Virus record (IMG/VR): IMGVR_UViG_3300043395_000560
Coordinates: 1 to 61,729 of that record
Source: a virus
Taxonomy: Duplodnaviria > Caudoviricetes
Length of the DNA stretch: 61,729 nt
Direction: 5' to 3' (one strand)
Both the position numbers and the translations under genes were made by a program. The notes under the pieces were generated by a model, which did no database searches, had not been told where the DNA came from, and saw only the letters and a program-made list of their open reading frames with translations. Shown here one piece after another: positions 1 through 61,729 of the stretch. Numbering within the stretch: position 1 is the stretch's first letter; each line of letters begins with the position of its first letter.

Positions 1-127
1 GTGGATTCGTATCCACATCAGGTTTAGGAGGTGGATTCGTATCCACCTTGGGCTTGTCCTGCGTTAGCTCATTCTTAACAGCAGCGACAAACGTATGACT
101 GACGCTGCACAGCTTGGCTATCTCACG
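1..127. repeat. Terminal 127-bp direct repeat, left copy (assembly circularisation overlap)
   Basis: Identical to 61603-61729; an ORF reads through the junction in frame; 127 is a common assembler k-mer size. Confidence 0.95.
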
Positions 128-487
128 GTCAGACTTGCCGCGATGCGCGTCCGTTGCCAGCGCAGATACCACCGCCTTGCGCTTATCTTCTCTGGTGCGG
201 GGCAGACCGTGCTTGTCATTGACCGACCAGCTTTTCTCTATCGCTTCCTGCAACGTGCCAGGCACAGTCGTTACAAGAATGCTAGGTGTTTTGATCTTCT
301 TGGCTGCAAAGTAACGGTGGAATCCGTCAACCAGATAGTACTTGTCGCCGTCGTGATACAGCAGGCATGGCGGGAACTGCGCCCCGTCTTTCATAGCCTC
401 CGCATAATCTGCGATGGTGTCCTTCTTCAGTGTTGCTCTGGCTTGTGTACCGGCGTCAATTGTTATTTTGTCTAAACTTAGGTGCAT
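1..487 (-). CDS. ParB/Srx-like N-terminal domain plus HTH protein, 5' part (continues at 61602 down to 61307)
   Basis: Manual translation from ATG 487: MHLSLDKITIDAGTQAR...YYLVDGFHRYFAA...NDKHGLPRTREDKRKAV...KSDREIAKLCSVSHTFVAAVK. DGxHR ParB motif and an HTH. Absent from the ORF track because it spans the contig ends. Confidence 0.85.
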   Translation of the reverse strand, partial: MHLSLDKITIDAGTQARATLKKDTIADYAEAMKDGAQFPPCLLYHDGDKYYLVDGFHRYFAAKKIKTPSILVTTVPGTLQEAIEKSWSVNDKHGLPRTREDKRKAVVSALATDAHRGKSDREIAKLCSVSHTFVAAVKNELTQDKPKVDTNPPPKPDVDTNP

Positions 488-489
488 AT

Positions 490-594
490 TTACTCCCATG
501 TAAATGCAATAAATGCAGCGACCGCTAGGCCAAGGATGCAGCCCGCGCCGATGAGGATGCCGCCAAACAAAACGATGGTGGTGAATGTATCCAT
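490..594 (-). CDS. Small membrane peptide (34 aa)
   Basis: MDTFTTIVLFGGILIGAGCILGLAVAAFIAFTWE; TGATG-coupled to the upstream gene; one hydrophobic helix. Confidence 0.6.
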   Translation of the reverse strand: MDTFTTIVLFGGILIGAGCILGLAVAAFIAFTWE

Positions 595-800
595 CAGTCT
601 CCTTTCTTACCCTTGATAAGATCAATCATCTCGCAGTACGCACTTTTGCTAGCCATGTCATCTCTGGCCATGACCATATCGAAACAGGCGGCGTGAACGT
701 CTGCAAAGTACCGCAGCAAGCGCGCCGCTTCCATATCCATCCCGTTGCGGGAACTGCCTTCAAGATAATCAGCGATCGCATCTGCTTTGGTCTTGATCAC
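594..800 (-). CDS. Hypothetical protein
   Basis: 68-aa ORF coupled to both neighbours by start/stop overlaps. Confidence 0.7.
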   Translation of the reverse strand: MIKTKADAIADYLEGSSRNGMDMEAARLLRYFADVHAACFDMVMARDDMASKSAYCEMIDLIKGKKGD

Positions 801-994
801 AGCACCGACTCCTCTCGCGTAGTGATAGATGCCCTGGCTACGTCAAACAGGAAGCCGTTGTCGGCAGCCACCTGCTCTAGTTGCTTCTCCAGTGCGCGGA
901 ATACATGCCCCGTAAGCTCGTCAGAAAGCCCGTCAGAGGCGCGGAACGCCAGTCTAGCGGTAAACACCAAGTCTGCCTCAAAAAAACTGTCCAT
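797..994 (-). CDS. Hypothetical protein (65 aa, MDSFFEADL...)
   Basis: AGGAGAG RBS before ATG 994; the longer ORF-track start (1051) lies inside the pentamer tract. Confidence 0.7.
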   Translation of the reverse strand: MDSFFEADLVFTARLAFRASDGLSDELTGHVFRALEKQLEQVAADNGFLFDVARASITTREESVL

Positions 995-1017
995 ACACTC
1001 TCCTACTCGTTTTAAAC

Positions 1018-1087
1018 TACCCATGCCATACCTGACCGTAGCTGACCCCACAAAACCAAACCTTGCCTGAGCACGGCTCGCCTAGCC
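1018..1087 (-). ncRNA. GGY-NN pentamer tract E, downstream of the RAMP-like gene
   Basis: Minus strand: GGC-TA GGC-GA GCC-GT GCT-CA GGC-AA GGT-TT GGT-TT TGT-GG GGT-CA GCT-AC GGT-CA GGT-AT GGC-AT GGG-TA; unbroken 5-nt phase. Confidence 0.7.
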
Positions 1088-1091
1088 AGAA

Positions 1092-1706
1092 TTAGTTTTC
1101 AGAAACATTAAACGACACTACATTAAATCGTCCGTACGTTGGGCGGAAGTCGCCTATCCCGACCAACCGACCTGCCATGTGTAACGTATCTTGCAGCCAG
1201 AACTTGTCGATATATTCTGGCACTAGCACCATCAAATCAAAATCAAGCCTGTAGCCTGCGGAGATGGCTGGGCGGACGCGATTGACAGCCTGCCGCTGGA
1301 CTACAGCGCGGCGCTTGTCTTCGTAATCCCATTTGGTTTTGCCGAATGAGGCCAAGTTAGTGAGGCTGACTAACCCAGCTTTTGTCAGATCCATCGCGCT
1401 CTTACGGGGGGAACGGGGATCCTGCTTAAACTTCGAGGCCATGATGATTGATTGCCGCAAGTACTCGCCTGGACAGCACAGCTCACCAGCGTCATTACGC
1501 CAAACGTAAGACTCGATATCGTCAAACTTTTTTAATGCAGAGTTCTTAGGTGCTTTTGCTTTTGTTTCAACAGCTTCGCAATTCCAGCGATGGAAAAGGA
1601 AATCTGTGTTGCCTTCGATCGTGACATGCGCCACATACGGGAACCCAATTTCAATGGATTCCGCACCACCATTACTTACTTCAGCGACTTGTTTTGCTTT
1701 TGACAT
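1092..1706 (-). CDS. Solitary RAMP/Cas7-like RNA-binding protein (204 aa)
   Basis: AGGAGA RBS before ATG 1706 (MSKAKQ...). Motifs VTIEGNTDFLFH, LCCPGEYLRQSI and C-terminal G-rich loop AGRLVGIGDFRPTYGRFNV parallel RAMP beta1, IPGSSLKG and GxGxxRxxGYGR motifs. Confidence 0.7.
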   Translation of the reverse strand: MSKAKQVAEVSNGGAESIEIGFPYVAHVTIEGNTDFLFHRWNCEAVETKAKAPKNSALKKFDDIESYVWRNDAGELCCPGEYLRQSIIMASKFKQDPRSPRKSAMDLTKAGLVSLTNLASFGKTKWDYEDKRRAVVQRQAVNRVRPAISAGYRLDFDLMVLVPEYIDKFWLQDTLHMAGRLVGIGDFRPTYGRFNVVSFNVSEN

Positions 1707-1792
1707 TATCTTTCTCCTAGTTAAAAACCATACCTTGCCCAACCAAGCCGGGCCACGCCCCGACACAACTCGCCGGATCTAGCCACGCCCTG

Positions 1793-1848
1793 TAATGCTC
1801 ACGCATCGCACAGAAGCCTTTTACAAGCCCCTGTACGCTGCCTAGCAG
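1793..1848 (-). repeat. 56-nt hairpin repeat R1
   Basis: Minus RNA CUGCUAGGCAG-CGUACAGGGGCUU-GUAAA-AGGCUUCUGUGCG-AUGCGUGAGCAUUA; 13-bp inner stem with G-U pairs. Confidence 0.9.
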
Positions 1849-1895
1849 CTCCGTGCCACACCCCGCCTGGCCCTGCCAATCCTTGCCAGACCGAA

Positions 1896-1951
1896 TAATG
1901 CTTACGCATCGCTCAGCAGACTGAATCAACCTGCTGAACGCTGCATAGCAG
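1896..1951 (-). repeat. 56-nt hairpin repeat R2
   Basis: Minus RNA CUGCUAUGCAG-CGUUCAGCAGGUUG-AUU-CAGUCUGCUGAGCG-AUGCGUAAGCAUUA; 14-bp inner stem. Confidence 0.9.
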
Positions 1952-2007
1952 CCCTTGCCTAGCCGTGCCGGTGCTTGCCCCGCCGTAACTTGCCACGCCG
2001 TACCCGA

Positions 2008-2063
2008 TGACGCTTACGCATCGCACAGAAAGCTCAGAGAACTCTCTGTACGCTGCACAGCAG
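2008..2063 (-). repeat. 56-nt hairpin repeat R3
   Basis: Minus RNA CUGCUGUGCAG-CGUACAGAGAGUUC-UCU-GAGCUUUCUGUGCG-AUGCGUAAGCGUCA; 14-bp inner stem. Confidence 0.9.
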
Positions 2064-2170
2064 ACCTTGCCCAACCCCAACCAGCCGTATCCAACCGCAA
2101 CTCACCATGCCAGGCACTGCCCCGCCGGACCACGCCACGCCCGAACATGCCGTGCCGAACGACAGTTGAC

Positions 2171-2198
2171 ATCCTACCGGAACAACCTGTTGTGTCTA
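2171..2198 (-). promoter_or_regulatory. Putative sigma70 promoter for the array and RAMP-like gene
   Basis: Minus strand TAGACA-16 nt-TAGGAT; the -10 box ends 14 nt before the first pentamer. Confidence 0.45.
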
Positions 2199-2574
2199 AT
2201 CGTAAATATTAATCGCAGGAAAAAAGTTGATAGCCCTAGAAAAATGAGTAGGCATAGGTTCCCCAAGGGTGATAGCCCGAGCCAAGTGCGCAGCACACTT
2301 GTTGGAGTATCACGCCTGCCCAGAGTAGCCTGTGATGCCAGCTACTCCTAGCTGCTGGAACTTGTCTGATGTTGCCAGACTTGCTACAGCCCCCAGAAGG
2401 CAGCGATTATCTCGATCACAGGTCTTGTCTCACCACTTGGCCCTGTGTCTTGTGTAGTCCCTCGCTGACAGGCTACGTGGCTTGCTCCGGGGTGGACGGC
2501 AGCCAGTGTTTTCTCTCCGGCAGCCCATGCAGGCTCACTGCTATCGCGGGAGGTGCGGTCAGGAGAGCGCCCAT

Positions 2575-2673
2575 AAAAAAACCCTTAAGGTTTGGCTCTC
2601 CGTGTATGGGCACGTCCCCGGGGGGATGAGAACCAAAGCTCAAGGGCTTTAGTTGGTTGTCGCTGCCCATACA
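2575..2673 (-). promoter_or_regulatory. Attenuator-like long terminator hairpin with alternative pairing
   Basis: AAAGCCCTTGAGCTTTGGTTCTC...GAGAGCCAAACCTTAAGGGTTTTTTT; the loop contains TGCCCATACA, complementary to TGTATGGGCA just upstream. Confidence 0.55.
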
Positions 2674-2845
2674 GTGACGCGCACAGTGTAGGACAGATTC
2701 AGATGTGATGCAAGTGGCCAGTCTTTCCTGGCTGTCACTACTCGCTGCGCCTGCCGCTTCTCTCTTCCGGTGGTGTGTCCGGAACTCAGCAGTATCCGCT
2801 TTCGATATTGAGAGTGTACCGGAACAATGTATTGACATCAACGAC

Positions 2846-2878
2846 AAAAAAGAGGGCGCCGGAGATCGTCGCGCCCTC
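2846..2878 (-). terminator. Intrinsic terminator-like hairpin
   Basis: GAGGGCGC-11 nt-GCGCCCTC followed by TTTTTT on the minus strand. Confidence 0.55.
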
Positions 2879-3019
2879 AACTCCCACACGGGAGCATTGC
2901 CGCCGCGAAGAAACCTGATCAGAGGAGAAAGAGAGCAGATCAGGCAGCTTCAATATAACAATAGCACACAAACTCATGTATTGGCAGCTCTAGGAAACAT
3001 GCGGGTTTTCAGGGCAAAA

Positions 3020-3033
3020 TGGCAACGTTGCCA
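3020..3033. promoter_or_regulatory. Perfect 14-bp palindrome TGGCAACGTTGCCA (operator/parS-like)
   Basis: AATGGCAACGTTGCCACT occurs at 3018-3035 and again at 53578-53595; this copy lies 35 bp upstream of a consensus promoter. Confidence 0.5.
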
Positions 3034-3068
3034 CTTTTCAATACACTGTTCCTGTTACAAATAAACTG

Positions 3069-3097
3069 TTGACATACACTAGATGTCGAACTATATT
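3069..3097 (+). promoter_or_regulatory. Sigma70 promoter for the rightward operon
   Basis: TTGACA-17 nt-TATATT, followed by AGGAGG RBS and ATG 3116. Confidence 0.75.
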
Positions 3098-3115
3098 TAG
3101 ATGAAGGAGGGCGAC

Positions 3116-3343
3116 ATGTTGAGTGATGAGCATCGGCAAATCTTGGTGGAAGCGCATCGTCGGTTCAAGGAGACACGGGATCGGGATGAGTTTAACGACA
3201 CTATCCAGATGGTAAAAGCAATAGCGCCGGAGAAGTTTTTTCATGGCGAGAAAGATCCCAGATTGGGACTACGGGTGTTCGTGCATCAGCCGTTCAGTGG
3301 CCATTGGTCTGGCCGGGCAATAACCAACAAGCGGGCGTGGTGA
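3116..3343 (+). CDS. Hypothetical protein
   Basis: AGGAGG RBS; first gene after the promoter. Confidence 0.7.
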   Translation: MLSDEHRQILVEAHRRFKETRDRDEFNDTIQMVKAIAPEKFFHGEKDPRLGLRVFVHQPFSGHWSGRAITNKRAW

Positions 3344-3555
3344 TGAGTGACAAACTATTTGCACCATTCAACTGGCAGGCGGCGTGGGAATGGGTCAATC
3401 GGATCTGGGCGAAGAGCCTGGTAGCGGTCTTCCTATTCTTCCTTGGCCTATGGATAGGCATAGTCCAGACAGAAGGACGGGTGGCCAGTGACTGCAAGTT
3501 TGCACAGGCTTTCCGCGTGGACATCCAGGCGTTCACTTGTCAGAGGAAGCTATGA
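3343..3555 (+). CDS. Small membrane protein
   Basis: TGATG coupling; hydrophobic stretch LVAVFLFFLGLWIGIV. Confidence 0.65.
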   Translation: MSDKLFAPFNWQAAWEWVNRIWAKSLVAVFLFFLGLWIGIVQTEGRVASDCKFAQAFRVDIQAFTCQRKL

Positions 3556-3881
3556 ACAGAGATGACATTATCCGCATGGCTGAAGAAGCCTGTAATGGCA
3601 AGCAACTTGAGTATTTCAACGGTTGGGGCGTCGTGTTTGACCATGAACAACTTGAACGCTTTGCCAACCTAGTCGCAGCAGCGGAGCGTGAGAAGTGGAA
3701 GTGGGAAGATCTTCATACATGCCACCCACACTGTGATCGACCTGCTTGTGTTGCGGTGAGAAGGGCCAGGGAAGACGAGCGCGAAATGTGTGCAGCAGTC
3801 TGTGACACGTTAGGCGATGAGTACGCTGACGCGAATCCGGCAGACTGCGCGTTCGCTATCCGCGAGAGAGGTGCGCCATGA
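3552..3881 (+). CDS. Hypothetical phage protein (MNRDDIIRMA...LERFA...ERE.CA...AIR type)
   Basis: ATGA coupling; motif pattern familiar from small phage accessory proteins. Confidence 0.7.
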   Translation: MNRDDIIRMAEEACNGKQLEYFNGWGVVFDHEQLERFANLVAAAEREKWKWEDLHTCHPHCDRPACVAVRRAREDEREMCAAVCDTLGDEYADANPADCAFAIRERGAP

Positions 3882-3999
3882 GTGATAAGCAAATGTTTGT
3901 ATTGGCGGGGGTAGCGTTTCTTGCGCCGCACTTGCCTCGTCGCTTTGCCTACGTGCTGGCAGTTACCTATTTTGTTCTTGGTGTGTTTTGGGGGCAACA

Positions 4000-4302
4000 A
4001 TGACCACGGATAGAGAGCTAATGCAGCAAGCATTGAATGTGTTGAAGATTTTTGTTGATGGCGGCAACTCAGCTTGGGCTAGAAAAATAATTGAAATAAA
4101 AGAAGCTCTACGCGCTCGACTTGCGCAGCCAGAGCGCGAATGGCAAGGGCTGACGGATGAAGTGAATGCTGAGTTGGTGGAGGCGCTAAAAGAAGTTAGG
4201 AGCGACATTCGTCATATGCTCAAAGGCCATTTCGTGCATCTGAAAGATGTTGAGGAAGAATTAAGCGCCGCCATCGCCAAAGCTACAGGAGAACAACAAT
4301 GA
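4000..4302 (+). CDS. Modular accessory protein (LRARLAQPE and REWQGLT modules)
   Basis: Shares DNA/peptide modules with neighbouring genes. Confidence 0.7.
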   Translation: MTTDRELMQQALNVLKIFVDGGNSAWARKIIEIKEALRARLAQPEREWQGLTDEVNAELVEALKEVRSDIRHMLKGHFVHLKDVEEELSAAIAKATGEQQ

Positions 4303-4411
4303 TTGATGCTTTTATATTTTGGCTTATTAAACCACTCGCCGAATTTTTAGGCACGATAGTTTTAATATTAGTTTTGCTGGCGGTATTGCATTGGGTATAT
4401 GGAGGTAAAAA

Positions 4412-4627
4412 ATGACCATCACACTAACACGCGAGGAAGCGCAGCAGGTGCTGGATGCGTTGAATAAATATGTCGGCGTTGTCGTGTCTGTGAACGATCC
4501 TGATAGCTGGACTCCGAAAGTTGCAGATGGGGGTGACCCAGCAAGGAAAGCAATCGAAACCCTCCGCGCCCGACTCGCACTACACGACATGAACAAAGCA
4601 GCAGAACAGAACGGGGAGGAACTGTGA
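4412..4627 (+). CDS. Modular accessory protein (MTITLTREEAQQVLDAL module)
   Basis: GGAGG RBS; first 51 bp identical to 5594-5644. Confidence 0.75.
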   Translation: MTITLTREEAQQVLDALNKYVGVVVSVNDPDSWTPKVADGGDPARKAIETLRARLALHDMNKAAEQNGEEL

Positions 4628-5334
4628 TTACATTGACTAAAGAGGAAGCGCAGCAGGTGCTGGATGCTTTGGAATGGAACCTTCCAGTGATTGAAGATTT
4701 TGGCGATAAGGAACAATTACATGAACATCATAAAGCAATCGAAAGCCTCCGCGCTCGACTCGTGCAGCCTGAACCCTACAAACAACCTGAAGATAACCGG
4801 CTTCTGATGCAAGCGTATCGAGCAATACATGAAAAGCAGCCTGAACCGGAGCCGGTGGCGTGGGTAGAAAACCTGACTGATGCGCAGCCTCATGCCGTGA
4901 CTGACCTGAAGTATTGCAGCATGGCGCAGCATGAGCGTGGGGAGCATTTGAAGTACATCCCACTATATAAAGACCCAACACCTTGCCAAACCTGCGAAGC
5001 ATTAGCGCGAACAGTAATGATGGATCAGACCTATCACGACAACGTCACATCACAGCGTGAAATTACAGATGATGAGTTTGTGGCTGAAGCAAAAAAGAGG
5101 GGGTTTTTTGGATTTGTGCCGCCAAAGCTATGGCTGTGGAAAAACTTTGTTGATGGCAAGCCAGAGTATTGGGCGTTTGACAACCCATACCCAAGAAATC
5201 TTAACGATGGCGACCCGCAGACGATTGGTCAGCCTTGTGGCTATGCAATTTTTAAACCCTCGCGTGACGGAAGTAATGGACGAACTGAAGAACAAGTATT
5301 GCGCGAAATTAGTGAAGCACAAGAAAGGAGTTAA
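4624..5334 (+). CDS. Modular accessory protein
   Basis: EEAQQVLDAL, LRARL and QPEPEPVAW modules. Confidence 0.75.
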   Translation: MITLTKEEAQQVLDALEWNLPVIEDFGDKEQLHEHHKAIESLRARLVQPEPYKQPEDNRLLMQAYRAIHEKQPEPEPVAWVENLTDAQPHAVTDLKYCSMAQHERGEHLKYIPLYKDPTPCQTCEALARTVMMDQTYHDNVTSQREITDDEFVAEAKKRGFFGFVPPKLWLWKNFVDGKPEYWAFDNPYPRNLNDGDPQTIGQPCGYAIFKPSRDGSNGRTEEQVLREISEAQERS

Positions 5335-5336
5335 AT

Positions 5337-5597
5337 ATGCTTTATTTTCAAGAGCCAGACATTGAGCCTAATTACCGCATCAACGGTGTGGACTTATACA
5401 CGACCGACCAAACAATTCAACACGCGGTAAAGATGCAAGAGTTTCAACTCGAAATGCTGAGAAAGCAAAAAATAGTAACCGAAGCTTCTCAGAAAGAATG
5501 GCAGGGGTTTAGCGAACAGGAAATTGGCTTGTGGAGAGACTCGGCGCATGGAATATTGCGGTGGGCAGAAATGGTATTGCGGGAGAAAAATACATGA
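5337..5597 (+). CDS. Modular accessory protein
   Basis: KEWQGFS and LREKNT modules. Confidence 0.7.
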   Translation: MLYFQEPDIEPNYRINGVDLYTTDQTIQHAVKMQEFQLEMLRKQKIVTEASQKEWQGFSEQEIGLWRDSAHGILRWAEMVLREKNT

Positions 5598-5977
5598 CCA
5601 TCACACTAACACGCGAGGAAGCGCAGCAGGTGCTGGATGCGTTGGATTCTTGCGAATGGTATGACGATGGCGGGTTCGGTTGTCCGTCATATGACTACGA
5701 TAAAGTTTCCCCAGCACGAGAAACCCTCCGCGCCCGACTCGCGCAGCCTGAGCCGGAGCCGGTGGCAGACAAGTACCTGATGGAAGTTGAATGCACAAAG
5801 TGCGGAGCAAAGCAGGATGGCATCTTGACCGTCAACGCCCCACCACAGCGCGAATGGCAGGGGCTGACGGAAGATGAGATCAAGAAAGAGCAGCACCACA
5901 TTGATTGGACGAACGTGCATACCTACGCAAAATTTGCCCGCGCCATCGAAGCCAAGCTAAAGGAGAAGAACACATGA
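5594..5977 (+). CDS. Modular accessory protein with a CxxC insert
   Basis: Contains all five shared modules plus ECTKCG. Confidence 0.75.
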   Translation: MTITLTREEAQQVLDALDSCEWYDDGGFGCPSYDYDKVSPARETLRARLAQPEPEPVADKYLMEVECTKCGAKQDGILTVNAPPQREWQGLTEDEIKKEQHHIDWTNVHTYAKFARAIEAKLKEKNT

Positions 5978-6102
5978 GAAACGCGCTTGTTTTGTTTGTA
6001 GTGTTTATATCTGGGTGCGTTTCAACACATTATTTTTGGTTTACTGGACGGTTTACTTTTGCAGAAAAAGAAATTAAATGGGAGCGCAATCGTGGGCGAT
6101 AA
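5974..6102 (+). CDS. Putative small lipoprotein
   Basis: MRNALVLFVVFISGC; lipobox-like ISGC; AGGAGA RBS. Confidence 0.45.
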   Translation: MRNALVLFVVFISGCVSTHYFWFTGRFTFAEKEIKWERNRGR

Positions 6103-6361
6103 ACAACTGCTACAACGCGCATGGGATGTTTTGGCGATATGGAAAGAAACATATCCTGAAGGATGGGACGCTGATGATGAACAATTATTAGATGATCTTT
6201 TAACTCGAATAGCAGAGCAACGGCGCGAATGGCAAGGGCTGACGATGGAAGAATTAGACGAACTTGTTGAAGCCCACGGTAACAACGAATTTACTCTGGG
6301 CATGGTGGGTCATGTATTTGCAATAGATGTCGAAGCCAAGCTGAAGGAGAAGAACGCATGA
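6092..6361 (+). CDS. Modular accessory protein
   Basis: REWQGLT and EAKLKEKN modules; GTG start inferred. Confidence 0.65.
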   Translation: MGDKQLLQRAWDVLAIWKETYPEGWDADDEQLLDDLLTRIAEQRREWQGLTMEELDELVEAHGNNEFTLGMVGHVFAIDVEAKLKEKNA

Positions 6362-6534
6362 GATGGCTTGCGCTTTGTTTGTTCATTACAGGATGCGGGC
6401 AGAGCTGTGAAGAACGAGGCGGCGTTCAAATTCAAACTGGAGTTACTACCATTATTCAAAGCAATGGAAAGTTTTTTTACCCAATGCAGTACCCAGTTTA
6501 TGAGTGCGTAATAAAGGAGAAGAATAATGGTTGA
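6358..6534 (+). CDS. Putative small lipoprotein (58 aa)
   Basis: MRWLALCLFITGC-GQSCEERGG...; lipobox-like ITGC; AGGAGA RBS; below the ORF-track cutoff. Confidence 0.6.
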   Translation: MRWLALCLFITGCGQSCEERGGVQIQTGVTTIIQSNGKFFYPMQYPVYECVIKEKNNG

Positions 6535-6829
6535 AGCGCCAGTTCAAATTACGGATGAGTACGTCAGGACGTATTTGTGGGAACACAATTTGGTTGCTAT
6601 AGATGAAGGTGACTTCAGGATGCTGAAGCAGCCGACAAAACTGTTAGCAATACCCGCGTTAATGGAACAAGCAGGATGGGTACGCAAGCGCGAATGGCAG
6701 GGGCTAACGGAAGGGGAGGTGGCAGATATTGTTGAGTCAACTAATTTGGCCGCCACTTATATTTATTTCCAAGCTATCGAAGCCAAGCTGAAGCTAAAGA
6801 ATGGCTACGCCGAGGAGAAGAACACATGA
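6527..6829 (+). CDS. Modular accessory protein
   Basis: REWQGLT and IEAKLK...EKNT modules. Confidence 0.7.
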   Translation: MVEAPVQITDEYVRTYLWEHNLVAIDEGDFRMLKQPTKLLAIPALMEQAGWVRKREWQGLTEGEVADIVESTNLAATYIYFQAIEAKLKLKNGYAEEKNT

Positions 6830-7719
6830 TACTGACAAATAAATTTGGGCTGCCGGACACCATAGTCAACGTACTTAAGCGCCCGCAGTACAGCAAGGGT
6901 GACAGCCACATCTCTGTTACAGAGATGCTCTCGCCGCCGCAGATAGTTCAACTCCGCGCCAAGCATGACGCAGAGATTGAGCAGGACGCCAGCGAGATGG
7001 TCTGGTCTCTGTTTGGCACAGCTGTACACAACGTACTCGAGCGCGGCAAGGATGACCACCATATCGTAGAAGAGCGCATCTTCACTGACCTAGACGGCTG
7101 GCGTATTAGCGGCCAGATAGATCTGCAAGAAGTCTACGAAGACGGTATTGCTATCAAAGACTACAAAGTCACATCTGCCTGGGCGGTGCAGGCTGAGAAG
7201 CAGGAATGGCACAACCAGCTGAACATCTACGCATGGTTAGTCGAGCGCGCTAAGGGCGTAGAAGTAAAGAGCCTACAGATCGTAGCCATCATCAGAGACT
7301 GGAACCGCCGCGATGCAGTGAACAAAGAAGGCTACCCACAGGCGCCTATCGTTACCATCGACATCCCCATCTGGTCTCATCAGGAGATGGAGTCACTGGT
7401 GCTTGGCCGGCTGAACAAACACAGCGAAGCCAGTCTGTCTGTGCAGATAGGTGACGCGCTGCCCGAATGTACAGCAGAGGATATGTGGGAGAAGCCAACA
7501 ACGTATGCCGTCAAGAAGACGGGCGGCGTACGCGCCAAACGAGTGTTCAACAATTTGCCAGAGGCGCAGGAGTTTCTGGCAACGGTAAAGGATCATGAGA
7601 TTGAGACCAGGCAGGGCGGCAGAACCAGATGCACAAGCTTCTGCAATGTCAGTCAGTTCTGCTCTCAGTACCAGCAGTACCTGCAACAAACCCAATTAAC
7701 TTTTGAATCAGGAGAATGA
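6826..7719 (+). CDS. PD-(D/E)XK (RecB/Cas4-like) exonuclease
   Basis: GTAVH, SGQIDL, IKDYK and QLNIY motifs, C-terminal Cys cluster RCTSFCNVSQFC; adjacent to ERF. Confidence 0.85.
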   Translation: MILTNKFGLPDTIVNVLKRPQYSKGDSHISVTEMLSPPQIVQLRAKHDAEIEQDASEMVWSLFGTAVHNVLERGKDDHHIVEERIFTDLDGWRISGQIDLQEVYEDGIAIKDYKVTSAWAVQAEKQEWHNQLNIYAWLVERAKGVEVKSLQIVAIIRDWNRRDAVNKEGYPQAPIVTIDIPIWSHQEMESLVLGRLNKHSEASLSVQIGDALPECTAEDMWEKPTTYAVKKTGGVRAKRVFNNLPEAQEFLATVKDHEIETRQGGRTRCTSFCNVSQFCSQYQQYLQQTQLTFESGE

Positions 7720-7720
7720 C

Positions 7721-7870
7721 ATGAAATATCTGATCGCTGTCTGGGCGCTCGCTTCAGCAAGCATGGCATACGCAAGCTGCACATCCCACAACTTCTGCGA
7801 CAACCGTGGTAACTGCACGTTCTGCACGACATGTTGCTACGGCGGCGTGTGCAACACAACCTGCTCATAA
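7721..7870 (+). CDS. Secreted Cys-rich peptide (49 aa)
   Basis: MKYLIAVWALASASMAYA-SCTSHNFCDNRGNCTFCTTCCYGGVCNTTCS; AGGAGA RBS; signal peptide with AYA site; 8 Cys. Confidence 0.65.
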   Translation: MKYLIAVWALASASMAYASCTSHNFCDNRGNCTFCTTCCYGGVCNTTCS

Positions 7871-7879
7871 GGAGAACGA

Positions 7880-8587
7880 ATGAAATCTATAGCCGCCGCA
7901 CTGGTAAAAGCGCAGAAGGAGTTTGGTCCTGCGCTGAAGACCAGTACCAATCCACACTTTCGCAGCCGCTACGCAGACCTATCTGCCTGCGTGGAGGCTG
8001 TTATCGACGCATTAAATAACAATGGCATCTACCTGATGCAGCTGACTGACGAGCATGACGGCGGGGTAAAGGTATCTACTACCTTCATTCATGAGTCAGG
8101 TGAGCAGCTGTCAGGTGGGACGCTGTTCATGCCAGCCAGTAAACATGACGCGCAGGGTTTTGGCAGCGCTTTGTCGTACGCTCGGAGATATAGCCTGATG
8201 GCCGCCTGCGGTATCGCGCCAGAAGAGGATGACGGTAACGCTGCATCGAAGCCAGTTGCACCAAAGGTTATGCCCAAGGCCGTAGCAAAAGCGCCAGAAG
8301 CACCACCGCCTAAGCTGGCAGGTACAGTCAGTCAATGGCAGCTGAAGGTATCTGCCGAGCCTGAGACTACCGTAGATGATTGGTCATCAACTATCGCTGA
8401 CACCACTAACTTTGCTTTGGAGATGGCGCAGTCAGTCAATGATGTCAACAGCATCTACAAGATTAACAAGGTTGTGTACGACAGGTTGCAAGCATTGGAC
8501 AGTGTGACGTATTCGATGTTGCTGGATCGGTTTGGTGAGTTTAAGAAAAAATTTAAGGAGCAAGAGAATGAGTACGTTCCCGAATAG
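7880..8587 (+). CDS. erf: ERF-family single-strand annealing protein
   Basis: NPHFRSRYADL, HESGE, QGFGSALSYARRYSL...GIAPEEDDG signature. Confidence 0.9.
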   Translation: MKSIAAALVKAQKEFGPALKTSTNPHFRSRYADLSACVEAVIDALNNNGIYLMQLTDEHDGGVKVSTTFIHESGEQLSGGTLFMPASKHDAQGFGSALSYARRYSLMAACGIAPEEDDGNAASKPVAPKVMPKAVAKAPEAPPPKLAGTVSQWQLKVSAEPETTVDDWSSTIADTTNFALEMAQSVNDVNSIYKINKVVYDRLQALDSVTYSMLLDRFGEFKKKFKEQENEYVPE

Positions 8588-8852
8588 AGGGCGCTTGAAC
8601 TACAGCAAGCAGAAGATCAATCAGTCTAGCCCTGATCTGTACGGTGAGATTGCGATCGAGCGCGGCCTGCTGCGGCAGCTGCTGGAAGAGACAGATGAGG
8701 ACAACATCGTTATCCGTCTGTCCGGTTGGGAGAAGAGCGGCAACTATGGTCCGTGGTTTTCTATCCAAGTAAACACTTGGAAGAAGACAGAGCCACCGCT
8801 TACCAAGCCAGCGCCACCGCCAGTGGTGGATGACCAAGACCTGCCCTTCTGA
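8568..8852 (+). CDS. Putative ssDNA-binding protein
   Basis: PDLYGEI...SGW core and acidic DDQDLPF tail; follows ERF. Confidence 0.65.
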   Translation: MSTFPNRGRLNYSKQKINQSSPDLYGEIAIERGLLRQLLEETDEDNIVIRLSGWEKSGNYGPWFSIQVNTWKKTEPPLTKPAPPPVVDDQDLPF

Positions 8853-8856
8853 CATC

Positions 8857-9060
8857 ATGAACCATCTAATAGATCATCTCTTGAGCCAATACAGTATTAA
8901 GAATGACGCTGCACTGGCCAAACTGTTGGGCGTTCACCCGCCGACTATCTCGAAGATGCGGCATGGCCATATGCCTCTGACACCGGCTTTCATTCTGAAG
9001 GTTCACGAAGCATTTGATATGCCGATCAAAGAGATTAAGCAGATAGCACATGGCAGCTAA
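8857..9060 (+). CDS. XRE/Cro-like HTH regulator
   Basis: DAALAKLLGVHPPTISKMRHG helix-turn-helix. Confidence 0.8.
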   Translation: MNHLIDHLLSQYSIKNDAALAKLLGVHPPTISKMRHGHMPLTPAFILKVHEAFDMPIKEIKQIAHGS

Positions 9061-9367
9061 GTCGCCTACCCAACGGAGCCTGGAGTATCTGCGAGAACAG
9101 GGATATCACTGTGAGGTTGTAGAGAAGTGGAATCCTTGGCGGCGTATACGTCAGGATCTGTGGGGCTGGTGCGACATCCTGGCTATCCGTCGGGGCGAAG
9201 TGCTGGCCGTGCAAGTGACGAGCAGCGGGGTGTCATCACGGATCAAGAAGATCCAAGAATCTGACACCATCGCGCACGTCAGGGAGGCGGGCATCAGAGT
9301 GGAAGTACACGGCTGGACTAAAAGAGTAAACGGGAAATATGCACTGAGGGTGGAGGATATTTCATGA
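9050..9367 (+). CDS. Small PD-(D/E)XK nuclease, Holliday-junction resolvase-like
   Basis: YLREQGY...DLWGWCDILA...AVQVT pattern. Confidence 0.6.
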   Translation: MAAKSPTQRSLEYLREQGYHCEVVEKWNPWRRIRQDLWGWCDILAIRRGEVLAVQVTSSGVSSRIKKIQESDTIAHVREAGIRVEVHGWTKRVNGKYALRVEDIS

Positions 9368-9714
9368 GTTTTGGAACAGACCCAAAAAAACTTGTAAGAA
9401 CAAATGATCCAGATACAAGTCATGACGCCGCTGTAAAAGTTGATACTTCACGATTGGAACAGATGGTTTATGAAACCATAAAAACTTTTGGTGAACGTGG
9501 CTGTATCAGTGATGAAGTGCGCGCCAAATTTATAGGGTTTCCTTATTCATCTGTTACCGCTAGATATCGTGCGTTGTTGGACAAAGGTTACATTGAAGAC
9601 ACTGGAGTGCGACGCAAGGGAACTTCTGGGAAAAATCAAAGAGTGATGCGGATATCAAATGCACAAGAGACAAGCAACCCTACCGTTACGCAACAACAAA
9701 ATTTGTTTGAATAA
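9364..9714 (+). CDS. Winged-helix DNA-binding protein
   Basis: RTNDPDTSH N-terminus; SSVTARYRALLDKGYIEDTG...SGKNQRV. Confidence 0.65.
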   Translation: MSFGTDPKKLVRTNDPDTSHDAAVKVDTSRLEQMVYETIKTFGERGCISDEVRAKFIGFPYSSVTARYRALLDKGYIEDTGVRRKGTSGKNQRVMRISNAQETSNPTVTQQQNLFE

Positions 9715-9750
9715 TATTTTTAAGCGCCATGATGAAAGCAAGGGAACAAA

Positions 9751-10173
9751 ATGGAGACTAGCCAGTTTGAAGCAGTGAAGGTAGCAATGAAGCAGGACAA
9801 CTCTGGCTACATCCTGACGCTGCGTATACACCCAGATGACCTGCCAGAAGTGGTCATGCGTGACTTTGTTGGCGCCAGATACATGGCAGTTCTTGTGCGG
9901 ATCAATGAAGAAGAAAGACCTATGAACCGCGAGCAGGAGCTGGCCAAGGATATGGTGCGGGTATCTGGGATGTTATGCCGTGACCCTAAGTTCTGGGCGT
10001 TTCTTGAGGACGCGGGCGAGATATTTGGGCAGTCAGAGAAGGCAGCTACAGAGTGGATGTATCAGTATCTGAAGGTGGACAGCCGGGCGGACATTCCCAA
10101 AAGCCAAGCGGCTATCGAGAAGCTTCTAGGAATGAAAGAGGAATTTAAGACATGGAAATTAGCAAACGAATGA
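9751..10173 (+). CDS. Hypothetical protein
   Basis: 140-aa ORF within the operon. Confidence 0.7.
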   Translation: METSQFEAVKVAMKQDNSGYILTLRIHPDDLPEVVMRDFVGARYMAVLVRINEEERPMNREQELAKDMVRVSGMLCRDPKFWAFLEDAGEIFGQSEKAATEWMYQYLKVDSRADIPKSQAAIEKLLGMKEEFKTWKLANE

Positions 10174-10436
10174 TCCCGTACTCGGTCAACCTTCCAGAAG
10201 AAACTTATCTGGAACTGCGTAAACACGCTAAGAACCGGCAGGCATCTACCCTTGTGCGCAACGCTATTGAGATGATCATCAGCAAAGAAGATCCTTTCAA
10301 TGCCGGCTACACACAAGCCATGCGGGATGTGACCAGGGTTATCCGCACACACAAACTGGCCAACGATCTTGCGTTCGCCGGCGAGTCTGTCGCAGATTCA
10401 ATGATCGCAGCTATCTCAGAGATATCAGAAAGATGA
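10170..10436 (+). CDS. Ribbon-helix-helix-like protein
   Basis: YSVNLPEETYLELRKHA...STLVRNAIE pattern; ATGA coupling. Confidence 0.55.
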   Translation: MIPYSVNLPEETYLELRKHAKNRQASTLVRNAIEMIISKEDPFNAGYTQAMRDVTRVIRTHKLANDLAFAGESVADSMIAAISEISER

Positions 10437-10951
10437 GCCATCCTGCACAGATGATATTCGTGGAATCTGTTAAGCAGAACTACGTCAATCTATTTATCCG
10501 CAAGAAGGTGCTGGAGATTGGCAGCCTCAACATCAACGGATCTATTCGTCAGTTCTTTATCGACTGCGACTACACCGGCGTAGACTTAGCGCCTGGCAAG
10601 GACGTTGACATGGTTGCCCGTGGAGAAGATCTCAGTTTTCCTGATAAGAGCTTTGATGTTGTCTGTTCCTGCGAATGTTTTGAACACAACCCTGAGTGGG
10701 CGCGCACGTTCGACAACATGGCAAGGATGGCTAAGAGTCTGGTCTTCTTCTCCTGCGCTACGACAGGCCGCCCAGAACACGGCACACCCAGAACCACGCC
10801 GCAAGACGCACCCTTCTGCGGAGACTATTACCAGAACCTGAGAGCATCCGACTTCCTAGAGAAGTGCAACATGGATGTGTTTATCAGCTACCGATTCTTA
10901 GTCAACAAAGCAGCGCAAGACCTTTACTTTATCGGCATTAAAAAACCCTAG
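10433..10951 (+). CDS. Class I SAM-dependent methyltransferase
   Basis: VLEIGS, YTGVD, FPDKSFDVVCSCECFEH motifs. Confidence 0.85.
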   Translation: MSHPAQMIFVESVKQNYVNLFIRKKVLEIGSLNINGSIRQFFIDCDYTGVDLAPGKDVDMVARGEDLSFPDKSFDVVCSCECFEHNPEWARTFDNMARMAKSLVFFSCATTGRPEHGTPRTTPQDAPFCGDYYQNLRASDFLEKCNMDVFISYRFLVNKAAQDLYFIGIKKP

Positions 10952-10960
10952 GAGAAAAGC

Positions 10961-11710
10961 ATGGCAAAGTTATTCGTGGCCACCCCTATGTATGGTGGCA
11001 TGTGCGCAGGTCATTACACGCAAGCGATCTTGCAGTTACAGGGGCTGTGTCAGCAGAACCGTATCGACATGGCTGCTAGTTTTATGTTCAACGAAAGCCT
11101 GATCACTCGCGCTCGCAACGCTCTGGCACACGGGTTCCTGAAGTCTGGCTTTACTCACCTGATGTTTATTGATGCCGATATCAGGTTTAACCCGCATGAC
11201 GTGCTGGCCATGTTGCTGGCGGACAAAGAAGTTATCGCCGGCATTTATCCCAAGAAAGAAATCAACTGGTCATTAGTCAGTCGGGCGGTAGAACACGGAG
11301 TCCCTGTAGATCAGTTGAAGTATTACTCTGGTTCGCATGTCGTTAATCTGGTTGACCGCTCTGGCCATGCAGAGTTTGATGGCAACGAACCAGCCGAGAT
11401 TCTTAATGCCGGCACTGGATTCATGATGATCAAACGCCAAGTGTTCGAGGAGCTAAAACCGCTAGTGCCTACTTATATTAACAACGCTACTGACCTGAAT
11501 CAAAAGCTAGGGGCAGAAGAGATTAGCGAATTTTTTACCACCAGTATTGAACCAGAGACACAGCACCTACTGTCTGAGGACTATCACTTCTGCCGTATCT
11601 GGCGTGAGGCTGGCGGGAAAATATACGCAGCACCGTGGGCGCAGCTAGGACATGTCGGAACATATCTGTTTGACGGATCACTAGCACCTGCCTTCCCGGA
11701 GAAAGAATGA
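10961..11710 (+). CDS. GT-A fold glycosyltransferase-like protein
   Basis: VATPMYGG, SLITRARN, FIDAD, GTGFMMIKR, SEDYHFC, HVG motifs. Confidence 0.8.
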   Translation: MAKLFVATPMYGGMCAGHYTQAILQLQGLCQQNRIDMAASFMFNESLITRARNALAHGFLKSGFTHLMFIDADIRFNPHDVLAMLLADKEVIAGIYPKKEINWSLVSRAVEHGVPVDQLKYYSGSHVVNLVDRSGHAEFDGNEPAEILNAGTGFMMIKRQVFEELKPLVPTYINNATDLNQKLGAEEISEFFTTSIEPETQHLLSEDYHFCRIWREAGGKIYAAPWAQLGHVGTYLFDGSLAPAFPEKE

Positions 11711-12510
11711 ACTACGATCAGATAACAGTGGTTGCCATTTACGGGAATGGCCAAGGACTGCGGGCAATACCAGCAATAGAGAAGACTGCTGCCTGCTTTC
11801 CTGGCTGTAAGAAGCTGCTGATCACCAACGAACTGCTGGCCGTGGACATCCCGCAGAAACAGATTGCCGCGCCGCTAGACTATATCGGCTACAGCAATTT
11901 CTGTATGTACAGCCTGCACCACTACATCGAGACAGACTACGCCCTAATAGTTCAGCACGACGGCTGGGCGCTGTCGGCAGACAACTGGAAGGATGACTGG
12001 CTGAATTACGACTACATCGGCGGCCTAGTTCACGCGGCGGTCAAGGGCGATGACTTCTTTACCAGGTTCTCATGGGTAGCAGTTAGTGATCCTATAGTTG
12101 TACAAAATGGTGGATTTAGTTTGAGAAGCAAGAAATTTATGCGTTCTTTGGTCTACAACGGGATCATGCCCAAGATGTACACCATGCCCATGCTGAACAA
12201 CGAAGACGTGCAGATGACTGCTTTCTTGCGTCCGGCGCTGGAACGGATCGGTATCAAGTTTGCCCCCAACGAAGAAGCAAAGATATTTTCGTTCGAGCAT
12301 CTTGCGCCAGAAGTTCATGGCGGTATCGACATCACAAAGATCTTTGGACACCACAGCCGGTTCCGAGAACTGATAGACGCTAACACAATGGTTTGGAAAA
12401 TAGATAGTCAAATGACAAAAACCATCCCGTTGGAGCTTACGGTGTACGATTTATTCTCTGACCACTACGGTTATCAGATGATTCATGAAGGAGCTATAAA
12501 TGTTACGTGA
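11707..12510 (+). CDS. Glycosyltransferase-like protein (DUF5672-like)
   Basis: LIVQHDG, YDYIG, NGGFSLRSKK, NED, FSFE motifs. Confidence 0.75.
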   Translation: MNYDQITVVAIYGNGQGLRAIPAIEKTAACFPGCKKLLITNELLAVDIPQKQIAAPLDYIGYSNFCMYSLHHYIETDYALIVQHDGWALSADNWKDDWLNYDYIGGLVHAAVKGDDFFTRFSWVAVSDPIVVQNGGFSLRSKKFMRSLVYNGIMPKMYTMPMLNNEDVQMTAFLRPALERIGIKFAPNEEAKIFSFEHLAPEVHGGIDITKIFGHHSRFRELIDANTMVWKIDSQMTKTIPLELTVYDLFSDHYGYQMIHEGAINVT

Positions 12511-12757
12511 CGGACAATTTATTAAGGAACCCCCTATCAAGATTGGTGTGTACTACAACCCTGGTACTCAGCAACAACCCACGCCCGAAGATGAGTTTGT
12601 ACAGGACTTGATTCTCTGTGGCACACATGACCCGCAGAATCTGGCCACCACACGTTCGGCCAAGATACTGGACTGGATATTGTTTGTCCTGCTGGTCTGG
12701 CTGATGACGGCGGCGCTAGTGCCGGCGGTCAAGTTTATTGCTGATCATTTGATTTAA
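12500..12757 (+). CDS. Hypothetical membrane protein
   Basis: C-terminal hydrophobic helix. Confidence 0.65.
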   Translation: MLRDGQFIKEPPIKIGVYYNPGTQQQPTPEDEFVQDLILCGTHDPQNLATTRSAKILDWILFVLLVWLMTAALVPAVKFIADHLI

Positions 12758-12960
12758 TGGATAAGACGCTTCTGAAGATAGCTAAACAAGTCGCCAAAGA
12801 GAAAGACCTTGTGTATGCGCCTGACGAAGTTGCGGTGCAGTGGATGCACAGATTCTCAGAGATTGTCTCTATAGGCGAGCGCGAACGGTGCGCCCAGATC
12901 TGTGATGATATGGGCCTACCGGAAGCCGCTAAGAAAATACGGGAGAGTAAACATGGATAA
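12757..12960 (+). CDS. Hypothetical protein
   Basis: TAATG coupling; ERERCAQIC motif like 3552-3881. Confidence 0.65.
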   Translation: MDKTLLKIAKQVAKEKDLVYAPDEVAVQWMHRFSEIVSIGERERCAQICDDMGLPEAAKKIRESKHG

Positions 12961-13216
12961 CGTTAACTGGATTCGTTCTCGTCACTACACTATTAATTGG
13001 GCAGACCTGCGCCCGCTGCCGACAGCGCCCAGCCCAGAAACAAACCTGCGTGTAGACTATGACGCCACAGGTAAAGTCATCAACATGGAGTGGGTTAACC
13101 GCGAGCTGCCCAGTTTTGAAGACTTGTACCAAGAGTTCCTGAAGAGCCGTGGCTGGTTGGATAACGCAACCACGCGCGAGACATTTGAAGCCGGATGGGA
13201 TGCAGCACGATCATGA
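12953..13216 (+). CDS. Hypothetical protein
   Basis: GGGAGAG RBS; ORF within the operon. Confidence 0.6.
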   Translation: MDNVNWIRSRHYTINWADLRPLPTAPSPETNLRVDYDATGKVINMEWVNRELPSFEDLYQEFLKSRGWLDNATTRETFEAGWDAARS

Positions 13217-13389
13217 GCGAGTATGACCGTAAGTTTTGCGGTAGCTGCCAGATGCACAAACCACTGGACGGCGGCATGATGAAACAGTTCAGGAACGGAT
13301 CCCGTTGGATCTGTAAGTCATGCGCCGAAAGAACGACCGTCAGCCAGTACACCAGAAAGAAAAAACAAAATGCTCTGTCCGTCGTGTGA
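13213..13389 (+). CDS. Small zinc-ribbon protein
   Basis: CGSC...WICKSC. Confidence 0.6.
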   Translation: MSEYDRKFCGSCQMHKPLDGGMMKQFRNGSRWICKSCAERTTVSQYTRKKKQNALSVV

Positions 13390-13558
13390 GGAGAAAACCA
13401 AAGTCTTAGAAACTAGACAGTTCTATGACAAAGATGGTGAGTTCTACTACCTTGATCGCAGACGGGAATGCCTGTCCTGCGGAGAGCGGTTCTTCTCGCT
13501 AGAGATCCCGCGCGATGTATGGCGGCAATATGAGAAGGTAGAAAATGAAACCAGTTAA
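13370..13558 (+). CDS. NrdR N-terminal-like zinc ribbon protein
   Basis: MLCPSC...TKVLETR...RRRECLSCGERF. Confidence 0.7.
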   Translation: MLCPSCEEKTKVLETRQFYDKDGEFYYLDRRRECLSCGERFFSLEIPRDVWRQYEKVENETS

Positions 13559-13835
13559 GCAGTATATGGACGAAGTAGCCGGGCTTGGTTGTGTGCTTTG
13601 TCACCATCTCGGGAACGGCTATACCCCCGCTGTCTTGCATCATCCTCGTGACGCTGTGGGCGGGGCGCAGCGGGCGTCTGACTGGCTGGTAATCCCTCTT
13701 TGTCCTGAACACCATGTTGGAAAGTCTGGCTACCACGGACTAGGAAGCAGAGGCTTTTATACACGGTACAGACTCGAAGAGTGGGATCTTATGGCCATGA
13801 CTATTGAGCGCCACCAGAAATCACTGGCGGAGTGA
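13545..13835 (+). CDS. Ref-like (RecA-dependent) HNH nuclease
   Basis: GCVLC...LHH...IPLCPEHH...YHG. Confidence 0.75.
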   Translation: MKPVKQYMDEVAGLGCVLCHHLGNGYTPAVLHHPRDAVGGAQRASDWLVIPLCPEHHVGKSGYHGLGSRGFYTRYRLEEWDLMAMTIERHQKSLAE

Positions 13836-16800
13836 CTTCCGTACATCCTCTGCCTGCTTAGCCAAGTCGCCAATCAGCTGCTTCAAGCGGTCAATCTCTT
13901 CCCGCTTCTGCGCGCCGTCCATCGTCTCATCCCGCTGGATAACCTGGATGGCCTGCCGTACCTTTGCCATATCCTTGCTGGTCTTGTCATAGAACTTGGC
14001 CAGCTGGATCTTGTCGCCCTTCTCTTCCAGGATCTGCTGCACCTTCTCTGCCTGACCTAGCTCGGCGTAGTGACGCATATCAGCGTACGCCTGCTCGATA
14101 GTCTTCATGTTCTCGTAGAAGCTGGTCACATATCCAGACTGATTGGCCGGCAGCGTCCGCACGAATCCCAGCGACATCGTATCTGTCCAGTTGTGATCAG
14201 GGTAGGCGCTCTTCGAGAACGGCATCACCGCGTAGTGCGACGTAGCAGAGATGGTTGCACCCATCCAGCCCAGATAAGCCTTGATAGCGTAGTCTGTCTG
14301 TACGGGAGAAACCTCTGTTGCTTCTGGTAGGAATACGTTAGCCACCTGACTGAGTGCCTTTGCCAGCGGGCTGGTGTTGACAGCCACGCGCTCCGCCTTT
14401 GACAGACGCTCCATGCCGGCAGTCTCGATCGGCGCACCTGTGAAGCTGTCCTTGTTAGCGTACAGATCCACCAGCGGTTTGATCATCTGCGGGATCGGGT
14501 TGATGGCAAACGTGTCGGTCAGCATACGCTTCATGCTCTGCTCGAACACGCGACCCTCTGCGCCTTCATCAAACATCTGCTCAGCGATACGCTCAGCAAA
14601 TGTACCCATAGCACCAATCTCAAACGGTTTAGGAATACGGATAGCCGCTTCCATGCCTGGCAGGCGGAACCACCAGAAGTTGTCACGGTCCCACTGCTCA
14701 CGCTTCTTAAACTCGTCATCATCCTTGAACGCCATGTACAGCATCAAAGACGCTAATACAGTAGCGCCGGTAACAATAGAAAACTGTTGGGCTTTTTGCT
14801 TGTCAGTCAGATCTAATGGCTTGCCAGTCACCGAGTTGTACAGCACCCGGCTGGTAGGAATGATGCCATCACGGCCAAGCTTGTACAGACCTTGGATACG
14901 CGCATTCAGGAACGGGATGACCTGTGTTACCAAACGTACTGCCGGCCACGCGCCTTGCATAGAGAAGTCCAGCAGATCACGCGCTTGGAAGGATGCCTCC
15001 AGATGGCTAAGACCTTTTGCCCGCAGCTGCTTGTACAACGCCATACGGTTGGCCGCTTCCGAGCGGTTGCCCAACTCTTGGTAGGCGTCATACATCTTCT
15101 TCAGGCCGTTCTTAATCTTGGCCTCTGTGTTCAAGATGTTGTCAGGATTAACGCCCTGCTTAATCAAGCGCTTTACCTGTCTAGCCTGATCCCCTTCCAT
15201 ATAGGAACCAAAGTTGAAGATCGCGCCACCCGCCAGTGCAGAGATGTAATCAGGATTGCCCTTCTTACTAGCAGCCAAACCTTCCGTCACGTTCTTGCCA
15301 ATGTTCAAACCGATAGGCGATATGGCAGCAGACTGCACAGAATCACGGATCAAGTTACGTACCTTGAACGCAGGGCTGAGTGTCACGCCGTACTGCAAGA
15401 TGTTCTTGAAGTCTCGCGCCATGTCCAGGAACTTGGACTTCGGTCCCATGTATCCGATCGACATGATGGATTCCACTAGCAGCGGATCTATCACCTCATA
15501 GTAGGCAGGGTAGCCATTCATCATGACCTTGACCAAGCCCTTGCCATCAGAGGAGTACAAGCCTGGGCGCAACTCACCTTCGGCATACTTGATGTTGTCT
15601 ACCTCGCCAGCAGGGATAGGCTTGCCACTCTTCCTAGAGTAGACCTGCCCATCTTTCCACTGGAACTGTACCTTCAGGTTTGGATACGCAGCGCCCGCTT
15701 CAGTCGCAGCCTTGATAGTTTCCACCGCCGCATCGTTCTTCATGGACGATGACAGGATGTGGTTCCAGTTGCGCAGCAGGTTCTCCATCAGATCGCCAAA
15801 AGGTTTCTCCCCACCCTTCAGCGCCTTCGAGAAATACTTGTTGGCCAGACCAGATGCCGTACGGATGTCAGCAACCTCACCCTCCTCCACCATCTTGTAG
15901 AACGGGATGTAGTACACGTCTTTCAGGAAGGTGTCGTAGGACTTCTTGTCGATCAGCCCCTGCTGTAACGCTACGTCCAGCACAGACTTGTTCAGCTTGT
16001 TCAGTTCCTTACGGATGTCTTCATAGACCTCTAGTCTGCTCTTGTCGCCGATCTTGCCGGTAGCCAGTTTGTTGCGCTCTTCCACAATCTCTGGAGAGAT
16101 GGACGCAATCCTGCCGCGCTCAACTAATGCCGCATCACGGTTTAATGCCAGCCAGATCAGGAAGCTGTTGACCTCGTTACCAATTGGCTCAAGCGTCTTT
16201 ATCAATCCCTTAGTATCTGGCTTGATATCCAGCGCGCCGTCTGTCAGCTTGACCTGCCCGTAGAACGTCAGGCCTTCTAACGCGCCGTCAACAGTCTTGG
16301 ACATCCGGGCTTTGATATAAGCCAGCGGGCTGTAGTCCTTGATAGTGCGGTACTGGTCTGCGATACCCTGCGCCAACCGCTGGAACGTACGGTCTTTGTA
16401 CGTCTCCATCTTGTCAGCAAACGTCTTGCCTTCAGGGGCAAAGAACGGCTTAAGCTTTTCCAGATAATTAGGATCAACGTGTCCAAATCCTTGTTCTGGT
16501 GTGAGGCCGGGCTTCTTGCCTACGCCCTCAATCTTCTCTGCAACTTTCTTAGCTGCCTTTGATACAAGGCTTGGACCTGCTTTTTCAAACAAAGTACCCT
16601 GCACAGGTTGACCACCAGGCTTCACGCCAAAGCTGTACTGTCTAGAAATGATCTTGTCGCCTACAACATTGACATCTTCATCAAGGATAGATTCTGTCGT
16701 GCGTACCAGCTGATCCAGCGCGGTCAGGTATGGCTTGGTAACGTTCAGGATCTTGCGGATTAACTCCACAAGTTTGTCCATGATGGTCTTCTCGCCCACC

Positions 16801-19800
16801 TTAATGTCACTCAGGAACCGCTGCATGTCCTCGTCAGCGATACCCCATGCCAGCAATTCATCTGGCGATTCCAGCGCGTTGATCTCTCTGCCGTAGACCT
16901 TTTCCATGAACGGCGTTAGTCGGCCAGCGCGAACCTCGGCATTGAAGTGGCGCACAACCTGATTGAAGAGATCGTTTAGCTCTTTGACGATTGGATCTGA
17001 TGACTTTAGTACGCTGATTTGCCCGACCGTAGCAACGTGCAGCAACTCATGCAGGACAGTGATGTACCGCATGCCGGGCGGATAACCATTCTGATTATCC
17101 AAGACAGCAGCACCGTTCAGCGTCATACGAAATACTGGCTGCTTGCCTTCTCCGGCTTTGCCAAAGTCAAAGTCAACTACGCCGCGTGCGTTACGCATCA
17201 TGAATGGGCGATTGTCACCAGAGGCAATCTTGAATTCCATCTTGATGCCGCGCCGAGACATCCCGTTCAGGCGATTAAATACCTTCTGTGCCAAAGCTTG
17301 GGCAAACTTGTTGGGCGCATTGTCTATCGCCCAGCGAGCGACACCCAGCATGTCTTTGCCGGTCAGCTCTTTTTCTATGCGCTCATGCTCTTTGTTTTTG
17401 TTGATGACAAAGGCTTCGCGTTCTTCTGCGCGTTTAGGTTTTTTATCAGTATATAAATTATCAACCCCATTTACTGATAAAGATGCAAGCCTTTGCAAAG
17501 CAACGCTTGGCTTCTCAAGCGTCTCTAATTGAGCATAAAGTTTTTTGAAGGTTCTAGTTAAATTAGCCTTGTCAGAAGGTATTCCTTCAGAGGACATGAC
17601 ATTCGGGCGTTTGCTTGCCTCATCATATTTTCTGTAAAGCTCAACCATTTGCGGCGTTATGCCAACATCTGCAAGCTCGGGTATTACTTCACGAGCTTCT
17701 TTCTCCGCCAACCGCCCGCGCACCTCTTCCTGATCCGGAAAGTACTCTTCCTGTTCTTCAGGAATGTTTGCCACTTCTTCCGGCGCACCTTGGAACCCAG
17801 CCTCTGCCGCCAGTGCAGCAGCCTCTTGCTGACGTTCTTCTGCCGTCATCTGCGGCAGTTCTTTTATCGCCTTCTTCGCCGCCTCTAGCTGTTTGATACG
17901 CTCGTCTATCCGGCTTACTTCTTCGCCCAATAGGCGCTGCTGATTCTGCGCGTCGTACACACGGAATTCACCCTGACGTAGCTGCTCTTTGATGTACTCA
18001 GTAGCATCCTTCTCGTCGAACGTCTCAGACTCTGTTCGCATATTTGGCGGCAGCCAAGCATCCAGCTTGCCGTCGGCCACCATGTCCGCCAGCTCCAGCG
18101 CGACAACGTTTTTGGGCGCCAGATATTTTTTGGCAAAAGATTTCTCTGGGTTGATGTCAATCACATCATCCCGCGTCAGTTTGTTCTTTAAGAAAGTGCC
18201 TAGGTTATATTCCTCACCTCGCGCAGTTCCTAGCTTGCTGGCTTCTTTGGACTTGGCCAGAGATTCTTTCTTTAGTTCTGCAAGTTCTTTGGCTACGTCT
18301 TTCTCTGTGCCGGCAATTTCTTTTTCCAGCGCCGCTTGTTCTGCTGCCTTTGGCGGTTTCTTTTCCCGCAAGTCAGCCATGACGGCATCCATCACTTCAT
18401 CTATCCTGTCTGCCGACAGCGCGCCCGACTCCATCTGCCGACGTAGCTCTACCAACTCAGGACGCACAGGCTGTTGCGCCCGGCGCATCTGATCCATCAG
18501 CAGGTCCATCTTGTATGCCTGCAACTCACGGATCCGCTCCCTGACTTCTGGCGTCTGCCGCTCGCCCTTCAGCGCTGCTATCTCTTGCGTAGCCGTGGCA
18601 AAACTCAGCGGACGCTCCTCTTCAGCAACAGGAGGAACTGGCGCTTCGGGTGGCAGCGTTGCCACCGGCTGCGGTTCATACTTCTTGCGGAACTGTTCTT
18701 CCTCGTAGCGCGCCAGATCCTCACGGGTCATAGCCACCGTGCCATCAGGCAGACCAACAGGACGGAATACGCCCTTGTCTTCCAGCAATAGCGGAGGACC
18801 AGCTTCTGGCTCCGGCTCTGGTGTTGCGGCAAACTGTGATGGGATGGTGGTTGCTGGAGGCACTGCTTCTCTGGGCGCCTGACGCTGTAACAGACCTGCC
18901 GCACCGCCTAGTCCAGCACCGCCTAGCGCGGCCATGGCAGCTGTCTCTCCCAACCCTGCTGTCAGAGATGTCTCCGGCGCCACCTGCGCCATAGCAAGGT
19001 TCTGGAGGAATCTAGCCGGTGTCTCTTCTGCCACCTCACTGACAGCCTCGCCAGCAGCAGCTTTAGCACCGCCGAGGATGCGACCAAGCTCACCTTTCTT
19101 GCCGGCAAATGCTTCTTCCAGCGCTCTTGCACCTGGCAGTCGCTGTGAAAGTATCGATAATCCTGTGGCTCCAACACCATTCAGACGCGCCAATCCCAGC
19201 GCCTGACCAGCCGCTTCTGTTTCGGATACGCCCTTCTTGATGAGTTCTTTGTAGACCTGCTCGTACGTGCCTGCCGCAATGTCTGCGCCCTGCTGGACTG
19301 CGCCTGTACCCACAGCAGCCCTGACCGCAGCTGTTGTGCCGGCCAGCGGGGCAACCAGTCTGGCAGCACCCAAGGATGGGAGCAGCTGTGGCGCTTGCTC
19401 TGCTAGAAAACTTGTCAGCAGGGCAGGATCTCTAAGGGTTTCCGAGAATGCGGTGAAGAAAGCATCCAGCTGCCCCTTCTTCTCAGCCTCTGCAACCTTG
19501 GCCGCACGGGCAGCCTCGCGGGCTTTCAGCCCCGGCGACTTCATAGCCTCTGCTTCTGTGCGGAGTTCTTTGCCGACAGCAGCTAAGCCAGTCTCTTCAC
19601 CCGGCTTCTCATACTCACCACCGACCACGCCCGTAATTTGAGATGGCAGTTGGAGTAGTGATCCAAACCCACCTTTCAATCCTGCATAGATGTCAGTAGC
19701 CGCCTCCCCGAACGTACGCTCAGCAGGCTTGCGCTGTGCCGCAGGAAGGATCTCATTCTCGATGACCCGCGTTATATCTTCCGGTGACATCCCATCCGGA

Positions 19801-19841
19801 AAGTTGACAATACCAACTCCAGAGACGTTTACGCTGGGCAT
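13821..19841 (-). CDS. Large polyvalent/internal virion (ejection) protein with zincin HExxH and C-terminal LPD38-like domain
   Basis: 2006 aa; last gene of the virion block; VLHELLH; NFWWFRLPG...IRIPKPFEIG LPD38-like signature. Confidence 0.75.
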   Translation of the reverse strand: MPSVNVSGVGIVNFPDGMSPEDITRVIENEILPAAQRKPAERTFGEAATDIYAGLKGGFGSLLQLPSQITGVVGGEYEKPGEETGLAAVGKELRTEAEAMKSPGLKAREAARAAKVAEAEKKGQLDAFFTAFSETLRDPALLTSFLAEQAPQLLPSLGAARLVAPLAGTTAAVRAAVGTGAVQQGADIAAGTYEQVYKELIKKGVSETEAAGQALGLARLNGVGATGLSILSQRLPGARALEEAFAGKKGELGRILGGAKAAAGEAVSEVAEETPARFLQNLAMAQVAPETSLTAGLGETAAMAALGGAGLGGAAGLLQRQAPREAVPPATTIPSQFAATPEPEPEAGPPLLLEDKGVFRPVGLPDGTVAMTREDLARYEEEQFRKKYEPQPVATLPPEAPVPPVAEEERPLSFATATQEIAALKGERQTPEVRERIRELQAYKMDLLMDQMRRAQQPVRPELVELRRQMESGALSADRIDEVMDAVMADLREKKPPKAAEQAALEKEIAGTEKDVAKELAELKKESLAKSKEASKLGTARGEEYNLGTFLKNKLTRDDVIDINPEKSFAKKYLAPKNVVALELADMVADGKLDAWLPPNMRTESETFDEKDATEYIKEQLRQGEFRVYDAQNQQRLLGEEVSRIDERIKQLEAAKKAIKELPQMTAEERQQEAAALAAEAGFQGAPEEVANIPEEQEEYFPDQEEVRGRLAEKEAREVIPELADVGITPQMVELYRKYDEASKRPNVMSSEGIPSDKANLTRTFKKLYAQLETLEKPSVALQRLASLSVNGVDNLYTDKKPKRAEEREAFVINKNKEHERIEKELTGKDMLGVARWAIDNAPNKFAQALAQKVFNRLNGMSRRGIKMEFKIASGDNRPFMMRNARGVVDFDFGKAGEGKQPVFRMTLNGAAVLDNQNGYPPGMRYITVLHELLHVATVGQISVLKSSDPIVKELNDLFNQVVRHFNAEVRAGRLTPFMEKVYGREINALESPDELLAWGIADEDMQRFLSDIKVGEKTIMDKLVELIRKILNVTKPYLTALDQLVRTTESILDEDVNVVGDKIISRQYSFGVKPGGQPVQGTLFEKAGPSLVSKAAKKVAEKIEGVGKKPGLTPEQGFGHVDPNYLEKLKPFFAPEGKTFADKMETYKDRTFQRLAQGIADQYRTIKDYSPLAYIKARMSKTVDGALEGLTFYGQVKLTDGALDIKPDTKGLIKTLEPIGNEVNSFLIWLALNRDAALVERGRIASISPEIVEERNKLATGKIGDKSRLEVYEDIRKELNKLNKSVLDVALQQGLIDKKSYDTFLKDVYYIPFYKMVEEGEVADIRTASGLANKYFSKALKGGEKPFGDLMENLLRNWNHILSSSMKNDAAVETIKAATEAGAAYPNLKVQFQWKDGQVYSRKSGKPIPAGEVDNIKYAEGELRPGLYSSDGKGLVKVMMNGYPAYYEVIDPLLVESIMSIGYMGPKSKFLDMARDFKNILQYGVTLSPAFKVRNLIRDSVQSAAISPIGLNIGKNVTEGLAASKKGNPDYISALAGGAIFNFGSYMEGDQARQVKRLIKQGVNPDNILNTEAKIKNGLKKMYDAYQELGNRSEAANRMALYKQLRAKGLSHLEASFQARDLLDFSMQGAWPAVRLVTQVIPFLNARIQGLYKLGRDGIIPTSRVLYNSVTGKPLDLTDKQKAQQFSIVTGATVLASLMLYMAFKDDDEFKKREQWDRDNFWWFRLPGMEAAIRIPKPFEIGAMGTFAERIAEQMFDEGAEGRVFEQSMKRMLTDTFAINPIPQMIKPLVDLYANKDSFTGAPIETAGMERLSKAERVAVNTSPLAKALSQVANVFLPEATEVSPVQTDYAIKAYLGWMGATISATSHYAVMPFSKSAYPDHNWTDTMSLGFVRTLPANQSGYVTSFYENMKTIEQAYADMRHYAELGQAEKVQQILEEKGDKIQLAKFYDKTSKDMAKVRQAIQVIQRDETMDGAQKREEIDRLKQLIGDLAKQAEDVRKSLRQ

Positions 19842-19849
19842 GTTTATTC

Positions 19850-21751
19850 CTATTGAGTAGGCACTAGACCTTTGCCTGGTACGTAATTATACGTAGCGCC
19901 ACCACCGCTGCTAGCGCCAGCTATGCGTTGAGCTTCCTGCATTTGCTCGCTGGGCGTCTTGCCCATAAATTGAGTATTGCGCTGCACAGCCTCAAGTGCT
20001 TGATTAAGTGTCAGGCCGCCAGTTTTTGCAACGCCTTGGGCCATCATAAAGATATCAACCGGACTCTTGCCGCTTTCTTTAGCAATCCGCTCAATCAACT
20101 TGTACTGCGGTGGGTTTTCATTTTTGATTAAATCAACATTAAACTCAGCCGCTTTTGCCAAGGCAGTCAGTTCTAGCTTGGCGTTCTCAAGACGAATGTT
20201 GTCGATCTTTTCTTGCTGCTTTTGCATTTTAGCAAGCGCCGAATCTGCACGGGTGCGTTTGTACTGATCTTCGGCAACTGTAAGCTCACGCAAATATTGA
20301 TCTAGTTTGTCATCTTGCTCAGCCAGCTTGTCCATTGTAGACATGTACATCATCAAAGATTTCTGACCAGCCCTACTTGCCGTGGCAGCTTCCTCTCCCT
20401 TCCGTGCGCCAAAAACCTCTATGCCAAACATTATCAATGCGTGACCAGCAGCCTTGTCTGCACGATCTTTAAACTTACCGCGCCGAGCTTCAGAATCTTG
20501 GCGAATCTGAGCAAACAGATCTTTATTTACGCCCGCCTTTTCGTAAGCCCTATCTTGCTCTTCTAACGCTTTATCCAGTGTTAATGCTTCCGGTTCTTGG
20601 ATGCCAATGTTGCGCAAGGCCGCAAACATATCTGGCTTAGGCGGGCCTACCTCTGCCTTCTCTACTTTCGGAACTTCCTTCTCTGCTGCTTTAGGCACAG
20701 GCGCTACAGGCGCAGGAGCGGCTTCAGGTTTTTTCGTGGGCGGAGCAATAGGCGGCAACTTGTCAATACCTTCTATTTGCTGGCGTAAACGAGCGGCTTC
20801 AGCGGCCTGCTCATCTGTCATAGGCTTCTGTTCAAAAAAACCGCCTTCTAGTTGTCGCAACTCTTTTTGTTTTGCCTGACGCTCTAATGCCCGAGCAGCA
20901 GATTCCTCTGATGCTTTTTTAAGCTCAGGGGTAATTTTTTGCGGACCAAGGCCGTAGTCCTCCATCACTTGCTGTTCCATCAGGCGCTCAGTAGAAGACT
21001 TGGGTCTTGTTGATTTAGCTGGAGAAATAGGTGGCAGCGTAGATGGTTCTGCCGCAGCTGCTGAAGGCAACGGGATTTGATCTACCAAACTTCTTGCCGC
21101 TGGTCCTGCCCTCAAACTACGCATAGTAGATTGCAGTTCAGCAATATCTTTCTGAATGCGAACTTTGTCTAAGCCTTCTGCTTGACGTTCTGCCGCAGTC
21201 AGCTGTGCCAGCTGTTCTGCAAGGATGGCAAACTTGTCATCGGGAGTGTAGTTGCGCTTAAATGATTTGCTGCTTGCCCAGTTGGGATCAACAACATCAA
21301 TAATCCCTGCGCCGCCGCCACCTGCATAACCAACAACGCCGCCGTCAGCGTAATCGTCTATATCCCCACCGTCTGCAAACGCAACTATCCCGCCGCCCGC
21401 CATTTCTTCTGGTAAGCCCGAAGGTAGTGCTGCTATGCCTGTTGGTTGCCTGCTACTAGAAGGGATTACGTTGCCAAATCGATCTCGCTCAACGCCAGTG
21501 CGAATAGCTTGCCCAGAACCAGAAGTAACTGCGTTACCAAAACGGTCACGCAAAACATTGGCGCCCATAACCTCGTCTGCCACGGTCTGCTGCGGTGGCT
21601 GCATGTTCTGCTTCTGGATGCGGTCGATCATCATCCCGGCCATCACAGCCTTGGTCGGGTCTATCAAACCCATCTGCGCCATCTTCTGCAACTGCGGCTT
21701 GCTGTACTTTGTTGCCAGTGACTGTATCTCTTGGATGCCGGGGATAGCCAT
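19850..21751 (-). CDS. Internal virion/ejection protein
   Basis: 633 aa, helical and charged; position; GG motifs (MAGGG, FADGG, YADGG, YAGGG). Confidence 0.6.
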   Translation of the reverse strand: MAIPGIQEIQSLATKYSKPQLQKMAQMGLIDPTKAVMAGMMIDRIQKQNMQPPQQTVADEVMGANVLRDRFGNAVTSGSGQAIRTGVERDRFGNVIPSSSRQPTGIAALPSGLPEEMAGGGIVAFADGGDIDDYADGGVVGYAGGGGAGIIDVVDPNWASSKSFKRNYTPDDKFAILAEQLAQLTAAERQAEGLDKVRIQKDIAELQSTMRSLRAGPAARSLVDQIPLPSAAAAEPSTLPPISPAKSTRPKSSTERLMEQQVMEDYGLGPQKITPELKKASEESAARALERQAKQKELRQLEGGFFEQKPMTDEQAAEAARLRQQIEGIDKLPPIAPPTKKPEAAPAPVAPVPKAAEKEVPKVEKAEVGPPKPDMFAALRNIGIQEPEALTLDKALEEQDRAYEKAGVNKDLFAQIRQDSEARRGKFKDRADKAAGHALIMFGIEVFGARKGEEAATASRAGQKSLMMYMSTMDKLAEQDDKLDQYLRELTVAEDQYKRTRADSALAKMQKQQEKIDNIRLENAKLELTALAKAAEFNVDLIKNENPPQYKLIERIAKESGKSPVDIFMMAQGVAKTGGLTLNQALEAVQRNTQFMGKTPSEQMQEAQRIAGASSGGGATYNYVPGKGLVPTQ

Positions 21752-21754
21752 TTC

Positions 21755-22804
21755 TTACCTCGTCATGTTGTATAGCGCCAAGTCTGTCAGACCACCCTTG
21801 GCAAACGGCAATGGAATGCCAGCCATTTTGCTGCCTGCATAAATACTTGCCAAGCTTCCTAACTGTGCCATAGGAGACGCTGGTGCTTTGTAAATACTTT
21901 CCGTACTGGTCATCGGCATACCGCGCGCCATCTCCATGAGATATTGCGCCTGCTGGTACGGGAATTTTTTCTGCATCAAGAAGTCTTGGTAATCCTGCTC
22001 CAACTTCTTCTGTTGCAACGCCTGACGCTCTGCACCCGCCGCCGCCTGCAAACCAATAATGTCTTTGGCCTGACCAAACTGCGTCTGACCTAACTGACCT
22101 AACTGTTGCGCACCCTGCAACGCGGTCTGCATACCTAACTGAGAAGCCTGCAAACGACGTGCTTGTTCTGTTTGGAACTGCTGTGCTGCCTGCTCATAAG
22201 CAGCCTGAGATCCCCGTGCCTGTATGTCGCCCATCTGCTGCATCAAGTTGCGGTTGGCTTCTGCTTCCATGATAGCTTGCCGGGATCCGCCGTATGCGCC
22301 TGCCCGTGATGCTTGGAAACCACGCTGCGTACGATCAATAGCCGCCTGCCGCGCTGCCTCACGCTTGCCAATATCCACCACGTTCTGCATGTAAGGCGAC
22401 ATATAAGAAGCCGCCATACCGGGCGCTGTGAATGATGGGCCAGCAAGTAAAGATGGGTTGTACGCCCCCGCCAATCCTGCCTGCGCTGCGCCTCCTGCAA
22501 ACTGCGCCGCCGGATTTACATACGGAGAAACCGCAAGGTTTGCTGTTGCCTGCTGCGCTTGCAGCTGCATAGGATCAAAGGCAGCTATACGTTGATACTG
22601 ATACGGCTGATAAGGCTGTTGTGCCAGCGCCGCAGCACCACCCAGAACACCAGAAACTATTGGTTGAACCTCTGGAGCATACGAAAGCGATGTCTGCGTG
22701 ACCGCACTGGGAGTGCTAGAAACATCGCCGCTGCTGCCGCCATCGCAGTTATACAGACGAATACCATCGGCAGAATAGCCGTTAAATTTGTTTGGTATTA
22801 GCAT
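21755..22804 (-). CDS. Internal virion/DNA transfer (pilot-like) protein
   Basis: Q/A/G-rich; YMSPYMQNVVD and AGAYGGSRQA motifs typical of podophage ejection proteins. Confidence 0.7.
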   Translation of the reverse strand: MLIPNKFNGYSADGIRLYNCDGGSSGDVSSTPSAVTQTSLSYAPEVQPIVSGVLGGAAALAQQPYQPYQYQRIAAFDPMQLQAQQATANLAVSPYVNPAAQFAGGAAQAGLAGAYNPSLLAGPSFTAPGMAASYMSPYMQNVVDIGKREAARQAAIDRTQRGFQASRAGAYGGSRQAIMEAEANRNLMQQMGDIQARGSQAAYEQAAQQFQTEQARRLQASQLGMQTALQGAQQLGQLGQTQFGQAKDIIGLQAAAGAERQALQQKKLEQDYQDFLMQKKFPYQQAQYLMEMARGMPMTSTESIYKAPASPMAQLGSLASIYAGSKMAGIPLPFAKGGLTDLALYNMTR

Positions 22805-23291
22805 CTCTTGCCTCGCATTCTTTTTTCAAATTTCCCAAGTACTGGTCAAAAGTTTCTTCATGCGCCCATCGACGAATAGCTGGGCCTATTTTGTTTGCCC
22901 ACTCCATCCCGCCAACAATAAACGCAGAAGCAGACAAGAGATCGATATATGCACCACGCAAAATAAACGCTATCGACCTGTCTTTCTCATCACCCTCACG
23001 TTCCAACTTGTTTGCTATATGCCAATTGATGATGGCATTAACTAACGTACTGTGTAACAACACTATGTTTTTTGTATAAAAAGGATCTGTAGGTAATACG
23101 ACCAGCAAATCCCAAAACACAGAGTTTATTTCATCGTCTGTTATTGGTTTGTCTCTATCAACCAAATCATCCCAAACGTGTAACGCCCTAAATACCCGCA
23201 CTACAAACTGGATTGCCTCGGCATTGTTTAATAAAAAATCTCCAAACAACGGCACATACTTATCTAGCCGATTAAATTCTGGCGTATTCAT
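22782..23291 (-). CDS. DDxxD-motif protein, isoprenoid synthase/prenyltransferase-like
   Basis: Helical 169 aa with HVWDDLVDRD; overlaps both neighbours. Confidence 0.55.
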   Translation of the reverse strand: MNTPEFNRLDKYVPLFGDFLLNNAEAIQFVVRVFRALHVWDDLVDRDKPITDDEINSVFWDLLVVLPTDPFYTKNIVLLHSTLVNAIINWHIANKLEREGDEKDRSIAFILRGAYIDLLSASAFIVGGMEWANKIGPAIRRWAHEETFDQYLGNLKKECEARDANTKQI

Positions 23292-26200
23292 GCAGGTAGA
23301 TATTTCTCCGATTTAGTGTTGGCTGCAACCTTACCTTTGCCCACCGACTTCTTACGTGCGCTCTGAATTCTTTCCATCATTGCGTACAGCTTGCGGGCGC
23401 CGGCATCTGTAGATCCGTTGCCAAGCTCTGACACAATACGGGCAGGAATCACAAACTCACCATCAGCAAGACGAGCAGGCTGGCGGTCGCCAATGACAGC
23501 AGGGATAGAATCAGATACTCCATCTCCAGGTCCTTTCAGTAATCTGCCGCCATCTGAGTAACCACCAAGGCTGGACAATCCGGTTAACCCACCGTATGCC
23601 ATCCTGACAGTCTCGCCAGCTTTCTTGGCTTGATCTAAGAACTTGTTTATTTCTACATCATCGATCTGGTTGTCGTTACCAAACCCTGCGGTATTGATCC
23701 AATAGTCAAACCCTGCCATGTCTGGCGCGCGGCCTAGCTTTTGCTCATACAGGTTGTACAACTGCTCTCTCGCTCTGTTGTTATCTATGCCAGCAGGATA
23801 CTTTGAGCTTTGACTACCGGGAATTGTGCCGTACAAGAACGGTGCTTTTGCGTTTAGCGCATCTGCCTCTGCTTGTGTCATGCGACTGCCCATCTGGTTT
23901 GGATCAAACCGACGATAGCCAGCATTTGCCATGTCAATTTCTTTTCTCAGACCGGCAGCAATTTGTTCCCTAACGGGTTCAATGCCACCAGCGCGCCCGA
24001 TCTGGCTCATCCAGTACTCGCGTCCGGGAATGTCCGTGTCACGGCCACCAATCTCTTTGTACAAATCTTCTAGCGCTTTACGTTGTGACAACTCGGGTTG
24101 CGCATTCTTGAGGAAGAAGTCTTTTTCCGCATTACTAATCTCATTGTCTGCGCCTATGGTGTTCATGTAATAGTCAAACCCTGCCTTATCAGGTACGCGT
24201 TTGAACGTATTCATATACAACTCAACCAAGTCTGCGCGCGCCCGCTCGTTTGGACCAGTCTGGAACTGTTTGATTAGCGCATTGTCTTCCGGCGAGTTGT
24301 CAAAATAGTTGTACTTGTACGCGTTAGGATCTTGAGATATAGGCGTAGGCGCTGGGGCAGGCGCCGGAGTAGGCGCCGGAGTAGGCGCTGGAGTTGGTGC
24401 AGGCGCCGGAGCTGGTGGAGGAACTTGTCCGCCTGGCGTTGGTGCAGGAACTTGCCCACCTGGTGTTGGCGTAGGAACTTGCCCGCCTGGCGTAGGCGTA
24501 GGCGTTTGGCCGCCGGGTGTCGGAGTAGTTGGCCGAGTTAACGGTGTCGTAAATGCTGGCGGCACATACGGCACATTAGGCATAGGATAACCATATTGCA
24601 TCGGGTTATACGTTGGTGCTCCCTCAATAGTTGCACGACCATACTCGTCATAAGCAACACGAGGAACAAGCGGCTTAGCCAAATTAGTGAAGAACTCCGG
24701 CGAGTACTGGAGTGTTCTTTCCAGCTCTGATGGCGTCAGGCGACTTGTTCTTGCGTAATACTCCAGTCCCGGCAGATCCACCTGCCGACCCAACACGCGC
24801 TCGTAAACATCAGCAACTTGGCTAGGCGTTGCTAACCCTTGTGCGCCAACATTAGGAGCCTGAGAAAAACTTCCCGTAGCCGGGTTAAAGTCAAATTTAA
24901 AATCTTTGAACGGCGACAGCGCCGCTGATTCGGCAGCTGTTGTAGTTTGCTGCGTACCTGAATAACCAAAAGGATCTGGGATTCCACCAGTTGTTGGCGC
25001 AGACTGCACGACAGATGAAGTCTTAGGCATTGGAGCGCCTGCTGCACTTTGTTGTGTGGCAGATGTTTGAGTTGTGGTTGCTTTGGGAGCAGAAGATGTT
25101 TGAGTTGTTGTTGTTTTAGGGGCAGCAGAACCAGCTGCTTGCGCCTGCGCATACTCTCCAATAGGAGCTACTGGCGCTACAGAAATACCTTTGCTTTGTA
25201 AGTAAGAGCGTAACTGTGGATCAGTATTGGCAATCTGCTGCAAAAATGGGGTTGCTTTAGCAAAGTCATATCCCGGCGCAGTTGGAACCAATTGAACAGT
25301 TTCTGTTGGGCTTATCCTAACTTCATGAGACCCCGTAATACCGGCAGCGGGTACATAAGAAGAACGTGGGCCTGATGCCACTATTGCATCTGCCGCCCTC
25401 ATGGTTTCCGCAGCAGCAGCAATTCTTGCGCCAGCATCCGGCACACCACTCCAATAACTTACTTGTGACGCAGTTGGCGCACCAAGTCCAGCTGCTTGAA
25501 ACGCAGCTGCTACACCGCCACTAGAAGACCCGCCAGAAGAATCTCCAGAAGAACCCCCAGCGGAACCACCAGAAGAACTAGCAGAAGGCCCCACGCTTGC
25601 GGCAGACGAAGGCCCTGCCACGCTTAAAGCGGGTGCGGCAGAACTGCTCCCATAACCAAAAGCATCCGGTATGCCGCCCGATGCAAATCTTTGCTCACCC
25701 GTGTACGGATCTATGTTTGCCTCACCCTGCGGACGAATGACATTTTCAGATATCGGACGCTGCGCTGCGGTTGCGTACGATGATGTCATCTGATTTGCCA
25801 TAGGGTATCTGGTGTTTGCCCCTATAGCGTTTTGACGTGACATCTGCTCAATTACGCCGCCCTCGGCCAACGCCATCAGCCCACCGCTTTTGGCATAGTA
25901 CTGCCCCGTTGGTTCAAAGCGCGCATTAGGGAAGTAATTGCGCTCAGCAGTACCCACCGCACCCATAGGCATGTCATACGCATACCGCGTAATTTCTATA
26001 GGCTTGCCCTTCTTTTCTTCCGGCGCCCTGCGATCTCCTTGCATGCCAGAAGATATTGATGAAGCAACGCTTGCCAAAGCATACGGATTTTCTTTTACAA
26101 AATTCCACATGCTTCCGGGAGTTTGAGTGACGCTCTTTAACCCTTCCAGCACAGCAGGCCCCCTGCTAGCTGTTTGCGCTATTGAAGGCGCTGCACCTGT

Positions 26201-26857
26201 TGTGCTGCCAATCAAATCACCTACTCGACTAAAGATGCCTGCTTTCTGCGCCTCAACCGGAATCATTGCCCCCGGAACGCCCTGCGTCATGCCCATGTAG
26301 TTCGGGGTTTCCGCAATCTTTGATTTCAATAAATCTAAATCTGGCGTAGTAGCCATCTTCGCCAAAGTCGCGCCGCCTTGAGTGGTCAGCGTACCTGGCC
26401 GTGCAGATGCCACTTGTTGGGCTATCTGTTCGGGCGTCATGCCGGAGCCTTTGATTACTCCAGACGCACTCAACGCATCGTCAGCCAAAGCGCCGCCAGC
26501 ACCAGCCAAAGCACCGCCAAGTTCAGCGCCGCCATAAGCCCCAAGGCCAGCCATAATGCCTTTACTTAGACTGCCCGTAGCAAGAGTTCCAATTGCGCCT
26601 ACCGTCAAGCCCGCTTGGGCTGCGGTCATTACCCCGAATCCTGCTGGGCCAAGAGCAAAACCAAGAATTGTGGGCAGCAAACTCGACAACACCCCCGCTT
26701 CCGGCAGACCAGTCTGCGGATTAATGGTCAGGCTGCCGCCGTGCGCCATAGCTAGCTGCTGGAGGCCGTTAACCTCACCCGGCGTCATGTGGACCAGTAC
26801 TTTGTCTTGACCCCTGCCAGCCTGCTGGAGATGATTGGCTAATGTGTGGAGGCTCAT
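23288..26857 (-). CDS. Large mosaic virion protein with DUF4214-like repeats and Pro/Thr linker
   Basis: Four Y..xLGRxxDxxGxxYW/Y repeats, PTPGGQ repeats, C-terminal GPGDGVSDSIPA...LADGEFVIPA domain. Confidence 0.65.
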   Translation of the reverse strand: MSLHTLANHLQQAGRGQDKVLVHMTPGEVNGLQQLAMAHGGSLTINPQTGLPEAGVLSSLLPTILGFALGPAGFGVMTAAQAGLTVGAIGTLATGSLSKGIMAGLGAYGGAELGGALAGAGGALADDALSASGVIKGSGMTPEQIAQQVASARPGTLTTQGGATLAKMATTPDLDLLKSKIAETPNYMGMTQGVPGAMIPVEAQKAGIFSRVGDLIGSTTGAAPSIAQTASRGPAVLEGLKSVTQTPGSMWNFVKENPYALASVASSISSGMQGDRRAPEEKKGKPIEITRYAYDMPMGAVGTAERNYFPNARFEPTGQYYAKSGGLMALAEGGVIEQMSRQNAIGANTRYPMANQMTSSYATAAQRPISENVIRPQGEANIDPYTGEQRFASGGIPDAFGYGSSSAAPALSVAGPSSAASVGPSASSSGGSAGGSSGDSSGGSSSGGVAAAFQAAGLGAPTASQVSYWSGVPDAGARIAAAAETMRAADAIVASGPRSSYVPAAGITGSHEVRISPTETVQLVPTAPGYDFAKATPFLQQIANTDPQLRSYLQSKGISVAPVAPIGEYAQAQAAGSAAPKTTTTQTSSAPKATTTQTSATQQSAAGAPMPKTSSVVQSAPTTGGIPDPFGYSGTQQTTTAAESAALSPFKDFKFDFNPATGSFSQAPNVGAQGLATPSQVADVYERVLGRQVDLPGLEYYARTSRLTPSELERTLQYSPEFFTNLAKPLVPRVAYDEYGRATIEGAPTYNPMQYGYPMPNVPYVPPAFTTPLTRPTTPTPGGQTPTPTPGGQVPTPTPGGQVPAPTPGGQVPPPAPAPAPTPAPTPAPTPAPAPAPTPISQDPNAYKYNYFDNSPEDNALIKQFQTGPNERARADLVELYMNTFKRVPDKAGFDYYMNTIGADNEISNAEKDFFLKNAQPELSQRKALEDLYKEIGGRDTDIPGREYWMSQIGRAGGIEPVREQIAAGLRKEIDMANAGYRRFDPNQMGSRMTQAEADALNAKAPFLYGTIPGSQSSKYPAGIDNNRAREQLYNLYEQKLGRAPDMAGFDYWINTAGFGNDNQIDDVEINKFLDQAKKAGETVRMAYGGLTGLSSLGGYSDGGRLLKGPGDGVSDSIPAVIGDRQPARLADGEFVIPARIVSELGNGSTDAGARKLYAMMERIQSARKKSVGKGKVAANTKSEKYLPA

Positions 26858-26925
26858 TGCTACCTCATCCTAGAAAATTTGTCAAAGTTTAACACTTCAT
26901 CTCACGCCGTCATAGCAAAGTTCCG

Positions 26926-27807
26926 TTATAACGCTGAAGTAAATGTTGCCGTTACAATAATAGATGGTGAAGTTGGATGTACTGGGCTAGTACCAGGAGG
27001 ATATGTTGCTGCTACTGTGTTCCCGGTAGTTGAAGCAAATAAAAGCTGGATGTAATCCCCTGCATTTACAGGCTGCACCAAGTTCCAAGAAATAATTGCC
27101 GTTCCCGGTCCGCTACCATGCTTAGCAGGAACAGTTGCAACTCCAGCGCTGTAAGGAATATCGACCCCATTAAGTCGGAACCATATCGTTACGTTATCCA
27201 AAGACGTATCAAACGTCAGCATTTGAATGCTGAACTGAATGTTGTAATACCCCGCAGTAGAAAAAACTATCTTGGTTTTGTCTGTAGCGTCTAGCGCCAC
27301 ACCGTTACTACTGGTTGTTGCAAGCAAAGCCAGAGGGGCTGCTACTGATGCCGACGCTAAAGTCTGCGCTTCAGTTACATAAACGCCTGCACTATGAGAT
27401 GCCTTGGTAGATCCGTACGCGCCGCGAGTAATTCCAGTAAACGTCGTAGCCGTCTTGCCAGTATAAGTAATAATTTCACTACCTATAATGATGCCGCCAC
27501 TTGATAAAACAAAATCCGCTGTTGAAGCAACAACAATATCTGCCGTAGAGGTATTGTTAATTCCTGTTGTTAAAGTAGTTACACCATCTTGATAGAACGC
27601 GCCGTTGGGCAATGCTAGGGTGTTTAACAGCCCTAAGCGCAGCTGGCTTCTTAATGTATCTATTTGGTTGAAGTACAACCGCAAAACGCTGTTTAGCTGA
27701 TCCTGATACTGACGCGAATAATCTGTCGGCGCCAACGGCAAAGCAGGAGACTTAACATTCGTAAGCTCTGTCTCTTCCGTTGTAACAACTTGTGTGTAGA
27801 TAGTCAT
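26926..27807 (-). CDS. Tail-associated structural protein
   Basis: LPLAPTDYSRQYQDQL N-terminus, beta-rich C-terminus; follows the nozzle gene. Confidence 0.6.
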   Translation of the reverse strand: MTIYTQVVTTEETELTNVKSPALPLAPTDYSRQYQDQLNSVLRLYFNQIDTLRSQLRLGLLNTLALPNGAFYQDGVTTLTTGINNTSTADIVVASTADFVLSSGGIIIGSEIITYTGKTATTFTGITRGAYGSTKASHSAGVYVTEAQTLASASVAAPLALLATTSSNGVALDATDKTKIVFSTAGYYNIQFSIQMLTFDTSLDNVTIWFRLNGVDIPYSAGVATVPAKHGSGPGTAIISWNLVQPVNAGDYIQLLFASTTGNTVAATYPPGTSPVHPTSPSIIVTATFTSAL

Positions 27808-30209
27808 CTTCTACCGTCAGGACGCACGTCAATTCTTGGTACGCCTAGCTGCCATTGTGTACCAACGGTGTTGGAGCTGATCTTGAATGCCATCTGCCGC
27901 CCACGAATTCTGGTGTACACAATCTCCGTGAACTCTTGAACCGTGTAGTACTTCTGATTCGCATACGATTGCGCTGACTCAACTGTCGGCGTCGCACCCG
28001 AGCCATAAGCTGCGCCAGGGTTTTGCCTCGGACGCACGGTAAACGTAACCGCCGGCTTATCTGGCGCTGGCGTTGTGGAACCATCAAATGTGAGATCAGG
28101 AATAATGCGCCACACAAAACCAAAGTTATGACCATCGCCAATATCAAAGTCTGAAGATTGAATGTAAGCGTCAATCGCGTTCACATCTCCAGCAACGCCA
28201 ACATCATCAGTGCCATTCTCGTGGTAAACAATCGCGTTCTCGTATGTGGCCGCCATAGGATATTCGCGCAACGGTGAATCCAACCACGCACTCCGACCTA
28301 ACGTGCCGTAGTACCACACCTTATCCAAATAGTTGTAGATAACGTACTTATCAATAACCGTGGAATTTGCAGAGCAGTAGAACCACCAAATCTCGCTATA
28401 CCCTTCATTGCTGCCAGCAAAGAACTGAAAGCTTTGCTCCATGTTGATGTCATCAAAAACATATTGCCGCAAGGAACATGGTAATGTTTCCACTCGCCCG
28501 GTATAAACGTAGAACTTATCCGTTCCCATCCAGTACACAATATTGTTTGCCGCAGCCACAGCGTTGGGACCCGCAATAGAAATATTGTGCGAAAGAATGT
28601 TGAAGCTCCACACAAACGGCGGCCCAACGTATTGCATAGACCAGACTGACGCATCAGTAAGAACTAAAATTTCTTGACGCGTTTGTACTGCGGTAACAAT
28701 AAAAGAACCGCTACTTAGCTGGAAACTACCTGCCTGATTGGTAACTGCCGGCGTCCATACAGAATAATTCTCTTGGTCTGACCAACGGACCAACATGTTA
28801 TTTTGATCTACTGATCCGTAGTCGTTGCAACCAAAAGATATTACAAAACGTGACGAATCCGAAACCATCACCAGCGTGGAAACTGATGGACAGTTTGCGT
28901 CTGTTTCGTAGATACCAGGACTATATGGCGCCAACTGTGTAGCGTGTGTAGAGAGTGATGTTAAATCACCATTTACTGAATACTCAGGAATCCACATATA
29001 CAACCCGCCGTTACGCGGATTGATGATTAAGTAATCGCCATAGTTGGCATGGCTCCAAAGTCTAAGCTGTGTGTATGCCGTAAGATCAACGGTTTGCCCC
29101 CATCCTTGGAAGGTGTCGGCGTCATATACAGTAGCGTTGTTGCTATGAGATGCTGCTGATGTACCGTTAATACCGCGTGTGCATCCAGTAAAAGTAGTAG
29201 AGGTTTTGCCTGTATACGTAATTAGTTCTTCATCAACTAATAAAGAACCAGTGGCTGAAAATCCGTTGGTCGAGTCTACAGTGATCGTTGTAACAGCGGA
29301 ATTAATGCTGCCATCTAAATATGTAGTGGGGCTAATTTGATAGCCGCCCCAAGATCCCGCGCCCCATCCAGTTAAAGAAGCATATACGCCAGATCCAGCA
29401 TTTAATTCATATTCGGCTATGACTGTGCCGCCGCCAGTAACACTAGCATTTGCAGGTGATCCCGCATCAACAGTGTAAGTGTTTGCATCTACGTAGGTAA
29501 TTTCGTACCCGCCGTCTAAAGTTAATCCACCTACCGGACTCGCACCTGTAAAAAATACCGTATCACCTGTAATGGCGCCGTGATTTGTGTTTGTTACAGT
29601 TACGATTGACAATCCATTTGTTGTGGTAAATGGATCAATCAATCTTTGTTGGAATGGATACAACTCATACGCAACGTTGCCACCGCCAGTAGTAGTGTTG
29701 TTAGCCGCTGAAGTTACGGTAACAACAAAAGCATTTGCATTTGTGACCGATGCAACCACATGGCGAGTGTTTAATTCAGCTGCTGGGATTCCATCTACCG
29801 CAGATGAATTGGCAAAATAAACAATATCATCTGCTACTAGGTTGTGATTAGAGATGCTGACAACAACGTTTGATGACGTGTTGGTAACAGAAAAAATATT
29901 TGCGCTTGTGCCAGTTTCAACAAAAACGCGGAATGGAGTGATGTCATAATAAGCACCACCACTTTCGATGTAATACTTAGATGTGGTTCCGATGCCAAGT
30001 AAGTTATAGCCGCGAGTGGTTACCCAATTAATTAAACCTCTGGCAGTGCCATCATAAGTAGCTGCACTTATAGGCGCCCAACCACCAATCTTCTCAGGAT
30101 AACCGGAACGAAAACGAATTTTGTCGCACTCAAACCAACCGCCTTCGTTGGCCAGCGTCGTGCCTTCGCGATTGACGCCAGGCCTGAACTGTAGCTGCTG
30201 TAATGGCAT
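27804..30209 (-). CDS. Tail nozzle/stabilisation protein (tubular protein B / gp10-like)
   Basis: 801 aa beta-propeller-like (VRWSDQEN, ILVLTDASVWSM, WWFYCS) with NH(G/N)-xx-GD-type inserts. Confidence 0.75.
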   Translation of the reverse strand: MPLQQLQFRPGVNREGTTLANEGGWFECDKIRFRSGYPEKIGGWAPISAATYDGTARGLINWVTTRGYNLLGIGTTSKYYIESGGAYYDITPFRVFVETGTSANIFSVTNTSSNVVVSISNHNLVADDIVYFANSSAVDGIPAAELNTRHVVASVTNANAFVVTVTSAANNTTTGGGNVAYELYPFQQRLIDPFTTTNGLSIVTVTNTNHGAITGDTVFFTGASPVGGLTLDGGYEITYVDANTYTVDAGSPANASVTGGGTVIAEYELNAGSGVYASLTGWGAGSWGGYQISPTTYLDGSINSAVTTITVDSTNGFSATGSLLVDEELITYTGKTSTTFTGCTRGINGTSAASHSNNATVYDADTFQGWGQTVDLTAYTQLRLWSHANYGDYLIINPRNGGLYMWIPEYSVNGDLTSLSTHATQLAPYSPGIYETDANCPSVSTLVMVSDSSRFVISFGCNDYGSVDQNNMLVRWSDQENYSVWTPAVTNQAGSFQLSSGSFIVTAVQTRQEILVLTDASVWSMQYVGPPFVWSFNILSHNISIAGPNAVAAANNIVYWMGTDKFYVYTGRVETLPCSLRQYVFDDINMEQSFQFFAGSNEGYSEIWWFYCSANSTVIDKYVIYNYLDKVWYYGTLGRSAWLDSPLREYPMAATYENAIVYHENGTDDVGVAGDVNAIDAYIQSSDFDIGDGHNFGFVWRIIPDLTFDGSTTPAPDKPAVTFTVRPRQNPGAAYGSGATPTVESAQSYANQKYYTVQEFTEIVYTRIRGRQMAFKISSNTVGTQWQLGVPRIDVRPDGRR

Positions 30210-30210
30210 C

Positions 30211-30684
30211 TTATTTCACCGTTTGTCTTACTGCGTCGTATTGGGCGTAGCACTGTTTGAGGGCGACGAGGAGTTCGTCGGCTTCTCTAGCGATCCTGAC
30301 AACCACTTCGCTATCCTCTCTGTAAAGCTCTCTGGCGGTACAGGAACTTTGTCCAACGCCGGCGGTACTGGACACGGCACTTGAATTGGTGGCGGGGCGA
30401 CTTTGCCGGTCGCGCAGGCTGTTAGTAAGAGCGGTATTCCTAGCAGCAATATCCCGAATCTCACGATCCTTCTCCTGTCTTAACTTGTCTGCGCCCATCT
30501 GAAGCTGTTGCTGTATCTCAACAGATTCTTCCATAGCCTTAGCGTACTGAGCATACTGCGCGGTCTTCTCTTTGTCCCACGCTTGCTGCACTTCTGCCAT
30601 GCCGGTTTCCTTACCCGTATGATATCCCCCTACTGCTGCCGCGCCAATGGCAAGCACAGCACCAAGTATCAGCCAAGGATTCAT
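30211..30684 (-). CDS. Rz-like inner-membrane spanin
   Basis: N-terminal TM helix and coiled coil; follows the endolysin. Confidence 0.75.
   Translation of the reverse strand: MNPWLILGAVLAIGAAAVGGYHTGKETGMAEVQQAWDKEKTAQYAQYAKAMEESVEIQQQLQMGADKLRQEKDREIRDIAARNTALTNSLRDRQSRPATNSSAVSSTAGVGQSSCTARELYREDSEVVVRIAREADELLVALKQCYAQYDAVRQTVK
30228..30464 (-). CDS. Rz1-like outer-membrane spanin lipoprotein embedded in Rz
   Basis: Alternative frame; LLLTAC lipobox; Pro-rich mature part. Confidence 0.7.
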   Translation of the reverse strand: MRFGILLLGIPLLLTACATGKVAPPPIQVPCPVPPALDKVPVPPESFTERIAKWLSGSLEKPTNSSSPSNSATPNTTQ

Positions 30685-31166
30685 TTCGGCTCCGCAAAAT
30701 ACAGCGCTATCTCATCATTCCTGCGCTTCACCAGTCCTGGCAAAATCTTGCCGCCAGCCTTAGTGAACTTTAGGAACTCTTGCTTCGCCCCTTCAAAGTC
30801 TCCACGGTTATGCTTCTGCCGCAGCGTAGACCGCTGGAGTGTGCCTAGCCCAACATTGAATGCAAAGCTGACCAACGCCCCCAAGCGATTTTCGTTAAGA
30901 TTGTCAGGGCAGTAACGAAGAACACCAGCGACAAAACGCTGTAGGTCTTTCTCAAGGATTTTATCCACTTCGTCTTTGCTAAATACACGGAAGTCCTCCG
31001 GCTTGAGCGCAAACTTGTCGCGCTGATCTATCGGCATCTTGCCCTGCTCAGGGTAGAGAACATGCCCTACCCCAATCGTCCACAACTTAGCCGGACATTT
31101 GTACGGCTTGTATCGGACGCCTTCATGATGACGAATCATCGGGATAACAGCGGCTGGCAGTTTCAT
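30681..31166 (-). CDS. Endolysin, GH24 lysozyme
   Basis: HEG...Y.CPA..WTIGVGH, ALVSFAFNVG, LPGLVKRR. Confidence 0.92.
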   Translation of the reverse strand: MKLPAAVIPMIRHHEGVRYKPYKCPAKLWTIGVGHVLYPEQGKMPIDQRDKFALKPEDFRVFSKDEVDKILEKDLQRFVAGVLRYCPDNLNENRLGALVSFAFNVGLGTLQRSTLRQKHNRGDFEGAKQEFLKFTKAGGKILPGLVKRRNDEIALYFAEPK

Positions 31167-31678
31167 TTACCGGCCTTCGAGTTACCACGAGAACCAAACC
31201 ACATAGCGATAATCGTACCCAAGAGCGCCATCTCATCAGCGTCGAACACAATCTCCATAATCTGGATCAGCTCACCGATTGATGTCACCTTGTCGCCGTG
31301 CATAAATATCCACAGCATGGTCAGCAGATTGATCAGCACCAGCTCAAGCACGAAGATGAACGTGACAAACGGACGGGTAGCTGCGGTCATGTCCTTGACC
31401 CACTGAGAAGAAGATTCCAGTAGCTTCTCTTGATTGTTGTAGATCATGCCCATTTGAGCCATGTATTGCTGATGATCCTGCTCGTCGTTGCCGCGCACTT
31501 CCTCAGTTTTGTCTGCCGGAGAATAGCCGCGCTCGGTCAACGATAACTGCTGGCGCATCTGCATTTGCATGATGTCTAGCTCGTGCTTCTTATCAGCACG
31601 ATCTTGCAACATGTCAAACAATCTTGGGAAGAGAGCGACTATGTAGCCGCCGATGGTTGAGATAAGTGTCAGCATCAC
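31163..31678 (-). CDS. Holin-like membrane protein
   Basis: TRPFVT plus TM helices, WFGSR end; directly upstream of the endolysin. Confidence 0.65.
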   Translation of the reverse strand: MMLTLISTIGGYIVALFPRLFDMLQDRADKKHELDIMQMQMRQQLSLTERGYSPADKTEEVRGNDEQDHQQYMAQMGMIYNNQEKLLESSSQWVKDMTAATRPFVTFIFVLELVLINLLTMLWIFMHGDKVTSIGELIQIMEIVFDADEMALLGTIIAMWFGSRGNSKAGK

Positions 31679-31684
31679 CGCTCC

Positions 31685-31990
31685 TTATTGTCCGTACATC
31701 CGTTCAATCTGTATCTCTTTGCGTAGCTCTCGCATCTTCCTAACTTCATGCACCGCCGCCTGCGTTGCGTAATACATGTCGTAGTACATAAAAGCTAACA
31801 CCGGCATGATGATGAAAAACATCAACAGCACAGCCAGCACTACCACGATAAGTGACCAAGGTACGTCCTCTGAATTGCGCTTCTCGTTGTCAGCCAAAGG
31901 AGTGCCACCGCCCAAATTACTACGAAAATTACTGCTGAAACCCACACCGCTTTTGCCCTGAGTTCCGCTATTTTTCTTTTGCGTCGCCAT
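31685..31990 (-). CDS. Membrane protein (start uncertain)
   Basis: Single TM segment; overlaps the upstream gene. Confidence 0.55.
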   Translation of the reverse strand: MATQKKNSGTQGKSGVGFSSNFRSNLGGGTPLADNEKRNSEDVPWSLIVVVLAVLLMFFIIMPVLAFMYYDMYYATQAAVHEVRKMRELRKEIQIERMYGQ

Positions 31991-32535
31991 CTTGCTATCT
32001 GAGCTAACCTCAGTTCCTCCGCGTGGGCTACCTCCTGTTCAGCGACTATGCGCTGCCACATCTCTTCAAACTTGCTCCACAGACTACCCAACTCCGGCGG
32101 GGCTTTGTACACCATCGTTTCTCGAATCTCTGCCAACATTGCATCTAGCCTTGTCGTAATCAGAATCCGTCTTAACGCCCGTCGCCCGATACTTTCGTTA
32201 CCCTTGTATACCTGCTTGGCTTCTAGCTCTTCCTTCTGCAACGCCTTGTGGATTGCATCATAAGCATCCATCAACGCACCTAACTGATTACCAATGTCGG
32301 TATACACATCAGCCGGATCAGCCTTGGCTATCTGCTGCACACGCTGTACTTCTGCGTGGTACTGCTGTCTCTGTGCTGGGGTCGGGTCTACGATCTTTTC
32401 GTACTGCTGCTTCAGATCATCAATAACGTCTTTTGCTTCCCCAGCTACGCTCTTAATTTCCTTGTATAACTCGCAGCCCTTTCTGACTGCCGCGACCGCA
32501 GCATTTGCAGCAGCTAGAAGGGTGAGCGGATCAAT
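31840..32535 (-). CDS. Coiled-coil protein with C-terminal TM; probable ATT start
   Basis: Frame is open 65 codons upstream of the ORF-track start, to GGAGG-CATAA-ATT GAT CCG (IDPLTLLAAA...). Confidence 0.65.
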   Translation of the reverse strand: MDPLTLLAAANAAVAAVRKGCELYKEIKSVAGEAKDVIDDLKQQYEKIVDPTPAQRQQYHAEVQRVQQIAKADPADVYTDIGNQLGALMDAYDAIHKALQKEELEAKQVYKGNESIGRRALRRILITTRLDAMLAEIRETMVYKAPPELGSLWSKFEEMWQRIVAEQEVAHAEELRLAQIARWRRKRKIAELRAKAVWVSAVIFVVIWAVALLWLTTRSAIQRTYLGHLSW

Positions 32536-32910
32536 TTATGCCTCCGGCATAGTGTCTTTGGTCAAGGAGTGCTTAGCCATCAGTTCATAGGCTTGTTCTG
32601 TCGTAATGTCAGGGGGGGCAATGTCTTCAACGTCATCACCATCCCTAATTGCATGGATACAACAAAATACCGTATTTGGTTCTAAGGCTATAAACTGATG
32701 AGTTATGCCCTTCGGCGTGACAATCAAATGTGGCGCTGTAAATTCCTGCTCTCCGTTATCATGTTTCATAAGCACTTTGCCAGTTGCCAACAGCGTGATG
32801 TGATCAAACACATGAGCGTGCCCATCATGCGTGTCGCCTGCATTTACAAAACGGTGCATTTTGACAAAAATATTGTCAACAATTTTTAGGTCAGTTACCG
32901 GTGTTGACAT
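32536..32910 (-). CDS. Cupin-fold protein
   Basis: GHAHVFDHITLLATG...GITHQF...CIH. Confidence 0.75.
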   Translation of the reverse strand: MSTPVTDLKIVDNIFVKMHRFVNAGDTHDGHAHVFDHITLLATGKVLMKHDNGEQEFTAPHLIVTPKGITHQFIALEPNTVFCCIHAIRDGDDVEDIAPPDITTEQAYELMAKHSLTKDTMPEA

Positions 32911-33247
32911 AAGTTACTCCAATCTGTGTTGCTTGCTGAGCCGCTTCTTGTTCAAGATTACGCCAAACACACAAATTTTCATCAAGAGTCCAGCCATCAC
33001 CTTCTGGCTTAATCGGAATAAACGCATCACGATTTACATCATATGTGTAACCAATACCAGCATAATTTTTACGAAAGCTACCGTTGTAGCTTGTTTGAAT
33101 CCAATTTGTGTTTTCGCCAAACAATTGTTTGCAAAAAGCGACCCCCTTTGCTTCTGATTCTTGCCCATTCTCAAGCAACATCTCATTGCCAACGACAACA
33201 ACTCGCAGCACAACATTGTCTTCGTTTAACTCAGCAAAATGGGCCAT
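32891..33247 (-). CDS. Tail-fibre-associated small protein
   Basis: MAHFAEL...WIQTSYNGSFRKNYAGIGYTYD...DAFI; follows the Gly-rich gene. Confidence 0.7.
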   Translation of the reverse strand: MAHFAELNEDNVVLRVVVVGNEMLLENGQESEAKGVAFCKQLFGENTNWIQTSYNGSFRKNYAGIGYTYDVNRDAFIPIKPEGDGWTLDENLCVWRNLEQEAAQQATQIGVTYVNTGN

Positions 33248-34101
33248 TATTGGAACCTCCAACGAATAACAACAATTCCAGAACCGCCTGACCTTGTAGT
33301 TGGCGACTGTGCGCCGCCAGCGCCTCCGCCAGTGTTGGCAGTGCCATTAGTAGCTTGAATTAACCCAGATTGTTGATAACCATTACCGCCGCCACCTGCA
33401 CCGCCAAGACCTCTATTACCAGTATTACCCGCGCAACCGCCCCCGCCACCCGCATAGGTTAAGGAAGACCCAGAAAGACTAGAAGCGGTTCCTGCTCCGC
33501 CATTGCCCGCATTTACACCAGCAGTAGCTCCAGCACCACCTGCGCCCCCTCCGCCGCCAGCATTGCTATAAGCAGCTTTAGTGTAATTAGAGTTGCCGCC
33601 AGCATTACCTTCTCCCGAAGTTCCCGCCGCGCCATTTTGATTTTGAAACCCAGATCCACCGCCGCCTGAGCCGCCCGTTGATGGGGTGACCGTAGTATAG
33701 CCACCGCGCCCCCCGCCAGTTGTTGTAACCAAAGAACCAAAAGATGATCCGGTTCCGTTTGAAGTCCCACCTCCCCCACCACCAACCGTAATCGTGTAAG
33801 CCTGAGCGGCAACAGTTAAACTCGGAGTAGTTGTAGTTCCTGCGGTTTTCATGCCGCCAGCGCCGCCGCCCCCGCCATATGTCTGCGATGATCCCCCGCC
33901 ACCAGCCACGACTATGTATGAAACTTTATTTCCGTAAGTTCCATCTGAACCTAATGCATTAACAGTAAATGTTCCCGAACCATTGAATGTCGCAACTTTG
34001 TAGTCACCATCATTTGTGACCGTTGCGCCGGATGTAGAAACATCCATATAAAGAGCGCCGCCACCAATACTCGCCAACACTCCTTGAAGTATTCCACTCA
34101 T
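33247..34101 (-). CDS. Glycine-rich tail/fibre protein
   Basis: VVAGGGG, YAGGGGG, GTANTGGGAGG, GGSGIVVIR motifs. Confidence 0.75.
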   Translation of the reverse strand: MSGILQGVLASIGGGALYMDVSTSGATVTNDGDYKVATFNGSGTFTVNALGSDGTYGNKVSYIVVAGGGGSSQTYGGGGGAGGMKTAGTTTTPSLTVAAQAYTITVGGGGGGTSNGTGSSFGSLVTTTGGGRGGYTTVTPSTGGSGGGGSGFQNQNGAAGTSGEGNAGGNSNYTKAAYSNAGGGGGAGGAGATAGVNAGNGGAGTASSLSGSSLTYAGGGGGCAGNTGNRGLGGAGGGGNGYQQSGLIQATNGTANTGGGAGGAQSPTTRSGGSGIVVIRWRFQ

Positions 34102-34113
34102 GCTAATCCACCT

Positions 34114-35463
34114 TTAAGTCAGACCTGTTCCACTTATGATCCACTCGGTGCTTGTAACTTTTACGCAAGTCGCAATACCATTTGCCGCCAAGGTTCTGTT
34201 ACCAGTCGTGCCAGCTCCCGCCAAGCGCATCGTGTCAGTCGTGATCGAAATCGTAATCACCCCTGCGCCGTTTTGGTTGATGAACGTAATCGCAGTACCT
34301 ATTGGATACGCTACGCTAGAGTTTGCAGGTATCGTATATGTTCTTGCCGTTGTGTCTGCCGATGGGTGGAATATCTGTTTACCAGCATCAGTCGCCACTA
34401 ACGTATAGGCTGTAGATTGGCTGTTTTGTGGGATATTTAGATAACCAAGCGTGACATTTTCACCCGGCTCAGGCAACGTCAACGTGCGACTTGCCGACAA
34501 AGTAGCTGGAGTCAGCGTAATTGCAAAACTACCCGTACCGCCAGCACGACCCGCAATAACAACCGCATCTTGCGTGGCTGCGGCTTCAGATCGAACAGCA
34601 TTAGCCGCCCGAAATGTTTGCGCCGCAGTAAAAGTTTGAGTTGTTCCAATAGTTGCTACGGTGTCTGTAACATTTGGCAGACTAAGCGTGGTGCTAGATG
34701 CCAAGGTTGTTGGCTGCAAAGTAATGCGATATGAACTGCTGCCGCCTGCTCTGCCAGCCAAAATCAAAGCATCTTGTGATGATGTAGCCGTGCCAAATGT
34801 TTGGCCTGTTGCGTTGTAAAAAGTATTTGCACCGGTAAAAGAATTATTCCCAGCAGCAGTAACATCACCAGTAGCAGATGATGGTGTATATGCCTCCCAA
34901 GCTGTATTGCCTGCATTTACACGAATGGACTGGCCAGCAGTGGGCGTTACCGTTGTTAATGTATCAAGCGCGTTTGCTACAAAAATCGACCTAGCCGGAA
35001 TAGTCGTATTCCCCGTGCCGCCTTTTGATACAGGCACAGTGCCAACCAAGTTCCCCACATCAGCTGTGGCTATGGTTACAAAGTCAGATCCGTTCCAAGC
35101 GCATAAAGCTTTGGTGGAGGCGGCGATCGTCGTGCCAGTTGTGGCAGATCCTTTTAATACTACTGCCGCATTAGATTGGTTGATGACAATATATGCCTTG
35201 GACTGACTTGGCGCGATAATGTTTCTGCTTACACCAGGCGATCCAGTAGGAATTAGAACTGCACAACGTGCTTGGTTTGAAGCTCCGCCCCCAGTAGTAG
35301 TTAGCGTCCAATCTCCCGAGGCAACTGATGCAGTCGCAGTAGCCGCAATAGAATCTTCTGCTAATTGAGTAATACTGTTGTTAACAGTAGTTCCCCAGGT
35401 TCCCGCCAATTCTCCAGTAGCCGGTAAAGCAAATCCCAATAACGAAGTGTAGGAAGTAGGCAT
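34114..35463 (-). CDS. Tail fibre protein
   Basis: ATGELAGTWGTTVN N-terminus; two AGRAGG...TL.LP repeats; PIGTAITFIN...WIISGTGLT end. Confidence 0.7.
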   Translation of the reverse strand: MPTSYTSLLGFALPATGELAGTWGTTVNNSITQLAEDSIAATATASVASGDWTLTTTGGGASNQARCAVLIPTGSPGVSRNIIAPSQSKAYIVINQSNAAVVLKGSATTGTTIAASTKALCAWNGSDFVTIATADVGNLVGTVPVSKGGTGNTTIPARSIFVANALDTLTTVTPTAGQSIRVNAGNTAWEAYTPSSATGDVTAAGNNSFTGANTFYNATGQTFGTATSSQDALILAGRAGGSSSYRITLQPTTLASSTTLSLPNVTDTVATIGTTQTFTAAQTFRAANAVRSEAAATQDAVVIAGRAGGTGSFAITLTPATLSASRTLTLPEPGENVTLGYLNIPQNSQSTAYTLVATDAGKQIFHPSADTTARTYTIPANSSVAYPIGTAITFINQNGAGVITISITTDTMRLAGAGTTGNRTLAANGIATCVKVTSTEWIISGTGLT

Positions 35464-35473
35464 AATCTATCCT

Positions 35474-36376
35474 TTAGGCAGTATTAATTTCCTGCCAATT
35501 TACATTTTGATTATCAGAAACGTCGTTCCAAGATGTTGTTTGATTGTTGGCAATATTCTGCCAGTTGATAGTTTGGTTGTCATCAATCAACTCCCATAAC
35601 AAACGCCTTGTTATAACATCAGAAGCCGTGGCAGTTTCTACAATATTCGCAATAAAAGACGCCGCCGACGAACAACTTTCCGATGTCGTGACAGACTCTG
35701 AAATAGATACCGCAAAATCTACCAAACAATTTGACTGGTCTTGCACTGACGCCGATTCTAAAATTGCCGTCAAAAATTCTACTGTTGAATTGGCATTTTC
35801 TGATGCCGTCACTGTTTCTAAAATTGCTCCAGAAAGCGAAACAGTTGATCTTGACTCATCGGTTGATGTAGCTGTTTCCTCAATGCTCCCTATATAAAGA
35901 AGTCCCCCAACAACACTATCAGTAGCCGTTGCCGTTTCCGACGCGCTTGCAGCAAACTCTGCCGCCGCCGCTACCGCATCTGATGCCACCACAGACTCAG
36001 ATACTGTAGATCCGTATTCTTGAGCTGCAACAACTAAATCGCTAGCTGTTGTTGTTTCCAGTACTGCACATCCCAAATTAACTAGCGAATCAGATGTTTC
36101 AGATGCAGTAGCCGACTCAGATACGCCTGCATACAACAACACCGCCGACGAGCAAGATTCGCTTGCTGTCGATGCTTCCGATATAGCTGATGCCAATACT
36201 GCACCAGCACTTACAACTTCTGAAACTGTGGCGGTTTCAGATACCGATCTAGAAAAAGTAATGTCAGCCGACGTGGAATCCGTTGCAGTAGAAGAATCAG
36301 AAAGCGAGTTGTCATAAACTGAACAACCCCAGCCTGCTTGCCCCCAAGTGCCAGAACCCCAGCCGCCATCCGGCAT
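35474..36376 (-). CDS. Ser/Ala/Thr-rich structural protein
   Basis: GWGSGTWGQAGWG start and periodic SETATAS repeats. Confidence 0.6.
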   Translation of the reverse strand: MPDGGWGSGTWGQAGWGCSVYDNSLSDSSTATDSTSADITFSRSVSETATVSEVVSAGAVLASAISEASTASESCSSAVLLYAGVSESATASETSDSLVNLGCAVLETTTASDLVVAAQEYGSTVSESVVASDAVAAAAEFAASASETATATDSVVGGLLYIGSIEETATSTDESRSTVSLSGAILETVTASENANSTVEFLTAILESASVQDQSNCLVDFAVSISESVTTSESCSSAASFIANIVETATASDVITRRLLWELIDDNQTINWQNIANNQTTSWNDVSDNQNVNWQEINTA

Positions 36377-36378
36377 TA

Positions 36379-36552
36379 TTAGCCCCCAACCTCAATCTGA
36401 TCTTCTGCAAACCAACGTTGATGTGTTACATCGCCATCAGACCATTCCACTAAATACTCAATGTTTCCATCATCATCCATGCGCATTTTTACAACAGGAC
36501 CTTGTGGGACTGTCACTTTCGCACGAACTACATCGCCTTTTTTAAATGCCAT
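36379..36552 (-). CDS. Small hypothetical protein (57 aa)
   Basis: MAFKKGDVVRAK...RWFAEDQI; fills the gap between two genes. Confidence 0.6.
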   Translation of the reverse strand: MAFKKGDVVRAKVTVPQGPVVKMRMDDDGNIEYLVEWSDGDVTHQRWFAEDQIEVGG

Positions 36553-36565
36553 GATCTACCCCTTA

Positions 36566-37150
36566 TTAAGCAGCCATATTGAATGTGTAGGTCACATTCA
36601 GCACGTCACCACTTACCACCGATCGATCGCCTGGTGCTTGGAAGTCAGATGCACACAGCAGCGTACCTGACGTGCCAGATGCAACGTTTGCCAAAAATGC
36701 GCCTGCAACCGTCGTTGTGCCGTTCATCGTAAATTGCACAGGTGTGCCGTTAGTCGATACCGCTGGATTAGCTGTAGTAGCCGCGCCAAAAGTAATTGCT
36801 GGCCTGCTGCCTGAGTAATTCGTATCTTCTGTCCAGCCACCCGATCCAGTAGCGCCGTGAGATGCCAGTGTATTTGTAGCACTGATTGTGGTATTAGCCG
36901 CTGGACCAGTGATCAAGCCCACATACCACGCCGCTGTGTAGCCGGATCCGGTTAGCACTGTGTCATTGATAAACTTTAAGCCAACATTGACCACTAAGTT
37001 ATGGCAGCTGTCTTCCCACTTAAAATTGCCATTCATGTCATAGCATTCAAAGTGAAACACGCCGCCTGCATGTGCCATATCAGCAGTCGATCCCGTGCGC
37101 GTCACTGTGGTAGTCACAATGTCGTTTGCTTTTGCTAATTCTGTTTGCAT
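36566..37150 (-). CDS. Virion structural protein
   Basis: NLVVNVG, WYVGL, GDVLNVTY; position in the tail block. Confidence 0.65.
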   Translation of the reverse strand: MQTELAKANDIVTTTVTRTGSTADMAHAGGVFHFECYDMNGNFKWEDSCHNLVVNVGLKFINDTVLTGSGYTAAWYVGLITGPAANTTISATNTLASHGATGSGGWTEDTNYSGSRPAITFGAATTANPAVSTNGTPVQFTMNGTTTVAGAFLANVASGTSGTLLCASDFQAPGDRSVVSGDVLNVTYTFNMAA

Positions 37151-37159
37151 GATAACTCC

Positions 37160-37576
37160 TTACGTTATACGAATAACTGCCGATGACGCCGTATCTGGCG
37201 GGAATTGAATCGTAAATTTTGTTGTCGTTCGCTTGTCAGATCCAAAATCCAAAACGGCTATGGATTTATTGCCAACGCTTGAGTTATAAATTAGCGCGCC
37301 TCTAGCAGTGAACGATGCGGGATCCCACTCAACATCATCAAAATTTACGTATGCAATTAAACCTAATGTTGATACCGATACTCCGGTCAGCGTTTTCCCG
37401 CCAGCCGAATAGCCAGTGCCAGTAATTTCATTTGCAGTCGAATAAACCGTAGTGGTCTCATCCAACGTAGCAAGCGCGGTGTACAAAGCTATCTTCAAAG
37501 TATTTGTTTCCAGATTGTGCTGACCCAGCAAAATCTGCTCTTTAAAGCTGGTGGTTAATCCCTGACGGATTGCCAT
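37160..37576 (-). CDS. Virion structural protein
   Basis: SFK..L, KIALYT, GYSAGG..L, TARGALIYN, AVLDFGSDK. Confidence 0.7.
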   Translation of the reverse strand: MAIRQGLTTSFKEQILLGQHNLETNTLKIALYTALATLDETTTVYSTANEITGTGYSAGGKTLTGVSVSTLGLIAYVNFDDVEWDPASFTARGALIYNSSVGNKSIAVLDFGSDKRTTTKFTIQFPPDTASSAVIRIT

Positions 37577-38247
37577 TACGTCACCTTGACCCTAACCTGG
37601 CCAGAACGATAAGCATCCTGCCGCTCAAGACCATCGCCCAGACGTTTCAGCTGACCCATCGCTTCGTTGTACTTGGCTTCAACGTTTTGAATGATATCTG
37701 TCTCACCCTTCATAAACAGATACGCTTCACGTAGAGAACCGTAAAGAAGGATTGGATCAAAGTTATCCCCAAGCCACGTCGTGCCGCTGGCAGCATCAAC
37801 GATCGACTCAGGATAATAGTAATAGTGCATTTCTATTTCGTACGCATCATCAGGTGTTGGACCCAAGATAAACGTCAACTCATTAGTAATGACGCTGTTT
37901 ACAACCGTTGGCCCAAAAATGCCGTAGTACAAAGGCAGTCCAGTGTCTGTTGGCATTGGGTAAGCCTCGCGGATAAAGTTCACATCCTTGTCCAACAAGT
38001 AGTGATACTGGTCATCGCCATCAATGACAGCCATAGAATAGACTGCCAAGAAGTCACTAGGCGCCGACAGATACTTATTATCTGCCGTCAACAACCCCGT
38101 CACGTTCCGTCGAAGCGCAGGAATCTGAACAGAGTTATATACCCGCGTTTCCGTCTGACGGATAAACGTGTCGATGTACGACTCAAAGTCTGAATCGTAG
38201 TTCTCTGTGTACGCCTTGATGGCGTTAACAAGTTCTGTGTATGTCAC
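37576..38247 (-). CDS. Head-tail adaptor / tail tubular protein A-like
   Basis: MTYTELVNAIKAY, PTPD..Y, LLYGSL.EAY motifs. Confidence 0.7.
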   Translation of the reverse strand: MTYTELVNAIKAYTENYDSDFESYIDTFIRQTETRVYNSVQIPALRRNVTGLLTADNKYLSAPSDFLAVYSMAVIDGDDQYHYLLDKDVNFIREAYPMPTDTGLPLYYGIFGPTVVNSVITNELTFILGPTPDDAYEIEMHYYYYPESIVDAASGTTWLGDNFDPILLYGSLREAYLFMKGETDIIQNVEAKYNEAMGQLKRLGDGLERQDAYRSGQVRVKVT

Positions 38248-38250
38248 AGA

Positions 38251-38517
38251 TTACCCCATCTTGCCACTGATCTTGCGACCTTTGGTAGCAGCGCCATAAC
38301 CGCGCATCTCACCAACACCATAAGGATTGATTGGCTTGTAGTTGCCCTTGCTAATGCCACCAATCGACGGGTTAATCTGGTCTAGCACCTTGGCGCCAGG
38401 CGTATATCCGCTGTAGGCATTAACGTTCGTCGCGCTGCCTTCCATCGTATGCGGCTGAGCGTACGTGGATGCAGGACCAACCTCTTTGCCTTTTACCTTT
38501 TGGGAAAACTTAGCCAT
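38251..38517 (-). CDS. Small basic late protein
   Basis: Ends MRGYGAATKGRKISGKMG. Confidence 0.65.
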   Translation of the reverse strand: MAKFSQKVKGKEVGPASTYAQPHTMEGSATNVNAYSGYTPGAKVLDQINPSIGGISKGNYKPINPYGVGEMRGYGAATKGRKISGKMG

Positions 38518-38681
38518 TATCGACCCCTTCCAGATCCACGCTGATTCATCGCGCGCGCTACATTCCGTCCGTATTTTTTCATGGCTTCACCAGTTACGCC
38601 ACCTTTTGCCATGTTGTGCATACGCTTCTCGTGGGTTTTGACCGCCTTGGAAGCAATAGACTTCATCTTGCTCGTATCCAT
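38517..38681 (-). CDS. Small basic late protein (54 aa)
   Basis: MDTSKMK...HEKRMHNMAKGGV...; AGGAG RBS; TAATG coupling. Confidence 0.6.
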   Translation of the reverse strand: MDTSKMKSIASKAVKTHEKRMHNMAKGGVTGEAMKKYGRNVARAMNQRGSGRGR

Positions 38682-38690
38682 TTTGAACTC

Positions 38691-39119
38691 CTACGTTGTT
38701 AATACCGTTACGTTGTTTACCACTCCAGGCACTGCCAAATAGTTTGGCGTTAATCCCGCATCGTTTGCCCTTGCGCCGCCAACAGGATTCCAGCCCCACT
38801 GAATAATCCTGCTGCCGCCCTCTGGATACCCCGTCTCATCTTCCGCAGGTCCAGTATTAAACTTTGTCTGCAACCCGCTGTAACCAGACTGGATATAACT
38901 CACATCCGGCCTCGGTTCCCGCACAGCTTGCGCATCTGTGACTGGATACATCCCAAGGCTAAGTTGAGGTTGATCTGGTTCCCAGCACGTTTGACATACT
39001 TTAATTTTGACATTCTTTGTCTTAATAGTGAGCGTTTTAAGCTCTTTCAACATATAACGAAAACCACATCTATCACATTCTGCAATAGATTTTTTACCTG
39101 ATGCGTATTTACTCGGCAT
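38691..39119 (-). CDS. Zinc-binding conserved phage protein
   Basis: CDRCGFRY...VCQTCWEPDQPQL. Confidence 0.7.
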   Translation of the reverse strand: MPSKYASGKKSIAECDRCGFRYMLKELKTLTIKTKNVKIKVCQTCWEPDQPQLSLGMYPVTDAQAVREPRPDVSYIQSGYSGLQTKFNTGPAEDETGYPEGGSRIIQWGWNPVGGARANDAGLTPNYLAVPGVVNNVTVLTT

Positions 39120-39612
39120 AGTGGTTGTTCTTCAATCTGTTCCTGTCCGCTGGCAGCACTTGCAAATTCTCTGGCACATGCAACCCAGAGACATTTTTGC
39201 CCTGCAACGGCACAATATGATCTACGTGGTAATCCAGTCCTATTCGCTTCAACGAGTCTCTGTACAAATACACACAACCAATCTCAAACCAATGTCCTTT
39301 GTTCAGCCATCTTGGTGTTGCCTGTAACTTTGCTGCTCGATACTTGGCTTTGTTGGCAAGCACACGAGCCGCATGTTTTTGTCGAGTTTTCCTTGAAGAT
39401 TCTGCTGCACTCTGTGGATTTTTAGCCCTCCACCGTTGAGTTTTTGCAACTAATTTTTCAGGATATTTTTCTGCGTATCTTCTGTCTTGCTCCAATTTTT
39501 TGTCAGGATTTGCTGCCCGCCACTCTTTGACCCTTTGGTACGCCTTTTCCTTGTTACGCTGGGCGTAAGCCTTTTGATATGCCTTCCTAGCCTCTGGATC
39601 CTTCAGTGGCAT
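39109..39612 (-). CDS. HNH endonuclease (putative homing)
   Basis: ATPRW...HVDHIVPLQG..VSGLHVPENLQVL...N..KNN. Confidence 0.88.
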   Translation of the reverse strand: MPLKDPEARKAYQKAYAQRNKEKAYQRVKEWRAANPDKKLEQDRRYAEKYPEKLVAKTQRWRAKNPQSAAESSRKTRQKHAARVLANKAKYRAAKLQATPRWLNKGHWFEIGCVYLYRDSLKRIGLDYHVDHIVPLQGKNVSGLHVPENLQVLPADRNRLKNNHYAE

Positions 39613-39615
39613 ACA

Positions 39616-40347
39616 TCACCTATAAGTAATCATCCGTGGCACTAAACGATCCGGCGCCTTCTCACGATCTTCTCCAGCAGCCAACTCCCATGCCTCGTCA
39701 TACTGCGCCTTCAGCATCTGCAACCGCTCAAACGCGTTCGGCAGCTTCATGGCCAGCATATACGCCAAGCCCGCTACCAAGCAGTTCTGGAAACGAAATG
39801 GAATATCTTCCACGTTCGCACCGTTGCCGGCATCAAACATCCTGCGCAAACGCCAGTACACAAAGTAGTAGTACGGCGAAGCTTCAGTTCCTTGATCCGG
39901 TGCAGGCCACACGTTAATCTGCGGTGGCACAACTTCACCGTTCGTCGTTTGCCCTGATTGCCGGTTAACCCAGACTTGAATCGGGCGCCCTTGCGTCAGT
40001 TTGTTTGGGATAGTGGAGTAAGTGGATACCGAGATCCGGTTAATGTTGATATCAGTCTGGTTGGCAGTAGAGCCAGGGTAAGTACGAATAACATGCTCAA
40101 GCAGATCAACAGTATCGACAGGTAGATCATAGGTAATTGTCCCTTGTACTAACGTGATTTGCCCTTGCTCAATCGTCCATAGATTGATGCCTCGATTTGC
40201 CCACTCTGTCAGCAAGAAGTTCAAGCTGCGACGGGCAGTACGAAAATCATAGCCACTACGCAGCTCAAGCCCGCAGCGCTCAAACGCCTCTTCAATAAGG
40301 TCGTTAAGCGTCGGGTTGAAGTTGGTAGTGGTTGTAGTTTCAGCCAT
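39616..40347 (-). CDS. Head-tail adaptor-like protein
   Basis: IEEAFERCG, ARRSLN...WANRG, GRP...WPAPD motifs. Confidence 0.7.
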   Translation of the reverse strand: MAETTTTTNFNPTLNDLIEEAFERCGLELRSGYDFRTARRSLNFLLTEWANRGINLWTIEQGQITLVQGTITYDLPVDTVDLLEHVIRTYPGSTANQTDININRISVSTYSTIPNKLTQGRPIQVWVNRQSGQTTNGEVVPPQINVWPAPDQGTEASPYYYFVYWRLRRMFDAGNGANVEDIPFRFQNCLVAGLAYMLAMKLPNAFERLQMLKAQYDEAWELAAGEDREKAPDRLVPRMITYR

Positions 40348-40349
40348 TT

Positions 40350-40952
40350 TTACACCATTTTTCCACGGGTCTTGCCGCGTTTGGCGCAGCCATCAGCACG
40401 AATAGATGCTGATTTAATTGCTCCACCTTTTTTCATTTTTTCTACGTCTTTAAACCTAACGGCTTTGTCCTCTGGCAATTTACTTTTAGGCACTCGAACA
40501 GTAACAGCATCCTCTCCGCCTTTCCACTCTCGACCAAACTTACCCGTCTTATCCCCGCCGCTCCACCATTTTTCTTCTCCGGTTCCGTACTTTGGATTGG
40601 GGTTTCTGCCAAAATATCCAGATTTTTCTGCGGCTTCGTATTCCGCTTTTGACATGTTCCTATACGCATGAGTTATGTCTTTTTCGCTACTTGGCATACG
40701 CACTGGTGAATTTTTTAGCCGTAACCCTTCTGCCACAACTACTTTATTTTTTACATAAGGACGAGTTGCCATTTCTGCTGCACTCAAAGCCCTTTTACCC
40801 AACCCCAAACCAATTAAATCCTCTGGGCCTATTGGCGATGCTTCTAATGCTTGTTCGCGTTCTAATTGACGGCGATACGCGGGATCCCGCATATCTTTAC
40901 TAGGCTTGTCCATTACCGACCCGCCTTCGTCAAATTTCTTGCGCTTCTTCAC
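40350..40952 (-). CDS. Small late protein with shared C-terminal tag; ART-like central domain
   Basis: FDEGG...HAYRNMS..EY...WWS...MKKGG..SASIRADGCAKRGKTRGKMV. Confidence 0.6.
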   Translation of the reverse strand: MKKRKKFDEGGSVMDKPSKDMRDPAYRRQLEREQALEASPIGPEDLIGLGLGKRALSAAEMATRPYVKNKVVVAEGLRLKNSPVRMPSSEKDITHAYRNMSKAEYEAAEKSGYFGRNPNPKYGTGEEKWWSGGDKTGKFGREWKGGEDAVTVRVPKSKLPEDKAVRFKDVEKMKKGGAIKSASIRADGCAKRGKTRGKMV

Positions 40953-41185
40953 TATCTAAACCTCGCGGTCTTCTGGGCTATACGTTTTGGTTGCGCGACG
41001 AACTGCTTGCCAGCTTTCTTGCCTGCCCGTTTCGCCTTCGTCGTTGCTGCGTACTCCGCCGGTGTCAGTGACTTTATCGCTGCCTCCGGTAAATATCTTT
41101 CGCCCGTCTTTGAGGACGGCTTGCCACTCTTTGTGCGCCATTTTTGCTCGCCCCAATCCTTCAGGCTTTTTTGTGGCGCCTTCAC
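40952..41185 (-). CDS. Small basic conserved phage protein
   Basis: QKSLKDW..QKWRTKSGKPS..TGERYLP. Confidence 0.7.
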   Translation of the reverse strand: MKAPQKSLKDWGEQKWRTKSGKPSSKTGERYLPEAAIKSLTPAEYAATTKAKRAGKKAGKQFVAQPKRIAQKTARFR

Positions 41186-41457
41186 TTCTTGCCTAGTTTC
41201 TTCAACGTCTGGGCAAGTCGTGCGCGCTGACCAAGCTTACCTGGCTTTTTAGCAGCCGCCGCCAACTTCTTAGGGGAAATCGGTTTACCCTCTTTCGCAC
41301 CCAGCTGAGCGCGTAACGCACCAGGTTTCTTGATGGCGCTCTGAATAAACTTCTTAGTAGATCCACCCTTCTTCATGCCTTCAACGCCGCGACCCTTCAG
41401 GACGTCTGCTTGCGTTACCTTGCCGTCGCCGGTCAAATCTGGAAACTTGCTAGCCAT
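41182..41457 (-). CDS. Small basic late protein
   Basis: MASKFPDLTGDGKVTQADVL...MKKGG...IKKPGALR...RARLAQTL. Confidence 0.7.
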   Translation of the reverse strand: MASKFPDLTGDGKVTQADVLKGRGVEGMKKGGSTKKFIQSAIKKPGALRAQLGAKEGKPISPKKLAAAAKKPGKLGQRARLAQTLKKLGKK

Positions 41458-41458
41458 C

Positions 41459-41971
41459 TCACACCATCCTTCCACGAGTTTTACCCCGCTGCGCAATGCC
41501 GTCCCCACGTTGTGACGCACCAACAACTTTGCCGCCACGCTTGTATTCTTCACGCTTCATCAGAGCTTTTGGGTCCATTTCAGCACCAAGTTGCATTTCA
41601 CGACGATCAGAAGCCGCCCCACCACTACCACCGCCAGACTTGGGCTGTGGTTTCTTTATCTCCCCCATCCTTTTAAGAAACTCTGGGTCTTCTGACGGGC
41701 TTAAAGGCTTAAATTTTTCTTCCGATGTTGATGCTAAACCAAGTCTTTCAGCAAGTGCATGACCACCTTTAACGTTGGTTGCTTGATTGTTTCTGCCGCG
41801 CCATGCACCCTCTTTGTAATTAATTGGATCAACCGCATATCGACCAGATCCATACTCCATGTCTTTTTTATCTGCGGCAGACCTAGCGCGGTTTTTGTCT
41901 GTGTAGTCGTTGCCTACATACACTTTCTCAATCCGATCCCACAACTTGTATCTAGTGGTTTCATCAGCCAC
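41459..41971 (-). CDS. Small late protein with shared C-terminal tag
   Basis: Ends YKRGGKVVGASQRGDGIAQRGKTRGRMV; GGAGG before GTG 41971. Confidence 0.7.
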   Translation of the reverse strand: MADETTRYKLWDRIEKVYVGNDYTDKNRARSAADKKDMEYGSGRYAVDPINYKEGAWRGRNNQATNVKGGHALAERLGLASTSEEKFKPLSPSEDPEFLKRMGEIKKPQPKSGGGSGGAASDRREMQLGAEMDPKALMKREEYKRGGKVVGASQRGDGIAQRGKTRGRMV

Positions 41972-42233
41972 GATAACCTCCACCTGCCGCTTTGTACTTC
42001 TTAGCCACTAGCTGTGCCTTGCGGGCTGACCATTTTCCTGCGCCAGTGCCATGAGTAGCCGCTGCTTTTACCTGAGACACAATCCGCTTACGCAGTTCGG
42101 GCTTAGTGTAATTGCCAGCGGCGTTCACCTTCCCGCCCTCTTTATAGACCGTCACGGGTTCGTTGCCGTCCCGTTTCTTGATCTTCCTGATAACCGCTGG
42201 GCGCACAGCACCCATTCCGCGTGAAGGCATCAT
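41964..42233 (-). CDS. Small basic late protein
   Basis: YKEGGKV...NYTKPELRKR...WSARKAQL. Confidence 0.7.
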   Translation of the reverse strand: MMPSRGMGAVRPAVIRKIKKRDGNEPVTVYKEGGKVNAAGNYTKPELRKRIVSQVKAAATHGTGAGKWSARKAQLVAKKYKAAGGGYRG

Positions 42234-42245
42234 GTCGTACCCCTA

Positions 42246-42656
42246 TTAGCAGTAGCCGCCTTTTTTCATGCCCTTGCCAGCGCCTTTCATCACAATCTGC
42301 TTGGCTTTAGTTTTGCCCTTAGAAGCAACACCATCAGCCGACTTGTGACCAGCAGCCAACCCACCGCCTGCCATTTTCTTAACCTTGCCGCCATGCTTCA
42401 TTGCACCCATCTCAGCCTCTTCGTGCTTCAACATAGCTTTAGGAGCGCCCTTCTTTTTCATGAACGACACTTCCTTCTTTACCATAGCCTTTGACTCTTT
42501 CATTTCGCCACCTTTTGCTTTCTTGGATATACCAGCTTCGGAAAGGCCAATTGCAATGGCCTGCTTAGGATTGGTCACCTTCTGACCAGATGAGGATTTC
42601 AACTCACCTTGCTTAAACTCTCGCATCACGCGAGAAACCTTTGCCTGCGGTTTCAT
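42246..42656 (-). CDS. Small basic late protein with tag variant
   Basis: Several MKxGG motifs; ADGVASKGKTK. Confidence 0.7.
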   Translation of the reverse strand: MKPQAKVSRVMREFKQGELKSSSGQKVTNPKQAIAIGLSEAGISKKAKGGEMKESKAMVKKEVSFMKKKGAPKAMLKHEEAEMGAMKHGGKVKKMAGGGLAAGHKSADGVASKGKTKAKQIVMKGAGKGMKKGGYC

Positions 42657-43066
42657 ACCATTCTCCCGCGCGTCTTGCCTTTGGTTGCGCAACCATCAGC
42701 CCGCTTAGAAGCAGATGAAACCTTGCCGCCATTCTTCATTCTCACCTGCGCCGTGTCAGTTGCTTGCGGCTGGATATTAAACGTCTGGGCTACACCTGGT
42801 TGGGTAGTAGAAGGCTGCGGGGTATTGCCGTAGAACGGATAAGTAGGCTGCTGAGTGGAAACATTCCCACCGTCTGCATAGCGCTTAACCTTGCCGCCCT
42901 TCTTAAAGTTCTTTGCCTTGTCTTTGTCATACTGCTCGCGCGCCTTGCGTTGGCGCTCGTCAGCTTTCATCTCGTCATACATCAAACGCAGATTGCGCTC
43001 CGCCGATCCCGGATCCGTACCCTCTGTAGTGCCAGAGCCAGGTTTTGGCTTTGGTTGCGTAGCCAT
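42653..43066 (-). CDS. Small late protein with shared C-terminal tag
   Basis: Ends MKNGGKVSSASKRADGCATKGKTRGRMV. Confidence 0.7.
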   Translation of the reverse strand: MATQPKPKPGSGTTEGTDPGSAERNLRLMYDEMKADERQRKAREQYDKDKAKNFKKGGKVKRYADGGNVSTQQPTYPFYGNTPQPSTTQPGVAQTFNIQPQATDTAQVRMKNGGKVSSASKRADGCATKGKTRGRMV

Positions 43067-43635
43067 TAGCAGATCCTCCCGCGTGTCTTGCCTTTAGTGG
43101 CAATACCGTCTGCACGTTTAGATGCCGACGAAACTTTGCCGCCCGCTTTAAATCCAGAGTAGTAAGCCTTTCTGGCTTTCTCTAACTTCTCAGGCGTATT
43201 GAATGTAAGCTTTGGACCAAAACCACGCTTTTCAGTAGTCGCAGTTTTTGTGTCCTTGGTGATGTCTTCAATGCTCCGCGTTGGGAACATTTGCGACGCT
43301 TTAGGTGCTTGCTTCTTCTCTGCCTCGGCCTTGCGACGCTCACGCGCACGGCGCTCAGCAGCACGGCGGCGCATCATCTCAGCGCGAACTTCTTCTGCCT
43401 CATCCTCTGCCGATGATTCAGCCACTGGAGACGTGTAGCTGCCAGTGCGAGCGGCAGGCTTGTTGGTCATGTACTTTTCCATGGTGCGGGGACCTTCGCC
43501 ACGAATGGCCTCGCCCTGCTGCCGCAGCAAATCTCTTGACCGACGCTCCGACTCAGTCTCTTCGGTAATCTCCGGCATCTCAACAGCTTCAGTTGTGCCG
43601 CCTTCGTCGTAACGCTTTACCTTGCGCTTTTTCAT
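43066..43635 (-). CDS. Small late protein with shared C-terminal tag
   Basis: Starts MKKRKVKRYDEGG; ends FKAGGKVSSASKRADGIATKGKTRGRIC. Confidence 0.7.
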   Translation of the reverse strand: MKKRKVKRYDEGGTTEAVEMPEITEETESERRSRDLLRQQGEAIRGEGPRTMEKYMTNKPAARTGSYTSPVAESSAEDEAEEVRAEMMRRRAAERRARERRKAEAEKKQAPKASQMFPTRSIEDITKDTKTATTEKRGFGPKLTFNTPEKLEKARKAYYSGFKAGGKVSSASKRADGIATKGKTRGRIC

Positions 43636-43895
43636 AACACTCTCCGTTGAGACTCAATCAGCTGGTCAATCTTGTTTTCCAACCGATTAAATCGCTGATC
43701 TATGTGATCGGTGATGCGGTCAACTTCCGCCTTTGTCACGTTATCCCGTGCAATCTCCTCACGCGTCTTGTTCAACAAGATCGTGATACGCGCAAGCTCA
43801 GAGAACTTTTCATGAGCAATGTACGCAAACAAGCCCACAAACAGCGATAACGCGCCGTTCCATACAAATGCGAGGTCCACGGTCAACACTTCCAC
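43632..43895 (-). CDS. Small membrane/coiled-coil protein
   Basis: TM segment then LLNKTREEIARD...RLENKID. Confidence 0.65.
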   Translation of the reverse strand: MEVLTVDLAFVWNGALSLFVGLFAYIAHEKFSELARITILLNKTREEIARDNVTKAEVDRITDHIDQRFNRLENKIDQLIESQRRVL

Positions 43896-44128
43896 TTTCG
43901 TAAAGATTTATTAATACGACTATTCGGATCGTTCGCTGTCTTGGCGCTTGTCAGCTTTTTCTTCATGCCTGACATCCTGGCGCAAAAGGATTTTTTGCGC
44001 GCGCCGCCTTCCGGCTGGGGAGGTTTCAAGTTCATGCCTTGCGCTTTCGCGGAGGCTCTCCCTTTGGCGTTCAAGCCGCCTTCGGGATTCTTTCCCTCTT
44101 TCCTCTGCCATGCCGGAGACTTAGCCAT
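43883..44128 (-). CDS. Small basic conserved phage protein
   Basis: SPAWQRKEGKNPEGGLNAKGR...SFCARM...SRINKSLRKWKC. Confidence 0.7.
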   Translation of the reverse strand: MAKSPAWQRKEGKNPEGGLNAKGRASAKAQGMNLKPPQPEGGARKKSFCARMSGMKKKLTSAKTANDPNSRINKSLRKWKC

Positions 44129-44390
44129 AGAACACCGTGCAGTTTGCGTTGCTTAGCGTCGCGTACACGTTTGTCTGACACAGCACACCTTCGCCCGGAA
44201 TGATGACGTTAAACGTCTCACCAGATGCGATGGTGTAAATAGTAAAGACTGTCGTGCTGCCGTCCGCAATTGCTACGCTGCCAGCGCTGCCGCTGGGCGT
44301 GATAGCCATACCCTTCACACGAGCGCGGCCTTCAAATACCACGCCCGAAGAAGTCAGCGTAGTCGGCTTAACGTCTGTTTGCATAGCCAT
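44121..44390 (-). CDS. Small virion protein
   Basis: Beta-rich; IPGEGV...TVFYG end. Confidence 0.6.
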   Translation of the reverse strand: MAMQTDVKPTTLTSSGVVFEGRARVKGMAITPSGSAGSVAIADGSTTVFTIYTIASGETFNVIIPGEGVLCQTNVYATLSNANCTVFYG

Positions 44391-44402
44391 GACGGCCTCC
44401 TA

Positions 44403-44855
44403 TCAGACGTTCTGCTGACCAACCAGCGGATCTGCTACGAAGTAAATAATGTAGCCGCCAACAGTGCCAGCGCCCGAACTGTTGTCAGACGATGTGACAT
44501 ACGCCATCGCGGTAGTAGCAGTACCAGTCACAACAGAACCGATCGACGTCGTGCCAGCAGCAGTACTTAGTGCCAGCGCCAAGTTGCCAGCCGATGTGCC
44601 ACTGGTATAACCAGATGTCTTGAGATCGATAGTGCCAGTGCCTGCGTTGTTGATAGCAACAGAAACAACAGTCGCGCCCGCAGGCAGAATCAGATCAGGA
44701 GCGCCAGCAGCGTCAGATACTTTGACAGTCGCGCCAGTAGCAGCAGCGTTCGCAACGTAAAACTGTGCGGCCATCAAGCCAGAGCCACAGTAGGCGGTGC
44801 GAGTTGTGTCGCCGCCGCCCGAACGCCAAATGGATTGGGTGGTAGAAAGTGCCAT
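44403..44855 (-). CDS. Virion (decoration-like) protein
   Basis: ATG 44855 after GAGGG RBS; ILPAGA motif; A/G/T/S-rich. Confidence 0.6.
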   Translation of the reverse strand: MALSTTQSIWRSGGGDTTRTAYCGSGLMAAQFYVANAAATGATVKVSDAAGAPDLILPAGATVVSVAINNAGTGTIDLKTSGYTSGTSAGNLALALSTAAGTTSIGSVVTGTATTAMAYVTSSDNSSGAGTVGGYIIYFVADPLVGQQNV

Positions 44856-44932
44856 GTTTTCCCTCATGCGGTTAGGTACGTCGATCTGCATGAAGTCAGC
44901 CGGGACTGTTCGACGCACCGGGTAACCCGGAT
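44856..44932 (-). ncRNA. Candidate structured 5' leader with a pseudoknot covering the RBS
   Basis: GGUGCGUCGA/UCGACGUACC stem; loop CUUCAUGC pairs with GCAUGAGG, which contains the RBS. Confidence 0.55.
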
Positions 44933-44939
44933 TGAGAGT

Positions 44940-44968
44940 TTTATACTAGGTAGCAGGGGGAGAGTCAA
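44940..44968 (-). promoter_or_regulatory. Sigma70 promoter
   Basis: TTGACT-17 nt-TATAAA on the minus strand, directly before the structured leader. Confidence 0.65.
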
Positions 44969-45536
44969 GTAACTTGTTGGACTTACGAAGGTTTTCTTCC
45001 TGCGTAATGATCCTTAAATTTGCCAAGACATGAAGCCCGCATATTTCTTTCCCATGAAGCGGATAATCATGGTCAACCACATACTTCACCCCAGTTAGTT
45101 TGGTCAGCTTCATCGCCTGCAAGTACAGCTTTCGGATTGCCAACTTCTCTTCTTTAGTCACCCACTTAGGCGTAGCGTTGCGGTGGCGACGCTTGCGGAC
45201 ACTGGTCAGGGCTTTGTAATACTCAGGATTGCGCTCTTTGTGTAAACGCTTGTATTGGGTTACTTCTTCTTTTGGCCGAGCGTTTGCCCTAGCTTTGACC
45301 GCCTCCTTATTCTTTTCGTAGTACCGACGGCCAGCGGCTTTGGCGGCCTCTGACTTAGGCTTCTCCGCGCGCTTCTTATTATCAATTGCCCAGTCTTCTT
45401 TCATGCACTCAACGCAGGATCCTTTGGTCTTGCGTAACGCTACATGCCCACGCGAGCAAGGTTTGCCCGTGTAGTAGAACTTGGCGCCCGTTTGCTTAGC
45501 CGTTGTGCGGTCTTGTGGATATTGAGAGTAGTCCAT
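44946..45536 (-). CDS. HNH endonuclease (putative homing)
   Basis: YYTGKPCSRGH...CVEC; ATPKW...VDHDYPL...CGLHVLANL...N.RKSN. Confidence 0.88.
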   Translation of the reverse strand: MDYSQYPQDRTTAKQTGAKFYYTGKPCSRGHVALRKTKGSCVECMKEDWAIDNKKRAEKPKSEAAKAAGRRYYEKNKEAVKARANARPKEEVTQYKRLHKERNPEYYKALTSVRKRRHRNATPKWVTKEEKLAIRKLYLQAMKLTKLTGVKYVVDHDYPLHGKEICGLHVLANLRIITQEENLRKSNKLLDSPPAT

Positions 45537-45574
45537 TTCTTCCTCCTGTTATACGACACGAGGAATCATACACT

Positions 45575-45603
45575 AAATAAAAACCCCGCGCAAGGCGGGG
45601 TTC
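45575..45603 (-). terminator. Intrinsic terminator after the capsid gene
   Basis: AACCCCGC-CTTGC-GCGGGGTT then TTTATTT. Confidence 0.75.
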
Positions 45604-45633
45604 TCAATCGCGTAAGTGATTGATTTTACTGCA

Positions 45634-46542
45634 TTAAGCCCCAGGTGAACCGAACATTCCGAGCGGGTCTGACCAGCCGAAGCTGTAGCGCTCACGCGCT
45701 TTGTAACGTACATTCCCTGTATCGAAATCTCCGTCCATTGACTGAGACAACGGGGTACGCACAAAGTGCTTCATGCCGTTGGGTACGTCAGTGGTCAGAT
45801 ACCAGGCGTTGATGTCAGTCAAGAAGTGGTTGATCGTATGACCTTCTGGGATCGAACCGTTGCTCTTGATTGCGTTCACGTCGTTGTCGTTAGTGCCAAC
45901 ACGCAGTTCTGTTTCCAGCAGGCGGGTTGCCACGAACTGCAATGCAGGCGGGACAATCAACTTGCGGGGTTTAGCTGCGATCAGCAGACCACGTTCGTCG
46001 GTCCAAGCAGCGATCTGAATCACAGCGTTTTCCAACGATGTTTCATTCAGGTCTGCCGGGGTCGACGGAGTGTTGCTGTTAGTGCCACCAGATACCAGCG
46101 GGTGGTTCTGCGAGAACAGAGCAACGCCGTCGCCACCAGGGTAGCTGTTGGAGAAGCCGTTGTTCAGTACTGCTGCCGCTTTGACCTGCTTGGTATACGA
46201 CATAGCACGAGCCAGCGCCTTGGTATAACGAGCCGATAGGCTGTCATACAGGTTATCTTCGATGGCCTCTTCGGTCAGCGAGAAACCCAGTGCGATGGTT
46301 TCGTGGTTGTAGCGAGCAGTCCAAGCTTCCTGACCGTTGTCGTACGCGATCGCAGAACCTTCGTTCTTGACCGGTGCGGCACTAAAGCCAGACAGTTTGG
46401 TTTCCTCTTCAAAGGAACGCTCTGAGGTCTCTGTTTCGTAGATCTCTTTGTGTTCCTCACCGTAACGCTCATACTCCATGCCAAACAGGGCGTTCAGGCC
46501 AGGGAGTAGCTCTTTCAGTAGTTGTGCGCGTGAAATAGCCAT
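45634..46542 (-). CDS. Major capsid protein
   Basis: MAISRAQLLKELLPGLNALFG...GDFDTGNVRYKARERYSFGWSDP; strong codon bias; followed by a terminator. Confidence 0.9.
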   Translation of the reverse strand: MAISRAQLLKELLPGLNALFGMEYERYGEEHKEIYETETSERSFEEETKLSGFSAAPVKNEGSAIAYDNGQEAWTARYNHETIALGFSLTEEAIEDNLYDSLSARYTKALARAMSYTKQVKAAAVLNNGFSNSYPGGDGVALFSQNHPLVSGGTNSNTPSTPADLNETSLENAVIQIAAWTDERGLLIAAKPRKLIVPPALQFVATRLLETELRVGTNDNDVNAIKSNGSIPEGHTINHFLTDINAWYLTTDVPNGMKHFVRTPLSQSMDGDFDTGNVRYKARERYSFGWSDPLGMFGSPGA

Positions 46543-46552
46543 GTTTTACTCC

Positions 46553-47221
46553 TTAAACGCCAACTGGGTTGTTGTACTGATGGCCACCAGTGACGGTCAC
46601 AGTAGTCGTAACTACGTTCGTCGAGGTGTTCAGCGTGGAAGCCGCAACCATGTAGGGCGCATTGAATTTGCAAATAAACTCGCAGAAACTACCAGTCGAG
46701 TTGGCCGTATCAGGCACAACGTCAATGATACGAATCGGCAGCGATGCGGTAGTAGCTACCGAACCACCGTTAATTGCAACAGCAGAGTCACCCGTAGTAG
46801 TCGAGCCGGGGTTTTGAACCAGCGGTGCGTTCGAGCCAACAACAGTCTGGCCATAGAAAGCCACGACGGTCGTGCCGGAAACAGCAGCCACCTTAAACAA
46901 AACATCAGGATCGTCCACAACATAAGCGTAGGCGTCAGTGGCAACGGTGTTAGCCGGCCAGTACTGAGCTTGCAGCTTCTGCTTGGTTGTCGGATTGGTA
47001 TAAGTGCAGCCCACGAAAACGCCAACAGGGGTTGCAGTAGAAGTACCAGTGTCCTTCTCAACAGTACCAGATGACACTAGCTTAACTACATCGCCGTAGA
47101 AAATGTCAGTGTTGTATTCACTAGCAATTTTCATCAGACGAGTAGAGCCAGCGTACACCTGACCGCCGATCAGGTTCACCGGACGTAGGCCGTAAGGGGC
47201 CGATACAGTCGGATATGCCAT
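46553..47221 (-). CDS. Capsid-associated (decoration/cement-like) protein
   Basis: APYGLRPV...IFYGDVV...GVFVGC...VVDDPD; directly upstream of the MCP. Confidence 0.65.
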   Translation of the reverse strand: MAYPTVSAPYGLRPVNLIGGQVYAGSTRLMKIASEYNTDIFYGDVVKLVSSGTVEKDTGTSTATPVGVFVGCTYTNPTTKQKLQAQYWPANTVATDAYAYVVDDPDVLFKVAAVSGTTVVAFYGQTVVGSNAPLVQNPGSTTTGDSAVAINGGSVATTASLPIRIIDVVPDTANSTGSFCEFICKFNAPYMVAASTLNTSTNVVTTTVTVTGGHQYNNPVGV

Positions 47222-47240
47222 GTCTTACTCCAAAAAAGTG

Positions 47241-47681
47241 TTAGCCCATCTTGGAAACCGAGGATTTCGATTCCTTAAAGAGAGGCATCCGTGGGTCATT
47301 TTGACGCATCAGATTATTGTCCACTGCCGTAAGTTGGCCGTCAGCCTGCTTTTGATAGTAAGCATTACGCTGTTCAACAAACTCAATCGGCGTCTTGCAG
47401 AGCAATAATCCACCGACCTCAACGCTGTCTTTAAATCGACTGTCGGGGTCTACCATCAATTGAAACTGGGGTTGCTCTTCCAACTTCACCGGCTCCCAAC
47501 CCTCACGTTGCTTGGAGGAAATGTTGCGAGCATCAGCTACGTTTAAAGTAGAAACCCTAATCCATCTGTACGCAAAACCTGGCTGCTTGTCCGGTTCCGG
47601 TAATAGTTCCGGTGGCGCCCACGCTTTGGGACGCTCTGCCATGGTTCTCGTTTCAATACTACGTGGTGTTTTATCAGCCAT
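47241..47681 (-). CDS. Conserved head-module protein
   Basis: WAPPELLP...YRWIR...REGWEPV...VGGLLLCK. Confidence 0.7.
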   Translation of the reverse strand: MADKTPRSIETRTMAERPKAWAPPELLPEPDKQPGFAYRWIRVSTLNVADARNISSKQREGWEPVKLEEQPQFQLMVDPDSRFKDSVEVGGLLLCKTPIEFVEQRNAYYQKQADGQLTAVDNNLMRQNDPRMPLFKESKSSVSKMG

Positions 47682-48636
47682 TTGTGGCCTCCAATTTGCG
47701 CATTTCACGGATGTAAGCTTCTGGGGTAATACCCAATTTCTTGATTGTGTTTACCGTTGACTGCTTTAACGTAACCTTTTTGGAGGCCGTCGTGCGGGTC
47801 GCAGGAGCTACAACCGTTGCTGCTTTCTCTGTACGCTGTCGGTTTGTGGACTGCGTTTCTTGCTGCTCTGAAAATGCCTCTGGGAAACGCCGACGCATGG
47901 TGTGGTCGACTTTCTCCCAATACTCATCTGTTGACGGGTAGCTAGGACCATGTTCCGCTACAAGCTTTTGGTGTAAGCCCAGCGCTAAACTGGTCATCTC
48001 TGGGTCCTTCCCGAACCACTGATTGCGCTCTTGCCACGCAAGCATCTTCGGGTCAGGCCGCGCTACCGGCACTTCTGGCTCGCGTTGTACCTCAACTTCC
48101 TGTTGTTGTAAAGCAGGCACGTATTCGTTGGCGCGACGAACTTTGTACTGCGCGTCGTTCAACCGCTCCTGCGCATCTACCAACTTATCAGGATCGCCCA
48201 TGTCATAGGCTTCCTTGTAAGCTCGCTTCGCCGCATCCAACTCCAACTCAGCCGCACTCTTGTACGTATTAATGAAGCTCTGCTCACCCCGAGACAGCCT
48301 GCCCTTGAGAGTTTGGTTCTCTTGGATTACGCGCTTGGCAAACTCAATTGCCTCTTGCTGCTCCCGTAGCGCCTGCTCCTTCTCGCGGCGCTCGTCGTGC
48401 CAGACCTTTTTCATCTGCTTCAGCTTGGTCTTGACGTTCTCGGAATACTCTTCCAACTCGTCCTTGTCCAGCTGCTCAACAACTTCTTGAGGCAAAGGCT
48501 GCCGGCCACGGTCAGGTGGCGGGGTATCGTCTTCTATCTCAATCTCAAATTCCTCTTCCTGATCAGCAGCCTCCGCCTTGAGTTGCTTCTCATCAGGAAA
48601 CTCAAATTCATCCATCTGCATTTGACCTGCCATCAT
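47674..48636 (-). CDS. Scaffolding protein
   Basis: Acidic N-terminus, long coiled coil, KKLGITPEAY end; lies between portal and MCP. Confidence 0.7.
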   Translation of the reverse strand: MMAGQMQMDEFEFPDEKQLKAEAADQEEEFEIEIEDDTPPPDRGRQPLPQEVVEQLDKDELEEYSENVKTKLKQMKKVWHDERREKEQALREQQEAIEFAKRVIQENQTLKGRLSRGEQSFINTYKSAAELELDAAKRAYKEAYDMGDPDKLVDAQERLNDAQYKVRRANEYVPALQQQEVEVQREPEVPVARPDPKMLAWQERNQWFGKDPEMTSLALGLHQKLVAEHGPSYPSTDEYWEKVDHTMRRRFPEAFSEQQETQSTNRQRTEKAATVVAPATRTTASKKVTLKQSTVNTIKKLGITPEAYIREMRKLEATNG

Positions 48637-48648
48637 GTTTCTCCTTTA

Positions 48649-49050
48649 CTAAGCCCGACTAATGCCGCGAGGATCCTGAACTACGGCCTCTACGCAATCG
48701 TCGTTGATAAGACGGAACTCGGTTCCATGAATCTTTAGCCGGGTTCCAGTGTTAGGACGGGCGAGAATGAAATCCCCTTCCTTACACCACGGTCCGTTGG
48801 GAAACCGCTTTTCATCTTTGTAGCAGTCTGGTCCCATCTTTACGACAAAGAACACTGTAGCCAGCACTTGCTCATAGTGGATGGTTGAATCCGCTTTAAG
48901 CAGCCCGCTTTCAAATTTGTCTTCCTTATCTGGCAACGTTACCAGGATGTGGTAACCCGTCGGATCTGGAAGTTGTTTCGCTTTCTCCTCTGCGGTTTGT
49001 GGCAGAGTTGATACTTCACCGCTTTCTGTAGCGATGGCGATTTCAGTCAT
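48649..49050 (-). CDS. GroES-like co-chaperonin
   Basis: PTGYHILV...SGLL...GPDCY...GDFIL...G.EFRLINDD.VEAVV. Confidence 0.8.
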   Translation of the reverse strand: MTEIAIATESGEVSTLPQTAEEKAKQLPDPTGYHILVTLPDKEDKFESGLLKADSTIHYEQVLATVFFVVKMGPDCYKDEKRFPNGPWCKEGDFILARPNTGTRLKIHGTEFRLINDDCVEAVVQDPRGISRA

Positions 49051-49234
49051 CGGAAAACTCCATTTGTTTTGCTAAATCAAGAATGTAACCCTCGGCCATA
49101 GACAGACCTCGGATTTCCCCGCAGAGCTTTTGGTACTCTGCATAGTCCTTAGCCGCGTTGGTGGACACGGCCTCAACTATCTGTTGTCGCTTCTGCCGGA
49201 TTTGCTCCAGCAGTACTTCCAGCGTTCTTTCCAT
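49043..49234 (-). CDS. Small head-module protein
   Basis: DYAEYQKLCGEIRGL; follows the portal. Confidence 0.65.
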   Translation of the reverse strand: MERTLEVLLEQIRQKRQQIVEAVSTNAAKDYAEYQKLCGEIRGLSMAEGYILDLAKQMEFSDD

Positions 49235-49237
49235 AAA

Positions 49238-51712
49238 TTACTCCCTGCCTCTTGTCGGCCTCGGTAATTGCGGACGATTTGCTTCTACCCTGTCTTTTGC
49301 AATCTGAGTGCCTAACCTCACACCCTCTAACTCCATGTGCGCTTCCAGATCTGCCCGGTCTTTGGCAACGCGAGCGCCAACTTGCATACCAGCAATCTCC
49401 TTCTGCGCTTCGATTCTTTCTTCCTCGATACGCAAACGATCTTCTTTTTCCGCCATGTCGGCAGCCAGTTTTTGCTTCTTGAGTTCCAGTTCCTGCATCT
49501 TGATCTGTAGCTCTGCCTGCTGCATCTGAACCACCGGATCCATAGCCATTTGCTGCGCCTGCATCTGCGCCACCTCTGCCTGATCCTTCTGCAACAACTT
49601 GCCTGCCGCAGCCGCCATCATGCGAGATACCTCCACCTCCATCTCCGGCGACAACTCCTTGTCCATATCCGGCAGCGGAACACCCAGCATTTCCTCAATC
49701 TGTTTGCGATACTCAAAAGCCACATGCTCATTAATATGCGCCATCATCGCCGCCGACATAACGCTTGCCTGCGGGTTTTGACCCATGATTTGCATAAGCT
49801 TTGGATCCTGCATAGCCGCCGTGTGAACAGCAATATGCGCCTGATGATCCTGATAAATGAACGCCTTGACCGGCTTCATATTCATGATGGCCATGTTTTC
49901 TGACACAGGATCCTTCGGCTTCTGATCCTCCGCCGACGGCACAAGCTTGCCGATGTTCTTAATACCCAGAACATCCAACATCTGACGGTTCAACTCCACC
50001 ATGTCATATATCTGGGGGTTGGCCTGCGCCATTTGCATCACAGCCTGGTACTGCACCACCTTCTGCGCCATCGTGGCCGAGTTGGGATCGGACACCGGAA
50101 TCACATCCACCTGATCGTAGTCAGACTGTTTCGCGCGGCGCGTACCTTCTACCGGCTCATAGCTGTACTCTTCTGGGGTGTAGTCACGGATGATGTCTTT
50201 CAGCAGTTTTAGTTCCTGCTTCATCGCGTAGTGCATACGCGCCTGCACCGCAGACATCACTTTCAGGGTGCGCTCAAGGATGGCCAGTGTTGTACCAACC
50301 GGCGAGTTGGCCGACATGTCAGCCACTTTGAGATCAGCTGCCGAAGCGAAGCGCCTACCTTCCTCGACAATCTGATTCATCAGGGTCAAGAGAACCTGAC
50401 TTGGCTCCTTATAGGGAAGAGGCAGGATATTGTCTCGAATCGTTCCTGACGCAACGTCCACATCTCGAAACTCTCCCGGTGCAATCGGGGTGTCATCACC
50501 TTTAACTCGCATCCCCTTGGTCTTAAGTCCGCCAGGTAGATTGGATAACGTACCGGCGTCCACGAGCTGGCGAATAATGCTAGTGCCAGACTTAGCGAAA
50601 GCGCCAATAAGATGTATGAGACCAAAGGCATAAAATCCAAACCCCGGTATGTAGGGATAATGGACAAAGTGGGTGCGCTTTTGCTTGGTCTCATCATCAG
50701 GATGCCAGTTACGCCGTATAGCGAGTACCTCCTGCGAAGTTCTCTCCACCGTAACAATATAAGGAAGGCCAATCCCCGTCTCTTTGCCATCATCGTCTTT
50801 GTCCTCATAGCCAGGCAGGTCTAAATACACCTGCATTTCCAGAAGCTTATACCGATCGTCCGTGGTAGCCCGAAATCCCATCTTCTCAGCGATCTTCTTC
50901 TCGATATCGTCCAGTACATTCTGTGGTTCTGGTAGATCGATATCCCGATAGAAGCCGCCAACCATCAACTTACGCAGATCATTCTTGGTCTTGCGCATGA
51001 CATGCGTCACACGCGGCGCCGTTTCCAAGTTACTCGCCCCGTACGGCACAACCACATCCTCCGCCGGCACATATACAGACACCTGACGGTCTAAAGATGG
51101 GTCGAAATACACCTTCTTGAAGCCATTACCCGACAGACCCAAGCCCCATAACATGCGCTCATGCTCTGGCCGGTACTCAACCATGACTTCGGTCAGCTGA
51201 TAATTCATATCATCCCTGACTCGCTCGGCGGCATCCTTCTTTTGGGGCGTTTCCTTCCCGATAATCTTGGTTTTGACCGGCCCAGCGGCAGGGAAAGTTT
51301 CCATGATCGTCTCAGACTGGAACTTAACCAAGGCTTCCGAAAGGAGGGGGTGGTATACCCCGCAAGCACCTTCCCACGGTTCGGAACGTTCTTCAATTTT
51401 CATCCCCAAAAGCTCTAGGCCATCGACATACGTCTGCATCCAGTCCTTCCGGCTGCCAACGTCATCGTCAAAATCAGAGATCAGGTCGCCCGCAATCTCT
51501 TGCAGCACATCATCTGACAGCACTTCGGCCAAGTTGGTGTTGAACTCGTCATCAGCCTCTTCGTCCCGCTCAATTTCAATCTCTAAATCCCCCAGCCCGA
51601 TCGTCACAGACTCAGGATCCTCAATCTCAATCTCAAAATCTGGCTCTTCCTGCGCAATTGCATCCAGTCCAGTCGGTGCTTGGTACAAGGCTTTGTCGAA
51701 ATTCGTTGCCAT
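49238..51712 (-). CDS. Portal protein
   Basis: 824 aa after terL; PWEGACGVYHPLL, GSNL/GTLSNLPGG-type core, Q-rich C-terminal helix. Confidence 0.85.
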   Translation of the reverse strand: MATNFDKALYQAPTGLDAIAQEEPDFEIEIEDPESVTIGLGDLEIEIERDEEADDEFNTNLAEVLSDDVLQEIAGDLISDFDDDVGSRKDWMQTYVDGLELLGMKIEERSEPWEGACGVYHPLLSEALVKFQSETIMETFPAAGPVKTKIIGKETPQKKDAAERVRDDMNYQLTEVMVEYRPEHERMLWGLGLSGNGFKKVYFDPSLDRQVSVYVPAEDVVVPYGASNLETAPRVTHVMRKTKNDLRKLMVGGFYRDIDLPEPQNVLDDIEKKIAEKMGFRATTDDRYKLLEMQVYLDLPGYEDKDDDGKETGIGLPYIVTVERTSQEVLAIRRNWHPDDETKQKRTHFVHYPYIPGFGFYAFGLIHLIGAFAKSGTSIIRQLVDAGTLSNLPGGLKTKGMRVKGDDTPIAPGEFRDVDVASGTIRDNILPLPYKEPSQVLLTLMNQIVEEGRRFASAADLKVADMSANSPVGTTLAILERTLKVMSAVQARMHYAMKQELKLLKDIIRDYTPEEYSYEPVEGTRRAKQSDYDQVDVIPVSDPNSATMAQKVVQYQAVMQMAQANPQIYDMVELNRQMLDVLGIKNIGKLVPSAEDQKPKDPVSENMAIMNMKPVKAFIYQDHQAHIAVHTAAMQDPKLMQIMGQNPQASVMSAAMMAHINEHVAFEYRKQIEEMLGVPLPDMDKELSPEMEVEVSRMMAAAAGKLLQKDQAEVAQMQAQQMAMDPVVQMQQAELQIKMQELELKKQKLAADMAEKEDRLRIEEERIEAQKEIAGMQVGARVAKDRADLEAHMELEGVRLGTQIAKDRVEANRPQLPRPTRGRE

Positions 51713-51721
51713 GGTCTATCC

Positions 51722-53197
51722 TCAGTAGTAGCTTCGCTTACGCCGGAAGCCTAAGTCATCATCATCTTCATCTGAATCCAGTCGCAGGAAGCCGCCTTGG
51801 CGAAATCGCATCAAAGCCTGCACACTGGAGTCCACCAAATCGTCATGTTCCGCGTTCGGGAACCGCGCCATCTCTTCTATCACCTCGTCCGCCCATCTGG
51901 TCTCGGGCGCCCACACTTTACCGGAAGAAAATAGGTCTGTAACGCTGTTCAAACGCACGAACTTGTCATTTCCCCGCGTCGGCGTGTAGTCCTGAACCAT
52001 CACACCCATGCGTCTTAGCTCATATATCAACGGCGCACCCGCCGCTTTTGCTTCAATAATGCAGGAATCCGGCTGCCATTCATCATAAAAACGCTTCGCC
52101 GCCACCTTCAACTCAGGAAACTCCAGCTTTTCCTTGAAAGCATCCAGCAAAATAATGTTCACATCGCTCGGATCCTCATTTAAATGGAACACTCCCCACG
52201 TCGTACACGCAGAATAGTCCGCCCGCTGGCTTTTTGAGTACGCCGTATCCCAACTTTGGATGATAAATTCACACGCCGGCGGCCTTTCCCGCTCCCATCT
52301 GCGCCACCAATCCCGCTTTACGATCGCCCCCTCTTCTCCGGTAGGCTTTTGCTGATACTGCGCGTTCCATTTATACGGCGGAAGTTCTTCTTTTAACGCC
52401 TCTAGCTCCGGTAAAGACCAAAACTCTGGCCACAGCGCATTCCCCGACGGCAAAATCGCCGGCAGTTCTATGACTTCCCACTCCGTACTGTCACTCTTCA
52501 CCACCCGGCCAGTCAGATCTTTGTCACTCCACCGGGTCATCACTACAACTATCGCCCCGCCAGGCTGTAAACGCTGGCGCGGACCTGACGTATACCACTC
52601 ATAAACCCCGTCAAATACGCTCGGATCCCCCTGCGCTAATCTCGCTTCCTGTTCAGAATGGGGATCGTCAATAATCAACAGATCCGCACCCTTACCAGTA
52701 ACCGTACCCCCAACGCCAATCGCAAAATAATCCCCGCCATGACTTGTCGCCCAGCGTCCCGCCGCCTTGGAATCTGCCCTCAATCCCACATTCGGGAAGA
52801 TCTTTGCATATTGATCACTGTCCACTAAGTTCCTGACCTTCCGGCCAAACCCGACCGCCAGTTCCGCCGTGTTAGAAGTCTGGATCACCTTCTTATTCGG
52901 ATACTTCCCCAAAAACCAAGCCGGCAATAAGTAGGAGGCAAACTCACTTTTCGTATGTCGCGGCGGCATGTTGATAATCAGCCGCTTTAACTTCCCCTCC
53001 GCTATCTCCTCAAACTTCTTGGCCATAAGTGCGTGATGTCTGCCATGTATAAATCCCGGCCACATCTCTTTCACAAAAGCCATAAAAGATGCCTGCGCCT
53101 TCTCCCGCACCACCGCATCCCGGTACTGCCCCACCTGCTCCAGCAGCTTCTCCTGCTCAGCGCGCGGCAACTTCCCTATCAGCTCAGAAAGATCCAT
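51722..53197 (-). CDS. terL: Terminase large subunit
   Basis: INMPPRHTKS Walker A, LIIDDPH Walker B, VMTRW, SWDTA and HDDLVD nuclease motifs. Confidence 0.95.
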   Translation of the reverse strand: MDLSELIGKLPRAEQEKLLEQVGQYRDAVVREKAQASFMAFVKEMWPGFIHGRHHALMAKKFEEIAEGKLKRLIINMPPRHTKSEFASYLLPAWFLGKYPNKKVIQTSNTAELAVGFGRKVRNLVDSDQYAKIFPNVGLRADSKAAGRWATSHGGDYFAIGVGGTVTGKGADLLIIDDPHSEQEARLAQGDPSVFDGVYEWYTSGPRQRLQPGGAIVVVMTRWSDKDLTGRVVKSDSTEWEVIELPAILPSGNALWPEFWSLPELEALKEELPPYKWNAQYQQKPTGEEGAIVKRDWWRRWERERPPACEFIIQSWDTAYSKSQRADYSACTTWGVFHLNEDPSDVNIILLDAFKEKLEFPELKVAAKRFYDEWQPDSCIIEAKAAGAPLIYELRRMGVMVQDYTPTRGNDKFVRLNSVTDLFSSGKVWAPETRWADEVIEEMARFPNAEHDDLVDSSVQALMRFRQGGFLRLDSDEDDDDLGFRRKRSYY

Positions 53198-53228
53198 CTC
53201 TTTGATTAATTCGGACTAACCACAAAAT

Positions 53229-53594
53229 TCACTCCAGATACCTAAACTGTATATACACCGGACGCACACTCCTCACCGCCCCCTTCACCTTCTTCAACAC
53301 CCCCAACTTCACTAACCGCCCAATAATCTCACTCGTATTCCCCATCCCACCCTTACCGCGCAACTCACATATATCCCGAATCGACGGCCCAAACCCCTTC
53401 TGCTTCCACCACTCATCCACTATCAAAAACACCTCACGCTGCGCCGGCGTCATCTCCATCCCCTCACATTCCTCATACGTCTTCTCCCGCCTCCTGGCCA
53501 CCATCTCCCTATTTATCAACAATTTGGTGCGCTGCATCACGACACTATTTGGCATAAACACTACGTTCTCAGACCCGAATGGCAACGTTGCCAC
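53229..53594 (-). CDS. LexA N-terminal-like winged-helix protein (start uncertain)
   Basis: MTPAQREVFLIV...GFGPSIRDIC...LVKLGVL...RS. Confidence 0.7.
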   Translation of the reverse strand: MATLPFGSENVVFMPNSVVMQRTKLLINREMVARRREKTYEECEGMEMTPAQREVFLIVDEWWKQKGFGPSIRDICELRGKGGMGNTSEIIGRLVKLGVLKKVKGAVRSVRPVYIQFRYLE

Positions 53595-53599
53595 TCGAC

Positions 53600-54337
53600 T
53601 TATTGCGGTGCAGCATCGTCATTTTCTTCAAAAATATCCCCCCGGGGGGTGGGCGTTTTGGAAGAGATGGGGGTGGGTTCCGATATTTGGGGTGGTGGTT
53701 CGTGTGGAGTACTATGTATGTCAGAGCCGGAGTCCCATGCTGACGTTTGGGGGTGTACCCCTCCGGTGGGGTCGCCCAGGCTGGCATCGTCAACCCCTCC
53801 CACCAGCTCGGTCAGTAGCGCGGTCGCATCAACGTCCTGCACATCACTAGCTTGCATGGTTATGGTTCGCAGCTGATCTAGTATCTGCGCTCTGATCTCG
53901 CCGCTGTCCTTGACGTGTTCGACGCGCTTCGTTTCGCGGAAGGCATCGACCCCGACCAGCTGCCCGATGCTACGCACAGCCTGAATACGCGCGCTGTCTT
54001 TGCTGTCTGGATTTGTGGCTATTTCAGCCAGTGTTGAGATGACAATAGAGTGCAAGCCAGCTGCAGAATGTAGCGCAGCCAGTTCATTAGCCCGTTCTAT
54101 CCGTTCTATTTCCGATTTGATTCTGGCATCGGCCTTGAGCCTACTTGCCATATCTCCCACCGCTTTAGGCTTTGCTTTGCTGTTATATGCGATACGCAGA
54201 CTATCAGCCCCCGTATGACCTAATGCCACCGCTTCGGCGAACTTGCGCATTTTGGGTGTTAGCGTACCTTTTTTGATACGCATTGCCCCTTCTATTCCTT
54301 TTGCCTTTATTGCTTGGTGTATAGCTTTGCGGTTCAT
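53600..54337 (-). CDS. Terminase small subunit-like protein
   Basis: LTPKMRKFAEAVA...AY...ASRL...SARIQAVRSIG; upstream of terL; start may be 54382. Confidence 0.65.
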   Translation of the reverse strand: MNRKAIHQAIKAKGIEGAMRIKKGTLTPKMRKFAEAVALGHTGADSLRIAYNSKAKPKAVGDMASRLKADARIKSEIERIERANELAALHSAAGLHSIVISTLAEIATNPDSKDSARIQAVRSIGQLVGVDAFRETKRVEHVKDSGEIRAQILDQLRTITMQASDVQDVDATALLTELVGGVDDASLGDPTGGVHPQTSAWDSGSDIHSTPHEPPPQISEPTPISSKTPTPRGDIFEENDDAAPQ

Positions 54338-54521
54338 ATTGGCCTGATGTTCGCTGCGCTCACTTGCCCGCCCGCCGGACAATCACGCGCCCGAAGATAC
54401 CGGAACAAAACCGGAAAATCAACAATAGCCTGAATCTATCGCCGCAAGCCTGGCAATAGCAGTGCTATCAATACCGCGAAAATGATAGAAATATATCATT
54501 GACAAAATATACTGTTACCCC

Positions 54522-54550
54522 TTGACATAGTATATTGATGCACCTATAAC
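54522..54550 (+). promoter_or_regulatory. Sigma70 promoter for the early cassette array
   Basis: TTGACA-17 nt-TATAAC in an AT-rich intergenic region. Confidence 0.65.
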
Positions 54551-54595
54551 GTCACCTGTAGCACCGATCAACGAATAACCCTCTGAGGTGAACCA

Positions 54596-54973
54596 ATGAA
54601 CGATTACACCGCATACGCTGTATCTGACCTGTACACAGCTGGCCGTTCTTGCGATGGGCAGCCTTTTATCGCTGAACAATTTTATGTGCTGATTGAAAAC
54701 ACTCGCGGCACTCGCTTTCGCCATGTTTCCACTTGGAACGGTACAGAGAGTGTTATCTGTTCCGATACAGGCGATACGCACTTTCCCGACCTAACCGATC
54801 AGGCACTCGCCAAAGCAACACGACTCGCCGAGCGCGTTAATGCCGCTTTCGCCGCTGGCAACGGTATTGATTGGGCGTACTGGTACGAAATTGATCCGGC
54901 ATATGGGTCTGACGAGTATCAATCGCAAGGTATTGAAGCACAACGCGCGTTTGCAGAGCGCGCAGAAGCCTGA
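54596..54973 (+). CDS. Hypothetical early protein
   Basis: GAGGT RBS; first gene after the promoter. Confidence 0.7.
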   Translation: MNDYTAYAVSDLYTAGRSCDGQPFIAEQFYVLIENTRGTRFRHVSTWNGTESVICSDTGDTHFPDLTDQALAKATRLAERVNAAFAAGNGIDWAYWYEIDPAYGSDEYQSQGIEAQRAFAERAEA

Positions 54974-55011
54974 TAACCCGACCCGCCCGCCCAGGCGGGC
55001 ATTTTCTGGAG
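54974..55011 (+). repeat. 38-bp intergenic hairpin repeat, copy 1
   Basis: TAACCCGACCC-GCCCGC-CCAG-GCGGGC-ATTTTCTGGAG; second copy at 55612-55649. Confidence 0.85.
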
Positions 55012-55020
55012 ATACTAACC

Positions 55021-55272
55021 ATGACATACCGCTTTATAACCGACCCTGGGCATGGCTGGCTTGAAGTGCCACGCGCTGAGCTTGACGCGCTTGGAATCCG
55101 CCACTCAATCAGCGAATACTCATATCAACGCGATGAGATGGTCTATCTGGAGGAGGACTGCGACTTCGCCCGCTTTGCAGCCGCTAAAGCCGCGCGCGCC
55201 GAGCCTGTGAAGTACACCGAGCTGTACCAGGAAAACACTTTTGTTCGCAACCTGCCACGCTTTCAACCATAA
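55021..55272 (+). CDS. Hypothetical early protein (DPGHGWL...YLEEDCD)
   Basis: GGAG RBS; conserved-looking motifs. Confidence 0.7.
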   Translation: MTYRFITDPGHGWLEVPRAELDALGIRHSISEYSYQRDEMVYLEEDCDFARFAAAKAARAEPVKYTELYQENTFVRNLPRFQP

Positions 55273-55284
55273 GGAAACCGACCA

Positions 55285-55614
55285 ATGAAAGACTATCTCA
55301 CTATCGGAACTGTGCCGACCGACGAGGACTGCACCCAAACTGAGCCGACCGGACAGTATGCGACCGCGCAGCGCCGTGAAGCACGACTATTCGCCGACCA
55401 AGTGCGCCGCTACTATCCCGAACCCGATGCAGGTTATATGACCGTTAAATCATTCCCGCACGACTTCGGCAACTACTACGAAGCTTGCGCCGTTTTTGAT
55501 GATGAGAATGAAGCTGCTATTGACTGGGCATATACCGTAGAAGCTGACCCGCTTGGTGTACTGCGCGAATGGGATCAAGTTGCCCGCGCCGAGCTTGGAT
55601 TACAAACCACCTAA
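55285..55614 (+). CDS. Hypothetical early protein
   Basis: AAGGA RBS; FPHDFGNYYE motif. Confidence 0.7.
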   Translation: MKDYLTIGTVPTDEDCTQTEPTGQYATAQRREARLFADQVRRYYPEPDAGYMTVKSFPHDFGNYYEACAVFDDENEAAIDWAYTVEADPLGVLREWDQVARAELGLQTT

Positions 55615-55649
55615 CCCGACCCGCCCGCTTCGGCGGGCATTTTCTGGAG
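55612..55649 (+). repeat. 38-bp intergenic hairpin repeat, copy 2
   Basis: Same as 54974-55011 except for a TTCG loop. Confidence 0.85.
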
Positions 55650-55749
55650 TTTAGACCATGCAAACCATCGCCGAGATCATCGCTGGCATTATTGGCTTTT
55701 TAATAATGTGGGCTTTTCTTTTTGTTTTGCTTTCATTCTGAGGATGACC

Positions 55750-55908
55750 ATGACACGCGAACAATTAATTAATCTGTACCTAATTTGGGTGAATGATTTT
55801 GTAACTATTGGCGGATTTGCCGATTACTACGGGCTGCACGATTCCGAGGCCGAGATGCTGTTATCAGTTGCCCGCAGCGCATACGAAAACCCGCACCCAG
55901 AAGCATAA
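55750..55908 (+). CDS. Hypothetical early protein
   Basis: GAGG RBS; MTREQLINLYLIWVNDF. Confidence 0.55.
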   Translation: MTREQLINLYLIWVNDFVTIGGFADYYGLHDSEAEMLLSVARSAYENPHPEA

Positions 55909-55919
55909 CGAGGCCGAAC

Positions 55920-56102
55920 ATGAAAACATACCGCGATTACTCACACCTGCCCGCACACGCCGCCTACATCGGCGGCAGCTATCCCGATGGCAGCATCGAC
56001 CTGTCAACACTCGACGCGCTTGATGATGCGCTTGCGCCCGTGTGCCTGATCGAATCAGACGGAACGCGCCATTATTTTGACATCGCTATTTATTTGGATT
56101 GA
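55920..56102 (+). CDS. Hypothetical early protein
   Basis: GAGG RBS; tiles with neighbours. Confidence 0.6.
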   Translation: MKTYRDYSHLPAHAAYIGGSYPDGSIDLSTLDALDDALAPVCLIESDGTRHYFDIAIYLD

Positions 56103-56112
56103 AAGGCCGATT

Positions 56113-56304
56113 ATGCGAACCGCCGCCGAAACCGCCACGCTATTGATCGCGCAGCTTGGCGATGCCAACGCCTACCGCCGCGCAAGCGACCATTATCAGG
56201 GTTATGACAACCGCGCCCATCCTGGCGCGAAGTACTGGCACAAAGTAATGGAACTTATCCGCAGCACCGACCGCAGTCGCGGTCAGCAACCCCTCGACCT
56301 ATAA
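56113..56304 (+). CDS. Hypothetical early protein
   Basis: AAGG RBS; MRTAAETA. Confidence 0.55.
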   Translation: MRTAAETATLLIAQLGDANAYRRASDHYQGYDNRAHPGAKYWHKVMELIRSTDRSRGQQPLDL

Positions 56305-56316
56305 AGGAAACCGACC

Positions 56317-56610
56317 ATGCAATACTCACTCGACCGCGCTATCCATGACGCTAAATTTTCGAACGGCCAGCACACGCTCACCGACGAACAACAAGCCGCC
56401 ATCTTTCAAATGCTTGCGACCCGATGCCGCAGCGCGACCAAAGCAAAACTAGGCCGCCGCCTTGAAATGCCGCTATCGCTTTGGCCATCCTATGGCATTT
56501 TTTCCCGCCTGATACTGCGCGACGATCAGACTGGCCGACCCTATTACATCACCGGCCAAGATTGGAACGTCGAACGCGCCACCCTGCGCGACCTGATTCT
56601 GAAAGGTTAA
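56317..56610 (+). CDS. Hypothetical early protein
   Basis: AAGGA RBS within a repeated linker. Confidence 0.65.
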   Translation: MQYSLDRAIHDAKFSNGQHTLTDEQQAAIFQMLATRCRSATKAKLGRRLEMPLSLWPSYGIFSRLILRDDQTGRPYYITGQDWNVERATLRDLILKG

Positions 56611-56614
56611 TAAA

Positions 56615-56812
56615 ATGAAAATCACTATCCGCGCCGACAAAAATTACGGACTGATAACCTACTACCCAGCCTGCGACCGCGCAAAAATATTTGCCAAGAT
56701 CGCCGGAACCAAAACCCTTACGACCCACGCCCTGCGCGATATCGCCGCGCTGGGTGTTGAGATTGAGATCGAGCAGACTGCCCCGCGCACGTTCACCCAC
56801 GCCGCCGCTTAG
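56615..56812 (+). CDS. Hypothetical early protein
   Basis: YG...YYPAC..AKIFA.IAGTKTLT motif. Confidence 0.7.
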   Translation: MKITIRADKNYGLITYYPACDRAKIFAKIAGTKTLTTHALRDIAALGVEIEIEQTAPRTFTHAAA

Positions 56813-56824
56813 GAGATCAGACCG

Positions 56825-57109
56825 ATGAAAAACTTTTCAATTGCACCCTGGAAAGCCGCTTATTCCTACTCGCACGAATATGTCCGCGACATTAAAGACG
56901 CGCAAGGGGAAATCATCGCCCAGGTTTGCGACCTAGAAAAAGAATCAGACGAAAGCACCGCCAACGCCCGACTCATCGCCGCCGCGCCGGACTTGCTCGA
57001 CGCGCTGCGAGGGATGCTCGAATACTTCTGCGAGAACGGACACGACGATTATTCCGACACCGAAACCGTACAAGCAGCGCGCGCAGCAATAGCCAAAGCC
57101 ACCAACTAG
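56825..57109 (+). CDS. Hypothetical early protein (ANARLIAAAPDLL type)
   Basis: PW...ANARLIAAAPDLLDAL...ARAAIAKAT motif. Confidence 0.75.
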   Translation: MKNFSIAPWKAAYSYSHEYVRDIKDAQGEIIAQVCDLEKESDESTANARLIAAAPDLLDALRGMLEYFCENGHDDYSDTETVQAARAAIAKATN

Positions 57110-57120
57110 GAGATCAGACG

Positions 57121-57369
57121 ATGAACACACTACGCGAAACCGCAGAAAATTTTGCCCTGAATCAATGGTTATCAGACGCGCCATGCCACCTGACATATCA
57201 GGAAATAATTAGCCAACTTCGGTCAGAAGAATATCTCGAAGGTGATGACATTGTTGTTTGGGAGCCGATAGAAGATTACTCCGGCGAATGGATTGCCGAC
57301 ACGATTGAAGATACGCGCTGCGCTTTTGAACGCTCCGCTGCGCGGGTCAAAGTTGTTGCAATACTATGA
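57121..57369 (+). CDS. Hypothetical acidic early protein
   Basis: Linker RBS plus ATG. Confidence 0.65.
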   Translation: MNTLRETAENFALNQWLSDAPCHLTYQEIISQLRSEEYLEGDDIVVWEPIEDYSGEWIADTIEDTRCAFERSAARVKVVAIL

Positions 57370-57388
57370 ACTAACAGGAGATCAGACG

Positions 57389-57559
57389 ATGATATTGGAT
57401 GCCTATGTTATCGAAAATGAAAACGATAATTCTTTGCTTTGGTCTAACGCATGGGGTTGGACAGATGGCGATGACTTTGATGTTTTTTCATTTGACGAGA
57501 AAGAGGATTTTCAACTGCCCGTAGAAGGCAAATGGATGCAGTTAATTGTTACTGCCTAA
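57389..57559 (+). CDS. Hypothetical acidic early protein
   Basis: Linker RBS plus ATG; WSNAWGW. Confidence 0.65.
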   Translation: MILDAYVIENENDNSLLWSNAWGWTDGDDFDVFSFDEKEDFQLPVEGKWMQLIVTA

Positions 57560-57573
57560 CAGGAGATCAGACG

Positions 57574-57741
57574 ATGAACTTATACCGCTTCGAATGTACC
57601 GTATGGGTCAGAGGTAACACCCTTGAAGAAGCCCAAAAAGAACTGCACGACGAAGTGCAATACCACTTTGGGCAAGATAACAACTTGGTCGCGCTCGACA
57701 GTAACGAGGGTGAGCTAGCCGAAGATGACACCGATTTATAG
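57574..57741 (+). CDS. Hypothetical acidic early protein
   Basis: Linker RBS plus ATG. Confidence 0.65.
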   Translation: MNLYRFECTVWVRGNTLEEAQKELHDEVQYHFGQDNNLVALDSNEGELAEDDTDL

Positions 57742-57752
57742 GAGATCAGACG

Positions 57753-58109
57753 ATGAAAACAGCAGAACTAACAGGCGCAGCCCTTGACTGGGCGATAGCG
57801 AAGTGTGAATTCAGCGGGTGCGAAGATTGGAATGGCACTTTAGCTGGCATTGATGCGGTGTCCGACATGGAGGGCAAAGCGTTTTCCCCCTCAACCGACT
57901 GGGCGCAGGGCGGGACAATCATTGAGCGCGAAGGTATGCAACTGTGGAGGGGCGGCGAGTGGTGCGCGTCACTAGATCAATCGTTCAACCCGCCAGACTT
58001 TCAGACAGGCACAACCCCACTTATTGCGGCCATGCGCTGCTACGTTGCAAGCAAACTAGGTGATGACGTAGAACTACCGGAAGAACTGCTATCCTGCGCC
58101 CATGACTAG
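57753..58109 (+). CDS. NinX/DUF2591-like protein
   Basis: KTAELTGAALDWA...PSTDWAQGG.IIERE...TPLIAAMRCYVASKLG. Confidence 0.75.
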   Translation: MKTAELTGAALDWAIAKCEFSGCEDWNGTLAGIDAVSDMEGKAFSPSTDWAQGGTIIEREGMQLWRGGEWCASLDQSFNPPDFQTGTTPLIAAMRCYVASKLGDDVELPEELLSCAHD

Positions 58110-58302
58110 CCAAATGATGTTTACCCTTCACCTGATCGAAGATTCAGACGGTCAGGTGAGGGTTGTTTCCGACTGGTCTGGAGAAGGGCAGAGATGTCTT
58201 GCGCTTGGCATTGAGATTATGCAAAGTCTGCGAGATATCCAGCCCTTCACCAATGGCGAGCTGTCATTTGTGCTGCCAACTCGCACCGACATCGAGCATT
58301 AA
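58102..58302 (+). CDS. Hypothetical protein
   Basis: Last gene of the rightward array; converges on the primase. Confidence 0.55.
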   Translation: MTSQMMFTLHLIEDSDGQVRVVSDWSGEGQRCLALGIEIMQSLRDIQPFTNGELSFVLPTRTDIEH

Positions 58303-59115
58303 TTGGGTCAGGCTTTGTGATAGCGCAAACAATCCGCGCCGCTGGTGATAGTCGTTGGCATCCTCACCGACAAGATCAGACAACCAGAACGGCCAGCCTA
58401 TTTCCCGCGCCGCCTGTTGCCCTGTGCCAGATTCATCATTGTCTGCAATGACAATCCCGCGCTCTAGTCCACCGGCAACCCGAACCATATTGCCCGCAGA
58501 AAAACAAACGTGCAGACAATAACGCTGCTTCAATTGCTTCAGCGCAGCCCGCACCGAAAGCGCAGTCGCGTACCCTTCGCACACAATGTTGATACCCTTG
58601 TTATCAAAGGTGAAGGTTGCGCCCGCTGTCCGCTGTCCGTACAAAAACTTTTTCGTACCTTCTGCATCTATCTGCTGCACCCCTACCAGGCTGCCGCCCA
58701 CTCGCATGGGGATCAGAAGGATAGGCTGCCCGCCCTGAAAACAAACGTGCGCCTGTTCATCTGGGAACCCCTTTTTCACAAGGTATGGATGCGATTGGGT
58801 CATGCTTTGATTCAGCATGTCCACTGCCCGCCGCACCGCATCTCGCTGCTTCTTGCGAGCATCTTCTTCTGCTTGCTTCTGTCTTATTGCCAGCTCTCTA
58901 GCTGATGGGAGATCAGACGGACGCGAGTCAGGCTTCCAGATGCTAACCACTGTAGATGTTGCGTGATTCTGTACGAACCCATGATCGCCCATATATTTCA
59001 CTGCTCCATTCCGGCTGCGAGGATGATCCTCTGTTGGGTAACGCTTCCACTGTCCGAACGGTGGATGCTCTGAGATAAGGATGCCATGCGACTTGCAAAA
59101 GTTTATGAAGTCCAC
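58264..59115 (-). CDS. Toprim-domain primase-like protein
   Basis: HPYLVKKG, LLIPM, QQID..G.KKFL, VCEGYATALS, FSAGN, IADND; AGGAGG before GTG 59115. Confidence 0.85.
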   Translation of the reverse strand: MDFINFCKSHGILISEHPPFGQWKRYPTEDHPRSRNGAVKYMGDHGFVQNHATSTVVSIWKPDSRPSDLPSARELAIRQKQAEEDARKKQRDAVRRAVDMLNQSMTQSHPYLVKKGFPDEQAHVCFQGGQPILLIPMRVGGSLVGVQQIDAEGTKKFLYGQRTAGATFTFDNKGINIVCEGYATALSVRAALKQLKQRYCLHVCFSAGNMVRVAGGLERGIVIADNDESGTGQQAAREIGWPFWLSDLVGEDANDYHQRRGLFALSQSLTQLMLDVGASWQHK

Positions 59116-59282
59116 GGATCCTCCTTTATTTTGTAGTGATGGCTGAATGTAAAGACGTTCTGCCATGTAGCGCGACAGTCCGAACACTCCATATCCGATT
59201 TAACTTTGTTCTTCTCGTGATAGCTATTGGTCTGCGTGATGTTCCGCTGTTTGCAGATCGGGCATCTGTCCACTCGCTCCAT
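59103..59282 (-). CDS. Small zinc-ribbon protein (59 aa)
   Basis: MERVDRCPICK...MECSDC; fills the helicase-primase gap with TAATG coupling. Confidence 0.55.
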   Translation of the reverse strand: MERVDRCPICKQRNITQTNSYHEKNKVKSDMECSDCRATWQNVFTFSHHYKIKEDPWTS

Positions 59283-60778
59283 TATCTCCGTCCTATCGTT
59301 TTAAGAAACTGTCTTAGTTTTTTATCCACTAACCGCTGAGTTTCCATCGTCGGCATCACAGGCTTGTTGTCATCTAGTCCACGCGGCCAGACTCCGAACT
59401 GTTCTCGGTAGGTGTGTGCTGCGCGTCCGCTTGACCATCCTTTGTATCGCTGATACCAGACCATTTGGTTCCAAAAGTGCTGCTTCGAGGATCGACTGAC
59501 TCCAGCGCCAGCAATAAGTTCTTCCATCTTTCCATCAGTTGTGCGTACTGCATTGACCCTTTCCCTCACATGACCACAGTTAATACACTTGTCCTCACCT
59601 ACTACCCACAATGCGTGACAGGCCGGACACTTACTGTCCTTCTTCTTGCGCTCAGACGGTTCCGGCTTTGGCTTCTCCCTGCCGTCATCTAATCTGCGTA
59701 CACCATTCTCAAAGACATCATCCCAATCTTCTTGGAATCTGAGATAGTTGCCGCTGTGATCCAGCCAAACAGCGAATGGTTTGTCTGCCGGATTATTTAG
59801 ATTCGCCCGCATCACACGACCCATCTGCTGAATGTGTGATGACAGACTCTTGCTGAATGGCCGCGCAGATATGCCGATCATTACATCCGGCACATCGAAT
59901 CCTTTGGTCAGGATGTCAGTTGCGATCAGGCCATGAATCTTGGTATCTGCCCGACTGAAATCTTCAATGATGTCGCGCTTCCAATCGTCATCATCCTTGT
60001 AGCTGACGCACACAAAGTTATAACCTGCGTCCGCAAACTTCCGTGACAGATCCACGCCGTGATCGACACCTGCACAGAACACGATGGTCTTGCGTGGCGC
60101 ACCAAATATCTCATGCGTCTTCTTGATCCACTCTGCCACTACATCGCCGGTGATCTTGATGCCGCGCTCAGTTGCATCTGCCTGCGACCACTCGCCCGCA
60201 ACCTTCGTCGCGCCAGACATATCAATCTCTTTGGCGATGAATACACGCAGCGGTACTAGCAGTTGCTCACCCACCAAATGCTTAGTCGTGACAGGACTAA
60301 CCACATTGTCATAGACCTTGCCTAAACCTTTGGTAAATGGTGTAGCAGTCAGACCTATGACACGGATGTGCGGGTTGGCTTTGATGAAATCGACTGTTGC
60401 CTTGCGCGTTTGATGCGCTTCATCAATGATGAGAAGATCCAGATCGGGAAACTCCCCGCGCTTCTCTAGCGTTTGGGCAGAACAAACCTGGATGTTTTCA
60501 TACGGGCGATACCGCCAGTGTCCTGATTGCAGTACACCGTGATCGATACCGTACTTCTCTAGTCGCTTGCTGGTTTGGTTGCACAAGACTATGCGGTCAA
60601 GAATCATGGCCGCCTTGTTACCCTTCTCCTTGACAGCCTTCATCAGTGCAATTGCCATCTCAGTCTTGCCAGATCCCGTGGGACTGACCAATACCTGCGA
60701 CCTTTTCCCTGATGCAAACCCTACTCTCAGCTGTTCAATTGCGTCTTCTTGATATGATCGCAACTCTAAGTTATACAT
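59282..60778 (-). CDS. Superfamily II (DEAH-box) helicase
   Basis: PTGSGKT, IIDEAH, GLTATP, LTKGFD, QQMGRVMR, C-terminal CxxC...CxxC. Confidence 0.93.
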   Translation of the reverse strand: MYNLELRSYQEDAIEQLRVGFASGKRSQVLVSPTGSGKTEMAIALMKAVKEKGNKAAMILDRIVLCNQTSKRLEKYGIDHGVLQSGHWRYRPYENIQVCSAQTLEKRGEFPDLDLLIIDEAHQTRKATVDFIKANPHIRVIGLTATPFTKGLGKVYDNVVSPVTTKHLVGEQLLVPLRVFIAKEIDMSGATKVAGEWSQADATERGIKITGDVVAEWIKKTHEIFGAPRKTIVFCAGVDHGVDLSRKFADAGYNFVCVSYKDDDDWKRDIIEDFSRADTKIHGLIATDILTKGFDVPDVMIGISARPFSKSLSSHIQQMGRVMRANLNNPADKPFAVWLDHSGNYLRFQEDWDDVFENGVRRLDDGREKPKPEPSERKKKDSKCPACHALWVVGEDKCINCGHVRERVNAVRTTDGKMEELIAGAGVSRSSKQHFWNQMVWYQRYKGWSSGRAAHTYREQFGVWPRGLDDNKPVMPTMETQRLVDKKLRQFLKTIGRR

Positions 60779-61265
60779 GTTTGAACCTCACTCTCCGTAC
60801 GATTTTAGATATTGATTGCCGAGCAACCCCGTATCTGTTGGCTAACTCTTTCTGAGTTTTGCCTTGATCGTAAAGCGAGCGAATTTCCAACACCTGCTGT
60901 TCATTTAACTTCGCGCCAGGATGAACAGAACCAACAACGTGTTTGTTGCGTGGAGGAGGACTGTTGCGCCTCTTCCTTAGCATGTCATTTACATTGTCTT
61001 GATTTGTTCCAAGAAATAAATGGTCTGGATTGCAACAAGATGGAACATCGCAGCTGTGGCATACAAACAACCCTTGCGGAATCTCACCTTTAAAATGTTT
61101 GTACGTAATGCGATGCGCCCTATCAACCGGCATACCGCGCCTGCCAGTTCCTATCATTCCGTAACCCCAATGGTTTACGGCGCCCATAAAAATCCAACAC
61201 CCTGAAAAGGGAATGGGAATTACCTTATCAAGCACGCGCTCAATAGTTGGTTTTAACTTTGACAT
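60771..61265 (-). CDS. HNH endonuclease with C-terminal HTH
   Basis: GCWIF...AHR...VCHSCDVPSCCNPDHLFLGT..DN..DM; TQKELANRYGV. Confidence 0.88.
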   Translation of the reverse strand: MSKLKPTIERVLDKVIPIPFSGCWIFMGAVNHWGYGMIGTGRRGMPVDRAHRITYKHFKGEIPQGLFVCHSCDVPSCCNPDHLFLGTNQDNVNDMLRKRRNSPPPRNKHVVGSVHPGAKLNEQQVLEIRSLYDQGKTQKELANRYGVARQSISKIVRRVRFKHV

Positions 61266-61306
61266 ACATTCCTCCTCCTCCGGCACACATGCCCGCCGGC
61301 TTGGGC

Positions 61307-61729
61307 TTATTGTTCGAGTTTCTTGAGCTTTTTGGTAAGAGATGCAACCTGCTTCATCAGCTGATTGTTTTCCCTCAAGAGAGAATCACGGGAATCCGTG
61401 ACACCTTTTAATTCTATCTCCAACAATCTGATCTGTGCGCGTAAATCTTTGATGACTGATTCGGCCATGGCTTTGTCGAGTTCATCTGCATCCATCGCGG
61501 CGATCGCCAACTTGTCAGACAGCGCTTCGTTCTCCGACTTCAATAACTCAATCGTTGCCTCTAATTCTTCTTTGAATACCGCTGACTCGTCCGGCTCTTG
61601 AGGTGGATTCGTATCCACATCAGGTTTAGGAGGTGGATTCGTATCCACCTTGGGCTTGTCCTGCGTTAGCTCATTCTTAACAGCAGCGACAAACGTATGA
61701 CTGACGCTGCACAGCTTGGCTATCTCACG
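61307..61729 (-). CDS. ParB-like protein, 3' part (linker plus coiled coil)
   Basis: In frame with the ORF starting at 487 across the circular junction. Confidence 0.85.
   Translation of the reverse strand, partial: REIAKLCSVSHTFVAAVKNELTQDKPKVDTNPPPKPDVDTNPPQEPDESAVFKEELEATIELLKSENEALSDKLAIAAMDADELDKAMAESVIKDLRAQIRLLEIELKGVTDSRDSLLRENNQLMKQVASLTKKLKKLEQ
61603..61729. repeat. Terminal 127-bp direct repeat, right copy
   Basis: Identical to 1-127. Confidence 0.95.

What the first reader, a model, noticed from the sequence alone, without database searches (positions are those of the whole stretch)
1092..1706. RAMP-like motifs in a stand-alone phage protein
Seen: VTIEGNTDFLFH near the N-terminus, LCCPGEYLRQSI, and terminal AGRLVGIGDFRPTYGRFNV. 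Established: Cas7-group RAMPs have a first strand ending in LH, an IPGSSLKG motif and a C-terminal glycine-rich loop before the last strand. Inference: a divergent RAMP without CRISPR context, possibly related to the ancestor of class 1 effectors. An alternative role is anti-CRISPR together with decoy RNAs.
Basis: partly seen in the sequence, partly recalled or inferred. Interest (0 to 1): 0.78.

Follow-up and report, generated by a model that had tools for sequence, protein, structure and literature searches.

The report
Phage VIPR guide-RNA system (Vipr protein)
The protein is a phage-borne relative of CRISPR backbone proteins that belongs to the recently described VIPR systems, and it sits among its own five-letter-repeat guide RNAs, one of which matches an early gene of rival temperate phages.

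Summary
The three motifs are real. They lie on the minus strand in a 204-aa ORF (1092-1706). The protein is a RAMP: the AlphaFold model (pLDDT 94.8) matches Csm3/Cmr4/Cas7 chains (VIA Z up to 12.0; Foldseek E 2e-7). A family profile hits the solved SUSP1 Vipr protein over its full length (E 6e-18), and the GGY-contact residues are conserved.

Five tracts of YNNGG pentamers (66 units; 64 of 66 start with a pyrimidine) flank the gene on the same strand (1021-2159). Three are followed by a 57-nt structured tail with covarying pairs. No comparable tract occurs elsewhere in the 61.7-kb phage genome. 75 of 80 related loci carry such tracts.

Under the published one-base-skip rule, tract 2 matches one conserved, codon-phased site (ARTVKTGKPT) in an early-operon gene of temperate phages, 22 of 22 positions in one contig. 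Guides from related phages hit neighbouring genes of the same operon. There is no self-target.

This is therefore a VIPR system as described in three 2026 preprints: a new member of a known kind. The anti-CRISPR alternative has no support. Unexplained: two tail-less tracts that abut ribosome-binding sites, no conserved accessory gene, and no targets found for four tracts.

The parts
2171..2198 (-). sigma-70-like promoter candidate (TAGACA-16-TAGGAT) 12 nt upstream of tract 1
   Evidence: 9 of 12 consensus positions. The scan found 3 such sites against a mean of 2.5 in shuffles, so this is weak and only a candidate.
2065..2159 (-). vrRNA tract T1: 19 pentamer units (14 with GG, 19 with Y at position 1)
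2008..2064 (-). tail 1: conserved structured 57-nt element 3' of T1
   Evidence: Repeat family D3. Alignment and covariation. MFE -29.1 kcal/mol, z -4.2.
1953..2007 (-). vrRNA tract T2: 11 units (9 GG). Guide NN = CG AC GT AA AC GG AA CC AC TA AA. It has a predicted natural target.
1896..1952 (-). tail 2
   Evidence: MFE -29.7 kcal/mol, z -4.6.
1851..1895 (-). vrRNA tract T3: 9 units (9 GG)
1793..1850 (-). tail 3
   Evidence: MFE -29.4 kcal/mol, z -5.0.
1728..1792 (-). tract T4: 13 units (10 GG). It has no tail and ends 9 nt before the AGGAG of vipr.
   Evidence: It is replaced by a different tract in the near-identical phage L002.
1092..1706 (-). vipr gene, 204 aa, RAMP fold. RRM core, thumb hairpin about residues 128-148, G-loop 183-193.
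1021..1090 (-). tract T5: 14 units (10 GG). It starts 1 nt after the vipr stop codon, has no tail, and ends 14 nt before the AGGAG and 26 nt before the ATG of the next small ORF.
   Evidence: A public DNA contig carries a 5-nt (one-unit) insertion at 1023.
797..994 (-). small ORF A (65 aa) downstream of vipr, function unknown. No evidence that it is an accessory (vap) gene.
   Evidence: No Pfam or PHROG family. Found only in L002, at 60% identity.
594..800 (-). small ORF B (68 aa), function unknown
   Evidence: No Pfam or PHROG family. Found only in L002, at 84% identity.

Best explanation
Window 1021-2198 (minus strand) is a VIPR (Viral Interference Programmable Repeat) locus at the head of the leftward operon of a complete 61.7-kb freshwater phage.

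Shown here: the 204-aa protein is a Vipr, a minimal RAMP/Cas7-like RNA-binding protein. Five same-strand tracts of YNNGG pentamers surround it, and three of them carry a conserved, structured 57-nt 3' tail.

Inferred by homology with the SUSP1 system: the tracts are transcribed and cut into vrRNAs. One Vipr protomer binds each pentamer. H39, R145, D186, F187 and R188 hold the two G's, and E81/Y82 plus the G-loop hold the pyrimidine. The two variable bases of each unit are left exposed. The filament then pairs those dinucleotides with double-stranded DNA, skipping every third target base, and blocks transcription without cutting.

Inferred from matches: tract T2 is aimed at the codon-phased site R-T-V-K-T-G-K-P-T-Y-K near the 3' end of a PHROG-2480 gene. 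That gene is the second gene of the early lytic operon, next to the CI-like repressor, in temperate phages of Rhodospirillales-like Alphaproteobacteria. The likely role is to silence the early operon of a resident or co-infecting rival phage. Targets of T1, T3, T4 and T5 are unknown.
For: Protein.
- The profile of 64 relatives hits PDB 36pp_D 'SUSP1 Vipr protein' at E 6.2e-18, covering residues 5-189 of 202. The single sequence scores E 9e-4.
- AF2 model: pLDDT 94.8, pTM 0.87.
- Foldseek against PDB: top rows are Csm3 and type VII Cas7, E 2.2e-7 to 9e-6, TM 0.43-0.57.
- VIA wide: 6s6b_I Z 12.0, 9g9a_D Z 11.8, 6ae2_B Z 11.7. Ranks 1-28 are all CRISPR RAMP chains.
- Contact residues are conserved (one search read).

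RNA.
- Five tracts with 9-14 GG units lie only at 1021-2159 on the gene's strand. Elsewhere in the window there are two weak 5-of-8 runs, while shuffles give 2.7 such runs.
- Position 1, which my tract caller did not use, is C or T in 64 of 66 units. The NN positions have entropy 1.96 and 1.99 bits.
- 75 of 80 IMG/VR relatives have at least one tract on the vipr strand against 3 of 80 on the other strand, 235 tracts against 4.
- Tail: in 15 tails, the three-hairpin model has 98.1% of cells paired. Helix 2 has 7 of 8 pairs changed on both sides, and 0 of 500 shuffles reach that. By my reading of the alignment, the loop of the third hairpin in that model is always GNRA: GUAA in 12, GUGA in 2, GCGA in 1.

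Target.
- Seven exact 18-base one-skip patterns scanned in IMG/VR gave 0, 0, 12, 1, 0, 0 and 1 hits.
- All 12 T2 hits, and 14 of 22 hits in species genomes, lie at the same site of one protein family. With the motif left out of the query the family match is E 1e-14 to 3e-93. Two pairs are the same sequence.
- The skipped base is the wobble position. L092 matches 22 of 22 positions, against a shuffled-guide maximum of 17.
- Of 166 guides from the relatives, 7 reach at least 80% NN match in 182 kb of these target loci, against 0 of 166 shuffled guides. These include independent codon-phased hits on the Sak4-like gene start and on the ORF upstream.
- No self-target rises above the null.
- Target context: integrase, CI-like repressor, then the early operon.
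Against: - No expression data of value. Two metatranscriptome libraries hold short contigs over vipr and T4, but DNA carry-over cannot be excluded and contigs show no RNA ends.
- T4 and T5 lack the tail. Paper 10.64898/2026.10.15.759431 (passage) treats the tail as what makes a vrRNA competent for complex formation.
- No conserved accessory (vap) gene was found.
- 14 of 66 units lack GG.
- The T2 match is in effect one evolutionary event, because the hits are homologues. With 5 guides tried and about 0.3 chance hits per scan, I put its chance probability at a few percent, not at zero.
- The phage has 50.7% G+C and the target prophages 60-66%, which is odd for a shared host.
- T1, T3, T4 and T5 gave no credible target.
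Confidence: 0.9

Rival explanations
1. It is a VIPR system, but the T2 match to the PHROG-2480 gene is a coincidence. The natural targets of all five tracts, and the rival elements or host genes they act on, remain unknown.
For: The 26 hits are homologues, so they count as one event. 18-base patterns do give occasional chance hits: 1 each for T3 and T5, and 8 of 22 genome hits for T2. The G+C content of phage and targets differs by 10-15 points. Four of five tracts have no target.
Against: L092 matches all 11 units, against a null maximum of 17 of 22. The skip base falls on the wobble position in every hit. Guides of other phages in this clade hit neighbouring genes of the same operon, 7 of 166 against 0 of 166 shuffled. 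Relatives L004 and L010 carry variants of the same guide that differ only at NN positions.
Confidence: 0.25
2. The protein is an anti-CRISPR: a RAMP mimic that, with decoy RNAs, soaks up or poisons host type I/III complexes.
For: It is phage-encoded, has a Cas7-like fold and sits beside repeat RNA.
Against: The repeats are 5-nt YNNGG units, not CRISPR repeats. Rfam, which includes CRISPR-DR families, found no relevant match at E up to 1: its one row is a mir-1542 match at 206-268, far under its gathering score. The protein keeps the GGY-reading residues of SUSP1 Vipr. The variable dinucleotides match a phage gene under the VIPR rule. The solved homologue silences DNA targets (paper 720920 Results).
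Confidence: 0.02
3. The locus regulates the phage's own or the host's genes, as a timing switch or host take-over device, and is not aimed at rival mobile elements.
For: It sits in the divergent control region at the head of an operon. T4 and T5 abut ribosome-binding sites. Targets of four tracts are unknown.
Against: No tract matches the phage's own genome better than shuffled guides. The best is T2 at 16 of 22, against a null maximum of 18. The tracts vary greatly between near-identical phages, which fits an arms race better than fixed regulation. Host genomes could not be tested because the host is unknown.
Confidence: 0.05
4. The locus is a decaying remnant that no longer functions.
For: 14 of 66 units are degenerate, two tracts lack tails, and there is no accessory gene.
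Against: The ORF is intact and all contact residues are kept. The family is very large and conserved: 5325 proteins at E up to 0.001, and 695 representatives of 50%-identity clusters. The tails keep their pairing through compensatory changes. The paper notes frequent internal degeneracy in working vrRNAs (methods section 20).
Confidence: 0.03

Closest known systems
VIPR system of Escherichia phage SUSP1 (type II; Vipr structure PDB 36pp). Papers 10.64898/2026.04.26.720920, 10.64898/2026.04.26.720927 and 10.64898/2026.10.15.759431.
   Same: Full-length homologous protein of the same size (204 against 202 aa) with the GGY-contact residues kept. Same-strand YNNGG tracts of 9-19 units, against 9-16 in the paper. 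A conserved structured 3' tail. Phage-encoded, with no cas genes and no CRISPR array. No self-target. A codon-phased predicted target in a rival mobile element.
   Different: The protein is distant: pairwise E is only 9e-4 and is confined to the C-terminal 54 residues. W178 is F187 here. The tail is a 57-nt element whose best fold is one long hairpin, and I found no evidence for the pseudoknot described for SUSP1. The array lies upstream of the gene. Two tracts have no tail and touch ribosome-binding sites. No conserved vap gene. The predicted target is a temperate-phage early operon, not a satellite recombinase.
Pseudomonas fulva prophage VIPR clade (paper 720920, Results)
   Same: The guides are predicted to hit resident prophages near the lysis-lysogeny switch. 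Here the target gene lies next to the CI-like repressor.
   Different: This phage has terminal repeats, and no integrase turned up in the 15 ORFs I scanned. I did not compare the protein with the P. fulva one.
CRISPR backbone RAMPs: Csm3/Cmr4 (type III), Cas7 (types I and VII), Csf2 (type IV)
   Same: RRM core, thumb hairpin and glycine-rich loop. Best structural matches have Z 10-12 over about 150-160 residues.
   Different: 6-15% sequence identity. No Pfam, NCBIfam or PADLOC Cas family match. No CRISPR array or partner cas genes. The RNA period is 5 nt, with 3 bases held by the protein, instead of 6 nt with one flipped base.

Membership tests
VIPR / Vipr | Sequence homology to an experimentally characterised Vipr protein | tested here: met
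   Profile of 64 relatives against 36pp_D SUSP1 Vipr: E 6.2e-18, residues 5-189 of 202.
VIPR / Vipr | Minimal RAMP fold: single RRM core, thumb, glycine-rich loop | tested here: met
   Model pLDDT 94.8 with a beta-hairpin at 128-148 and a loop at 183-193. RAMP chains fill ranks 1-28 of the VIA search, Z up to 12.0. Foldseek E 2.2e-7.
VIPR / Vipr | Residues that read GGY (SUSP1 H17, R138, D177, W178, R179, E71/M72) | tested here: met
   They align to H39, R145, D186, F187, R188 and E81/Y82 (residue roles from paper 720927 section 5). Trp is replaced by Phe. R145, D186 and R188 are at least 90% conserved in the family.
VIPR / Vipr | Same-strand tandem YNNGG repeats (at least 4 units) next to the gene, with variable NN | tested here: met
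   Five tracts, 66 units, Y at position 1 in 64 of 66, NN entropy 1.96 and 1.99 bits. 75 of 80 relatives have tracts on the gene strand.
VIPR / Vipr | Invariant structured 3' tail after the repeat tract | tested here: inconclusive
   Present and covarying after T1, T2 and T3. Absent after T4 and T5.
VIPR / Vipr | Accessory gene (vap) beside vipr | tested here: inconclusive
   The two small downstream ORFs have no family and occur only in L002. A ParB-like gene follows at varying distance in 4 relatives. The paper counts six vap genes for seven types, so a type without vap may exist.
VIPR / Vipr | Guides match other mobile elements by the 1-nt-skip rule and do not match the own genome | tested here: met
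   Met for T2 only: 22 of 22 in L092; 12 of 12 IMG/VR and 14 of 22 genome hits in one family. No self-match above the null for any tract. No credible target for T1, T3, T4 or T5.
VIPR / Vipr | vrRNAs expressed, bound by Vipr as a filament, and silencing of the target | not testable with these tools
   Only short contigs in RNA libraries over 1281-1482 and 1568-1806, which do not show transcription.
VIPR type I-VII | Placement in the published Vipr tree, with the matching array and vap architecture | not testable with these tools
   The type definitions are in figures and supplementary data that I could not see. The text says only that SUSP1 and P. fulva are type II and that types I and V include hammerhead-interspersed arrays. 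No hammerhead was found here.
CRISPR Cas7 group (Csm3/Cmr4/Cas7/Csf2) | Match to a curated Cas7-group sequence model | tested here: not met
   Pfam: none above the cut-off. NCBIfam: 0 families. PADLOC: 0 families.
CRISPR Cas7 group (Csm3/Cmr4/Cas7/Csf2) | Encoded with a CRISPR array and partner cas genes | tested here: not met
   No CRISPR-like array in the whole genome. 14 of the other ORFs were scanned (10 against PHROGs, 8 against Pfam, four of them in both), and none hit a cas family except a Cas4-domain-like exonuclease typical of phage recombination modules. The remaining ORFs were not scanned.

The most novel reading that the evidence does not exclude
The two tail-less tracts are not ordinary guides. 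They sit inside the vipr messenger RNA: T4 ends 9 nt before the vipr ribosome-binding site, and T5 fills the gap between the vipr stop and the next gene's ribosome-binding site. They may be cis-acting landing pads. Vipr would coat its own mRNA, setting its own level and that of the downstream gene, while the NN positions stay free to be swapped as guide cassettes. A tract starts within 45 nt of the vipr stop in 46 of 70 distinct relatives, and one ends within 45 nt of the start in 24 of 71. If true, this would be a built-in feedback layer, or a tail-independent class of vrRNA, that is not described in the parts of the three VIPR preprints I read.
Probability: 0.2. Interest if true: 0.55.

Novelty: new member of a known kind. 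Interest (0 to 1): 0.42.

Why it matters
VIPR was first described in preprints of April to October 2026, and experiments cover only SUSP1-like and a few other systems. This locus shows that a very large clade of environmental phages carries the same machinery: 5325 proteins in the word-indexed search and 695 clusters at 50% identity. The clade uses a different tail and an upstream array, and has no obvious accessory gene. The locus also offers a concrete guide-target pair for testing: T2 against the ARTVKTGKPT site of a temperate-phage early gene. Finally, a sequence-only reader recognised a RAMP from three short motifs, which is useful calibration for the scan.

Tried and rejected
- Pfam, NCBIfam and PADLOC gave no family for the protein. 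PHROGs gave only phrog_4652, function unknown.
- megablast of 1-6000 against GenBank phages: no match. tblastn found one record, DSL-LC04, at 65.5% identity, where the homologue is annotated 'helix-turn-helix transcriptional regulator'.
- Rfam on 1-3600 at E up to 1: no hammerhead, CRISPR-DR or other relevant family.
- Exact one-skip scans of IMG/VR for T1 (two halves) and T4 (two halves) gave 0 hits each.
- T3 gave 1 hit (L095), not codon-phased. T5 gave 1 hit (L096), whose flanking units do not match (22 of 28). I rate both as chance.
- Full T1 pattern with up to 3 mismatches: 0 of 5 genomes that carry T2 targets, and 0 of 401 genomes sampled from the order of one of them.
- The window's guides against 605 kb of related VIPR loci: nothing above the shuffled null.
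- The metagenome pattern scan gave no answer three times, so metagenomes were not searched.
- Complex prediction with three copies of the protein: no verdict, score 0.00. It is neither for nor against oligomerisation, which in SUSP1 occurs along the RNA.
- RNAalifold and single-sequence folding prefer one long hairpin for the tail, while a three-hairpin model fits equally well. The outer pairs never vary, so the two cannot be told apart. I found no evidence for a pseudoknot.
- The noncoding stretch 2250-2716 folds no better than shuffles (z -1.77).
- Supplementary files of the papers were closed. They may hold this clade's type and may already list this clade.

Full report
**What is at the coordinates.** The window is a complete virus record of 61,729 bases with direct terminal repeats. 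By my own prefix-suffix comparison the repeats are 127 bp. Read on the plus strand, 1092-1706 is full of stops. These are residues 28-39, 76-87 and 178-196. The ATG at 1706 is preceded by AGGAG at 1714-1718.

**The protein is a RAMP and a Vipr.**
- Curated libraries do not name it. Pfam gave nothing above threshold. NCBIfam and PADLOC gave nothing. PHROGs gave only phrog_4652, function unknown.
- It is nevertheless very common. The word-indexed search found 5325 proteins at E up to 0.001 among 5404 candidates. The exhaustive search found 695 representatives of 50%-identity clusters.
- The single sequence gave one weak hit among solved structures, 36pp_D 'SUSP1 Vipr protein' (E 9e-4, C-terminal 54 residues).
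- A profile of the query and 63 relatives (A2) raised this to E 6.2e-18 over residues 5-189 of 202.
- An AlphaFold2 model built on A2 has pLDDT 94.8.
- Foldseek against the PDB put Csm3 and type VII Cas7 chains on top (E 2.2e-7, TM 0.43-0.57).
- The Foldseek-independent search gave Z 12.0, 11.8 and 11.7 for Cmr4 and Csm3 chains. CRISPR RAMP chains fill ranks 1-28.
- The cryo-EM preprint (10.64898/2026.04.26.720927; I read the outline and sections 5 and 6) names the SUSP1 residues that hold the GGY bases. In the alignment they correspond to:
  - H17 to H39
  - E71/M72 to E81/Y82
  - R138 to R145
  - D177/W178/R179 to D186/F187/R188

On the same strand as the gene I found five runs of pentamers of the form YNNGG:

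| Tract | Window coordinates | Units |
|---|---|---|
| T1 | 2159-2065 | 19 |
| T2 | 2007-1953 | 11 |
| T3 | 1895-1851 | 9 |
| T4 | 1792-1728 | 13 |
| T5 | 1090-1021 | 14 |

- The vipr gene lies between T4 and T5.
- Of the 66 units, 52 end in GG, 64 have G at position 4, and 64 start with C or T. My tract caller did not use the starting base, so that count is independent of how the tracts were found. The two middle positions are nearly random (1.96 and 1.99 bits).
- Nothing comparable occurs elsewhere on either strand. There are only two 5-of-8 runs, as many as shuffled sequence gives.
- T1, T2 and T3 are each followed by a 57-58-nt element. The repeat finder reports this as a three-copy family with spacing 103 and 112.
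- I aligned 15 such tails, three from the window and twelve from L002-L012. The central 8-bp helix has 7 pairs with changes on both sides. Pairing is 98.1% overall, and no shuffle of 500 reaches the observed covariation.
- Each tail folds at about -29 kcal/mol, z -4.2 to -5.0.
- The outer pairs never vary. A single long hairpin and three hairpins, the last with a GNRA loop, therefore fit equally well.
- This layout is the one described for VIPR RNAs. I read the Results of 10.64898/2026.04.26.720920 and methods sections 18, 20, 26 and 27. They describe 9-16 YNNGG repeats with conserved GGY, hypervariable NN, and an invariant structured 3' tail.

**Relatives.**
- 80 IMG/VR loci encode relatives at 52-100% identity.
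- 75 of the 80 have at least one tract (7 or more GG units) on the vipr strand, against 3 on the other strand. That is 235 tracts against 4.
- L002 is a near-identical phage (Vipr 99.5% identical by tblastn). It keeps T5, differs by one dinucleotide in each of T2 and T3, and has an unrelated tract in place of T4.
- Public DNA contigs show a one-unit (5-nt) insertion in T5 and joints between tails.
- The tracts therefore turn over as cassettes while the protein stays the same.

**Targets.** I applied the published rule: the NN bases are kept in order, with one free base between them, and either strand may be hit.
- No tract matches the phage itself better than shuffled guides.
- Seven exact 18-base patterns were scanned in IMG/VR:

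| Pattern | Hits |
|---|---|
| T1, first half | 0 |
| T1, second half | 0 |
| T2 | 12 |
| T3 | 1 |
| T4, first half | 0 |
| T4, second half | 0 |
| T5 | 1 |

- The single T3 and T5 hits look like chance.
- All 12 T2 hits lie at the same place, the codons for R-T-V-K/N-T-G-K-P-T. This is about 15 codons from the end of a protein of roughly 160 residues, and the free base is always the wobble base.
- The same pattern in the species-genome collection gave 22 hits. 14 are in this family and 8 are in unrelated short frames. By record title, 12 of the 14 are Alphaproteobacteria (mostly Rhodospirillales-like such as Magnetospirillum and Phaeospirillum, plus one Erythrobacter); the other two are titled Stygiobacter sp. 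and Pseudomonadota bacterium.
- I repeated the family test with the motif removed from the query. 26 of 34 hits are homologues, E 1e-14 to 3e-93. Two pairs are the same sequence in both collections.
- L092 matches all 11 units, 22 of 22, against a maximum of 17 for 200 shuffled guides.
- The family is phrog_2480, function unknown.
- In L085 the gene follows a serine integrase and a CI-like repressor on the other strand. It is the second gene of an operon that continues with a Sak4-like annealing protein and a Cas4-domain exonuclease.
- I tested 166 distinct guides from the 80 relatives against 182 kb of these loci. 7 reach 80% NN match, against 0 of 166 shuffled guides.
- Apart from two T2 homologues, these include:
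  - L020 and L014 on the first codons of the Sak4-like gene;
  - L003 on the ORF just upstream of the target gene (all three codon-phased);
  - a weaker hit in the exonuclease gene;
  - one likely chance hit.

**Mechanism and reservations.** The array starts 12 nt after a weak promoter-like site. It heads the leftward operon that runs on through a ParB-like gene into helicase and primase genes. The operon diverges from a strong promoter-like site for the rightward genes at 3069-3097. This fits expression early in infection. I infer the following, all by homology with SUSP1:
1. The tracts are processed into vrRNAs.
2. One protomer binds each pentamer.
3. Pairing with DNA is gapped.
4. The outcome is silencing of a rival phage's early operon.

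The reservations are these:
- The T2 match is one evolutionary event.
- The phage has 50.7% G+C and the targets 60-66%.
- Four tracts have no target.
- RNA-library contigs over 1281-1482 and 1568-1806 do not prove transcription.
- T4 and T5 have no tail.
- No accessory gene is conserved.

A tract starts within 45 nt after the vipr stop in 46 of 70 distinct relatives. One ends within 45 nt before the start in 24 of 71. The tail-less, RBS-abutting arrangement is therefore a clade feature that I cannot explain. Feedback on the vipr mRNA is my boldest reading of it.

**Comparison and verdict.** The locus meets the defining features of VIPR that can be tested by computation. It fails the tests for membership of the CRISPR Cas7 families, even though it shares their fold. 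VIPR is in print only as three 2026 preprints found by one search. For the third, 10.64898/2026.10.15.759431, I read the outline, section 17 and a set of passages. I could not see supplementary files, so I cannot say whether this clade is among the 667 published systems or which of the seven types it is. I rate it a new member of a known kind.

Noticed in passing
window 2250-2716 (minus strand), within the ORF-poor stretch 2160-3100: About 470 nt upstream of the array is conserved at 75-86% in L003, L004 and L010. In the near-identical phage L002 the part 2222-2555 is replaced. There is no convincing ORF. Two hairpin-plus-T-run motifs are visible by eye near 2845-2878 and 2574-2592. Folding is no better than shuffles (z -1.77), and Rfam finds nothing.
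   Followed up: partly
window 4412-6829 (+): A run of five or six paralogous small genes sharing ITLTREEAQQVLDAL, REWQGLT and a C-terminal EAKLKEKN. Each stop overlaps the next start (families D4, D8, D11, D13, D14). No Pfam family for the one tested.
   Followed up: no
window 1-127 = 61603-61729: The 127-bp terminal repeat holds two copies, 30 nt apart, of a 25-nt unit containing the 16-bp palindrome GTGGATTCGTATCCAC. It lies inside the coding region of the ParB-like gene, where it encodes a repeated PKPDVDTNP peptide.
   Followed up: partly
window 57103-57756: Four copies of a 22-nt intergenic element carrying a ribosome-binding site and start codon (CTAACAGGAGATCAGACGATGA), spaced 179-268 nt apart (D7 and D15).
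   Followed up: no
L001 11992-12609 (GenBank OR003939.1, phage DSL-LC04): The 65.5%-identical homologue is annotated 'helix-turn-helix transcriptional regulator'. On the evidence here it is a Vipr, so that annotation is probably wrong.
   Followed up: partly
L052 from 5 nt after the vipr stop; L045 490 nt after the stop: Some relatives carry very long uninterrupted tracts: 143 units (135 with GG) in L052 and 98 units in L045. This is far beyond the 9-16 units given for SUSP1-type vrRNAs.
   Followed up: no
window 900-2400 in public runs X3 and X15: A DNA contig has a 5-nt insertion at 1023, which is one repeat unit in T5. Another run shows joints 1729/1998, 1862/2070 and 1952/2012 that remove or replace whole tract-plus-tail cassettes.
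   Followed up: partly
window 797-994 against L002 4713-4907: The window and L002 share Vipr at 99.5% and the ParB-like protein at 98.8%. The small ORF right after vipr is only 60% identical, and T4 is replaced. The mosaicism is local and centred on the VIPR locus.
   Followed up: partly

What the first reader, a model, noticed from the sequence alone, without database searches (positions are those of the whole stretch)
1793..2063. Three 56-nt repeats conserve structure rather than sequence, and only as minus-strand RNA
Seen: the flanks are conserved (CUGCUnnGCAGCGU...GCGAUGCGUrAGCrUyA), while the inner stems differ but still pair: CGUACAGGGGCUU/AGGCUUCUGUGCG, CGUUCAGCAGGUUG/CAGUCUGCUGAGCG and CGUACAGAGAGUUC/GAGCUUUCUGUGCG. 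The non-Watson-Crick positions are G-U on the minus strand and would be A-C on the plus strand, which fixes the strand and argues for a functional RNA. An outer stem with a G/A mismatch extends each hairpin. Inference: these are processing sites (RNase III-like, or cut by the RAMP protein) or caps that delimit individual guides.
Basis: partly seen in the sequence, partly recalled or inferred. Interest (0 to 1): 0.75.

Follow-up and report, generated by a model that had tools for sequence, protein, structure and literature searches.

The report
Guide-RNA end caps of phage VIPR

Summary
Three about 54-nt repeats lie at 2063-2010, 1951-1898 and 1848-1795. They fold only as minus-strand RNA: about -29.5 kcal/mol, against -15 to -20 on the plus strand.

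In 26 copies from related phages the inner stem covaries. Of its 14 pairs, 10 changed on both sides, 98% of cells pair, and 0 of 500 shuffles reach this.

The repeats are not isolated. Each follows a tract of GGYNN pentamers, and the array lies directly upstream of a 204-aa gene. That protein folds like Cas7/Csm3 and is homologous to the Vipr protein of phage SUSP1 (hhalign 97.3%).

This is a VIPR system as described in 2026 bioRxiv preprints: a Vipr filament on a GGY/NN guide RNA that ends in a structured 3' tail. The repeats are those tails.

The tract between tails 3 and 2 matches, at 24 of 24 variable bases under the published one-base-skip rule, a conserved motif of a phage gene (phrog_2480) in three other records. 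The skipped base falls on the codon wobble position.

The long "outer stem" fails in a wider alignment; two flanking mini-hairpins fit better. Who cuts the array, if anyone, is untested.

Verdict: a new member of a known kind.

The parts
2171..2198 (-). sigma-70-like promoter candidate for the array and vipr (TAGACA, 16 nt, TAGGAT)
   Evidence: Consensus scan, 9 of 12 matches. The region is kept with few changes in near-identical phage L004, while the sequence further upstream is unrelated. This is a consensus match only; no transcript start is shown.
2062..2156 (-). guide tract 3: 19 in-phase pentamers, 14 of them GGY
   Evidence: Parsed. No target was found.
   Evidence: Fold -29.4 kcal/mol. 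Covariance model R1 scores 82.8 bits. Pair counts.
1950..2009 (-). guide tract 2: 12 pentamer units, running from directly after tail 3 into the first two bases of P1 of tail 2
   Evidence: 24 of 24 variable bases match L140 6031-6066 under the one-base-skip rule; shuffled unit order gives at most 17. Exact matches also occur in L149 and L150. The variable bases fall on codon positions 1-2.
1898..1951 (-). tail 2 (second repeat)
   Evidence: Fold -29.7 kcal/mol. R1 scores 87 bits.
1848..1897 (-). guide tract 1: 10 pentamer units
   Evidence: Parsed. The 8 exact hits of its 8-unit core are at chance level.
1795..1848 (-). tail 1 (first repeat)
   Evidence: Fold -29.4 kcal/mol. R1 scores 80.3 bits.
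1725..1794 (-). tract D: about 13 pentamer units without a hairpin tail, running into a U-run and the ribosome-binding site of vipr
   Evidence: In L004 it is replaced by an unrelated tract, although the Vipr protein is 100% identical.
1092..1706 (-). vipr gene (P0001, 204 aa): single-domain Cas7-like RAMP
   Evidence: AF2 model pLDDT 84.6, pTM 0.77. The top Foldseek PDB hits listed are chains of type VII, Csm and Cmr effector complexes, two of them solved Csm3 proteins, E 4e-7 and up. hhalign to SUSP1 Vipr gives 97.3%, E 1.8e-11. phrog_4652, no Pfam family.
1018..1087 (-). tract E: 14 pentamer units (9 with GG) just after the vipr stop codon, without a hairpin tail, running into the ribosome-binding site of the next ORF
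   Evidence: Identical in L004.
797..994 (-). 65-aa ORF downstream of vipr; a possible accessory gene, unassigned
   Evidence: No Pfam or PHROG family. Found only in L004 and L126, two loci cut from one contig, at 60% identity.

Best explanation
The three repeats are the structured 3' tails (end caps, or handles) of three VIPR guide RNAs (vrRNAs).

**Proposed course of events.**
- The minus strand from about 2160 to 1707 is transcribed as one precursor together with the vipr gene.
- Each unit is a tract of 10-19 GGYNN pentamers followed by a tail.
- The tail has three parts. P1 is a mini-hairpin, CUG(C)-loop-(G)CAG. P2 is a 13-14-bp hairpin whose base (C-G, G-C, U-G) is fixed and whose upper part varies with compensation. 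P3 is usually a mini-hairpin, AUGC-GNRA-GCAU.
- Vipr protomers bind one per pentamer, hold the GGY bases and expose the NN bases. The NN bases pair with double-stranded target DNA, skipping one base per unit.
- The tail marks where a filament ends and where the next guide begins, and most likely stays on the mature RNA.

**Shown here:** the structures, their covariation, the strand, the homology of the protein, the pentamer tracts, and one guide-to-target match bounded by two tails.

**Taken from the preprints on SUSP1 and P. fulva:** filament assembly, the skip rule, the capping role of the 3' structure, and silencing of rival phages.

**Inferred:** that this differently folded tail does the same job, and that the array is cut into about 100-nt units.
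For: **Structure and strand.**
- The hairpins are stable only on the minus strand.
- The 28 covariance-model hits of 56-87 bits all lie on the vipr strand, in the window and 12 related loci. Opposite-strand hits score 14-22 bits.
- In 26 copies, P2 has 10 of 14 pairs changed on both sides and 98.1% of cells paired. Over the three helices counted together, 0 of 500 shuffles reach the observed values, and partners slid by 1-3 columns pair in only 25-54% of cells.

**Context.**
- GGY-to-GGY spacing in the 459-nt leader gives 25 pairs at lag 5, against a shuffle mean of 2.1 and maximum of 10.
- A chain of 5 or more GG at exact 5-nt spacing lies within 600 nt upstream of the homologous gene in 52 of 79 loci. 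The same measure gives 1 of 79 on the opposite strand and 0 of 79 inside the gene.
- The protein is a Cas7-like RAMP and is homologous to SUSP1 Vipr, with a shared C-terminal glycine-loop motif.

**Function.**
- Guide tract 2 matches 24 of 24 variable bases in L140.
- It also matches L149 (171 of 174 residues identical to the L140 protein) and L150 (a 43%-identical homologue whose wobble bases differ).
- The variable bases always fall on codon positions 1-2 of a phrog_2480 gene; in L140 that gene lies next to a Sak4-like gene.
- A 16-base control pattern gave 8 hits in the same collection, so a 20-base pattern is expected about 0.03 times.
- The first and last matched units were not part of the first search pattern.

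**Literature.** vrRNA is defined as 9-16 GGY/NN repeats plus a conserved structured 3' tail (Results of 10.64898/2026.04.26.720920). The 3' pseudoknot caps the RNA (passages of ...720927). A shared tail makes a solo vrRNA competent for Vipr complex formation (passages of 10.64898/2026.10.15.759431).
Against: - There is no direct RNA evidence for this phage. The RNA-library data are contigs without ends or strand, and such libraries can contain DNA.
- A target was found for only 1 of 5 pentamer tracts.
- Two tracts (D and E) have no such tail, so the tail is not needed for every tract.
- The SUSP1 tail is unrelated in sequence and fold: the model gave no hit at E <= 1e-7 in the first 50,000 bases of the SUSP1 record (L139), which hold its VIPR locus. 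Equivalence of function therefore rests on position only.
- Tail-like hairpins without pentamer tracts occur upstream of genes in viral fragments where no Vipr was found. This allows a Vipr-independent role.
- The same tail family accompanies two divergent Vipr lineages.
Confidence: 0.88

Rival explanations
1. The hairpins are only cutting or insulating signals for a host or phage RNase (RNase III-like or other). They separate the guides, are removed or play no part in the Vipr complex, and are a general phage RNA element that the array borrowed.
For: - Hairpins with a similar outline and the same conserved base of P2, most with a P1 and a P3 as well, but no pentamer tract, lie 20-60 nt upstream of start codons in 15 loci of other viral fragments.
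- Five whole records of this kind have 1-2 hits each and no Vipr hit.
- The same tail serves two Vipr lineages.
- In the window copies an extended helix of 22 pairs or more with one G/A mismatch can be drawn.
Against: - In SUSP1 the 3' structure stays on the mature RNA and caps the filament.
- The extended helix fails in 10-13 of 26 copies, and 6 of 26 copies lack the 3' part altogether.
- The five records are only 39-70% complete, so the absence of Vipr is not shown.
Confidence: 0.08
2. The hairpins are attenuators or terminators in a long 5' leader that tune expression of the downstream RAMP gene.
For: They lie in the leader of the gene on the sense strand. Tract D runs into the ribosome-binding site.
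Against: - No U-run follows any of the three hairpins.
- The terminator scan finds only a 5-pair piece inside tail 3, and terminator-like sites in the scanned region (4 found) are no more frequent than in shuffles (mean 2.7).
- In L117 the same tails lie downstream of vipr.
Confidence: 0.02
3. The repeats act as DNA: operators, an origin of replication or recombination sites.
For: P1 is a short palindrome. The region lies between divergent transcription units, and cumulative GC skew turns nearby. Variant joints near the tails appear in one DNA run.
Against: - Compensated changes that pass through G-U pairs, and the twofold energy difference between strands, point to a single strand of one polarity.
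- Two U-G pairs are invariant in 26 of 26 copies.
Confidence: 0.02

Closest known systems
vrRNA 3' tail of the SUSP1 (type II) VIPR system (bioRxiv 10.64898/2026.04.26.720920 and ...720927)
   Same: - A conserved structured element directly 3' of each GGY/NN tract, one per guide, repeated in an array next to vipr.
- The protein partner is homologous (hhalign 97.3%).
- Guides obey the one-base-skip rule with the skip on the wobble position.
   Different: - There is no sequence or model similarity to the SUSP1 tail.
- The fold here is three tandem hairpins, not a hairpin with a pseudoknot.
- The upper P2 stem differs between units of one array, whereas the SUSP1 tail is called invariable.
- The array here lies upstream of vipr on the same strand, apparently in its leader.
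- The proteins share only 28% identity over 144 aligned columns.
CRISPR repeat hairpin / 3' handle of class 1 crRNAs
   Same: A hairpin that ends each guide in a multi-guide precursor, with a RAMP protein partner that polymerises along the guide.
   Different: - The repeats are not identical (74% to the reference copy).
- The guides are pentamer tracts, not free spacers.
- The cas1, cas2 and cas6 genes were not searched for.
- The published account has double-stranded DNA read by a gapped code.
Solo vrRNAs of satellites and VIPR-null phages (bioRxiv 10.64898/2026.10.15.759431; passages only)
   Same: VIPR RNA parts found without a vipr gene nearby, as with the tail-like hairpins.
   Different: Published solo vrRNAs keep the GGYNN tract. 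The hairpins seen here have none, and sit in 5' leaders of ordinary genes.
RNase III processing hairpins between phage T7 genes (recalled, not tested)
   Same: Intergenic hairpins of about 50-60 nt with an internal mismatch, which separate functional RNAs of one precursor.
   Different: The extended helix is not conserved. No cleavage data exist.

Membership tests
VIPR system (Vipr + vrRNA) | Small single-domain RAMP protein (about 20 kDa) with glycine loop and thumb, related to known Vipr | tested here: met
   204 aa. AF2 model pLDDT 84.6. The top Foldseek hits listed are chains of type VII, Csm and Cmr effector complexes, two of them solved Csm3 proteins, with 140 hits at E <= 0.001. hhalign against SUSP1 Vipr gives 97.3%, E 1.8e-11, 144 columns. 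The C-terminal G-x-G-D-aromatic-R-P motif is shared, with D186 and R188 invariant in 40 of 40 relatives.
VIPR system (Vipr + vrRNA) | Tandem GGY/NN pentamer tracts (published range 9-16 units) next to vipr | tested here: met
   Five in-phase tracts of 10-19 units on the vipr strand. Lag-5 excess is 25 against a shuffle mean of 2.1. Tracts occur upstream of the gene in 52 of 79 related loci. One tract (19 units) exceeds the published range.
VIPR system (Vipr + vrRNA) | Conserved structured 3' tail after the repeat tract | tested here: met
   Present after 3 of 5 tracts. Covariation is shown in 26 copies. Tracts D and E lack it.
VIPR system (Vipr + vrRNA) | Variable dinucleotides specify a DNA target with one skipped base per unit, typically the codon wobble base of a rival element's gene | tested here: met
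   Met for 1 of 5 tracts: 24 of 24 bases in L140, L149 and L150, in frame. No target was found for the other four.
VIPR system (Vipr + vrRNA) | Guides turn over between close relatives while GGY, tail and protein stay | tested here: met
   Tracts of L005-L015 differ from the window's by eye, while tails and protein (82-86% identity) are kept. Tract D is replaced in L004, which has an identical protein.
VIPR system (Vipr + vrRNA) | Expressed RNAs of about 100 nt that co-purify with Vipr | not testable with these tools
   Only contigs of RNA libraries were available. They show no ends, strand or level.
VIPR system (Vipr + vrRNA) | Accessory gene (vap) beside vipr | tested here: inconclusive
   The two small ORFs downstream have no family and are found only in L004 and L126, two loci cut from one contig. 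A ParB-like gene follows. The type (I-VII) could not be assigned without the closed supplements.
CRISPR array | Near-identical direct repeats separated by unique spacers of similar length | tested here: not met
   Three copies at 74% identity to the reference copy, with spacing of 103 and 112 nt filled by pentamer tracts.
RNase III-type processing hairpin | A continuous helix of about two turns kept across relatives; mapped cleavage | tested here: inconclusive
   The extended helix is possible in the window. Pairs 11-57 and 12-56 are unpaired in 10 and 13 of 26 copies. Cleavage is not testable here.
Any Rfam family | Match to a curated covariance model | tested here: not met
   0 matches at gathering score in the whole window. 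0 matches at E <= 1 in 900-3200.

The most novel reading that the evidence does not exclude
The tail may be an autonomous RNA module that is not tied to one Vipr lineage.

**What suggests this.**
- The same three-hairpin element ends guides of two Vipr lineages that are only distantly related.
- It is absent from other clades of the same protein family.
- It also occurs alone, without any pentamer tract, in the 5' leaders of ordinary genes in viral fragments where no Vipr was found.

**Two readings.** It could be a general phage signal for RNA processing or stability, read by a host factor, that VIPR arrays co-opted to separate guides. Or the solitary copies could be tail-only decoys that titrate Vipr of a rival phage.

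**A related open point.** The two tail-less tracts abut ribosome-binding sites, so Vipr could control translation of its own gene and of the next gene.
Probability: 0.2. Interest if true: 0.6.

Novelty: new member of a known kind. Interest (0 to 1): 0.35.

Why it matters
VIPR is a newly described, minimal RNA-guided DNA-recognition system, proposed as older than CRISPR.

This locus adds three things:
- A well-supported second architecture for the guide's 3' cap: three tandem hairpins, a covarying stem and two invariant U-G pairs. The published detail is a pseudoknot from one clade.
- A natural guide whose target motif is conserved across homologues that are only 43% identical. This shows the wobble-skipping logic at work in an uncultured freshwater phage.
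- Boundaries of the pairing region relative to the cap. Pairing starts directly after the previous cap and runs into the first two bases of the guide's own cap.

These points help in designing guides and caps. They do not change the picture of how the system works.

Tried and rejected
**Searches that returned nothing**
- Rfam: no match. tRNA or tmRNA: none.
- Pfam: no family for the RAMP protein or its neighbours.
- Megablast of window 1-6000 against phage records: no match.
- tblastn of the protein against phage records: one record only, Phage DSL-LC04, where the gene is annotated as a helix-turn-helix regulator.

**Target searches**
- Both halves of tract 3 and the last 10 units of tract D gave no exact match in viral contigs.
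- The 8-unit core of tract 1 gave 8 matches. None extends on both sides, and only one extends on one side. Five lie in one frame with the skipped base at codon position 1. I take these as chance or family effects.
- There is no self-target in the window; the best is 16 of 24.

**RNA evidence**
- All four laid runs are contigs.
- Pieces from three metatranscriptome runs lie at 1568-1806 (X19), 1607-1739 (X20) and 1281-1482 (X18).
- They show no ends, strand or level, and such libraries can contain DNA.
- Parts without cover carry no meaning.

**Structure**
- The long outer stem was rejected as the conserved fold.
- A 3-bp extension across the G/A mismatch cannot be separated from the mini-hairpin model. 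Its apparent covariation (G-C to A-U in 3 copies) coincides with loss of the P3 hairpin.

**Ideas dropped before the protein was identified**
- G-quadruplex array, Rho-utilisation tract on the plus strand, Chi-like array, single-strand origin hairpins, and binding sites for a TRAP-like ring protein.
- All were dropped once the protein fold and the preprints explained the period of 5.

- As a result, no host and no prophage targets were obtained.

Full report
**1. The observation**

The window is a complete 61,729-nt virus record with terminal repeats. The first 100 nt recur at 61603 and lie inside a ParB-like gene, so position 1 is probably an assembly cut rather than a physical end.

The repeat finder reports three copies of a 61-nt unit at 1788-1848, 1891-1951 and 2003-2063, 74% identical to the reference copy. 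The conserved flank motifs occur only there. The 3' motif has 3 matches against 0.16 expected. The combined pattern has 0 forward and 3 reverse matches. The 5' flank motif alone is weaker: 3 matches against 0.57 expected, and 2 of 100 shuffles reach 3.

As minus-strand RNA each copy folds at about -29.5 kcal/mol (z -3.8 to -4.2). As plus-strand RNA they fold at -15 to -20 (z -1.3 to -3.1).

**2. The surroundings explain it**

The stretches between the hairpins are not random. On the minus strand they are in-phase GGYNN pentamers:
- 19 units from 2156 to 2062;
- 12 units from 2009 to 1950;
- 10 units from 1897 to 1848;
- about 13 units from 1794 to 1725.

In the 459-nt leader, GGY follows GGY at a distance of 5 nt 25 times, against a shuffle mean of 2.1 and a maximum of 10.

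The leader runs into the ribosome-binding site of a 204-aa gene (1706-1092). That gene has no Pfam family and belongs to phrog_4652, of unknown function.

Its AlphaFold model, built on 40 relatives, has pLDDT 84.6. The model matches chains of type VII CRISPR, type III-A Csm and type III-B Cmr effector complexes, and two solved Csm3 proteins (best E 4e-7; 140 hits at E <= 0.001).

Eighty related loci were fetched. In 52 of the 79 loci with enough upstream sequence, a chain of 5 or more GG at exact 5-nt spacing lies within 600 nt upstream on the gene's strand. The same measure gives 1 of 79 on the other strand and 0 of 79 inside the gene. L023 has a chain of 44 units and L072 a chain of 29.

**3. 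It is a VIPR system**

A full-text search found bioRxiv 10.64898/2026.04.26.720920. I read its outline, Results, Discussion, one Methods section and further passages. It defines Viral Interference Programmable Repeat systems as follows:
- a phage-encoded ancestral RAMP protein, Vipr;
- vrRNAs made of 9-16 GGY/NN pentamers followed by a conserved structured 3' tail;
- NN bases that pair with double-stranded DNA while skipping one base per unit, usually the codon wobble base;
- a role in silencing competing phages and satellites.

I checked membership myself. I recalled the accession KT454805, and one search confirmed it as phage SUSP1. In that record I read the published locus: pentamer tracts on both sides of a 195-aa gene.

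A profile of the 40 relatives aligns to that SUSP1 protein with probability 97.3%, E 1.8e-11, over 144 columns at 28% identity. The alignment includes the C-terminal glycine-loop motif. The aspartate and arginine of that motif, and a histidine in the first strand, are invariant in 40 of 40 relatives.

The three repeats are therefore vrRNA tails.

**4. The fold of this tail**

I built a covariance model on the inner stem alone.
- It finds 28 hits of 56-87 bits. All lie on the vipr strand, in the window and the 12 closest loci (82-100% protein identity). Opposite-strand hits score 14-22 bits.
- None of the 68 more distant loci has a hit below E 0.6.
- A pattern scan of viral contigs followed by the model added five copies in L117, L127 and L137.

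The 26 best copies gave the following:
- P2 has 14 pairs, 10 of them changed on both sides, and 98.1% of its cells pair.
- For the whole three-helix structure, 0 of 500 shuffles reach the observed values.
- Partners slid by 1-3 columns pair in only 25-54% of cells.
- Two U-G pairs are invariant in 26 of 26 copies.

Two of its pairs are unpaired in 10 and 13 of 26 copies, and 6 copies lack the 3' part altogether.

Two local mini-hairpins fit better.
- **P1**, CUG(C)-loop-(G)CAG, is paired in 99% of cells. Its loops include UUCG, GAAA and GCAA.
- **P3**, AUGC-loop-GCAU, is paired in 97% of cells. Five different GNRA loops occur.

P1, P2 and P3 abut without linker bases. Because P1 and P3 hardly vary, this preference rests mainly on loop types and on the failure of the rival stem, not on covariation.

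**5. The tails bound a working guide**

I joined the NN bases of the tract between tails 3 and 2 with one free base between units. This pattern gave one exact match in viral contigs, L140.
- The match extends by one unit on each side that the pattern did not include, reaching 24 of 24 bases.
- Shuffled unit order gives at most 17.
- A 16-base control pattern gave 8 hits in the same collection, so about 0.03 hits were expected for 20 bases.

The NN bases fall on codon positions 1 and 2 of a 210-aa ORF (phrog_2480, of unknown function). That ORF lies directly upstream of a Sak4-like annealing-protein gene.

A metagenome scan found two more exact matches:
- L149 encodes a protein identical to the L140 protein at 171 of 174 residues.
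- L150 is a homologue at only 45 of 105 identical residues. Its wobble bases differ, but all 24 NN bases are kept.

The pairing region starts with the first 5 nt after P3 of the preceding tail. It ends with the first two bases of P1 of its own tail. The window itself has no homologue of this gene and no self-target.

No target was found for the other four tracts.

**6. Distribution, and what does not fit neatly**

- **Two Vipr lineages share the tail.** The tail family accompanies the window's lineage and also a SUSP1-like lineage in L117, L127 and L137 (37-43% identical to SUSP1 Vipr). SUSP1 itself uses an unrelated tail. In L117 the array lies downstream of vipr.
- **Other clades differ.** By eye in the printed sequences, other clades of the window's protein family have other elements or none after their tracts.
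- **Two tracts lack the tail.** Tract D runs into the ribosome-binding site of vipr. Tract E (1087-1018) follows the vipr stop codon and runs into the ribosome-binding site of a 65-aa ORF.
- **Guide turnover.** In L004, whose Vipr protein is 100% identical, the three tailed units differ from the window at 6 positions. Tract D is replaced by unrelated sequence, and tract E is identical.
- **Tail-like hairpins without guides.** Hairpins with the same P2 base, most with a similar P1 and a P3, but no pentamer tract, lie 20-60 nt upstream of start codons in 15 loci of other viral fragments. Five such records, 39-70% complete, have 1-2 hits each and no Vipr hit.

**7. How it most likely works**

*Shown here:*
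- an RNA-strand-specific, covarying three-hairpin element after three of five GGYNN tracts;
- a homologous Vipr gene;
- one guide with in-frame natural targets, bounded by two tails.

*Taken from the preprints:*
- Vipr protomers polymerise along the vrRNA and hold GGY (passages of 10.64898/2026.04.26.720927, and of 10.64898/2026.10.21.760802).
- The 3' structure caps the RNA, and protomers resolve from the 3' end towards the 5' end.
- A shared tail makes an RNA competent for Vipr complex formation (passages of 10.64898/2026.10.15.759431).

*Inferred:*
- This tail, although folded differently, is the cap and unit boundary.
- A precursor starts at a promoter-like site at 2198-2171 (kept in L004) and is cut into units by an unknown nuclease.
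- The varying upper stem may reflect drift under selection for structure. It may also limit recombination or mispairing between neighbouring tails.

**8. Verdict**

The system is a new member of a kind described in 2026 preprints.

No direct RNA data could be obtained.

Noticed in passing
window 2253-2717, minus strand: An ORF-poor stretch upstream of the array is conserved at 75-86% in L005, L006 and L012, and at 96% in L004. The consensus fold of 5 sequences has 91 pairs, 25 of them with changes on both sides. It includes a long hairpin followed by a run of seven U around 2640-2556. Folding of 2200-3060 gives z -4.45 on the minus strand and -2.0 on the plus strand. There is no Rfam match. 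This is a candidate unknown structured RNA beside the VIPR locus.
   Followed up: partly
L091 8831-8897(-), L136 492-558(-), L093 2646-2713(+) and 12 further loci listed: Tail-like hairpins without any GGYNN tract sit 20-60 nt upstream of start codons in other viral fragments. Most have a P1 and a P3 as well, and all share the P2 base of the vrRNA tails. No Vipr was found in five whole records, which are 39-70% complete.
   Followed up: partly
window 1725-1794 and 1018-1087, minus strand: Two pentamer tracts lack a hairpin tail, and each runs straight into a ribosome-binding site: that of vipr and that of the next ORF. The first tract is replaced in L004, although the Vipr protein is identical. 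They may be guides with another kind of end, or sites where Vipr controls translation.
   Followed up: partly
window 1586-2070: Contigs of one probable DNA run (X15) and one RNA-library run (X19) join across parts of the array: 1862 to 2070 with 38 other letters between, 1729 to 1998, 1952 to 2012, and 1586 to 1795 with 196 other letters. This would fit unit gain, loss or replacement among related phages. However, joints at 90% likeness in metagenomes can come from repeats or from other organisms.
   Followed up: no
L019 2283-2985 and L028: In another clade of the same protein family, the pentamer tracts are separated by a 16-nt element that alternates with its own reverse complement. Neighbouring elements could therefore pair across a guide.
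   Followed up: no
L138 (Phage DSL-LC04, OR003939.1) 3992-4609: This is the only relative found in the deposited phage collection. Its Vipr homologue (65.5% identical) is annotated as a helix-turn-helix transcriptional regulator. About 300 nt of pentamer tracts lie upstream of it.
   Followed up: partly
window 4400-5900: There are several direct repeats of 40-60 nt at 69-95% identity inside small plus-strand ORFs. This suggests a family of paralogous small genes.
   Followed up: no
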